Notes: generated by a model not told the origin, from the sequence alone. 39,434 nucleotides of DNA from a virus (IMGVR_UViG_3300037631_003269:1-39434), one strand, 5' to 3'; counted from the first letter of the stretch, positions 1-39,434 are shown. Numbers and translations are program-made.

Positions 1-2
1 AA

Positions 3-80
3 TTGACAACGTAGATAGCTCGCAAGTGCTTGATTATCTGTAAGTTAAATAGGAGATTCCGTGTAAATAATACACGAGAT
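3..80 (+). promoter_or_regulatory. Two stem-loops upstream of the recombination operon
   Basis: Pairings 3-7/44-48 and 11-18/34-41 (with G-U pairs) around a GCAA loop; perfect CGTGTA-aataa-TACACG at 60-76. Confidence 0.4.
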
Positions 81-116
81 GCGTAATTATATTATTAACC
101 AATCTAATTTTTTTTT

Positions 117-617
117 ATGGAATTGACACAAAAATTAGCAACCATTCAAACCAAGTTAAAAGCAAAAAAAAGTCGCTTTAACAAATTTGGCAACTATTAT
201 TATAGATCTGCCGAAGACATCTTAGAAGCTTTAAAACCATTCTTACTTGAGCTAGATGTAACCGTAACTACAACAGAGGAACTTATATCAAATGATCCTT
301 CAGTAATTCAATCAACAGCAACCATTAGAGATCATCTAACTGAGCTTTCAGCAACGGCAGTAGTAGGCGTTGATGTTATGTTTAAAGGGCAGGCAATGCC
401 TCAAAGATATGGCACAGCAAGTTCTTATGCTAAAAAGTATGCATTAGGTAATTTATTTTTAATTGATGATACAGCGGATGCTGATGCTACAACTGCTTCA
501 AATGATAACTGGATTCCAGAAGCAAAAGAATATTTAAAAAAAGGCGGATCATTAGAAAAGATTAAAAAGAAATATAAGCTTACACCTGAATTAGAACAAG
601 AATTAAGTACACTTTAG
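117..617 (+). CDS. erf: ERF-family ssDNA annealing protein
   Basis: N-terminal K..FNKFGNYYYRSAEDI and C-terminal GTASSYAKKYALGNLFLIDDTADAD, typical ERF motifs. Confidence 0.9.
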   Translation: MELTQKLATIQTKLKAKKSRFNKFGNYYYRSAEDILEALKPFLLELDVTVTTTEELISNDPSVIQSTATIRDHLTELSATAVVGVDVMFKGQAMPQRYGTASSYAKKYALGNLFLIDDTADADATTASNDNWIPEAKEYLKKGGSLEKIKKKYKLTPELEQELSTL

Positions 618-1349
618 ATGAATCATAAAGAGATAATAGATAAGCTGAGGGAAGATAAACATTATTATGGTAAATTTGGTCAACAATATTTAAGTAATTC
701 AAATATTAAAACACTTTTAAATGACCCTGAAAACCTATATAATCCTATAAATAAAACGCCTGCTATGCTTATAGGCGGGTACTTCCATACTATTATACTT
801 GAACCTGAAAAAGTTAAGTCTTTTAAAATTATAGAAAGCTCTAGTAGAAATACAAAACACTATAAAGAAATTTCAGACGGTGAGATGTGTTTATTACAAG
901 AAGAAGCTGATATGGTTGAAGCAATGACTGATAAGCTTTTGAAAAATAGATTTATAGAAAGCTTAATTACAGGTTCTAATATGATTTACGAAGAGCCCGC
1001 TATGGGATTAATTAATAATGTTAAATGGAAAGCTAAGGCTGATATAATTAATTATGATGAGCATTTAGTTATTGATTTGAAAACTACAACAAATCTTGAC
1101 AATTTTAGATTTAGTGCTTCTAAATTTAATTATGACAGCCAGGCTTACATTTATAATAAACTTTTTGGATTTGAAATGGTATTTATAGCTATGGATAAAA
1201 ACACACATAAAATTAAATTGTGTGATTGTTCTGAAAAGTTTTTACAAAGAGGAGAAGATAAAGTAATAAAAGCATGCGAAATGTTTGATTTACATTATAA
1301 TACACCTAACTTTGACCCTAACCAATATTTTATAAACGAAACACTTTAA
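618..1349 (+). CDS. PD-(D/E)XK exonuclease, RecE/exonuclease VIII-like (DUF3799-like)
   Basis: LSNSNIK, G.YFHT..LEP, YEEP, KAKADI, IDLKTT, Y..QAY.Y motifs; paired with ERF. Confidence 0.85.
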   Translation: MNHKEIIDKLREDKHYYGKFGQQYLSNSNIKTLLNDPENLYNPINKTPAMLIGGYFHTIILEPEKVKSFKIIESSSRNTKHYKEISDGEMCLLQEEADMVEAMTDKLLKNRFIESLITGSNMIYEEPAMGLINNVKWKAKADIINYDEHLVIDLKTTTNLDNFRFSASKFNYDSQAYIYNKLFGFEMVFIAMDKNTHKIKLCDCSEKFLQRGEDKVIKACEMFDLHYNTPNFDPNQYFINETL

Positions 1350-1359
1350 ATTTTATTAT

Positions 1360-1674
1360 ATGGCAACTATTTTAAACACAAGTATTAATTTATCAAAGGT
1401 CCCAAAGGACAAAATTATTGAAGGTAAGAAAGGAAAATACTTACCTGTAACAATTACTATTAATGATGATATTGATCAATTTGGTCAACAAGGATCACTT
1501 ACTGTTCAACAAACTAAAGAACAACGCGAAAGTAAAGAACCTAAAGTTTACTTAGGCAATATAAATGTTGTTTGGACTAATGGACAAAATGTAGAGCCTG
1601 CGCCCAGAGATAATATACAGTCGGCGCCTGTAGCCCCTAAACCTCAACCTGTAGCAGATGATTTACCGTTTTAA
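1360..1674 (+). CDS. Single-stranded DNA-binding protein-like
   Basis: Beta-rich core, Pro-rich linker, acidic DDLPF C-terminus; replication context. Confidence 0.7.
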   Translation: MATILNTSINLSKVPKDKIIEGKKGKYLPVTITINDDIDQFGQQGSLTVQQTKEQRESKEPKVYLGNINVVWTNGQNVEPAPRDNIQSAPVAPKPQPVADDLPF

Positions 1675-1759
1675 TAAATACTATGACGTAATCGAAGATA
1701 AATGGATTTATGTTCATTACGATGAAAACAACGAACCAGTACTAAAAGACGAAAATTAA
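1658..1759 (+). CDS. 33-aa ORF not in track (MIYRFNKYYDVIEDKWIYVHYDENNEPVLKDEN)
   Basis: Manually translated; fills the SSB-primase gap and its TAA abuts the primase ATG. Confidence 0.5.
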   Translation: MIYRFNKYYDVIEDKWIYVHYDENNEPVLKDEN

Positions 1760-3484
1760 ATGCAAATAAATACTCAAGAAATAAATGGTTACGCAATTGA
1801 AAGCTTCAACCAATATGATCTTGAAGAAGGAAAGACGCAGGGGATTTGTCCCCTGTGTTCATCTGATAGGAAGTTATCTAAACAAAAATTAAAGTGTGCA
1901 TCGTATGATTGGCAAACCGGGCTTGGTACTTGTCATAACTGCAATACTACATTTCAGTTACACACTTATAAAAGAAAAGGTGATAGCACAAAAGAATTTG
2001 TGCGACCAGTAAATGAAAATATTTCTCCTGTTAAAAACACTAAGGTTGAAGATTGGTTTAAACTGCGTGGTATTAATAAAAATACGTTACAAAATTTAAA
2101 AATATCTGAAGGCCCTGAATGGATGCCACAAACAGGTAAAGAAGAAAATACTATTAAATTTAATTATTTTATTGGTAATGATTTAATTAACATAAAATAT
2201 AGAGATGGTAGAAAAAACTTTAAACTATTTAAAGGAGCCGAAAAAGTATTTTATAATATTAACAGCATTGTTGGGTATAACAGCTGTATTATTGTGGAAG
2301 GCGAGATGGATGTTTTATCTTTTCATGAAGCTGGAATACGAAACGTGGTCTCTGTCCCGAACGGCGCTACAATAAATAATAATAATTTAGATTACTTAGA
2401 TAACTGTATAGATTATTTTGATGATAAAGAAAAAATAATTTTAGCAGTTGATAAAGACGAAGCAGGACAAGCCTTGCAACAAGAATTAATTAGACGTCTT
2501 GGTGCAGAGGTTTGTTTTATTATAGACTTCGATGATTGCAAAGATGCTAATGAATATTTATTAAAATATGGAACTGAAAGATTATCAAAGCTTGTACAAA
2601 AGGCGAAGGCCGTACCGCTCGAAAACGTCACAACGTTCAATGACATTGAGGGAGAAATTACAGATTTTGTTGAAAATGGATTTAAAAAAGGTTATCAAGT
2701 TGGTTTACAAAATTTTGATGAAATATTTTCAACGTATACCGGCCAGTTTATTACTGTTACTGGCATACCTTCTTCTGGTAAGTCTGATTTTGTTGACCAA
2801 ATGGTCGTAGGATATAATCAAAATTATCAATGGAAAACAGCTTTTGCATCACCTGAAAATGCACCAACATTTTTACATGCTCACAAACTAATGCGAAAAG
2901 TGTGGCAAGACATGCCACAAAAGTCCGACATTGGTGGAGCAAAATGGCAATCAATAGCTAAGCATGTTAATGAAAATTTCTTTTTTATAGATATGGAGCG
3001 CTATACTTTAGAATCAGTTTTAAAGAAAGGAGCTGAACTTGTTAAAAGAAAAGGAATTAAATGTTTAGTTATTGATCCATTTAATAAAGTAAGAGACGTA
3101 AATTGCAAGACAGAAGATGTGAATAGGTATACAATGGAATACCTTACTAAGATTGAAATATTTGCTAAAAAATATGATGTATTAGTTATAGTTGTAGCCC
3201 ACCCTACTAAAATGTATAAAGATAAAGATGGCAAAATTGAAGAACCAACTATGTATAATATTAAAGGCGGCGGCGAGTGGTATGATGCATCTTATCATGG
3301 TTTACTCATTCACCGCGATTATGATAATAAAACTGTTAAAGCCAAAGTGCTCAAAGTTAAATTCCAAAACTTAGGCGAAAATGGTGCAGAAGCACATTTT
3401 AGATGGGAATATAAATCAGGTTGTTTTATACCTATATATCCTGAAACAAATCATTTAGAAGAAATGCCATGGGAAGTGGATTAA
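1760..3484 (+). CDS. Primase-helicase, T7 gp4/Twinkle-like
   Basis: Zn finger CPLC..CHNC, TOPRIM IVEGEMD and DKD, Walker A TGIPSSGKS, IDPFN, VAHP. Confidence 0.95.
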   Translation: MQINTQEINGYAIESFNQYDLEEGKTQGICPLCSSDRKLSKQKLKCASYDWQTGLGTCHNCNTTFQLHTYKRKGDSTKEFVRPVNENISPVKNTKVEDWFKLRGINKNTLQNLKISEGPEWMPQTGKEENTIKFNYFIGNDLINIKYRDGRKNFKLFKGAEKVFYNINSIVGYNSCIIVEGEMDVLSFHEAGIRNVVSVPNGATINNNNLDYLDNCIDYFDDKEKIILAVDKDEAGQALQQELIRRLGAEVCFIIDFDDCKDANEYLLKYGTERLSKLVQKAKAVPLENVTTFNDIEGEITDFVENGFKKGYQVGLQNFDEIFSTYTGQFITVTGIPSSGKSDFVDQMVVGYNQNYQWKTAFASPENAPTFLHAHKLMRKVWQDMPQKSDIGGAKWQSIAKHVNENFFFIDMERYTLESVLKKGAELVKRKGIKCLVIDPFNKVRDVNCKTEDVNRYTMEYLTKIEIFAKKYDVLVIVVAHPTKMYKDKDGKIEEPTMYNIKGGGEWYDASYHGLLIHRDYDNKTVKAKVLKVKFQNLGENGAEAHFRWEYKSGCFIPIYPETNHLEEMPWEVD

Positions 3485-3762
3485 AAAAACCTAAAAATTA
3501 TAAAGGGTTAAATAAGTATCATGAAAATTTAAATAATGAGGAACAATTGCATTTTAATTATTGTATTAATAATAATTATCGCATATCTCCTAAACCTGCT
3601 ACAAAGGGATTATTCCCAGATTCTTGGTATGTAGAAGTTAGATTAGGGGCGTATAAAAAAGGTGAGAAGGCACATATTTCACCTATATCTTATGATGATA
3701 AAGGAATATGGCCGGCAATAAAAAAAGCAAGAAAATATTATTATGAAAAACGTACAAAATGA
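3469..3762 (+). CDS. Hypothetical protein (97 aa)
   Basis: Overlaps both neighbours on the operon strand; no recognised motif. Confidence 0.7.
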   Translation: MGSGLKKPKNYKGLNKYHENLNNEEQLHFNYCINNNYRISPKPATKGLFPDSWYVEVRLGAYKKGEKAHISPISYDDKGIWPAIKKARKYYYEKRTK

Positions 3763-4555
3763 ATATAGAAGATTATTATCAGATATACTCTACGAAGGAT
3801 TACCTAAAGAAGATCGAACTAACACAGGAACACAGGCTGTCTTTGGACGAATGCTTACTCATGATATGGCTCATGGATTTCCATTATTAACCGCTAAAAA
3901 AATATATTTTAATCATGCAATTACGGAATTATTATGGATACTACAGGGTCGTACTGACATGTATTACTTACGCCATCACGGCGTTTCTTATTGGGATGAT
4001 AATTATACAAAATCAGGTAGGACTGATAACACTCTTGGCCCTGTTTATGGCAAGCAGCTTCGTAACTTTAATGGTGTTGACCAGCTTAAGTATATTCTCG
4101 AGCAAATTAAACAAGACCCGAGCTCGCGGCGCATTATGGCAAGCTTATGGAATCCCGTTGAATTGGATGATATGGCACTTCCTCCTTGTCATTATGGCTT
4201 TCAAGTATATATAAATAATAATAAATTAAGTTTAGCTTGGTCACAAAGATCAGTAGATGTATTTTTAGGTTTGCCTTATGATTTAGCAATGTATGGCTTA
4301 TTATTACTTATGTTAGCTAAAGGTTCAGGCTATGAGCCAGGAGAACTTATTTGTTTTTTAGGAGATTGCCATTTATATAGTAATCATATTAAACAAGCCA
4401 CACAATATTTAAATAGGGTTGATAGTAAATTGCCTACTGTAGAATTAAAAAAAGGGTTATCTTTAACACACGAGGTTGATATACCTGAGCATGAAGACAT
4501 TACTTTAATAGACTATAATCCTGCAACAGTTATAAAAGCACCTTTAGCAACATAA
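3743..4555 (+). CDS. thyA: ThyA-fold pyrimidine C5-transferase; Asn177->Asp variant, probable dCMP (hydroxy)methyltransferase
   Basis: DRTNTGT, GFPLLT.KK, ELLW, LGPVYG, SRR, MALPPCH (C149), QRSVDVFLGLPYD (D180), DCHLY, IKAPLA. Confidence 0.9.
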   Translation: MKNVQNEYRRLLSDILYEGLPKEDRTNTGTQAVFGRMLTHDMAHGFPLLTAKKIYFNHAITELLWILQGRTDMYYLRHHGVSYWDDNYTKSGRTDNTLGPVYGKQLRNFNGVDQLKYILEQIKQDPSSRRIMASLWNPVELDDMALPPCHYGFQVYINNNKLSLAWSQRSVDVFLGLPYDLAMYGLLLLMLAKGSGYEPGELICFLGDCHLYSNHIKQATQYLNRVDSKLPTVELKKGLSLTHEVDIPEHEDITLIDYNPATVIKAPLAT

Positions 4556-4558
4556 AAT

Positions 4559-5335
4559 ATGTATTTTATTTATCACGTACCGGGTAAAAAAATAGGGGTT
4601 ACACGTAATCTTAATAAGCGTGTAACGGCTGTCCAGGGTTATCAGTTAGATGAATATGAAGTTCTTGATTCTAGTGATGATATAAATTATATATCTGACC
4701 GGGAAATAGAACTTCAAAAGTCTTATGGTTATAAAGTTGACAGACAAAAGTATAAAGATTTATGTAATCAAAAATTAAATAAAATGAAAATAAACGTTAC
4801 CGAACAAACCACAACATTTCCAGTTCCTAAGCTACAGCTTAATAATTGGCTTAGAGATCACTTAGATTTTTCTTGGGAAACTTCACATGGGGAATTTAAA
4901 TTAGATCCTGAAACTATTAATTGGATTTTATTAAACTGCAAAAAATCCATGTACAATGACAAGCGCAGTTATATTTATAACAAAGCTTATTATGAAGCTT
5001 TTTTAAATCCTAAAAACAATCTTACACCTATTGTTGAAACAATTGAAATATTTAACAATATTAGAAGTTGGGCTGAAGAAAGAGGTTTGTATGAAAAAGG
5101 AGATACTAAAACACAGCTAATTAAATTATATGAAGAATCTGGAGAATTATCACAAGCCTTACTTAAAAATAATAAAGAAGATATTATTGATGCTATTGGT
5201 GATAGCGTTGTTGTTCTTACTAATCTTGCCCACCTTGTCGACACCGATATTGAAACTTGTATTCAGTCTGCTTATGATGAAATATCTAGTAGAACTGGTA
5301 GAATGATTAACGGAACATTTGTAAAAGATGAATAA
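4559..5335 (+). CDS. Fusion: GIY-YIG-like N-terminus + unknown domain + MazG-like NTP pyrophosphohydrolase
   Basis: N-terminal YFIY..KIGVT..L..R..E; C-terminal WAEERGL..QLIKLYEESGEL..DAIGD..VVL. Confidence 0.8.
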   Translation: MYFIYHVPGKKIGVTRNLNKRVTAVQGYQLDEYEVLDSSDDINYISDREIELQKSYGYKVDRQKYKDLCNQKLNKMKINVTEQTTTFPVPKLQLNNWLRDHLDFSWETSHGEFKLDPETINWILLNCKKSMYNDKRSYIYNKAYYEAFLNPKNNLTPIVETIEIFNNIRSWAEERGLYEKGDTKTQLIKLYEESGELSQALLKNNKEDIIDAIGDSVVVLTNLAHLVDTDIETCIQSAYDEISSRTGRMINGTFVKDE

Positions 5336-5588
5336 GAAAGAAATAAAATTTAGAGATCCAGTAGTAGAGCGAGTAGTAGATAAATTTGTAGATAGATCCG
5401 ATGTAGGCTTTGAAAAATATAAAATAACACTTGATAAAGATCCATCTGATATGTTTATTTGGATGAATCACTTGCAAGAAGAATTAATGGATGCTGTATT
5501 ATATCTTCAAAAGCTTAAAGAAAACACCACTGAAGAACTTCAAGAAGTAATGTTAAAAAATATAAATAAAACATTTGGTGATGATTAA
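5328..5588 (+). CDS. Small all-alpha NTP-PPase-like protein
   Basis: R...G..KY..TL and HLQEELMDAVLY (EExxD) motifs. Confidence 0.55.
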   Translation: MNKKEIKFRDPVVERVVDKFVDRSDVGFEKYKITLDKDPSDMFIWMNHLQEELMDAVLYLQKLKENTTEELQEVMLKNINKTFGDD

Positions 5589-6039
5589 ACGACGACCATA
5601 TAAAAAAAGAAAACGTGGTCCAGTTGTTTCTAAAAAAGTATCGTATGATGGCATTAACTTTGCGTCAGGCTTAGAAAGATATATGTATATGGCTTTAAAA
5701 AAAGCTAAGATACGATCAAAATACGAAGGTGAAACTTTTGTTTTATTAAACGGTTTTCATTTTGAAAACGAAGTATATGAAAGACAATCAAATGGAAAGG
5801 GCGATTATAAAAATAGGGGATGCAAAAGAATATTACCTATTAAATATACACCAGATTTTATAGGAGATACTTTTATAATTGAAACAAAGGGTAGAGCTAA
5901 TGAATCATTTCCAATGCGCTGGAAGCTATTTAAGCAACTTGTAATGAATCAATTCCCAAACTATACACTATACAAACCACAGAATCAAAAAGAATGCGAC
6001 AGAACAGTAGAGTTGATCCTCGAGAAGCAAAAAAAATAG
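5575..6039 (+). CDS. T7 endonuclease I-like Holliday junction resolvase
   Basis: FASGLE, YE, YTPDFI, IIETKGR; start may be 5581. Confidence 0.8.
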   Translation: MVMIKRRPYKKRKRGPVVSKKVSYDGINFASGLERYMYMALKKAKIRSKYEGETFVLLNGFHFENEVYERQSNGKGDYKNRGCKRILPIKYTPDFIGDTFIIETKGRANESFPMRWKLFKQLVMNQFPNYTLYKPQNQKECDRTVELILEKQKK

Positions 6040-6182
6040 CTCGCATTAAATATGCGGATAGACAAATTGATAAATTTATTAAATGGAGTATTGAAACAAG
6101 AGGGAGGCTTTTATATAGAGAACTTGTTGAATTACATGAAACGCACAATATAAAATGTTATGGCAAAAATAATATTAAATAA
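5994..6182 (+). CDS. Hypothetical protein (62 aa)
   Basis: Operon strand, bridges neighbouring genes. Confidence 0.55.
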   Translation: MRQNSRVDPREAKKIARIKYADRQIDKFIKWSIETRGRLLYRELVELHETHNIKCYGKNNIK

Positions 6183-6294
6183 TTACAAAACAAAAAATAA
6201 AGTAAAGCGTCCTAATGTGCACGCAAAAAGCAAAACCTCACAACTTAAAAAAAGCAAAAACTATGTTAAAAAATACCGAGGGCAGGGAAGATAA
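6160..6294 (+). CDS. 44-aa basic protein ending KKYRGQGR (not in track)
   Basis: Manually translated MAKIILNNYKTKNKVKRPNVHAKSKTSQLKKSKNYVKKYRGQGR. Confidence 0.75.
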   Translation: MAKIILNNYKTKNKVKRPNVHAKSKTSQLKKSKNYVKKYRGQGR

Positions 6295-6424
6295 AGGTTG
6301 GGAATTAAGCATTGGGTTTTATCCCGGTATATTGTTAGGAATAAGATCATATCTTAACACTGATTATAATGAGCATGTTGTATATTTACCGTTCGTAGAT
6401 ATTTGTTTAATAATAGATAAATAA
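6263..6424 (+). CDS. Hypothetical beta-rich protein (53 aa)
   Basis: Part of track ORF 6215-6424; later start preferred to reduce overlap with 6160-6294. Confidence 0.6.
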   Translation: MLKNTEGREDKGWELSIGFYPGILLGIRSYLNTDYNEHVVYLPFVDICLIIDK

Positions 6425-6427
6425 TAA

Positions 6428-7396
6428 ATGGGACTATTTGATTTAAGAGTAGCATATAAACCTTTTGATTATCCAGAATATTATACTGAGGGTTGGTTAA
6501 AACAGGCACAAGCTTTTTGGTTACATACAGAAATACCTATGTCTGGTGACGTAAAGGATTGGAATGAAAAATTAACTAAAGAAGAAAAAAATTTAGTAGG
6601 CAATATACTGTTGGGCTTTGCACAAACCGAGTGCGCTGTATCCGATTATTGGACACAAAAAGTTGTGGCTTGGTTTCCTAAACATGAAATACAACAAATG
6701 GCTATGATGTTTGGTAGCCAAGAAACAATTCACGCTGTTGCTTACAGTTATTTAAATGAAACATTAGGACTTGAAAATTTTGAAGCATTTTTACAAGATG
6801 ACGCAACTATGGAAAGGTTTGATAACCTCGTTGCTTATGAAGGATCTGAAAAAATTGGTATCGCAAAATCCTTGGCTATCTTTTCTGCTTTTGCTGAAGG
6901 AGTTAGTTTATATTCTGCTTTTGCTGTATTATATTCTTTTCAATTAAGAAATTTACTAAAAGGTATTGGGCAGCAAATGAAGTGGTCAGTACGAGATGAA
7001 TCTTTACATAGTAAGATGGGTTGTCAACTGTTTAGACATATGTGCGAAGAAGATCCTAAACTATTAAATAAATGTAAAACAGAAGTGCTTGATGCGGCCA
7101 AAACTATATTGCATGCAGAAGAAAAATATATTGATAAAATGTTCGAGCTTGGAGACATTGAAAATCTTAAAGCCTACGACCTCAAGCAATTTATTAGAAA
7201 ACGACTTAACGAAAAGCTGCATGAGCTTGGGTACGCAAACAGTGGGCTCAACTTTGAGTTTAACAAAAAAGCAGCAAGTAATCTCGATTGGTTTTACCAT
7301 CTTACCGGTGGGCATACTCATACTGATTTTTTTGCTGTTCGTCCAACAGATTATTCAAAAGCAAACGAAGGAGAAGATTTTGAAGATATATGGTAA
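6428..7396 (+). CDS. nrdB: Class I ribonucleotide reductase beta subunit
   Basis: YKPF.YP, FW...E, ETIHAVAYS (ExxH and radical Tyr), AEGVSLYSAF, RDESLH, DFF..RPTDYSK. Confidence 0.95.
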   Translation: MGLFDLRVAYKPFDYPEYYTEGWLKQAQAFWLHTEIPMSGDVKDWNEKLTKEEKNLVGNILLGFAQTECAVSDYWTQKVVAWFPKHEIQQMAMMFGSQETIHAVAYSYLNETLGLENFEAFLQDDATMERFDNLVAYEGSEKIGIAKSLAIFSAFAEGVSLYSAFAVLYSFQLRNLLKGIGQQMKWSVRDESLHSKMGCQLFRHMCEEDPKLLNKCKTEVLDAAKTILHAEEKYIDKMFELGDIENLKAYDLKQFIRKRLNEKLHELGYANSGLNFEFNKKAASNLDWFYHLTGGHTHTDFFAVRPTDYSKANEGEDFEDIW

Positions 7397-7644
7397 AGCT
7401 AAAAGCATTAGTAAAAGAAAGAAAGTTAACACCTTTAGAAAGGCTATCTAATAGGCTGGGCTATATGGGGGCGGGATTTATAATGATTTCGCCATATTTA
7501 TTACCTGATGCTATTGGTGCTGTAACTTATGTAGCTGGCGGTATATTATCTTTGCCGCAAGTTTTTGTAGCAAAACAATGGAATTTAGTAGTGGTTAATT
7601 TAAATGTAACATTTGGTTATTTAATTTATTTATATAATGCTTAA
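7390..7644 (+). CDS. Small 3-TM membrane protein with PQ motif
   Basis: Three hydrophobic segments; LSLPQVFVAK. Confidence 0.65.
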   Translation: MVKLKALVKERKLTPLERLSNRLGYMGAGFIMISPYLLPDAIGAVTYVAGGILSLPQVFVAKQWNLVVVNLNVTFGYLIYLYNA

Positions 7645-7981
7645 ATTTCAATGTTCTTCATGTGGGGCCTGTTGCGCAACGGCAGGATCTGACGGTAGAA
7701 TGCCTAATAGGGGAGATGGAGCATGCGCACATTTAACTAATGAAAATTTATGTGCTATATTTGATGATAGGCCTGATATATGTAGAGCGGATTATATGCA
7801 CAAACAAATCCAAAAAACATACCCTCATGTAGATAAATACGAGTATTATGTAAAAGCCACAAAAGTATGTCATATGCTTATAGATTTATATGAATTAGAT
7901 GAATCTTATAAAATACCAATATCTGTTTATAATGAACAATTAGAAAAAATACAACAAACTATTATAAATAAAATGAAATGA
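7637..7981 (+). CDS. YkgJ-family (CxxCxxCC) Fe-S/Zn cysteine-cluster protein
   Basis: CSSCGACC, CAHL, NLCAIF..RPDICR. Confidence 0.85.
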   Translation: MLKFQCSSCGACCATAGSDGRMPNRGDGACAHLTNENLCAIFDDRPDICRADYMHKQIQKTYPHVDKYEYYVKATKVCHMLIDLYELDESYKIPISVYNEQLEKIQQTIINKMK

Positions 7982-8199
7982 AAGAAAGTAAATTAGTAGA
8001 CATGCATAGAAGCGTTGAAGCTCTTAAGCGTGTTACGCAACAGGTATTAAATGAAGTATCACACCTTAGAGAATTGGGTATTGGTACATTAGAGCTAGTT
8101 AAACTTATGGATGGATATGATGAAGCTTTAGAAAAATTACAAACTAAAGTTACAACTAAACCTGAAGAAGAAAAAAAATTAGACTTAGATGTGGAATAG
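7978..8199 (+). CDS. Hypothetical helical protein (73 aa)
   Basis: ATGA overlap with upstream gene; overlaps nrdA start. Confidence 0.7.
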   Translation: MKESKLVDMHRSVEALKRVTQQVLNEVSHLRELGIGTLELVKLMDGYDEALEKLQTKVTTKPEEEKKLDLDVE

Positions 8200-9931
8200 C
8201 GATTGGAAAAAAGGTGAAGACTATCCTGTTTGGGGTGATACAGATGTTTATAAAAAAACTATTACCGGTGGCTATTTAATTAATGGCGAATCACCTAAGG
8301 ATGCATATGAGCGAGTTGCTAAAACTGTAGCAAAGCGTTTATACAAGCCAGAACTGGCCGAAAAGTTTTTTGATTACATATGGAAAGGCTGGCTGTGTTT
8401 AGCTTCGCCTGTGCTATCTAATACAGGCTCAGATCGTGGATTGCCTATTAGTTGCTTCGGTATTGATGTAGCAGACAGTGTACATGATATTGGTACTAAA
8501 AATTTAGAAATGATGTTACTAGCAAAACACGGTGGGGGTGTTGGTATCGGAATTAATATGATTCGTCCCGCCGGAGCTAGAATAACAAACAATGGAACAA
8601 GTGATGGAGTGGTGCCGTTTTGCAAGATATACGATTCAACAATACTTGCCACTAATCAAGGATCTGTCAGAAGAGGAGCTGCTTCAGTTAATATCAATAT
8701 TGAACATCCCGACTTTGATGAATGGGTTGAGATCAGAGAACCTAAAGGGGATATCAATAGACAATCCCTCAACCTCCACCAGTGTGCTGTGGTCGGCGAC
8801 AAGTTTATGCGAAGACTTGAAGCGGGAAATATGGAAGCGCGAGGCAAATGGTCTAAGCTCCTCCAAAAGCGCAAAGCTACTGGAGAACCTTATATCCTTT
8901 TTAAAGGAAACACAAACAAAAATAATCCAACAGCATACAAAAAGAACAGTCTAAAAGTACATATGACTAACATTTGTAGCGAAATAGTATTGCATACAGA
9001 TGAAAGCCATAGTTTTGTTTGTTGTTTATCTTCAGTTAACTTAGATAAATATGATGAATGGAAGAATACCAATCTGATATACGACGCCACATGGTTCCTG
9101 GACGGTGTGCTAGAAGAATTTATCCAGAAGGCAAAGAATATGAAGGGATTCGAGAACTCTGTACGCAGTGCGGAAAAAGGGAGGGCTCTTGGGCTTGGTG
9201 TCCTTGGGTGGCACAGCCTGTTACAGAAAAACGGAATTGGTTTCGAAAGTTTATTAGCGCAATTCAAAACGCGAGAAATTTTTTCAAAAATAAAAATTGA
9301 AACTGAAAGAGCATCAAGAGCATTAGCTGAAACATACGGTGAACCTTTGTGGTGCGTAGGTACTGGATTTAGGAATACTCACCTTAGAGCTATTGCGCCT
9401 ACGGTATCTAATAGTAAATTAGCAGGTAATGTATCGCCGGGAATTGAACCTTGGGCTGCTAATGTATTTACAGAGCAATCTGCAAAAGGTACATTTATAC
9501 GTAAAAATAAAGAACTTAAAAAAGTATTAAGAAAAGTTGGAATCGACACTAAAGAAACTTGGGATAAAATTTTGGAAGATGGTGGATCCGTTCAAGGAAT
9601 TAAACAACTTGACGGATGGTATTACGATCACGGAGGAAGACTTAACCAAGAAGAAGGAGAATCAGTAAAAAATGTATTTAAAACATTTAAGGAAATAAAT
9701 CAATTAGAATTGATTAGACAAGCAGGAATAAGACAAGACTATATAGATCAGTCTGTAAGCTTAAATCTTGCGTTTCCGTCGGAAGCAACGCCAAGATGGC
9801 TGAATACCGTGCATTTTGAAGCTTGGAAACAAGGGGTGAAGACTTTATATTATACTAGGACAGAATCTGTATTAAGAGGTGATATAGCTGCGGCGGCTAT
9901 GGATCCTGATTGTTTAAGTTGTGACGGTTAA
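8189..9931 (+). CDS. nrdA: Class I ribonucleotide reductase alpha subunit (no ATP cone)
   Basis: ASPVLSN, ISCF, GGGVG, RRGA, GEPY, TNICSEI, CCLSS, APTVSNS, IDQSVSLN, KTLYY, terminal CLSC. Confidence 0.95.
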   Translation: MWNSDWKKGEDYPVWGDTDVYKKTITGGYLINGESPKDAYERVAKTVAKRLYKPELAEKFFDYIWKGWLCLASPVLSNTGSDRGLPISCFGIDVADSVHDIGTKNLEMMLLAKHGGGVGIGINMIRPAGARITNNGTSDGVVPFCKIYDSTILATNQGSVRRGAASVNINIEHPDFDEWVEIREPKGDINRQSLNLHQCAVVGDKFMRRLEAGNMEARGKWSKLLQKRKATGEPYILFKGNTNKNNPTAYKKNSLKVHMTNICSEIVLHTDESHSFVCCLSSVNLDKYDEWKNTNLIYDATWFLDGVLEEFIQKAKNMKGFENSVRSAEKGRALGLGVLGWHSLLQKNGIGFESLLAQFKTREIFSKIKIETERASRALAETYGEPLWCVGTGFRNTHLRAIAPTVSNSKLAGNVSPGIEPWAANVFTEQSAKGTFIRKNKELKKVLRKVGIDTKETWDKILEDGGSVQGIKQLDGWYYDHGGRLNQEEGESVKNVFKTFKEINQLELIRQAGIRQDYIDQSVSLNLAFPSEATPRWLNTVHFEAWKQGVKTLYYTRTESVLRGDIAAAAMDPDCLSCDG

Positions 9932-10278
9932 TACGTCCAGATAGTTGTTTCAGGCGCATTAGGATAGCCAATTCCAACGTGTACAAAATTACTTTTACGC
10001 GATATTCCTATGCGTCTGAATCCAACTTTAATAGCTGCACTTACTAAATTAAATGTATTTTCACCGCCAGCGCATTTAATATCTACAGCAGCGCCATATG
10101 TGTGCTCACCTGGTTTGCTTTTTACAATTTCTACAGGATGAGAAGCAGATCTATATGAAGAATTAAGAATAATAGGTTGGCCATATTCTTCACGAAGCTC
10201 GTCAAGCATGGTTAACAATTTGGGATCCATTTTATCTATATTCCCTTTAAAATCATCTTTGTCGTTAAAATATTTCAT
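9928..10278 (-). CDS. Peptidase M15A-like endolysin
   Basis: LDELRE..G.PI..NSSYRS..H, HTYGAAVDI, FVHV. Confidence 0.85.
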   Translation of the reverse strand: MKYFNDKDDFKGNIDKMDPKLLTMLDELREEYGQPIILNSSYRSASHPVEIVKSKPGEHTYGAAVDIKCAGGENTFNLVSAAIKVGFRRIGISRKSNFVHVGIGYPNAPETTIWTY

Positions 10279-10553
10279 TTTTCACCACATTTTTTACTAG
10301 GATTAGCTACTTGCCTCCAGTCTTCTTTTTGAAACCAATCACGCAGTGTACCGCCTTTTGTGCTTGCGCCTTTTACGTTTGTTTTAGAGTCTCTTTTGTA
10401 CTTACCGGCTTTCCCCGCTTTTCTTTTAGCACGTACAACTTTACCTTTTTCAGCTTTACTCATGCTGCGTATTTTAGCAAGAGGTAGGCAGGCTTTTGTC
10501 GTGCCACCACCTTTTTGTTTTTGAAACGGAGAATTGTTTTGTTCGAATGACAT
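10275..10553 (-). CDS. Small basic protein (92 aa)
   Basis: Lys/Arg-rich; ACLP and LRDWFQKEDW..CG motifs; ATGA overlap with endolysin. Confidence 0.75.
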   Translation of the reverse strand: MSFEQNNSPFQKQKGGGTTKACLPLAKIRSMSKAEKGKVVRAKRKAGKAGKYKRDSKTNVKGASTKGGTLRDWFQKEDWRQVANPSKKCGEK

Positions 10554-10555
10554 AG

Positions 10556-10681
10556 TTATTTCTTTTTAGGTGTGTGATTATAACCTAATTTTTTGAGCCT
10601 GTTGTGATCAGCCATAGTTTTAGCTGTTTTAACTATGCCAGTTTTACTGTACATTTTGTGTACTTTAAATTTTTTTGCCAT
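10556..10681 (-). CDS. 41-aa basic protein (not in track)
   Basis: MAKKFKVHKMYSKTGIVKTAKTMADHNRLKKLGYNHTPKKK; 2-nt gaps to both neighbours. Confidence 0.75.
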   Translation of the reverse strand: MAKKFKVHKMYSKTGIVKTAKTMADHNRLKKLGYNHTPKKK

Positions 10682-10683
10682 AA

Positions 10684-10839
10684 TTATTTCTTTTTTGATT
10701 TACCCATTTTACCTGGCCCGCCGGCAGAAGTACATCGCACACCCCACCCTGAAGCATAAGCAGATGGCCATACTTTAAATTTTCTTTTTGCTGCGGATTT
10801 GCAAGGCCCGCTAATTTTTGCATACAACGGTGATTCCAT
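10684..10839 (-). CDS. 51-aa basic protein with KFKVWPSAYASG motif (not in track)
   Basis: MESPLYAKISGPCKSAAKRKFKVWPSAYASGWGVRCTSAGGPGKMGKSKKK; tiles the gap exactly. Confidence 0.75.
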   Translation of the reverse strand: MESPLYAKISGPCKSAAKRKFKVWPSAYASGWGVRCTSAGGPGKMGKSKKK

Positions 10840-10840
10840 A

Positions 10841-13800
10841 TTATCTAGTTTTAAATTCTCTTTGTTTACCCCTGGTTCTAATTTTTCTTTGTTTACCTCT
10901 AGTCTTTTTTGGTTTTGGCTGTTGTATTCCTAATTCCCATTCAGACCATCCCGCTATTAGCATCATTCTTTGTAAACCTGTAATATCTTCTCTTGTTGAG
11001 TTTCTAACATTATCTACTTTTTTAATAACTCTATCAAGCGGGACATTTACAGAAGCAGATATAACATTTGCGCCAGCCATATATGCTGGATTATCTAAAC
11101 TAAATCCTTTTTTGCGCATTTCATCTTTGTTCCATTCATATGATTTAAAAGCACTTCTTATTTTTTGAGCTTTAGATTGAACAGGTGGAGATACACCTAG
11201 CAGCTGTATTACAGCAGTTTCAGCATAATCTGGTCGACTTTTTTCTGATTCTTTTATAATTCTCATTAAAGTATTTTTTAATGTTGAAGCAATAGCTCCG
11301 TAAACACCAATACCTCTAAGCAGCCCATCAGCCATTCCATTCGCAACGTCTAAATACTTTTCTTCTTTTTTCTTTTCATCTTCATCATCATCACCAAAGG
11401 CTAAAGCAAATACAGCTTTTTGAAGCATGTTAAATATAAGATTTTGCACTGCTCCGTAATAAATAAGCTTAGATATATTTGTTTTAGCATCCCCACGGCC
11501 ATTTATAAGATCACTAGCAGCTTTTTTAGTTAATCTAGCATATTGCGCCGGTGTATTTGCAAAAGCTAATATGGTGCGTCCTAAAGGACCCGCTTGTTGT
11601 GCACTAATTCTATCAGGTCTTGAAGACTGTTGTGATTCTTCGGCAATTTCTCTAAAATCTTGTAATGCTTTTTCTTGCGCATCGGCTTCCGTTAAGCCTT
11701 GCTTTATGTAAGATTTAATTCTATTTCTATAAAATGTAGCGCCCCCTGATGCAATTGCAAAGCTATCTGCCATTTGTGTAGGTAAAAATCCTGCTTGAAG
11801 TATTTTGCTTACAACTCCACGGGCTCCGCCTTTAGTTGCTGCTTCAGCTATTTCAGATTCACTTACATTAAATCTTAAACCACCGCGCCTTTCTTTTAAA
11901 AAATCAGAGTTAAATAAAAACTTAAAGTCTTTCCAATATTGTGGTTGATTAGCAAAAGCTTTTCCAGCCTTGTAAAGATTATTATCACTCCAATTAATAA
12001 AGTTAATAGACGATAAAGTTTGAAGCACTGCTGATCTAGTATTAAAAAACATAATAGCACCAACGGAATTATTTAACCAATCTGTAAATCTGCCAGCAAG
12101 TGAATCACTTGTAAACGGCTTATTTCTACCGGTTTTCATTCTTTGAAGTATATTTTCTAATGCTTTTCTATATGGCTTTCCAAATGCAGCTTCAAGCTTA
12201 TTCATATTTTCTTCAGAAAATATTTCATCTACATTAGTTTGCCATTGCTCTAAATACTTTTTTCTTTTAATAGAATTTACACTATCTAATAAATCAGTAG
12301 TTATTGTTCCGTTTAACCATCCTTCTTTAGGCGCAGAATATTGATCACCTTTTTGTATTGCTATAAGCTGATCAGCAAACAATTTAAGCTCTGGACTATT
12401 GTTTACATAATCAACTAGTTCTTTTTGATCTGTTTTAAATAAACCTGGTATATTATTGCCTTGCTCATTCCATATATAAGTTCTTACAGCTTGTTCTTTT
12501 GTATATTCATCAAAACCTTTTTTCTTAAGATTCTTAGGTATAATTTTTAAATCATTTTTAAGTGTTTTATAATCTTCAAACATGGCTACGCGGGCGGCAG
12601 ATATATCATTCATTGCTCGAGCATAAGGATTTAATAGATTATCTTTATACCATTGCATTTGCCTATCGCCTACTTTACCTTTGGCTAGTGTTTTATATAT
12701 AAGACCTATAAAGTCTTCGGCACTAGGCGGAATAAAGAAATTAAATTTACCTTTACTTGCCCCTCTTACTTCTGCTTTAGCTGGTGAAAATCTTTTATAT
12801 GTTGCAATTCCAGTTTTAGCTTCAATAATATCATTAAAATCTTCGTTTAATCTTTGTGATTTACTATATTGTTTTCTAGCTTCGCTGGCTTTATCATCCA
12901 GCTCTTGCATGCGAGTCAACACTTCTGCATTAGTAAGTGCTCCTTCTAATTGTAAAGATTTAGGTAATTTTTTATTATTTTTTGCGGCGGCTTTAGAAAT
13001 AGATTTACTTAAAGCTTGTTGGCCTTTAACTTCTTTGCCCTCAGAATTAATGCCTAATTCTTCTCCAAAAGAAATTTTACCAGTGCCGTTTTCTTTTATA
13101 AAAATTATATTATTTGGATCTATGCCTCCGTTAATTGCCGCTACTTTAGAGTTAAAATACCTTTGCCACCAATTAGTCCATGAATCATCAAATGCATTTT
13201 TATACCCCGCTTTATCTAATTTTGTATTATTTTCGGGGCTTATAGCAATTATAAAGTAATTTTTCTTAACTCTTTTAAATTCTTTATCAAAGGTGGGGCT
13301 AGTTTCTTTATTGTTACGATCTGTTAAAATTGCACGCATCAAAGCTCTATATGCATTAGTAGATTGCATAGCGTGCTCATAATATAATTTTTTTGAACCT
13401 GGTTCGTATCCTATTATAGGCGCTCCCATTCTATGCGGATTTGTAGGCTCATTAATAGAATTAGATAAAAAATAAGTTATTGGAATAGCTAAATCAGGAT
13501 TTTCTTTAATAGCTTGATTAATATCTTTCCACATTTTATCAAAAACCTTAGAATGTTTTTTATTATAAGCTGCTAATTTTCCAGATGTAATACTTTTTAT
13601 AAATTTTTCAACAGTATTACCAATAGCCTGAGTTGGCTTTGTTCTTCCCTCTGTTACACGAGCAGCTAATATTTTATCTTTTTTAAGTTGAGCTAGTTGT
13701 ACCCTAAGATATTCGGCTACTTTTGTGTCTTTAATAATTTTATCCGGAAATTGTAATACGCTAGAATTTAATAACTTATAATCATTTGTATTAAAAATAG

Positions 13801-16800
13801 AAGCAAGCTGTTTTATATCATTTATATACCTATCTACATCGGTATTTTTTTCCATGGGATAAGCTTCAATTCCAAAATCTGAAAGTAACGTTTGATCTGG
13901 TTTACTTAAACTAAATAAAATTGCACTCCCTTTGCCGGTTTCAATATCAGTTTTTTGTTGAGGAGTTAAGTTTTTTTGCAGTCTCACCTCTTGATTTGTA
14001 GCAAATTTAGCAAGTACATTAATTAAACCTTTAGCTGTTTGAGCTTGTTTATCTCTAGGCCCAGCGGTTCTTTTCCCATCAATTATACCTATAGCTTTTA
14101 AAATTGAATCGTTATTAATGCCTTTTAATTTTTTATAAGCAATTAACCCAGCTTTTTTAGTGCCTCTTGCTAATCTTTCGTATAAGTTAATGTTTTTTAA
14201 CACATTATTTGGCACACCAGTTGCAGTGCCTATAAGGCTTTCACTAACTGGAGCGCCTTCTAAAACAGCTGCTTCAGGCAAAACTTGTCTAATTAAGTCT
14301 ATGTTTTCTTCAATAAAACTTATTACTTTACCAAGCTCCGCCTGCGTAAAATTAGAGCTGCCAGCAAACTTTTTAGCAGGTATTCCAATAGCTTTTGCGA
14401 AAACTTTTATTGCAGCGTTGGGTAACGTCTTAAAGGTAAGTTGGTCTTCGGTTAAATTTAAATCTGCAACAGCTTCTTTAAGCTCTTGTTTTTCTTTTTC
14501 ATTAAGAATACTACTAACTAGCTTTTTACCCTGCTCAGGGGCTACTTTAGCTGTTTCAGTTGGCTCTATTGCAATATCAGCTGTTTCAGTTATATCTAAA
14601 GTTATACCAGGCCCACCAAATTCCTCTGTTGATTCAATACCTAATTCTTTAGCTAAAGAGTTTGCTCTTAAATACCCTCGGTTAACAATAAAAGCCTCAA
14701 GATCTTGCTTACCTTGTGTAAACTCATTAACAGCCATAGTAGCTAAATTACTTTTTAAAGATTCTCTATAATCTTCTCTACTTACATTTTCTTTTTGTTC
14801 TGCAGCTATTTTGTCGTATAAAGCTTTTGTCCTATTTTCAGCAACTTTTGAAATAACAGGGTCTATTATATTTAATAGTTCCCCTTGTAGTCTTTGTTCT
14901 CTAGCGCTAGGAGTATATTCTTTGCCAAGGCTTTCAGCAACAGCTGTAGTTTTTTCTTTTAATTTTTGTAATTCTACAATTTTATTTTCGGCATCTGTAG
15001 TAACTTCTGGAGTTAAACTTTTAGACAGTTCTTGCTCCCCCTGTACTATGCCTTTAGTTACCGCTGGATCTACATTTATTTGACCCTTTTTAATATTTTT
15101 TTGATAATCTTTTATAAAATTATAAACTTGTTTGCCGTCTTTAAATTCAATATTAGCAAATCCTTTTTCTTTTAGTATATTAGTTAAGTAATCCTTTAAT
15201 TTAGTAAATAAATTTTCATTATAAGTTATTTCGTTTTTACCAATAGCATCAGAAAAAGCTGTTAAATATTCTTCATTATAAAAATCTTCTTTAAATTCAA
15301 TTAAAACTTTGCCGTCTTTATTAGTAATAGTATTTAATATATTTTCTTCAGTAATCTCTTTATTGCTTTTATCTTTTAAAGCGTCTTGATATTCTTTTTC
15401 ATTATTAAAAGAACTATATCTGTAATTATCATTTATTCTTTTTTGTATTATATTGAATTCTTTAGTAGATAAATTATTTTTAAATTCATTAATTATTTTA
15501 TTTTTCTGATCTTTATTTGAAAAAGAACTTCTTAAGATTTTATGTAACAATTCATGGCTACCAACAGTAACAGCCCTGGTTTTTGCCGCTTGCTCTTTGT
15601 TAATTACAATTTTGCCTTCTTCTGTAATAAATCCGTCTGCTTCAAAATCAACGCTGGGGTATGCTTTTTTAAATTCATCAATAGTTTCATAAATTTCTAA
15701 ATCTTCTTCTCCCACAACTTTTGCTATAACATCCGCTTCTTTTTGAATCATTATAGCATGTATCCTGTTTTGAGATTTGTTATAAACGCTTTGGTAGCCT
15801 TTTAATGCAGCTGTATATTGTTTTTGATTTATATCTCCGCTTTCTAATTCTTGATTTAACTTATCTACTTTGGCGGCTTGAGCCAACGCTAAATCACCCG
15901 CAGAATTTATTTCCGTAATTTCTTGTTCTGATAATTGTTCTACTTTAGAATTATTTTCTTCAACAATTTTTCGAAGTCGTTCTTTAGAAGAATCTATACT
16001 TTCTTTAATTCCTTCTTTTACAGTAACACTTCTTGCTCTATTATATTGACGTGTTTTTTCAGATATAACATTTAATTCATTATCAATTTCAGCGGATTGA
16101 CTAGGAGTTCTAGAGTTGTTGCTCGCTAAAAGCATACCACTCCCCTTAATTCCAGCACCACCAAACGCGCCTTGTAGTCCAGATTCAAAACCTTGTTGAG
16201 AAAAAACAGAATCTATAAAAGTATTTGCAGCTTCAGATGAATCGCCTGTTTCTCCTAATTTATTATTAAATTCTTCAGCTCCATATTGAAACATTTCTGT
16301 TAACGCTTCAGTGCCACTAGCATTTATAAGCTTCATTGTTTTAGCCCCAAAAGCTTTACGAAGCACATTGTTAGCTATTTTTGCTTTAGTTTCTTTACCA
16401 ATAAGTTCTCTAAGACCGGTATTTTCAGCCCAGCCTTGCAAAAATCCAATGCCCACGGGAATAGCCACCTCAGCTTCATCGTCTTTAATTAATTGATTAA
16501 GCGATTTTCCTTTTCTTTTAGCCAGCCCTTTATTATAATTCACATAATTGTCTGCTGCATAGTCAAAAACAAAACCAGTTCCCCCTGTAAACATACCATA
16601 TAACGCACTTCCAATTGCATTTATAAAAGAACTAGCTATTGCAGCTCCTCCTTTTAAAATTTCACCCTCTTTAAAACTTTCAATTATTTCTAATGTTGGT
16701 TTTTTTTCAGCTTTTTGTTTTTCTCTTTCGGCTATTTTTTCTAATATTTCTTCTTGAGAACTTAATCCTGAAGTTAAAAACTCGCTATCTTTGTTTTCTT

Positions 16801-17320
16801 TAATAAATTCTTGAACGTCTTGTTCACCAAACATGTAATTAGCAATAGTAGCAGAGGCTATGTCCATAGCAGCTGAATCACCAGAATAAAATTCTCCTAT
16901 ATTTTCTACATCTTCGCCTAGATTAGATAATGCATTTTTAATTGATTCATAACCTGACAACTCTGCAGTTTCCTGAATATTATTTTCTAATGCTTCAACT
17001 TTTTTAATAGGATCTTCATAAGGCTCAGCATCTGTAAAAACACTTAAGAACCCAGCAACCTCTTCTTTAGGTAAATCATAAATTTTACCATCAACTTTAT
17101 ACGTTGTAGGTAATTCCAAAGAAGTATCTACCGGCTCTGATACCATATTGTCGAGCGCTACATTTTCCTCCACAGGCGCACTCTCTTCCGGTGAAGGTAT
17201 TGACTTTTCCACAGTTTCGTCTTCTTCAACTATTACTGCATCTGGAAATTCATTTAAAAATCCTTGGACTTCTTCTTCAGGAAGATCGTAGATTTTACCA
17301 TTTACTTGATATGAAACCAT
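10841..17320 (-). CDS. Giant putative ejection/polyvalent protein with zincin domain (2159 aa)
   Basis: Last of three genes after the tail module; HELLH..EEY motif; helical, hydrophobic C-terminal region. Confidence 0.75.
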   Translation of the reverse strand: MVSYQVNGKIYDLPEEEVQGFLNEFPDAVIVEEDETVEKSIPSPEESAPVEENVALDNMVSEPVDTSLELPTTYKVDGKIYDLPKEEVAGFLSVFTDAEPYEDPIKKVEALENNIQETAELSGYESIKNALSNLGEDVENIGEFYSGDSAAMDIASATIANYMFGEQDVQEFIKENKDSEFLTSGLSSQEEILEKIAEREKQKAEKKPTLEIIESFKEGEILKGGAAIASSFINAIGSALYGMFTGGTGFVFDYAADNYVNYNKGLAKRKGKSLNQLIKDDEAEVAIPVGIGFLQGWAENTGLRELIGKETKAKIANNVLRKAFGAKTMKLINASGTEALTEMFQYGAEEFNNKLGETGDSSEAANTFIDSVFSQQGFESGLQGAFGGAGIKGSGMLLASNNSRTPSQSAEIDNELNVISEKTRQYNRARSVTVKEGIKESIDSSKERLRKIVEENNSKVEQLSEQEITEINSAGDLALAQAAKVDKLNQELESGDINQKQYTAALKGYQSVYNKSQNRIHAIMIQKEADVIAKVVGEEDLEIYETIDEFKKAYPSVDFEADGFITEEGKIVINKEQAAKTRAVTVGSHELLHKILRSSFSNKDQKNKIINEFKNNLSTKEFNIIQKRINDNYRYSSFNNEKEYQDALKDKSNKEITEENILNTITNKDGKVLIEFKEDFYNEEYLTAFSDAIGKNEITYNENLFTKLKDYLTNILKEKGFANIEFKDGKQVYNFIKDYQKNIKKGQINVDPAVTKGIVQGEQELSKSLTPEVTTDAENKIVELQKLKEKTTAVAESLGKEYTPSAREQRLQGELLNIIDPVISKVAENRTKALYDKIAAEQKENVSREDYRESLKSNLATMAVNEFTQGKQDLEAFIVNRGYLRANSLAKELGIESTEEFGGPGITLDITETADIAIEPTETAKVAPEQGKKLVSSILNEKEKQELKEAVADLNLTEDQLTFKTLPNAAIKVFAKAIGIPAKKFAGSSNFTQAELGKVISFIEENIDLIRQVLPEAAVLEGAPVSESLIGTATGVPNNVLKNINLYERLARGTKKAGLIAYKKLKGINNDSILKAIGIIDGKRTAGPRDKQAQTAKGLINVLAKFATNQEVRLQKNLTPQQKTDIETGKGSAILFSLSKPDQTLLSDFGIEAYPMEKNTDVDRYINDIKQLASIFNTNDYKLLNSSVLQFPDKIIKDTKVAEYLRVQLAQLKKDKILAARVTEGRTKPTQAIGNTVEKFIKSITSGKLAAYNKKHSKVFDKMWKDINQAIKENPDLAIPITYFLSNSINEPTNPHRMGAPIIGYEPGSKKLYYEHAMQSTNAYRALMRAILTDRNNKETSPTFDKEFKRVKKNYFIIAISPENNTKLDKAGYKNAFDDSWTNWWQRYFNSKVAAINGGIDPNNIIFIKENGTGKISFGEELGINSEGKEVKGQQALSKSISKAAAKNNKKLPKSLQLEGALTNAEVLTRMQELDDKASEARKQYSKSQRLNEDFNDIIEAKTGIATYKRFSPAKAEVRGASKGKFNFFIPPSAEDFIGLIYKTLAKGKVGDRQMQWYKDNLLNPYARAMNDISAARVAMFEDYKTLKNDLKIIPKNLKKKGFDEYTKEQAVRTYIWNEQGNNIPGLFKTDQKELVDYVNNSPELKLFADQLIAIQKGDQYSAPKEGWLNGTITTDLLDSVNSIKRKKYLEQWQTNVDEIFSEENMNKLEAAFGKPYRKALENILQRMKTGRNKPFTSDSLAGRFTDWLNNSVGAIMFFNTRSAVLQTLSSINFINWSDNNLYKAGKAFANQPQYWKDFKFLFNSDFLKERRGGLRFNVSESEIAEAATKGGARGVVSKILQAGFLPTQMADSFAIASGGATFYRNRIKSYIKQGLTEADAQEKALQDFREIAEESQQSSRPDRISAQQAGPLGRTILAFANTPAQYARLTKKAASDLINGRGDAKTNISKLIYYGAVQNLIFNMLQKAVFALAFGDDDEDEKKKEEKYLDVANGMADGLLRGIGVYGAIASTLKNTLMRIIKESEKSRPDYAETAVIQLLGVSPPVQSKAQKIRSAFKSYEWNKDEMRKKGFSLDNPAYMAGANVISASVNVPLDRVIKKVDNVRNSTREDITGLQRMMLIAGWSEWELGIQQPKPKKTRGKQRKIRTRGKQREFKTR
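17027..17311 (-). repeat. Duplicated 25-aa module at the N-terminus of the giant protein
   Basis: YQVNGKIYDLPEEEVQGFLNEFPDA (aa 4-28) vs YKVDGKIYDLPKEEVAGFLSVFTDA (aa 74-98). Confidence 0.9.
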
Positions 17321-17325
17321 GAATA

Positions 17326-18831
17326 TTATTTTCTTTCGTATTGATTATATTTTTGCCCTTCCTCTGTTACAGATTCATCTCTTTGCAATCTGCCGGTATA
17401 TAATAAATTTTTAGCAATTTGCTGCGCTAAGTCTTTACTAAGTCCTTCACGCTCTAATAAGTTTTGGAAAAATACATAAGGTGCATCACCAGCATTTACC
17501 GTAAAACTTTCAGTTGGTTTTGCTCCATTTTTCTTAATTTTTATTTCTGTAATATTTCCATCATCATCTTGAAAAATTCCATCATCCACTAAAGAATAAC
17601 CTAATCCAGCTAGCCCTTTATTTACAGTAGAAATATTATCAAATTGAACCTTTCCAAATATAGTACCATCTTTATTCCTAGCCATTCCAAAGCTATCTAA
17701 GTTTTCAGAAAACTGTACTACAAAAGCTTCAGCGTTGGCTAATGCTTTAGCTTCGCCTGAACCGCCTTTACCATCTTTGCTACTAACAGCTTTAGTTTGA
17801 TAGGTATTGTTTTCTTTATAATTAGGTATTAATTTAGAAGCATACTCAGCATAAGCTTTTACAAATTCTGTTTGCATTTCGCTTCCTTGTTGTAATAATT
17901 CTGAGGCGCTAAATTGCTTATTACTTTCTTTACCTATAATTGCCCAAACATCTTCAGCATCTTCTGGAACAGTAAAAAATGATCTTGCCTGAGCTTCAAA
18001 TTGCGATGTAGTGGCCTGAGCTATTCTATTAGCTGCTGTAGCAGTGTATAATGTTTCATATTTACCATTATCAGATAACTTGGTAAATTTATAATTAGAC
18101 ATTGCGCTGTCAGTAAGTTGATTGTTTTTGTCTAAATATCCTGCTTTTTGATAAGTGCCATATATCATAGAATCAATACCAGGAACTTTCCCGGGATCAT
18201 ATCCGAACAACAAGCGAGCATCTTTATCAATAACTCCCTCAATATTTTCTCCTGAAAATCTTATTCTATAACCACCTATTTCTGCATCCCAATAAACTTC
18301 TTTTTGCCCTTTAGCAAAGCCGTTGTTTATATTTTGTGCAGCAACCCAATCAGCTGTACCGGGTTTACTTTTAGACATACCCCCTTGCGTACCCGCTGTA
18401 GCGGGATCAAATTCTTCCCCGTAAAATACCTTAGATTCTTCATCCATTTCAATTACAGAATATAATTGTTGCAATCTTTTCTGGGCTTTGCCAAATCCTT
18501 CTTGTGCTATTTTTAATTCTTCTTTAGTAGAGGCGTTTTGCATAGCTATTCTATTTTCAGTAACTAAATTTAAAACTTCATCAGCTTCTTTACTATATAT
18601 TGAATCAGCGCCTAGTTTAGCTAAATTAGCATAAACTTGCTCTTGATTTTTAGAAGCATATTCAGCTGCCCAATCTAATTGATCTTGTATTTTTTTAGCT
18701 AGCTCATCATCTTTTTGACGTGTAAAATCAATATAATCAGTTGTGGCTTTAGCTACATTTGATATTGTATTTGCCCATATTTGACCTGATTGATTATCTA
18801 CAACCGTTATTGGATTTTCATATGCTCCCAT
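17326..18831 (-). CDS. Putative internal virion/ejection protein (501 aa)
   Basis: Helical N-terminus; middle gene of a small-medium-large trio as in podovirus ejection modules. Confidence 0.6.
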   Translation of the reverse strand: MGAYENPITVVDNQSGQIWANTISNVAKATTDYIDFTRQKDDELAKKIQDQLDWAAEYASKNQEQVYANLAKLGADSIYSKEADEVLNLVTENRIAMQNASTKEELKIAQEGFGKAQKRLQQLYSVIEMDEESKVFYGEEFDPATAGTQGGMSKSKPGTADWVAAQNINNGFAKGQKEVYWDAEIGGYRIRFSGENIEGVIDKDARLLFGYDPGKVPGIDSMIYGTYQKAGYLDKNNQLTDSAMSNYKFTKLSDNGKYETLYTATAANRIAQATTSQFEAQARSFFTVPEDAEDVWAIIGKESNKQFSASELLQQGSEMQTEFVKAYAEYASKLIPNYKENNTYQTKAVSSKDGKGGSGEAKALANAEAFVVQFSENLDSFGMARNKDGTIFGKVQFDNISTVNKGLAGLGYSLVDDGIFQDDDGNITEIKIKKNGAKPTESFTVNAGDAPYVFFQNLLEREGLSKDLAQQIAKNLLYTGRLQRDESVTEEGQKYNQYERK

Positions 18832-18895
18832 TATAAATTTGCTATTATATTATCTCCTGTTTTTATTTGATCAAACAATGCTTTTTCGTTAAATT

Positions 18896-18911
18896 GCGCC
18901 GTCCCCGGCGC
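18896..18911 (-). promoter_or_regulatory. All-GC 6-bp hairpin with GNRA loop, candidate frameshift stimulator
   Basis: GCGCCG-GGGA-CGGCGC on - strand, 7 nt after a G5 run. Confidence 0.5.
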
Positions 18912-19726
18912 TAGTCTTCCCCCGGTTTATATGTTTTTTGTAAATAAGCAGATGTAGTATCAGCTATTCCTGATATTCCAGCCCCTGTTATAGCCGCGGC
19001 ATCTGCCCTCGCCTGGGCTTGCGCTTGTGCCTGCCCGGTTATTTGAGCTTGTTTTCTATTAAGTTGTTCCGTTTTTCTTCTTTCTTTTTCCCCGTAAACA
19101 AATGCGGCGCCTTGAGTTCTTCCTTGCTCTAATTTTTCAGCTTGTCCAAGTTTGACACTTTGAAGCCTTCGCTCTTCTGCTATTCTATTAGCTTCTAAAG
19201 TAGCTTCTCCCTGCGCTCTTAATTGTTCATTTTTAGCTTCTTGTTGTTCTATATTTGCAGCAACACCTTTTTTACTAGCCAAAGCTGCTTGAGCTAGCGC
19301 GGTTGCGCCTCCTGCACTTGCCCCTGTAGCTCTTAATGTATCTAAAGTATTAGCTAAAGCAATATCTGTTTGTTCCATTTGTATTTCAGCAGCCTGCGTT
19401 GCTACGCCTAAACTGTCAAAAGGATTAGTCATTTTAGAACTTAAGTCTTCAGCTATACTAGAAAAGTCTTGCATACCAGCATAAGGATTTATGATTGGTT
19501 GTCTGCTATTTTCTAATTCTTTTAGCTCTCCCTCTAATCTTCTTTTTTCTCTCGCTGCTCTATTAGCTCTTTTATTAGCGCTGCTAGCGCCAAAAAGGCT
19601 ACCTATAAGTTGAATTCCGCCACTTATTGCTAAAGCGGCCCCAGCACTAATAGGTTCCAGTTTTATTAATCCTTCGATTTCATGGCCATACCATGCGAGC
19701 TTTAATATTTCAATTACTTGTTCCAT
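18911..19726 (-). CDS. Putative small ejection protein (271 aa; possible 298-aa frameshift form)
   Basis: Gly/Ala hydrophobic N-terminal helix, Ala/Gln coiled coil, GAGISGIA C-terminus. Confidence 0.65.
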   Translation of the reverse strand: MEQVIEILKLAWYGHEIEGLIKLEPISAGAALAISGGIQLIGSLFGASSANKRANRAAREKRRLEGELKELENSRQPIINPYAGMQDFSSIAEDLSSKMTNPFDSLGVATQAAEIQMEQTDIALANTLDTLRATGASAGGATALAQAALASKKGVAANIEQQEAKNEQLRAQGEATLEANRIAEERRLQSVKLGQAEKLEQGRTQGAAFVYGEKERRKTEQLNRKQAQITGQAQAQAQARADAAAITGAGISGIADTTSAYLQKTYKPGED

Positions 19727-19735
19727 TTGTTATTA

Positions 19736-21253
19736 TTAATAAGATGATTCCGCGTATTCCGAAGATACAGCAAATAATTCTTTTGGGCCGCCATAATCAG
19801 TAACAGTATCAGTAGACATGGTAACTGTACTAAAGTACCCTTTAATACCGCTCATTTGATTGCCAAACTTCACTTCGCCGGGAGCAACCGCACTATTATT
19901 AATTATATTAGCCATATATTTATTTTCTTTTCTAGTAAAACCTGCTCTATTTAAGGGCGGTGTAAGTCTTGCGGGAAATTGGTTGCCATAATTATCGTAA
20001 GCCCCTTGATTATAACTATATATTAAAGCTGTTGTATCTTGTGTGTTAGTAATAGCAAAGTTTAAAAAATCAGTATCAACAGTACCAATTCCTGTAAAAT
20101 CAGAATTAATGCTATTAACTTCCCATCCATTGCTCCCTTCGTAATTTATTGTTTTAAACACTTTTGACATACTAGGCCTAGGGTTAAATATAAAGGTTAT
20201 ACTAGAATCATTATTTACTCCGTAAAAATTTGATCTTTTAATAGTTGGATCTTCAGAGTTGTGTTGATATAAAGCCGCTGCTGTTGATGATGCTGAGCCG
20301 TTATTTACAGTATAAAAATAATTTTTTAAACTAAAACCTAATCCAGGTTTATAATTAAAAAAGCTATTCCATCCATTTATATCATCGTCAAATGATAATG
20401 TAAAATATGAATTAGTGGCTACATTTCCTAAAGAATCTGTTGTGAAAGAAGCATTAGCAGTCTGAAGCGACACCACATATTGTTTATTATAAATATCCCA
20501 CATCCCCACAGCTTTACCAGCAACAAAAGGTTTGCCTTGATCTAACTCACTTAGCTTATCCCTAAAAAAGTCATACATACCATATCTTTGTATTTCTTCT
20601 AAACCGTTATTAGATAATCTTAACACCGCATTCCTATCTTTGTCTACAAAGTATTGCCTAAAACCGTAAACAGCGTGACTTTCAGGATTTCTACTAATAC
20701 CAAAATTACCTGCATAAGCTTGTGGATCTCCTATAACTATATTACTAGTTGTTACTGTAGGATTTCCTTCAGCTGAATAGATAATGTTTTTATTAATAGG
20801 TGCTCTACTTACTTTGTCCTCTTGAAATATAGTTAAATAATAATCTTGAGCGTATAATTTTTGTATTGATCCGTAAGCCGGGTTTAAACTTTTAGTAATA
20901 TCTGTTCCAACACTAAATACATTAGTATCATTAATTCCTGTACTTGAATTAAATATTCCTGAATATATTAATGAGTTAGTTCTAAAGGTCGCATTAGGCT
21001 CTTCTTCTACCAAATAAGCCCTAGGGCCGAAACTAACCGATGTATTATTATATCCTCCCCTAATTCTTGATTCTTCAATTGTCCAATTTTTAGCAATAAT
21101 TGCAGCATTAGATGTTTCTACATTACCTCGATCATAACCTTGCAAACCGTAAGGTATGCCAAATGATCCATTCCAAACCGGAACAGACGAAGAATTTAAA
21201 ACTTTCTTTAAAACAAAGCTATTAAAATATTTTACTTCTATAGTTGCTGGCAT
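19736..21253 (-). CDS. Tail stabilization/nozzle-like protein (505 aa)
   Basis: Beta-rich; NFGISRNPES, YFVDK.R.AVLRLS, W.SF..Y.P, KVFKTINYEG. Confidence 0.65.
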   Translation of the reverse strand: MPATIEVKYFNSFVLKKVLNSSSVPVWNGSFGIPYGLQGYDRGNVETSNAAIIAKNWTIEESRIRGGYNNTSVSFGPRAYLVEEEPNATFRTNSLIYSGIFNSSTGINDTNVFSVGTDITKSLNPAYGSIQKLYAQDYYLTIFQEDKVSRAPINKNIIYSAEGNPTVTTSNIVIGDPQAYAGNFGISRNPESHAVYGFRQYFVDKDRNAVLRLSNNGLEEIQRYGMYDFFRDKLSELDQGKPFVAGKAVGMWDIYNKQYVVSLQTANASFTTDSLGNVATNSYFTLSFDDDINGWNSFFNYKPGLGFSLKNYFYTVNNGSASSTAAALYQHNSEDPTIKRSNFYGVNNDSSITFIFNPRPSMSKVFKTINYEGSNGWEVNSINSDFTGIGTVDTDFLNFAITNTQDTTALIYSYNQGAYDNYGNQFPARLTPPLNRAGFTRKENKYMANIINNSAVAPGEVKFGNQMSGIKGYFSTVTMSTDTVTDYGGPKELFAVSSEYAESSY

Positions 21254-21282
21254 AATTTATTATTACTTATTTATAATTTTAA

Positions 21283-24200
21283 TTACCAAGGTTGATATTG
21301 CATTGCTAATGATGGATAATTTGAATTAGCTAAACTTTTTAATCCTGTGCTGTCAAAATATGCCACCCATCTTCTATGTATATTTTGAGTTAATCCAGGG
21401 TTCCCGGTTGAACTCGTATTAGAATAGTCTGTTCCGTATACAGCATTAATGTCAGTTGAGTTTGACCCAGCAACATATTGAAACCACCCGGCATTATCAG
21501 GGACCCATGGTTGTGTAAGATCAGCATCTATATAAAATTTTGTAACATATTTCATATGCCATTCTCTGGCAAACAGAGTTTGGTTTGCACTTCCGGTTGA
21601 TGCAAGCTGCGCTGTATTTTGTGCATTATTGCTAACTCTATACTGGTAAGAATATATATTGCTTCCACCATAAGCTGCTGGATAGTAAAAGTCACCAAAA
21701 AATACATTAGCATTTACTAGGCCGCTTATTATATTAAATCCATCTGCCGGACATTCGCTAGATCCGTATCCTACAACTATAGGATTATCTGACCCGTTTG
21801 AACTTTTAATGCCCCAAGGATAACGCACAATTAATCTATAATCGCCAAATTTATCGCTAACCCCGGCATAAGGTGATTTACCTATTACAAAAGTTTTTCG
21901 TGCAATAGCATTTTGAGTTTCACCATTAAGTGCTTTTGCCTGTGTGTTTGCTTCTAAGCATGCTGTATTTAAAATATCAGTTGTAAAACTAGAACTATTA
22001 ACTCTTGTAGACTGAAAATAATAGGGCAAGTCTCTTTTATTTATTATTCCATGTCCCCCAACACTGCCTCCAGAGTCAAATGCGTCTCTATTTATTTGAG
22101 AGCCTCCAAAATTAGTAGGCTTGCCTTCAATATCTGTTGCTGTAACCCAATTATTACCTCCCCCAAATGGTCTATATTGTAAATAGATAGGATACATAAG
22201 CAAAGGATAATCATCAGTTGTTAATCCTTCAAGCCCTACGTTTAATTGATTAAAATTAATTTCTACACCTATAAATGCTGTTCCTTGGCGCAATCCAGCT
22301 TGAGATTGGTCTAATGTTGTAGCATTAGCTGAAGACTGGATAGCCATTGCGTTTTGGTTTTTATTAAGCATGTAGAAACTTGCGCAATCTGGCACAGAAT
22401 CGAGAACTTTAGTTTCACCACCGCCACTTACAGTTACTTCGTTTACATTATTGCTTAATTGCAAACCACTATAAGGGGCTCTTATATCGTCATTACTTAT
22501 AGATGACACCCCGGGAAGTGGGGTAGACCCGGCCGCATTGATGAGAGCATTTGTTCCTCCTACAAAATACAAAGCCCCAGACTCTCCACCTGAATTAGCA
22601 ATACCAAACCCATATTTAGAAGTGGACCCAAATTCTGTATTAAGAGCTTCGTTACCAAATAAAACAGTAAGCTGCAAATTAGCAGCGTCAGTTGGGCCAC
22701 CCGCATCTGTTAATGTAATAGTTATAGGGTATGGGCCCGTTAAATCTTCTGTTGTTGATAATTCGCCATCGGCGTTTATACTAAATATAGTTTGATTAGC
22801 GGGAGATGTAATAGACCAACTTAAATCATTTGTATTTAGACTTGTGTCAGCCGTTCCGTTTACGCCAGTAAATGTAGCTAATATCCCTGTTGCCCCAGCT
22901 GTATGTTGCAAAGTAAGATTGCTAGGGACTGGGTCAATATTTACAGTCGGTTGATTTGGTATTGTGTATGTTTTAAAAATAGGTGAAGTATTTGCTAAAG
23001 GCACTTCAAAACCCGCAGAACCAGCAGATTCTCCAGCCGCGGTTGTAAAGTTAACTGTTATATTATATACTTTTTCTGTTCCAGCCTCTAAGCTATAATA
23101 AAAATCTTTAGTACTTTGTATTTTATATCTATACCAAGTGTTTTGGTCTTGATTATTATAAGGTTGCCCATTAGATGGTACGTTAATAACGGTAAAAAAG
23201 GTAGATTTATCCCCTTCATCACTTAAGCTTGTAACACTTGCTATAGACGCGGTTAATCGATTGGCTGGTAAATCTTGGTTTACAGCTTCGCCTAAAGAAG
23301 TAATATCTACAGGAGCCCATCCCGCTCCCGCAGTTGACGGCAAGATATCTACATTACCATTTGCATGGCTTTGATTTTCATTAAAATCTACTGTAGTATT
23401 TCCAGTGGCGCCGGTAACAACATTAGTTGTAGTTTCTATAGCTGTATTTAATTCTGATATTAGTCCGCTAGTAGAAGTTTCATAATATATATCCAACCTT
23501 GATTCAGTAGGCTCTGTTTCAAATACTGCGAGTTGAAAAGGATAAGCACCGGCTTTCGCAGCACTTCCAATAGGTAAAGAATCTATTTGTGATATTCTAG
23601 CGATTAAAGGATTAGATTTAGAGTCATATAAATTTGTTATTGTTGTTGCACTTGGGCCTGTAACGTCTTCTCCTAACACGTCAGCAACTTCCCCAATGGT
23701 TATTACGGTATTCGACTGAATACTAGGAAAAAATTGTTCATTATAAGAAGGAAAAGTTGCAGACACAAAATTAGGAGTAACTCTTCCAAATAATTGTACT
23801 GAACTTCTAAATTGTTTTTGTTCGGGGCCTACTTCACTTAAGTCTCTAGGAACTTTATTTATATTATCATTTATTAAAGTAATAAACCCTACCTCGTTTT
23901 CAGTGTCATTTAAATCTGTAACTCCAGCGGGCGGCCCGTTAAGTATACCAGGTAAATAAACGTTATAATAATCTTGCTCGAATTGTTTAACCACGACTTT
24001 ATAACTATACCAACCTAATGGATTGTAATTATTACCTGAACCAATATAAAGCCCCGGTATACCAGACCCAGCAGGAATTGGAGATGGGGTAGTTATAGGG
24101 CTATTAAATAATATTTTTAAAGCATCACCGGGCCAGGAAGCTACAGGAGTATCAGCGTCGTTTCTATAAGGATGATAATGAGTTGAAGCGGCAAAATTTC

Positions 24201-25665
24201 CAGACGGATCTAATGTAGCTTTTTCTAAAAGTTTAGATAATAATACTGTAGATGATCTTCCATATCTATCTGAAACAATAATGCCAACTTGATAATTTCT
24301 ATTTTGTTTTAAAGTGCTATTGGGGTACTCTACTTTACTAGTAGTGCCGGCCGCTAAATTAAAATTAGATTTATCAAAAGCACCTACTTCATAATCCAAT
24401 TGGGGTGTAAGCTGGCCATTGAGATCTTGGAAAAGCGGGGTATGTTTATCTTGAAAATTACCATAAATAACTCTATTTCCCGATATTTCTTGAGAAAAGG
24501 CTTTAACAGGCACTTTATCATATACCCTAATTAAATCCGCCTCGGGTAATGTTTTATAAGGCTTTAAACTTTGATAAGTATAACTTATAGTAGAGCCGGT
24601 ATGAGTTGTTTGGAAGAGTTGATTGGTTACTGATAAAGTGTCTACTACTTGTACGGCTTGCGCGTCTGATTCTTTATAAATAATATCAATTTCTGTAACT
24701 TTTAAAATATTATTTAATGTAGCCCCGGTAATAGCTGAGCCATCTATAGCTTTGGGTAAAGGAATATTTAAAGTAATTTCATTTACTTTGTTTTCCATAA
24801 AACTAACTACAGTGCTTCTAAACGCTGCATCTTCATCCTCAGCATAAAAATATCCGTCTTGTTTGGGTATAAAACATTCTTGAGTAAAAGGAGCTAAAGC
24901 CGAATACTCATTGTCTTCAAATTTAAATCTATAGCTAAATCTTACAAATTTATCTTCTAAATAATCCGGGTCTCCAGCGTAGTTTGGATTTCCACCAGTG
25001 TCTGTTTGTAAATAAGGATTGGTTGGCGGGTTTGCGTCTGCAGCATTAATTTTAGGCACCGCAAGGCTTACTACATCTTTCATTGTAGTTTCATATTGGC
25101 CCGCTATAGAGCTTTCTTGGTACAAATTTATAGCTTCATAGGGTGCAAATTTAGCTACTGAAATATGATCTTCAGTAGTATAATATCCTAAAGTTTTGTT
25201 TATATTTATTTTTCTTGGTTGATTCCTATTGTCTGTCCAAAACAATAAATTTTCAACTATGTTAATGCCATATATAGGATTTTGTGTAGAAAAATTTAAA
25301 AAAAGTCCTTCAACTAATTTAATAGCAGTTTGATTTAAAGTATCATAAGCATAAATAAAATTATCCGCTCCAGAATTATACGCAGTTCCTGTATTGTTGG
25401 TTAAAAAAATGTATACCATATTATTTGCAGGATTTACAACATGGCCTATAGCTTGAAGACCTGTTGCGCCTGAATTTAAAGCTTGAAAATTGCCTTGCGG
25501 CAACAAAGCATTACCTAATACATTTTCTAATGCCCCTACGTCATCGCCCTCGGATTTACTAACTTGTATATTAAAGCCTTGTCTATACTCGCCTTGAGGC
25601 ACTAAACGTGCATCAAGATCTAAATTCATTTTAGACTTTATAAAAGCATTTTTAACTTCTGCCAT
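21283..25665 (-). CDS. Large tail protein with Ig/cadherin-like C-terminal region (1460 aa)
   Basis: KMNLDLDARL..GEYR..NI, LLFWTDNRNQPRKIN, RFSYRFKF, GNRVIYGNF; Gly/Ser/Thr/Asn-rich C-half. Confidence 0.7.
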   Translation of the reverse strand: MAEVKNAFIKSKMNLDLDARLVPQGEYRQGFNIQVSKSEGDDVGALENVLGNALLPQGNFQALNSGATGLQAIGHVVNPANNMVYIFLTNNTGTAYNSGADNFIYAYDTLNQTAIKLVEGLFLNFSTQNPIYGINIVENLLFWTDNRNQPRKININKTLGYYTTEDHISVAKFAPYEAINLYQESSIAGQYETTMKDVVSLAVPKINAADANPPTNPYLQTDTGGNPNYAGDPDYLEDKFVRFSYRFKFEDNEYSALAPFTQECFIPKQDGYFYAEDEDAAFRSTVVSFMENKVNEITLNIPLPKAIDGSAITGATLNNILKVTEIDIIYKESDAQAVQVVDTLSVTNQLFQTTHTGSTISYTYQSLKPYKTLPEADLIRVYDKVPVKAFSQEISGNRVIYGNFQDKHTPLFQDLNGQLTPQLDYEVGAFDKSNFNLAAGTTSKVEYPNSTLKQNRNYQVGIIVSDRYGRSSTVLLSKLLEKATLDPSGNFAASTHYHPYRNDADTPVASWPGDALKILFNSPITTPSPIPAGSGIPGLYIGSGNNYNPLGWYSYKVVVKQFEQDYYNVYLPGILNGPPAGVTDLNDTENEVGFITLINDNINKVPRDLSEVGPEQKQFRSSVQLFGRVTPNFVSATFPSYNEQFFPSIQSNTVITIGEVADVLGEDVTGPSATTITNLYDSKSNPLIARISQIDSLPIGSAAKAGAYPFQLAVFETEPTESRLDIYYETSTSGLISELNTAIETTTNVVTGATGNTTVDFNENQSHANGNVDILPSTAGAGWAPVDITSLGEAVNQDLPANRLTASIASVTSLSDEGDKSTFFTVINVPSNGQPYNNQDQNTWYRYKIQSTKDFYYSLEAGTEKVYNITVNFTTAAGESAGSAGFEVPLANTSPIFKTYTIPNQPTVNIDPVPSNLTLQHTAGATGILATFTGVNGTADTSLNTNDLSWSITSPANQTIFSINADGELSTTEDLTGPYPITITLTDAGGPTDAANLQLTVLFGNEALNTEFGSTSKYGFGIANSGGESGALYFVGGTNALINAAGSTPLPGVSSISNDDIRAPYSGLQLSNNVNEVTVSGGGETKVLDSVPDCASFYMLNKNQNAMAIQSSANATTLDQSQAGLRQGTAFIGVEINFNQLNVGLEGLTTDDYPLLMYPIYLQYRPFGGGNNWVTATDIEGKPTNFGGSQINRDAFDSGGSVGGHGIINKRDLPYYFQSTRVNSSSFTTDILNTACLEANTQAKALNGETQNAIARKTFVIGKSPYAGVSDKFGDYRLIVRYPWGIKSSNGSDNPIVVGYGSSECPADGFNIISGLVNANVFFGDFYYPAAYGGSNIYSYQYRVSNNAQNTAQLASTGSANQTLFAREWHMKYVTKFYIDADLTQPWVPDNAGWFQYVAGSNSTDINAVYGTDYSNTSSTGNPGLTQNIHRRWVAYFDSTGLKSLANSNYPSLAMQYQPW

Positions 25666-25669
25666 TTAT

Positions 25670-26896
25670 TTAACTTTTAATCCATTTAGATTTATTACGC
25701 ATTACTTGAACTATTTCATCTAATTTAATATTAGATAATCTAATTTTAGCATTTCTAAGCAATGCACTTTTTTCTCTTTTATATCTATTAACTATATATT
25801 CAGGGGTATTAACTTTTGTGGAAAGTACAGCATGGTTTACATAAGCATATACGGCTGCTTCGGCCATTTTAGGAACTTTCATGTCTTGATCATAAGCAAG
25901 ACCGTCAGATATATATTCAAATATTACTAAAGCATCTCTTAAGTCACTCGAAAAAGATATTTTACCTTCTCTATGGTTCATAGTAAACCAACCGTTTCTT
26001 TGAGATGTTTCTGGATTTAATCCATATCTTTCTCCAACTCTTCCTTCAAAACCAAACCCATACCAAGTGCCCGGATAAATCCCGCTTTCTACATCTTTTG
26101 AATTTAAATTTCCATTAATTAATCTATCATTAGCGGCGGCCCATCTTTCTTCTGTTAAAGAAGTAGCGTCTATGTCTTCGCTAAAGTTGTCTTGAAGAGG
26201 AACACCTTGAAAATCCTGAGGTAATAAACTGTCTGGATTCGAAGTTAATGTTGTAGGATATATAATATGTTTAACCCCTAATTGATCTACCCATGACATT
26301 TTTACATAGTTTACATAATCTTGAGGCATTGGTATTGATAAATTATGAGGAATTTGAGCTTCTTGTGATTTTATACTTGGCAAAGTATCATAGCTAAATT
26401 CTTGTAATGCGCGCTTAACATGAAATATAACATCATTGCGTTTTACATTTTGAATAATTTTTCCATTACCCACATAGCCCACTAAAAAATTTGTAACTAA
26501 TTCTGAAACTTTTATAAAAGCATACTCGCCGTAGTTTTCTTCAACCGTATTACCGTAAGCATTTTCATTGCCATAATTACCACCAGTTAAAGTTTTTAAT
26601 TGTACAACTATAACTAAATTAGCAGCAGGAGTAGCTGCGAAAGTTATTGTATTGTCAGCCACGCTATATGTTTGTATGTATTCTGTGTATGATCCAGCTA
26701 TTCCTGTAGGGCTAGTGTAAAGTTTAAAATTATTATTTGCATAATTTACGGTGCTAGGATCAAAACTGCTAAAAATTAAATTTGTATTAAAAGTAGTTGT
26801 AAATGTACTTGTAGCTCCGTCTGCTAAGAATGTTTGTGCTCCAGCGTAATATTGTGCATTGGTTTCTTGTATTAAACCACCATTAGGTTTTGCCAT
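25670..26896 (-). CDS. Tail ring/connector-like structural protein (408 aa)
   Basis: Thr-rich beta N-terminus; MPQDYVNYVK, FEYISDGL; position in tail module. Confidence 0.6.
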   Translation of the reverse strand: MAKPNGGLIQETNAQYYAGAQTFLADGATSTFTTTFNTNLIFSSFDPSTVNYANNNFKLYTSPTGIAGSYTEYIQTYSVADNTITFAATPAANLVIVVQLKTLTGGNYGNENAYGNTVEENYGEYAFIKVSELVTNFLVGYVGNGKIIQNVKRNDVIFHVKRALQEFSYDTLPSIKSQEAQIPHNLSIPMPQDYVNYVKMSWVDQLGVKHIIYPTTLTSNPDSLLPQDFQGVPLQDNFSEDIDATSLTEERWAAANDRLINGNLNSKDVESGIYPGTWYGFGFEGRVGERYGLNPETSQRNGWFTMNHREGKISFSSDLRDALVIFEYISDGLAYDQDMKVPKMAEAAVYAYVNHAVLSTKVNTPEYIVNRYKREKSALLRNAKIRLSNIKLDEIVQVMRNKSKWIKS

Positions 26897-26902
26897 AACT
26901 TA

Positions 26903-27661
26903 TTAACTTTTTTGGTTTATTTCATCCATTTGCACTTGCTGTGCTGCGGCTTGTACTATTTGAGGATCTCTTATAATAATTCCAGCATATTGTAGTATTC
27001 TTAAGATAACTTCTGTTTGTTCACTTTCATGAAGCTCAAAATTTATAGATCCGCTTGGCTCTGTAGTAGCATTGTAGTCTGATTCATTCCAATTGTATTG
27101 GCCTAAACTGCCTACTAAAAATCCCCAAATTACATTAGACGGCTTTTTAACATACTCTACTTGCACATTATTTTGTATAGTATCTGGCTTTACAAATAAA
27201 TAATTATTCTCATACAAATATGTAGGAAAAGTTTCAGTTGCTTTTGTTAATTTAGATTTTTCAGAAGTATAAAAATCATTTCTTTGAAGTCTTTGTATAA
27301 GAACTTCATTCTTATATGTTACTTCGCCTATCCTGTATAAATTTACTGTTCTTCCATAAGAATCAGTTGTAGGTAAAGTAAAATAATTAGTAGGGGTAGG
27401 TGATGTATTATTATAAGAGGCGTTGCCAAACGTTTTAAATATAGCTACCTTTTCATCTATATTTTCTAATCTATCAGCGTAGTTTAAATTGCTTTGAGGA
27501 ACTCTAGCCTGTTGATTTAAATCTTCAAAATATTTTTCAAATATTTCAAGTTGAACTTGTGTTCCTACTTTGTTAAATTCATCAGGAGTCATATACCCCC
27601 TTTGCTCTTTATTTAAAATAGACAACACTGTTTGATATACAGTATTTACGTTTATTGCCAT
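26903..27661 (-). CDS. Tail tubular/adaptor-like protein (252 aa)
   Basis: LNKEQRGYMTPDEFN, EYVKKP, FELHESE; first gene after the head module. Confidence 0.6.
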   Translation of the reverse strand: MAINVNTVYQTVLSILNKEQRGYMTPDEFNKVGTQVQLEIFEKYFEDLNQQARVPQSNLNYADRLENIDEKVAIFKTFGNASYNNTSPTPTNYFTLPTTDSYGRTVNLYRIGEVTYKNEVLIQRLQRNDFYTSEKSKLTKATETFPTYLYENNYLFVKPDTIQNNVQVEYVKKPSNVIWGFLVGSLGQYNWNESDYNATTEPSGSINFELHESEQTEVILRILQYAGIIIRDPQIVQAAAQQVQMDEINQKS

Positions 27662-27683
27662 TTTTGTTTTTTGTTATATAATA

Positions 27684-27709
27684 GTAAAGCCGCCAAATGA
27701 CGGCTCTAC
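27684..27709 (-). terminator. Stem-loop (terminator or mRNA stabiliser)
   Basis: GTAGAGCCGTC-ATTT-GGCGGCTTTAC, 11 bp with 2 G-U pairs; weak U tract. Confidence 0.6.
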
Positions 27710-27728
27710 ATATTATAAATATTACACG

Positions 27729-28574
27729 TTATAGAAGTTTTTTCTCTATAGATTTGTAAATTTCTATACCTTCATCTGTTTTAAAGAATGCAGCCATAGC
27801 GGAATATGGGTTTTCGTCAAAAGGAACATTCATTATTTTCCTTCCTGTTTTAGCCCATGCAAAAGTTCTTTGATCTTGTGATAAATTTAAAAGACCTAAC
27901 TCCGTAGCATTAATAGCTACATTTCTTAATTGCACATTTTCGTCATTAGCCAATTCTAAGAATAGTTGAGCGTTTTCTTTAGCAAATATTAAAAGATCTC
28001 TTTTAATTTCTTTAGAACTCATGTCAGATACCTTAGAACCAACCTCAACTCTTAAAATAGCCTCAGCTTGATCTATATCCATATCTCTTGCTACATTTAA
28101 TGCCTCAATTATATATTCAATAGTTTCTAAATCGTCTACAGCTTCTTCTACAGGATTAAATTCGTTATATTTTACTCCTTTCATTGGATGATAAAGAGAT
28201 AATAATCTTTGCAAATTTTGTTTTTCCTTAGTTACGGTTAATGTGCCATCCCTAAAAACAATATGCCCTAATGTTGCTTCACCCGATTGTTCATCAACTA
28301 ATGGCGAATTTTGATTAGTTGCATATCTTAATTCTCTTTGTTCATTTTTTTCTTTATCAAACCATAATAAAGGATAACGGCTCGTATGACGAGATGCTAT
28401 AGTATATGTTAATGGAGTTTTAAGACCATTTAGTAAATATGTTCTGTCTTTAATTTCCCATTGTGGTTTTTTGGATGTTGATACTTTAGCTGCAGGTTTT
28501 GCAACTTCTTTTGCTTCAATTACTTGAGGTGCAACCTCAATATCTTTTACTGCTTGAGTAGCTTTTTTAGCCAT
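27729..28574 (-). CDS. Hypothetical head-module protein (281 aa)
   Basis: Long ORF immediately downstream of the capsid gene; function not recognised. Confidence 0.7.
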   Translation of the reverse strand: MAKKATQAVKDIEVAPQVIEAKEVAKPAAKVSTSKKPQWEIKDRTYLLNGLKTPLTYTIASRHTSRYPLLWFDKEKNEQRELRYATNQNSPLVDEQSGEATLGHIVFRDGTLTVTKEKQNLQRLLSLYHPMKGVKYNEFNPVEEAVDDLETIEYIIEALNVARDMDIDQAEAILRVEVGSKVSDMSSKEIKRDLLIFAKENAQLFLELANDENVQLRNVAINATELGLLNLSQDQRTFAWAKTGRKIMNVPFDENPYSAMAAFFKTDEGIEIYKSIEKKLL

Positions 28575-28596
28575 GATATAATAAAATTAAATAGTT

Positions 28597-28643
28597 AAAA
28601 GGTAAAAACTACCCCCGTTAATACAACGAGGGTAATTTATACC
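28597..28643 (-). terminator. Intrinsic terminator after the major capsid gene
   Basis: 19-bp stem (1 mismatch, 2 G-U) GGTATAAATTACCCTCGTT/AACGGGGGTAGTTTTTACC followed by TTTT. Confidence 0.8.
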
Positions 28644-28650
28644 AGGTAAA

Positions 28651-30096
28651 TTATGATGCAGTAAACAATACGAAATTGTTAGCACCTTGTACACATAAAC
28701 ATCTTTCAGACAAGAAGTGAACATCCATAGAGTCAATGTCAGAAGTATAAGCACCTCCAGCAGATCCAGTAATCCAAGATTTCATTCTTCTATCTTCAGT
28801 TTGTGAAGCTCTGTAACGAACATGTAAGAAAGGTCTACGAATATTAGAACCTAAGATTTGATCGTATACAGTTGATGTACCAGCAGGAATAAGAACTCCA
28901 TCAATTGCTGAAACAGCTACTCCACCTCTAGTTGAAGCGTCATTAAGATATTTCCAGTCAGTTTTATAAAAGTCATAAGAACCTCTTCTAAATCCTGAGA
29001 AACCAAGATTCAAAGCCATTTCTTCAGAGTTTTCAAATAGACCAAAAGCAGTACCTCCTCCAATACCGGAAGAAATAGCACCTAGCATATCATCAAAATC
29101 CAAAGAAGTTTTTCTATTTAAGAAAAGCATGTTCTCTTCAATAGCACCTTGAGTATCAAGATTTTTAAGAATGCTGTCAAATTCACCAAGACCAGCAGCA
29201 GCACTAAAATTATTTAGTACATTACCTCTAGCATTGATGGCAGCAAAAAGACCTTCAGTTCCGCCATAGTCAGCAGCAATACCAGCAACTCCAGAACCTG
29301 CAGCAGCTTTTTCACCTTCAACCATAGACATTTCAAGATAATCCTCAAATCTCAAACGAGTTTCAGACTCAGCTTTCAAATACCATAGGTATCCGGATGT
29401 TCCATCCTCAGTAGCAACTTCAACCCAACCAATCTGAGCCATATCTGATCCATTGACCACATACTTTTCTTTAATAATAATTGGTGAATTGTTAAATTGA
29501 GTGAAAGATGGGGTTACGCTTCTAATGTCAGCATCTCCAGTCCCTTTTCTATATTCAGAACCATATACAAATATTTTAAGATTTGTAGGGGCTCCGGCAC
29601 CAAACGTAGCAGCAAGATCAGCTCCAGTATATGTAGCTACAGTAATTGTTGCTAAAGTAGCAGATGTATCTACACTATTGGTTACTAAAGCTTTTACTTC
29701 AGCTCCAGTAGTAGGATTCAATACTACAATAGTTTGGTTGATAGAAATTGCATTATCAACGAAGTTAGCGCCAGCAGTTGCATTAAGTACAAAAGTTAAA
29801 GTTGTTGCGCTAGCTTTAGTTACGTTATTATATGCAATGTGCAATCTATTTTGTTCTGACCAAATTACTTGATCAGAAGTCATAGGCATTTCTGCTCCTA
29901 CCATACGTAGAAATCCAGAAAGAGTTCGGTTTCCATATCGCTCTACTTCTTGTTCGTAGATCTCAGGAAGATATTGTGCTGCGAAATCTGAAAAATCGTC
30001 GCCAGCTTTATCTGTAAATTGCAGATAATTTGTAGACAGAACTTGTTGTTTCTGACTAGGTTTAATTGACCCAAACGAGGGTACTACATTTGCCAT
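28651..30096 (-). CDS. Major capsid protein
   Basis: Follows portal and scaffold, followed by terminator, biased codon use; YLPEIYEQEVERYG, W.EQ.RLH, GTEGLF, FLSERCL. Confidence 0.85.
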   Translation of the reverse strand: MANVVPSFGSIKPSQKQQVLSTNYLQFTDKAGDDFSDFAAQYLPEIYEQEVERYGNRTLSGFLRMVGAEMPMTSDQVIWSEQNRLHIAYNNVTKASATTLTFVLNATAGANFVDNAISINQTIVVLNPTTGAEVKALVTNSVDTSATLATITVATYTGADLAATFGAGAPTNLKIFVYGSEYRKGTGDADIRSVTPSFTQFNNSPIIIKEKYVVNGSDMAQIGWVEVATEDGTSGYLWYLKAESETRLRFEDYLEMSMVEGEKAAAGSGVAGIAADYGGTEGLFAAINARGNVLNNFSAAAGLGEFDSILKNLDTQGAIEENMLFLNRKTSLDFDDMLGAISSGIGGGTAFGLFENSEEMALNLGFSGFRRGSYDFYKTDWKYLNDASTRGGVAVSAIDGVLIPAGTSTVYDQILGSNIRRPFLHVRYRASQTEDRRMKSWITGSAGGAYTSDIDSMDVHFLSERCLCVQGANNFVLFTAS

Positions 30097-30106
30097 TCTT
30101 TAAATT

Positions 30107-31312
30107 TTAATTGTTAAATTTTTTTGTTCTAATTTTAAGTTTTGAAGAGTCTAGTCCGCTAATAGCTTTTACTTTTAATCCATTAACAAATACATCGCCC
30201 GGGGCAGTCTGCCTTGGCTCAGTGGTTATGTTTTTAGTTTTAGCAACTTGTTCTTTAATGGCATCGGCACGGCCTTGCTCGTAGAAATGTGTTGCCATAG
30301 TATCGGCATTGCGGGCAGCATAAATCGCTTTATGATAACCAGCGGGATCTTTCATTTGACCATCTTTGTCTAGGAACGTCCCGACGAAGTCTGTAAGATC
30401 TTTTTGATTATCAGCAGTTGATTCAGGATCTTTAATACCATATCTAACTTTCTTTTCTCCTAATTTAAAATCAAAACCTTTGAAATCATTAGAAAAATAA
30501 TCTTTAGTTGTATTAATGAACCCTTCCCGAACTGCGTCATTACGCTTTTGCTCTTCATTGTATCGGTTAAAAAAGTCAGTCGCTTTTTGTTGCTCTTGAG
30601 TAGTACCAGGCCTTAGTTTAATTTCCTCGTAATATTTACTCTTAGTTTGCTCTAAAAAGTTTTTGGCTTTTGCAACTTCTTCTTTATACGCTATTTTTTT
30701 CTTGCGTATGTCTCTATCCTCATCCACTTCTTCATCCCATGTAAAATCTTCTAATAATAGATTTACGTCTTCTGAATCTAAATGAGGCTTATTCTGTTTA
30801 TAATATTCTCTTAATAATGTATTATTATCTACATTTGAGTAATCAGCATTTAGTCTAGCATAGTCTTGTACATCTCCCCCGGTTTCTTCCATAAACTTTA
30901 TAAGCTTATCTACTCCTTCTGGAAGCTCTTGTGCTTTTGTTTCCTGTAATATTTCTTTTTGTTCCGATGGGGCAGAGGGAGTCTCATTGCTTCCATCCAC
31001 TCTTGTCTCTTCAGAATTATTTTCTTCATCTTCAATAATTTGTATTGGAGATTCTTCTACTGATTTTTCTTCAGTTTTTTCGGCAATGACTTGTTCTTCG
31101 GCGTTTCCTTTTCCCACCTCTTTGCCATCTCCGGATGATTCATGTACATCCACTTTCTTTGTGCTTGGCTTTTGAACGGCATCTTCTTCTTTTTTAATTT
31201 CTACTGGAGGTTTAGAAAGATCAACTTTAATAATGTCTTGCTCACCTGCTAATTTTTTTGGAGTTCTTTTTTTAATTTTAAAATCTCCTTCTTGTTTTAC
31301 TTCTGTTGACAT
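30107..31312 (-). CDS. Putative scaffolding protein
   Basis: Acidic low-complexity N-half, helical C-half; lies between portal and capsid. Confidence 0.7.
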   Translation of the reverse strand: MSTEVKQEGDFKIKKRTPKKLAGEQDIIKVDLSKPPVEIKKEEDAVQKPSTKKVDVHESSGDGKEVGKGNAEEQVIAEKTEEKSVEESPIQIIEDEENNSEETRVDGSNETPSAPSEQKEILQETKAQELPEGVDKLIKFMEETGGDVQDYARLNADYSNVDNNTLLREYYKQNKPHLDSEDVNLLLEDFTWDEEVDEDRDIRKKKIAYKEEVAKAKNFLEQTKSKYYEEIKLRPGTTQEQQKATDFFNRYNEEQKRNDAVREGFINTTKDYFSNDFKGFDFKLGEKKVRYGIKDPESTADNQKDLTDFVGTFLDKDGQMKDPAGYHKAIYAARNADTMATHFYEQGRADAIKEQVAKTKNITTEPRQTAPGDVFVNGLKVKAISGLDSSKLKIRTKKFNN

Positions 31313-31343
31313 AATATGATAATATAAAATTAATTAATAAAAT

Positions 31344-33758
31344 TTACCTTGGCTCAAATTGTTCTAAGCCAAAGCCACTTAAATTATCATTACCTGCTGA
31401 TTCAAAATCTTTAGGTAATAAATCATTTTTTCTTTGATCGATAAGTTCAGATTGCTGTGTACCTTGTATTCTTACGCGTTTATCTTTTCTATCTTCTATT
31501 TCTTGTTCTTTTTCTGTTGTTGCAGATGCTTGCGCTTGAGCTAATTGTATATTATAATTAAACTCTTCTGCCATTAATTGTTTTTTAATTAATGCTTCTT
31601 GCTCCATTCTAGCAATTTCAAAATCTGATTTAGCTTTTTCAATTTGTACTTTTGTTTCAGCTAAAGCTTGTTGTTTTTGTACTTCAGCCATTGCCGCCGC
31701 TTCGGAAGCCTGTGCGTTAGCCTGAGCTTGAGCTTGAATATTAGCCTGCTGGGCCGCTTGCGCATCTGCTTGTTTTTCTTTTCGTTTTAATTTTAATAAT
31801 TGATTGGCAAGTTTTATGTTTGAAACTTCTCTAATATCAATAGCATCATCTAAATCAATGCCTCCCCCTTGCAATGCAACTTGTATATTTTGTTCAAGCT
31901 TAGCTTTTTCTTCTTCATCTGGTTCTAATTCTAAAAATATACCAAAATCGTGCATTGCTACTTTTTCCATTTCTTGCAATGTATTTACATTAAATGTGTT
32001 GATGCTATTTAATAAAGCTTCTCTTGTTAATGGGAATTGTAAAGCATCATTAGCCCTCAGACTTATGTTTTCTGCTATTTTAATAGTTATATACATTAAA
32101 GCTTTTAGTATATGTCTAGTAGCTACATTAGAATTAGCGGCTGCCATTTTTTGTAAACCAACTAATGCATTCTTGTCAGGCATACTTCCATCAACAGCCT
32201 CATTCAGCCCTGTAACATCTCTTATCATTTGTAAATAATATTGATAAGTAGATATTAAAGCTTGAACTTTAGACATTCCGCTAGATGATTGTAGCTCTTG
32301 AATTGGAACTTTACCTCTATTAAGATCTCCGTCTTGAGTCAAAGAGCGTCCAACAATGCTACCTGTCTGGAAATACATGTTTAATGCTTCTGCTGGGTTA
32401 TAGTTTGTGCCATTACCTAAATCAACTTCAGCAAGACCATCCATATCTAAATAAACCCCATCTGGCACTACTCTTGATAATACTTGTTGTAATTTTAAAT
32501 GAGTTAGCTGTATCATGTCAGCAAAGCTTGTAATACGACTAACAATAGAATCTATGCGGCCCTTATACATTCTAGGCGCACATATAGAGTAATTCATATT
32601 TACTTTTGTAACATCAGAACTAGGGCGAGTCATATTTTCTGCCATCTTCCAATCTATAATTTTGCTCATACCCATAACTTTTGCCCCTGTGTATAATACC
32701 TCTATACTTCTAGATACTCTGCTAAAGTTATCATTTTCTGGCGGATTAAAAGTGTCGTCTTTTTCTAATATTTTTTCTAATCCTTGATCAGTATTTTTTA
32801 ATTTAAATACTTGGTTTGTATATGTTTTATATTCAAAAAATAATATAGAAACTAAATTATCATCATTTTGACCACCATAATTTCTTACATAATTACTGTA
32901 GTTGGTAGGCCCTTTATATTTTTGTATTTCCTTAAGATCATCATCTGTAAGCTGAGGATATAATCTTTTTACTTCTGAAAGACTTAAGTTTTTTACTTCA
33001 CCTACATAATATATATCTTCAAAGTTAGGGTCTTCTGTATAAGAATATACTACCGACGCTGGATCTACATAATCAACCGTAATACCTTCTGAAAAATTAA
33101 AGCTAGTTTTAGATACCCCAATGCCTAACACAGCTAAATCATAAGCTATACGTCTTTGTATATCGTCATATTTATTATAAGAAAAAACATTTTTAATTAT
33201 TTCTTCTTCAGCAATTTCAACACTTTGCTTATAGTTTAATTGTAAATATAAATCAAGCTCTTCTTGTGAGGAAGGCAAACTACCCGGATCGGCTGATGCA
33301 TAAAAATTACCTCCAGTCAATTCATTTAACTGCTCTATTTGTTCTTTATTAATTATATCGCGTATTGCATTAAAAGCAAATTGAGTTCTTTCTTTAAGAG
33401 CAAATGGGTCAGTAGCAAATGATTTTATTTCATAACCTTTATCAGTCATGCCATTAACTACAATGTCTACAAACTTAGGTATTACTGGTACAATTTTCCA
33501 ATCTAAATTTAAATAAGATAAATCACCATTAATAGATAATTCATCTTTATATTTTTGTATTGGCTGCTCGCCTCTAGCATATAGTCTTAATCTATGATAA
33601 TTCTGAAAGTTCTGTAAATACCTTTCGCCCCCAATATCTTGCCGAAACCACTCATTTTCTATAGCTTGAGCAACTTGTAGCCCATAGTCATAACTATTCT
33701 TTACTGAATCAGGTACTACCTGATCTGGGAATGAACTGTTATAATTAGTATTAATCAT
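31344..33758 (-). CDS. Portal protein
   Basis: 804 aa directly after terminase; VPVIPKFVDIV, IRDVTGLNE, Gln/Ala coiled-coil C-terminus. Confidence 0.85.
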   Translation of the reverse strand: MINTNYNSSFPDQVVPDSVKNSYDYGLQVAQAIENEWFRQDIGGERYLQNFQNYHRLRLYARGEQPIQKYKDELSINGDLSYLNLDWKIVPVIPKFVDIVVNGMTDKGYEIKSFATDPFALKERTQFAFNAIRDIINKEQIEQLNELTGGNFYASADPGSLPSSQEELDLYLQLNYKQSVEIAEEEIIKNVFSYNKYDDIQRRIAYDLAVLGIGVSKTSFNFSEGITVDYVDPASVVYSYTEDPNFEDIYYVGEVKNLSLSEVKRLYPQLTDDDLKEIQKYKGPTNYSNYVRNYGGQNDDNLVSILFFEYKTYTNQVFKLKNTDQGLEKILEKDDTFNPPENDNFSRVSRSIEVLYTGAKVMGMSKIIDWKMAENMTRPSSDVTKVNMNYSICAPRMYKGRIDSIVSRITSFADMIQLTHLKLQQVLSRVVPDGVYLDMDGLAEVDLGNGTNYNPAEALNMYFQTGSIVGRSLTQDGDLNRGKVPIQELQSSSGMSKVQALISTYQYYLQMIRDVTGLNEAVDGSMPDKNALVGLQKMAAANSNVATRHILKALMYITIKIAENISLRANDALQFPLTREALLNSINTFNVNTLQEMEKVAMHDFGIFLELEPDEEEKAKLEQNIQVALQGGGIDLDDAIDIREVSNIKLANQLLKLKRKEKQADAQAAQQANIQAQAQANAQASEAAAMAEVQKQQALAETKVQIEKAKSDFEIARMEQEALIKKQLMAEEFNYNIQLAQAQASATTEKEQEIEDRKDKRVRIQGTQQSELIDQRKNDLLPKDFESAGNDNLSGFGLEQFEPR

Positions 33759-33762
33759 TTAT

Positions 33763-35985
33763 CTAAATTATTTTTGATGTAGAACCATCGTTATTATATC
33801 TTTTTATTCCTAAGTTCATTGGTTTAAAAACTTTTTTAGCTACTGGAGCATATTTATTTTTATTACAAGCCATTATAGCGAGCCCAGAACTTATAGAAGC
33901 ATCGTGTTTTGTTCTGTTATTAAGATTAAATTTTGACCAATCGTTTAATGTTCTTGTAAAATATAAGTCTCCGTGAGTTTCTCCGTTAAACCCTACATGA
34001 GAATCAATATAAGATTCTATAGCAGCTGCATGAGCCTGCTTCATATCTTCACTTGAGTTAGGCACTCCTCCTATTTCTCTTTCTGTTATTGATAATTTAT
34101 TATAAACTTTATCAGGTCTATTCATAGAATATCCTCTATAGCCTCTTCTTTTTAAATAATATAATAACCTCGGCTTATTATTTTCTGCAAGTATTGGCAT
34201 TCCATAAAATACTAAAGCCATAAGTACATCTTCAAAAAATATTTCAGCATTATCAGGTCGTGATATATATTCTAAAAAGAAATGGTTAGGGGGTATATCT
34301 TCCATGGTAAATTTTGTTAGTCCATGTAATGAGCCTTTAGACCCTCTACCATCAACTGTGCCGGATATATCATAACTATCACATCCAAATGCCCCGCAAT
34401 GTTCATTAGCCGGGTATCTTAAATTACCTTTTGCAATAGACCTATTTTGCATATTATGTGGCGGGATCCATGAAATAAAAAACCGTCCGTTGTTATTAGG
34501 CGCGAACTCAACTACTGAATCTTTAACGCCACCTTGCCATTGAAAATTTCCTTGCGTTATAAGACCTGTATACTTCATTTCTTCAACATAATCTATCTGC
34601 TCGTATATTTTAGTTAGATTAAATAAAGATTGTTTTGTTTCATCTCGAAACGCGTGCTGTGTTGTTCTAGGAAATTGACGATAGAATTCATTTAATGCGT
34701 CTTGATCTTTTTTTAATCCATCAACTTCATTCATCCAATAATCAATAACTCCAGTATCTATGTCTGTGCCATCAATACTTTTGACTAGCTTTTCCGGTGT
34801 ATCGAATACAGGTATTCCATGCATATCAATGAATCCCTCGTAATTCCATTCCATAGGTATGAACAAAGAATATAATCCTGAGCTAGTCTGTCCGTTGCGG
34901 TTTCTTTTAGTAACATCTGATCCTTCATATAATTTTTTAAAATTATTACCTCCTTTATCTAAAGCATTTGATGTAGAACCCATCATACATTTTCCGACTA
35001 CCCTGCTACCTAGTCTTAATGTTGTTTTGGTTACTCTCCAATTGTTAATTATATTATCTGGTCTTTCCCATTTACCAGATTCATCATGAACTAAAAGCTT
35101 TAGCTTTTCTCCATCATATGAATTATCGCCTGTATTTTTCCAGTCGATTGTAGTATCAAGCCCATCAATTTCAGCTAATTGTTCGCCTACTTCTATCTTG
35201 CGCCGAGTTAGTTTGGAGGCGGGCACTCGGTAAGCAAGCTCTGTTTTCGGACGATCCATACCATCTTGGACGGGCTTGAAGAAGAAGGGATAATTGATTG
35301 ATATTGGAACGACTTTATCGGTAAACATTTTTTTGGCATCAGCCCCAGTTTTTGATAAAATTCCAAATCTCGCGTCGCTTGACATTGTTGCCTGGTTAAC
35401 AGTTTCGTTCGATGCCATGAAGCTAAACCCAGACCGTCTGTTTTTGAGGTAACATATTCCATAACATCTGGTATCTGCTTTACACGCTTCCCAGAAAATA
35501 TAGAATAATCTATTTGATTCCCTAAAGTCGGCGGCCCCAACGTCAATCTTAGTCCACTGCAGGTACATGTAATGAGACCCAGTAATATAAGTTTCAGTAC
35601 CATTATTGTAGAACGCAAAACCTTCTTCTCTATATTTAAATTCATTATCTATATAGTCGTACCATTGTTCTTTAAAATTGTCAGGATAATTATTCCAATC
35701 AAATACACTTTTAATTTTTTGTAATTCTTTGGGATAATTAAATTTTTGCCAATATTGCTCTTGTTTATTATTAGATCTTTTAAAGCATCTATTGATTAAT
35801 GGTAAACCTATTTTTAAACCTTGAATATCGTACACTTCGCCAAGCTCGCCTGATTTACTTATTACAACTAAATCATGCTCTTTGTTATATCCGTATTCCC
35901 AGCTTTTTTGTTTATTTTTTTTCTTTAATATATTGGGCTTTACATAATCCGGTATTATTGAATATAGTGTTTGCTTATATATCAT
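33763..35985 (-). CDS. terL: Terminase large subunit
   Basis: Walker A KNRRSGFS, Walker B LLVHDE, GSTSN coupling motif, RQFP, nuclease FGCDSYD, ENNK, HDA. Confidence 0.9.
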   Translation of the reverse strand: MIYKQTLYSIIPDYVKPNILKKKNKQKSWEYGYNKEHDLVVISKSGELGEVYDIQGLKIGLPLINRCFKRSNNKQEQYWQKFNYPKELQKIKSVFDWNNYPDNFKEQWYDYIDNEFKYREEGFAFYNNGTETYITGSHYMYLQWTKIDVGAADFRESNRLFYIFWEACKADTRCYGICYLKNRRSGFSFMASNETVNQATMSSDARFGILSKTGADAKKMFTDKVVPISINYPFFFKPVQDGMDRPKTELAYRVPASKLTRRKIEVGEQLAEIDGLDTTIDWKNTGDNSYDGEKLKLLVHDESGKWERPDNIINNWRVTKTTLRLGSRVVGKCMMGSTSNALDKGGNNFKKLYEGSDVTKRNRNGQTSSGLYSLFIPMEWNYEGFIDMHGIPVFDTPEKLVKSIDGTDIDTGVIDYWMNEVDGLKKDQDALNEFYRQFPRTTQHAFRDETKQSLFNLTKIYEQIDYVEEMKYTGLITQGNFQWQGGVKDSVVEFAPNNNGRFFISWIPPHNMQNRSIAKGNLRYPANEHCGAFGCDSYDISGTVDGRGSKGSLHGLTKFTMEDIPPNHFFLEYISRPDNAEIFFEDVLMALVFYGMPILAENNKPRLLYYLKRRGYRGYSMNRPDKVYNKLSITEREIGGVPNSSEDMKQAHAAAIESYIDSHVGFNGETHGDLYFTRTLNDWSKFNLNNRTKHDASISSGLAIMACNKNKYAPVAKKVFKPMNLGIKRYNNDGSTSKII

Positions 35986-36248
35986 TTAGATCTTTTTTCA
36001 GCAAAGCCTCCGAATGTTTTTTGATTAGCAGATTTATCTTCTAACAATTTTTCTTCGGTTTCAATTCTTGTTAATATTTCAAATGCATCAAATATTGCTA
36101 GCTTTTTGGTAGCTGCTGCATTTTTTAATCTATCTGCTGATATGTCATCTTCTGAATCTACAATAGCTTCCTTAGCTACTTTAATTAACTCCTCAACTGC
36201 TTTTTGCCCAGCTTGGATTATATTCAGTTTGGTCTTCTTTACATTCAT
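35982..36248 (-). CDS. Putative terminase small subunit
   Basis: Helical protein with ATGA overlap to terL; start at second Met chosen (track gives 36266). Confidence 0.55.
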   Translation of the reverse strand: MNVKKTKLNIIQAGQKAVEELIKVAKEAIVDSEDDISADRLKNAAATKKLAIFDAFEILTRIETEEKLLEDKSANQKTFGGFAEKRSK

Positions 36249-36798
36249 ATTTAATAACAATATCATTAGATTTCATACAATACAATCGCTCGTTGTCAAT
36301 TATAAACTCCCATTCGCTATTAGGAGTAAACCCTACAAGGTCGCCAGGTGCTATTTCAAGTGCATTTAAAGAGCTATTGCCATACTTTAGTATACCAATA
36401 TACTTTTGTTCTTTTTCTAAGCTTGTAGGATCATTATTTAAAAGAGGCTTAACAAAGCATCTATCCATAAACGAATGCCACTTATCGCTTTTTTTGTAAA
36501 GATACACCTGATCGGGCTGACAAAAGTAAAGATTGTCTTTAAAATATTTACTGCTATTTTTTTCTTTACCTTTTATATCATAATATCTTCTAAAAACATT
36601 ATGATGAATTACGATTTCATCACCTTCTTTTATAACGGTATTATAAGCTTTTGGCGTAGATATAACTTTAGCAAGTTTATTTATAAACTTAAATGATTCT
36701 ATATTACAATTTAATATTAAATCCTTATTATTTACTTTAGTTGTATTATTGTATCTTTCTCCGATAGGCTCAACGATAAAATCGTAGATACTATTCAT
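36193..36798 (-). CDS. Tandem GroES-like co-chaperonin
   Basis: Two units: FIVEP..AKVISTP..IKEGDEIV and CFVKP..GILKYG..GDLVGF..LYCMKSNDI. Confidence 0.65.
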   Translation of the reverse strand: MNSIYDFIVEPIGERYNNTTKVNNKDLILNCNIESFKFINKLAKVISTPKAYNTVIKEGDEIVIHHNVFRRYYDIKGKEKNSSKYFKDNLYFCQPDQVYLYKKSDKWHSFMDRCFVKPLLNNDPTSLEKEQKYIGILKYGNSSLNALEIAPGDLVGFTPNSEWEFIIDNERLYCMKSNDIVIKYECKEDQTEYNPSWAKSS

Positions 36799-37021
36799 AT
36801 TCTAAATTATATTCAACAGAAATAGCCATGTTAGAATTAAACTTTTTCCACGGTAATACTTCATTGTTTTTTTTAATAAAAATATTATAAGAACTATCAG
36901 TATCTTCAAATATGATATAAGCTATTTTGTGTCCTCCATATACCTCCTGGCCTACAGAATAATGCATAGCATCATTTTTATAATCAGAACCGATGCTGAT
37001 CTTCCTTATAATGCTGCTCAT
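36791..37021 (-). CDS. Hypothetical protein (76 aa)
   Basis: Operon strand, tightly packed. Confidence 0.75.
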   Translation of the reverse strand: MSSIIRKISIGSDYKNDAMHYSVGQEVYGGHKIAYIIFEDTDSSYNIFIKKNNEVLPWKKFNSNMAISVEYNLEYE

Positions 37022-37022
37022 C

Positions 37023-37274
37023 TTATTTTTCTTCCTGCTTTTCTATTTCTTTGTAAACACCTGTTTCCAAATCAATACTAATCGCTCCATACTCTTTTTC
37101 AAGGTCTTTTTTATAAGCTTCCATATCTTGCTCAAGTCCAGCGTATTCATGTAATAAAACGTGTTTTTGATTTTCAACAAGTCCAATGTCCCTCAATTTG
37201 TTGTTCATTGTTACTTGTTGTTCTTTGATTTTAGCTAATTGTTCCTCTGTTACTTTTTTTTCTTTTGTACTCAT
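37023..37274 (-). CDS. Small coiled-coil protein (83 aa)
   Basis: Heptad pattern, C-terminal KEYG..IDLETG. Confidence 0.75.
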   Translation of the reverse strand: MSTKEKKVTEEQLAKIKEQQVTMNNKLRDIGLVENQKHVLLHEYAGLEQDMEAYKKDLEKEYGAISIDLETGVYKEIEKQEEK

Positions 37275-37293
37275 TTGATTAAATTTAATTAAA

Positions 37294-37674
37294 TTATTTT
37301 ACTTTATCTTTTATTTTCTCAAAGGTTCTTAATCCGCCAAGACCAAGCATACCTAATAAGACTGTCATTAAATGCTCCATTTGTAATGCCGGAGGAGCGT
37401 CGGTTGTTTTTGTTATCCAAATAAATAAATCTCTTATTACGAAGTTATATGCTAATGCCACCCCGCAAACCCATCCTATAAACGGACGCCAGCCAGCGAC
37501 AAATACTGTTCTATGTCCAGCTTCAATTTCATTTATTTTAGTTTGCAATTCTATTATTTCATTAGGGTCTAATTCTTTACCCTTAATTGCTTCTCTTATT
37601 TCCCACGCTAAGTTACCAGCTACTGACTTTCTGCCATCACCACCTTTTAGTAGGCCTAATAATAATTTTAACAT
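37294..37674 (-). CDS. Holin, GTA 3TM-like family
   Basis: EA.H..FVAGWRPFIGWVCG and LLGMLGLGGLRTFEK. Confidence 0.8.
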   Translation of the reverse strand: MLKLLLGLLKGGDGRKSVAGNLAWEIREAIKGKELDPNEIIELQTKINEIEAGHRTVFVAGWRPFIGWVCGVALAYNFVIRDLFIWITKTTDAPPALQMEHLMTVLLGMLGLGGLRTFEKIKDKVK

Positions 37675-37677
37675 AAT

Positions 37678-37986
37678 TTAAGCTTTGTCGTAAGCTTCTT
37701 TTTCCCAAGGAAGATTTTTAGCACCTTCCTGCATTTGACTTCTAGAATATATTTTACCTTTCCAGTAAACATTATTGTCATCGTAATCTAAATCGCCTCT
37801 TTTAAATTGATCGATATGAATCATTTCATGATCAACAACTTTTTTAGTTTTAGATGGATCTAAATTTTTATTTATTAATATAGTTCCGTTATTATTAGCT
37901 TTGCCTAATACATCATTACCCAAATCTACATTATATATAGGCGTATTGTCTAAATTATACGGAGGTGTATTAAGTTTGAAAGCCAT
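37678..37986 (-). CDS. Minimal zincin metallopeptidase-like protein
   Basis: G.A..GTILIN, HEMIH..Q, PWEKEAY. Confidence 0.7.
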   Translation of the reverse strand: MAFKLNTPPYNLDNTPIYNVDLGNDVLGKANNNGTILINKNLDPSKTKKVVDHEMIHIDQFKRGDLDYDDNNVYWKGKIYSRSQMQEGAKNLPWEKEAYDKA

Positions 37987-38141
37987 TATTTATAAGGAAA
38001 CATTTTATTTAATTTATCTTTGCGAGCAGAACAGCCGCAGGGGATATTTAAACCCTCTGCGACTCTATCTACTACACTTTTAATTCCAGTAACTTTAGTA
38101 ACTTTTTCAATTGAATCACCAAGTCCTTTAGATTTGCTCAT
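37986..38141 (-). CDS. 51-aa protein with GLGD..CGC..R..LN motif (not in track)
   Basis: MSKSKGLGDSIEKVTKVTGIKSVVDRVAEGLNIPCGCSARKDKLNKMFPYK; TAATG overlaps at both ends. Confidence 0.85.
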   Translation of the reverse strand: MSKSKGLGDSIEKVTKVTGIKSVVDRVAEGLNIPCGCSARKDKLNKMFPYK

Positions 38142-38449
38142 TATACAACTAGAAATTCAGTTACAGTAATTCCAGCAGGTAATCCAACAGTTGATTTTAC
38201 ACCACCTGGATTAGCAGTAAGAGCGGCATTAATTGCATCTCTTACGGAAGGGGTTGTTTCTGATGAATGAGTTAAAGTAACCGTGTCTAATGTTGGGGCA
38301 ACAGTATGAATTGTTGTTTTAGTTCCTTCATTTGCGCCAGCAGCATCTCCAGTTGTTACAGAAACAATTGTATCTGTGTTAATTAAGTGTTGTCCGTCTT
38401 CGAAAGCATCCGCGCCTCCAACGACTTTGATAGAAATAAATCTTGCCAT
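38141..38449 (-). CDS. Putative small virion protein (102 aa)
   Basis: Thr/Ala/Gly-rich, capsid-gene-like codon bias, long A-rich leader. Confidence 0.6.
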   Translation of the reverse strand: MARFISIKVVGGADAFEDGQHLINTDTIVSVTTGDAAGANEGTKTTIHTVAPTLDTVTLTHSSETTPSVRDAINAALTANPGGVKSTVGLPAGITVTEFLVV

Positions 38450-38503
38450 TTTGTTTTTGTTTTGTTATTGTTTATGTTTATGTTTTGCTAGGTTTATACA
38501 GTC

Positions 38504-39325
38504 CTATCTGTTTTCTTTAATTTTTTTGCGTTGCGCTTGCCTGCTAGCTCTCTTTTCGGCACTAGATTTGCCTTTTCTGTCAATACGCCCTTGAATTCTA
38601 GTAGCTCTATTTTCTAATCGTTTAGCTTTAGCTCTTGAACGCCTAGCGCTTGTTTGTTTTGCTCCTGTATCTGTGGATTTAGGCTTGCTAGCATCAATAC
38701 TTTGTGCAGTCTTGTTTGTTCTTGTTTTTTCGTTTGCAGCCTTTCTTTTAACATTCGCTAATCTTAATTCTCTTTTTGAAAGTACCTTATCTACCTTAGG
38801 TGCTTTACCATCTGTTGGCTTTTGGCCTTGGGCCTTAGCACGCTTATTAAATTGAGCATCAGTAATATTAACTTTTTTGCCTTTTGTTTTACCATCTCTA
38901 GGTTTTTGGCCTTGAGCTTTTGCCCTTTTTTCAAAAGCTTCATCAGATATGATGGGTTTTCTTTTTGTAGAGGTTGTTGCTTTCTTTTTAGTTTTAATTT
39001 TCTTTTTAGGCATAGTTTGAGTAGACTCATTCTTTTGCGTAACAGTGGTAGGTTTTGTAAATTTATTAATTAGTTGTTGTGTTCCTGGCCTATTAACATC
39101 TTTAACTCTTTGCTTAATATCCACGCCCGCAAAGCTTCCTTTTATTTTAGATGTGTTAATACTATTATTGGTTTCTTTTTTAGTTCCATATTTAGTTTTT
39201 TCTCTTGCATACCTTTCATCATTATCCGCAAGAGAACCTAAAGCTTTTCCTATTCCTGAAATAAGTTTTGCGCCAAATAAGCCGGGCCCAAAAGCAACAG
39301 GAGAACCTTTCATTTTAAATCCCAT
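38504..39325 (-). CDS. Highly basic low-complexity protein (273 aa)
   Basis: Lys/Arg-rich, internal repeat. Confidence 0.75.
   Translation of the reverse strand: MGFKMKGSPVAFGPGLFGAKLISGIGKALGSLADNDERYAREKTKYGTKKETNNSINTSKIKGSFAGVDIKQRVKDVNRPGTQQLINKFTKPTTVTQKNESTQTMPKKKIKTKKKATTSTKRKPIISDEAFEKRAKAQGQKPRDGKTKGKKVNITDAQFNKRAKAQGQKPTDGKAPKVDKVLSKRELRLANVKRKAANEKTRTNKTAQSIDASKPKSTDTGAKQTSARRSRAKAKRLENRATRIQGRIDRKGKSSAEKRASRQAQRKKIKENR
38804..38950 (-). repeat. Duplicated 21-aa module
   Basis: ISDEAFEKRAKAQGQKPRDGK vs ITDAQFNKRAKAQGQKPTDGK. Confidence 0.9.
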
Positions 39326-39326
39326 C

Positions 39327-39434
39327 TTAATAATCTTTTTTAGCGGATCTTCTCATCTCCCCTTTATTACCACCATATTTTTGTCTGCTTGCAACTGAAG
39401 GCTTGCCAACTTGCTGTCCATATCCTTTATTCAT
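39327..39434 (-). CDS. Small basic ORF, possibly truncated by the window edge
   Basis: MNKGYGQQVGKPSVASRQKYGGNKGEMRRSAKKDY; stop 1 nt before next ATG. Confidence 0.6.
   Translation of the reverse strand: MNKGYGQQVGKPSVASRQKYGGNKGEMRRSAKKDY

What the first reader, a model, noticed from the sequence alone, without database searches (positions are those of the whole stretch)
3743..5588. Compact T4-analogous cytosine-replacement module
Seen: the Asp-type ThyA is followed with 3-nt spacing by a GIY-YIG-like/MazG fusion, which overlaps a second EExxD all-alpha NTP-PPase-like gene, all between primase-helicase and endonuclease I/RNR. Established: T4 couples dCMP hydroxymethylase with a dCTPase and the GIY-YIG endonuclease II that cuts unmodified-C DNA. 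Inference: MazG removes dCTP and supplies dCMP, ThyA* modifies it, and the nuclease discriminates host DNA. This would be an independently assembled anti-restriction system in a small podovirus-like Bacteroidota phage. No dNMP kinase or DNA polymerase is visible in this window.
Basis: inference. Interest (0 to 1): 0.85.

Follow-up and report, generated by a model that had tools for sequence, protein, structure and literature searches.

The report
Swappable cytosine-modifying phage gene pair
An uncultured marine phage has a thymidylate-synthase look-alike predicted to methylate dCMP, followed by a fused predicted nuclease-pyrophosphatase that likely clears ordinary dCTP; putting modified cytosine into phage DNA is a known trick, but relatives keep the fusion while swapping the first enzyme between predicted methyl and hydroxymethyl versions.

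Summary
The anatomy is confirmed: ThyA with Asp at the Asn177 site, a 3-nt gap, a GIY-YIG/unknown/MazG fusion, and an 8-nt overlap with an 86-aa EExxD gene. Published residue codes predict 5-methyl-dCMP, not T4-type hydroxymethyl-dCMP. All 197 distinct fusion loci with a ThyA in view have an Asp-type enzyme, from four clades. A shorter clade nearest MilA and T4 gp42 trades places with this one at least 6-7 times on an NrdB tree. In a second phage lineage that clade has an extra upstream gene at 8 of 8 loci (4 clear beta-glucosyltransferases), against 0 of 11 for methylase types. This supports cytosine modification as the job of the slot. MazG as dCTPase and GIY-YIG as an EndoII-like discriminator are untested. 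The 86-aa gene is dispensable and not shown to be a pyrophosphatase. No dNMP kinase, deaminase or PolA was found in 36-38 relatives. Restriction-site avoidance is relaxed in this lineage but not in the second. Xp12-type modules are published, and this scan reported the reading many times on other genomes. Verdict: new variant of a known kind.

The parts
3743..4555 (+). ThyA-family enzyme with Asp at the Asn177 site (Asp180, codon 4280-4282), catalytic Cys149, Leu146 (=L143), His150 (=H147), Asp172 (=D169); predicted dCMP C5-methyltransferase ('type A')
   Evidence: residue code from passages of PMC13326640 and PMC8670742
4559..4747 (+). N-terminal minimal GIY-YIG domain of the fusion (residues 1-63; FIY...KIG, Arg21, Glu49); predicted nuclease
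   Evidence: a KIG variant is active in Hpy188I
4784..5008 (+). Middle domain of the fusion (about residues 76-150), conserved (T84, T86, F87, S130, Y140), no fold or family match; candidate DNA-binding or base-reading module
5039..5335 (+). C-terminal MazG-type all-alpha NTP pyrophosphatase domain (E192, E193, E196, D211, D215); inferred dCTPase
5328..5588 (+). 86-aa helical protein with QEELMDA motif; accessory, function unassigned, not a fixed part of the module
1760..3484 (+). Context: primase-helicase
3469..3762 (+). Context: conserved 97-aa unknown gene overlapping the ThyA start by 20 nt
5575..6039 (+). Context: DUF1064 / PD-(D/E)XK nuclease (resolvase-like), also present in relatives without the module
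6428..7396 (+). Context: ribonucleotide reductase small subunit
8189..9931 (+). Context: ribonucleotide reductase large subunit

Best explanation
The Asp-type ThyA is predicted to methylate dCMP to 5-methyl-dCMP, and the MazG domain of the next protein likely hydrolyses dCTP to dCMP, so that 5-methylcytosine would enter phage DNA in place of much or all of its cytosine, as a shield against host restriction. The GIY-YIG head probably cuts DNA; the likeliest target is unmodified host DNA, which would also release dCMP. The ThyA and the fusion are the core pair, and the ThyA slot is exchangeable between methylase and hydroxymethylase clades. Shown: sequences, motifs, gene order, linkage and swapping. 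Inferred from published residue rules: the ThyA product (about 0.8). Inferred from context only: dCTPase (about 0.55) and discrimination of unmodified DNA (about 0.35). Host kinases and host polymerase would have to finish the pathway (untested).
For: Asp177, Leu143 and Asp169 with an intact catalytic set. 5 of 7 virome N177D ThyAs made 5mdC when tested (bioRxiv 2024.12.05.627091, passages). 197 of 197 fusion loci have an Asp-type ThyA, in four clades. Among 80 loci found with the fusion alone: 40 type B, 37 type A, 2 type C, 1 at a contig edge. Type B hits MilA (E=2e-16) and T4 dCMP hydroxymethylase (E=1.5e-11) ahead of any true ThyA and is 33% identical to the enzyme of Enterococcus phage VPE25, whose DNA has modified cytosine. 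Types A and B need 13-14 changes on a 100-row NrdB tree, 6-7 forced by starred branches. In lineage 2 an extra upstream gene follows type B, 8 of 8 versus 0 of 11; 4 of the 8 are clear beta-glucosyltransferases. Xp12 and an autographivirus also place an NTP-PPase gene beside an Asp-type ThyA. Nuclease and MazG acidic residues are invariant in 214-215 of 215 full-length fusions. No C-containing 4-base palindrome is purged in 80 loci of this lineage, against 6 of 10 Asn-type loci and 4 of 5 related phages without the module.
Against: No dNMP kinase (PF21448: 0 of 38 and 0 of 5 genomes; no credible P-loop outside the helicase in 10 complete genomes), no dCMP deaminase (0 of 36), no PolA (0 of 36). 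The published in vivo assay supplied T4 gp1 kinase. Type A keeps His147, the second position that differs between modified and unmodified contigs, whereas Xp12 has Pro and types B-D have Thr or Tyr/Phe; type A is sister to Asn-type phage ThyAs (support 93). Lineage 2 carries the pair yet purges sites: CATG O/E 0.01 in 8 methylase-type loci, and GATC 5/56, 21/60 and 3/71 in three genomes. MazG domains of this family occur in about 1,100 phage records from unrelated hosts, none covering the fusion. The same GIY subfamily also occurs fused to NUMOD domains, as in homing endonucleases. Fold matches for the GIY domain are weak (best Z 5.6).
Confidence: 0.58

Rival explanations
1. Cytosine is modified only in part. 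The ThyA makes 5-methyl-dCMP that competes with dCMP, the MazG domain is a general pool sanitiser or alarmone hydrolase, and the GIY-YIG domain is a domesticated homing or repair nuclease, perhaps one that helps exchange the neighbouring thy allele.
For: No kinase or polymerase. Lineage 2 still purges restriction sites. The best fold match is I-TevI, which targets thymidylate synthase genes (recalled). Relatives of the GIY domain carry NUMOD domains. The thy slot directly upstream is swapped repeatedly.
Against: The fusion is single-copy, fixed in place in two phage lineages, lacks NUMOD modules, and its catalytic residues are invariant, unlike a mobile endonuclease. It was never seen with an Asn-type ThyA. 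Site avoidance is relaxed in this window's own lineage.
Confidence: 0.27
2. Type A still works as a dTMP synthase, or a dual enzyme, and the cluster only supplies dNTPs next to the ribonucleotide reductase.
For: It is the only ThyA in each of 36 genomes, keeps His147, is about 45% identical to ordinary ThyAs and is sister to Asn-type phage enzymes. There is no deaminase to route 5-methyl-dCTP to dTTP.
Against: Asn177Asp switches the preference to dCMP (as cited). The slot is filled interchangeably by an enzyme nearest to dCMP/CMP hydroxymethylases, which brings a glucosyltransferase in lineage 2. That would not replace a dTMP synthase.
Confidence: 0.1
3. The 86-aa EExxD protein is a second, essential pyrophosphatase and is the real dCTPase.
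For: Invariant R23, K30, Y31, Q50, E51, E52, D55; 8-nt overlap with the fusion; one weak phage hit annotated 'ntP-ppase' (33%, E=2e-3).
Against: Absent from 22 of 181 assessable fusion loci; present in Elemovirus, mumin-type Flavobacterium phages and Pseudomonas phages 73 and NP1, and the 45 kb of an Elemovirus searched has no ThyA match. No profile match to the MazG alignment (hhalign probability 0.5%), to the PDB or to a named Atlas family.
Confidence: 0.05

Closest known systems
Xanthomonas phage Xp12 5-methylcytosine module (ThyA-family dCMP methyltransferase QNN97214, PRA-PH/HAD gene, dCMP deaminase, dihydrofolate reductase, PolA; MT664984)
   Same: Asp at the 177 site in the same GLPYD motif, an all-alpha NTP-PPase gene next door, same predicted product.
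   Different: Only 29% identical; Xp12 has Pro at position 147; this module has no deaminase, DHFR or polymerase, and its PPase carries a GIY-YIG domain.
Phage T4 set: gp42 dCMP hydroxymethylase, gp56 dCTPase, gp1 dNMP kinase, GIY-YIG endonuclease II, beta-glucosyltransferase
   Same: Same logic of a C5-modifying ThyA homolog, a pyrophosphatase and a GIY-YIG nuclease; EndoII is among the top fold matches (Z 3.9); sister loci carry gp42-like and BGT-like genes.
   Different: The window enzyme has Leu143 (methylase code); nuclease and PPase are one polypeptide; no gp1-type kinase, own polymerase or glucosyltransferase was found in this lineage. The roles of gp56, gp1 and EndoII are recalled; for EndoII only the start of one abstract was seen.
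MetaGPA virome modules: N177D ThyA with PRA-PH and dCMP deaminase (PMC8670742; bioRxiv 2024.12.05.627091); uvMED autographivirus AP013540
   Same: N177D ThyA beside an all-alpha NTP-PPase. AP013540 holds the nearest relative of type D (54% identical) between a PPase, a P-loop kinase and a deaminase.
   Different: Those clusters include the kinase and/or deaminase that this pair lacks; 'GIY' and 'MazG' do not occur in the eLife text.
CMoRE (PD-T4-3) and Hpy188I GIY-YIG nucleases
   Same: CMoRE joins an N-terminal GIY-YIG domain to a modification-sensing domain (Z 4.3). Hpy188I is active with KIG in place of YIG.
   Different: Both are bacterial restriction enzymes; CMoRE cuts modified DNA, the opposite of what is proposed here; no likeness of the middle domain to its sensor was seen.

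Membership tests
dCMP C5-methyltransferase (Xp12 type) | ThyA fold with catalytic Cys and intact folate/phosphate residues | tested here: met
   PF00303 E=1.7e-85; R21, E58, C146, R166, S167, H207, Y209 equivalents present
dCMP C5-methyltransferase (Xp12 type) | Asp at the Asn177 position | tested here: met
   Asp180; 119 of 120 homologs
dCMP C5-methyltransferase (Xp12 type) | Hydrophobic residue at 143 and Asp at 169 (methyl rather than hydroxymethyl or hydroxyl product) | tested here: met
   Leu146 and Asp172; code from PMC13326640 passages
dCMP C5-methyltransferase (Xp12 type) | Change at His147, the second position that marks modified contigs | tested here: not met
   His150 kept in 119 of 120; Xp12 has Pro. 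The paper gives it as a correlate, not a requirement
dCMP C5-methyltransferase (Xp12 type) | Measured 5-methyl-dCMP formation and 5mC in virion DNA | not testable with these tools
   needs an enzyme assay or base analysis
Xp12-type 5mC gene cluster | dCMP/5mdCTP deaminase and phage nucleotide kinase | tested here: not met
   PF00383 0 of 36; PF21448 0 of 38; no kinase P-loop in 10 complete genomes. A non-P-loop kinase is not excluded
T4 dCMP hydroxymethylase (gp42) | Acidic residue at position 143 with Asp177 | tested here: not met
   the window enzyme has Leu; the type B relatives meet it (D/T/D in 75 loci)
T4 cytosine-replacement system | Own dNMP kinase, DNA polymerase and glucosyltransferase | tested here: not met
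   lineage-2 glucosyltransferase queries hit none of the 10 complete genomes. PolB was not searched by profile
GIY-YIG nuclease superfamily | Beta-hairpin, Arg helix, Glu helix fold | tested here: met
   top four VIA matches are I-TevI (Z 5.6, rmsd 3.2, 61 aligned), UvrC, CMoRE and T4 EndoII; BFVD and Atlas neighbours are GIY-YIG/T5orf172. Z values are low
GIY-YIG nuclease superfamily | Conserved GIY Tyr, YIG Tyr/Lys and Gly, Arg, metal-binding Glu | tested here: met
   Y5, K11, G13 in 214 of 215; R21, E49 in 215 of 215. Residue equivalence assigned from motif and secondary structure
T4 endonuclease II | Cuts cytosine DNA and spares modified DNA | not testable with these tools
   needs a cleavage assay
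MazG-like all-alpha NTP pyrophosphatases (fusion C-domain) | Four-helix fold and acidic metal-binding motif | tested here: met
   VIA Z 10.2 to 1vmg (rmsd 2.5, 83 aligned; middling for a helical domain); PHROG E=1.5e-34; acidic residues in 215 of 215
dCTPase (gp56 / DCTPP1 function) | Preference for dCTP over 5-methyl-dCTP and other NTPs | not testable with these tools
   fold matches are tied among MazG, MazZ, PRA-PH and DCTPP1
All-alpha NTP pyrophosphatases (86-aa gene) | Profile or structural likeness to MazG/PRA-PH/dUTPase | tested here: inconclusive
   EExxD conserved, but no profile match; no model was built

The most novel reading that the evidence does not exclude
One 258-aa protein does the work of both T4 gp56 and T4 endonuclease II, with an undescribed middle domain that reads the C5 state of cytosine. 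With a plug-in dCMP-modifying enzyme it forms a two-gene cytosine-replacement chassis that runs on host kinases and host polymerase, and abundant marine Bacteroidota phages use it to flip between 5mC, bare 5hmC and glucosylated 5hmC genomes by swapping one gene.
Probability: 0.25. Interest if true: 0.8.

Novelty: new variant of a known kind. Interest (0 to 1): 0.52.

Why it matters
If right, a large uncultured family of marine flavobacterial podoviruses, and a second small-genome lineage, carry non-canonical cytosine. About 1,200 stored IMG/VR stretches match the fusion patterns (estimate). The fusion would be a compact dCTPase plus a C-selective nuclease, useful for building 5mC-substituted DNA or for telling C from 5mC. 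The repeated methyl/hydroxymethyl swap is a natural experiment on escape from modification-dependent restriction. The ThyA chemistry itself is known, which caps the interest.

Tried and rejected
1) No cultured phage has a close type A ThyA (best 45%) or the fusion (no record covers 80% of it), so no base analysis could be borrowed. 2) Idea that the 6-base sites still avoided are those whose enzymes cut C5-modified DNA. Pooled over 11 genomes, GATATC was 62/187, GAATTC 61/157 and GGTACC 62/148; EcoRV cuts T4gt and KpnI cuts Xp12 (PMC7653180 supplement). The test was post hoc, p ranged 0.027-0.38, and controls are equally low for these sites, so it is not used as support. 3) Foldseek against the PDB gave nothing at E<=0.001 for either model; the middle domain had no clear match (best Z 3.4). 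4) phrog_7922 was found in 0 of 38 genomes, but the control did not ring either. 5) In one search the aligner mis-set column 143 for type B, and regular expressions mis-read some rows; these were re-read from ungapped motifs. 6) A terminase-seeded sample gave mostly short contigs; only 4 of 19 virus records reached the primase region, all with type B plus fusion. 7) Promoter and terminator scans were at chance level. 8) Public contigs cover the region in three DNA runs and in 25 of 30 bins of one RNA run; contigs cannot show transcription or modification. 9) An oligomer prediction for the 86-aa protein did not run, so its assembly is open. 10) The MilA paper gave nothing on His147. 11) The careful NrdB tree did not finish; the quick tree was used.

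Full report
Observation. The three ORFs lie at the stated coordinates, with the 3-nt gap and an 8-nt overlap. The window is the whole G000 record. Its terminase and putative capsid genes match only Flavobacteriia podoviruses (Elemovirus, Maribacter phage Panino, Cellulophaga and Tenacibaculum phages) and one spring-water virus. Relatives are 55-77 kb, so the window is probably a partial genome. Public runs that hold the DNA are marine or estuarine.

The ThyA. It is a full-length PF00303 protein, at best 45% identical to ThyAs of cultured phages, with Asp180 where PDB enzymes have Asn. Of the 120 listed homologs, 119 have Asp there, 119 have Leu143, Cys146 and His147, and all have Asp169. Passages of PMC13326640 give the code: N177D means dCMP, L143D/E goes with hydroxymethylation, D169N with hydroxylation. 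The prediction is therefore 5-methyl-dCMP. In the mSCD preprint, 5 of 7 such virome enzymes made 5mdC when co-expressed with T4 gp1. One caution: position 147 is the other top marker of modified contigs, and this clade keeps His. Xp12's enzyme is 29% identical and has Pro there. On a 45-row quick tree type A is sister to Asn-type phage ThyAs (support 93), which suggests a separate Asn-to-Asp origin.

The fusion. Models show three domains. Residues 161-258 match MazG-family structures without favouring one substrate class. For residues 1-63 the top four matches among 48,161 chains are all GIY-YIG domains, although Z is only 3.9-5.6; the viral library and the Atlas agree. Y5, K11, G13, R21, E49 and the MazG acidic residues are kept in 214-215 of 215 full-length copies, and KIG for YIG is compatible with activity (Hpy188I). 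The middle domain has no match. Stand-alone relatives of the GIY domain carry NUMOD domains, so descent from a homing endonuclease is plausible.

Co-occurrence. Gene order is fixed across loci. Of 80 loci found with the fusion alone, 79 showed a ThyA and all were Asp-type: 40 short type B, 37 type A, 2 type C (duplicates not removed). Of 80 found with ThyA, all 69 Asp-type had the fusion and none of 11 Asn-type did. Over all 306 fusion loci, 200 were distinct; 197 had a ThyA in the fetched stretch and all 197 were Asp-type (93 Leu/His, 75 Asp/Thr, 21 Leu/Tyr, 8 with LPCC); 3 had no upstream sequence. Part of this set was seeded with type A, and kin are not independent. Type B is nearest to MilA and T4 gp42 in the PDB, and to enzymes of Bacteroides phage BF503P (46%) and Enterococcus phage VPE25 (33%); VPE25 DNA has modified cytosine (PMC4999554 passages). 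On a 100-row NrdB quick tree, A and B need 13-14 changes, 6-7 forced by starred branches; recombination between thy and nrdB could add to that count.

A second lineage. Distant fusions led to phages of about 30 kb with a different terminase. The order there is DUF6378, optional gene(s), ThyA, fusion. Among 19 distinct loci with DUF6378, all 8 type B loci have an extra 300-360 aa gene and none of 11 methylase-type loci do (four of the eight supplied the queries, and two of the eleven have a primase-helicase hit). Four match the PHROG beta-glucosyltransferase family at E about 1e-15 to 1e-17, one of them also T4 BGT in the PDB (E=2.4e-7). One has a weak Pfam T4-Gluco-transf hit, another shares its PHROG family, and two are unannotated. 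A glucosyltransferase is useful only with a hydroxymethyl handle, so this is the best indirect evidence that the slot modifies cytosine destined for DNA.

The 86-aa gene. Its EExxD is conserved, but nothing ties it to a PPase family. It is missing from 22 of 181 assessable loci and occurs in 136-154 phage records of other groups. I treat it as accessory.

What is missing. Each of 36 module genomes has one ThyA (a second hit in G026 is an identical repeat at the contig ends). There is no dCMP deaminase or PolA in 36, no PF21448 kinase in 38 plus 5, and no credible P-loop other than the helicase in 10 complete genomes. The Pfam scan of 58 chosen proteins from these genomes and loci found no polymerase or kinase. 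By contrast, the nearest database relative of type D sits in a cluster with PPase, kinase and deaminase. The pathway must then borrow host kinases, or replacement is partial.

Restriction-site test. In 11 genomes of this lineage the lowest observed/expected ratio among C-containing 4-base palindromes is 0.45-0.77, while 4 of 5 related phages without the module have at least one at 0.00 (three controls were 45-50 kb parts). At locus level 0 of 80 purge a site versus 6 of 10 Asn-type loci. Against this, lineage 2 purges CATG, GATC or CTAG despite carrying the pair. Host differences, a prophage stage or partial modification could explain either pattern, so the test supports the reading only for the window's lineage.

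Mechanism. Most likely: dCTP is hydrolysed to dCMP by the MazG domain; dCMP is methylated by the ThyA; host enzymes phosphorylate and incorporate the product; the GIY-YIG heads, brought together by MazG oligomerisation, cut unmodified DNA. The first link rests on context, the second on published residue rules, the third and fourth on inference. MazG oligomerisation and the T4 gene roles are recalled; T4 EndoII binding as a tetramer was seen only in a search listing.

Prior knowledge. N177D ThyA beside PRA-PH-type PPases is in print and in Xp12. Searches for this fusion or this phage group found no describing paper: searches returned none, one search returned seven with no such module evident from the listing, and one search returned one archaeal-virus preprint (listing only); the library lacks most subscription papers. 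What I saw: passages of the mSCD preprint (its supplements are closed, and its tested ThyA sequences might include this clade), PMC13326640, PMC4999554, PMC3045582, PMC5175136 and PMC12923530; passages and section 11 of PMC8670742; abstract, passages and supplement tables of PMC7653180. This scan has reported the Asp-ThyA reading, the type B reading and the fusion reading on other genomes. I saw those notes after reaching the same reading, and they are not independent evidence. The glucosyltransferase split in lineage 2, the swap count and the palindrome tests did not appear in the lines shown.

Verdict. A real, conserved module; a new variant of nucleotide-level cytosine modification; interest 0.52. 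The most novel open parts are the nuclease-PPase fusion with its unknown middle domain and the missing kinase.

Noticed in passing
window 3915-4214 (+), 7089-7451 (+), 8592-8954 (+): Long stop-free +1 frames inside ThyA (107 codons, p=0.003 against synonymous shuffles), NrdB (109) and NrdA (122; both 0 of 1000 shuffles). The ThyA one is at least 95 codons in 50 of 79 type A homologs but 26-65 in 13 Asn-type genes. No convincing Pfam match. Overlapping genes or a codon-context bias.
   Followed up: partly
L306:1279-4565, L363:2589-5330: Upstream of type B ThyA: a BGT-like gene, a 303-aa unknown and a PLP-dependent (PALP) enzyme; a possible undescribed hypermodification of 5hmC.
   Followed up: partly
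L305:3803-4894, L345:3891-4925: 344-363 aa proteins (phrog_14998, unknown function) occupy the glucosyltransferase position beside type B ThyA; candidate new DNA glycosyltransferases.
   Followed up: partly
L319:4966-5235 and 18 other loci: DUF6378 lies upstream of the Asp-type ThyA throughout lineage 2, directly or across the glucosyltransferase gene(s); possibly another nucleotide-handling protein.
   Followed up: partly
G003, G006, G008, G010, G011, G024, G026, G027, G032, G033: Complete 61-72 kb genomes with primase-helicase, class Ia RNR, GroEL/GroES and a sigma-like factor but no PolA.
   Followed up: partly
L061:6017-8592, L124:12549-14982: Variable islands after NrdA with JmjC and cupin, GT29-like, radical SAM, short-chain dehydrogenase and cytidylyltransferase genes.
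   Followed up: no
L341:3742-5610, L455:4821-6689: Some relatives carry a single 622-aa ribonucleotide reductase (weak B12-type insertion-domain hit) in place of NrdA/NrdB.
   Followed up: no
L474:2100-2906 and 4980-5660 (Bacteroides phage BF503P2): A cultured gut phage with two Asp-type ThyA-family genes and a dUTPase; a practical model for testing type B chemistry.
   Followed up: partly
window 7637-7981: Sporadic CxxCxxCC zinc/iron-chelating protein inserted between NrdB and NrdA; a contig in run X9 skips it.
   Followed up: no
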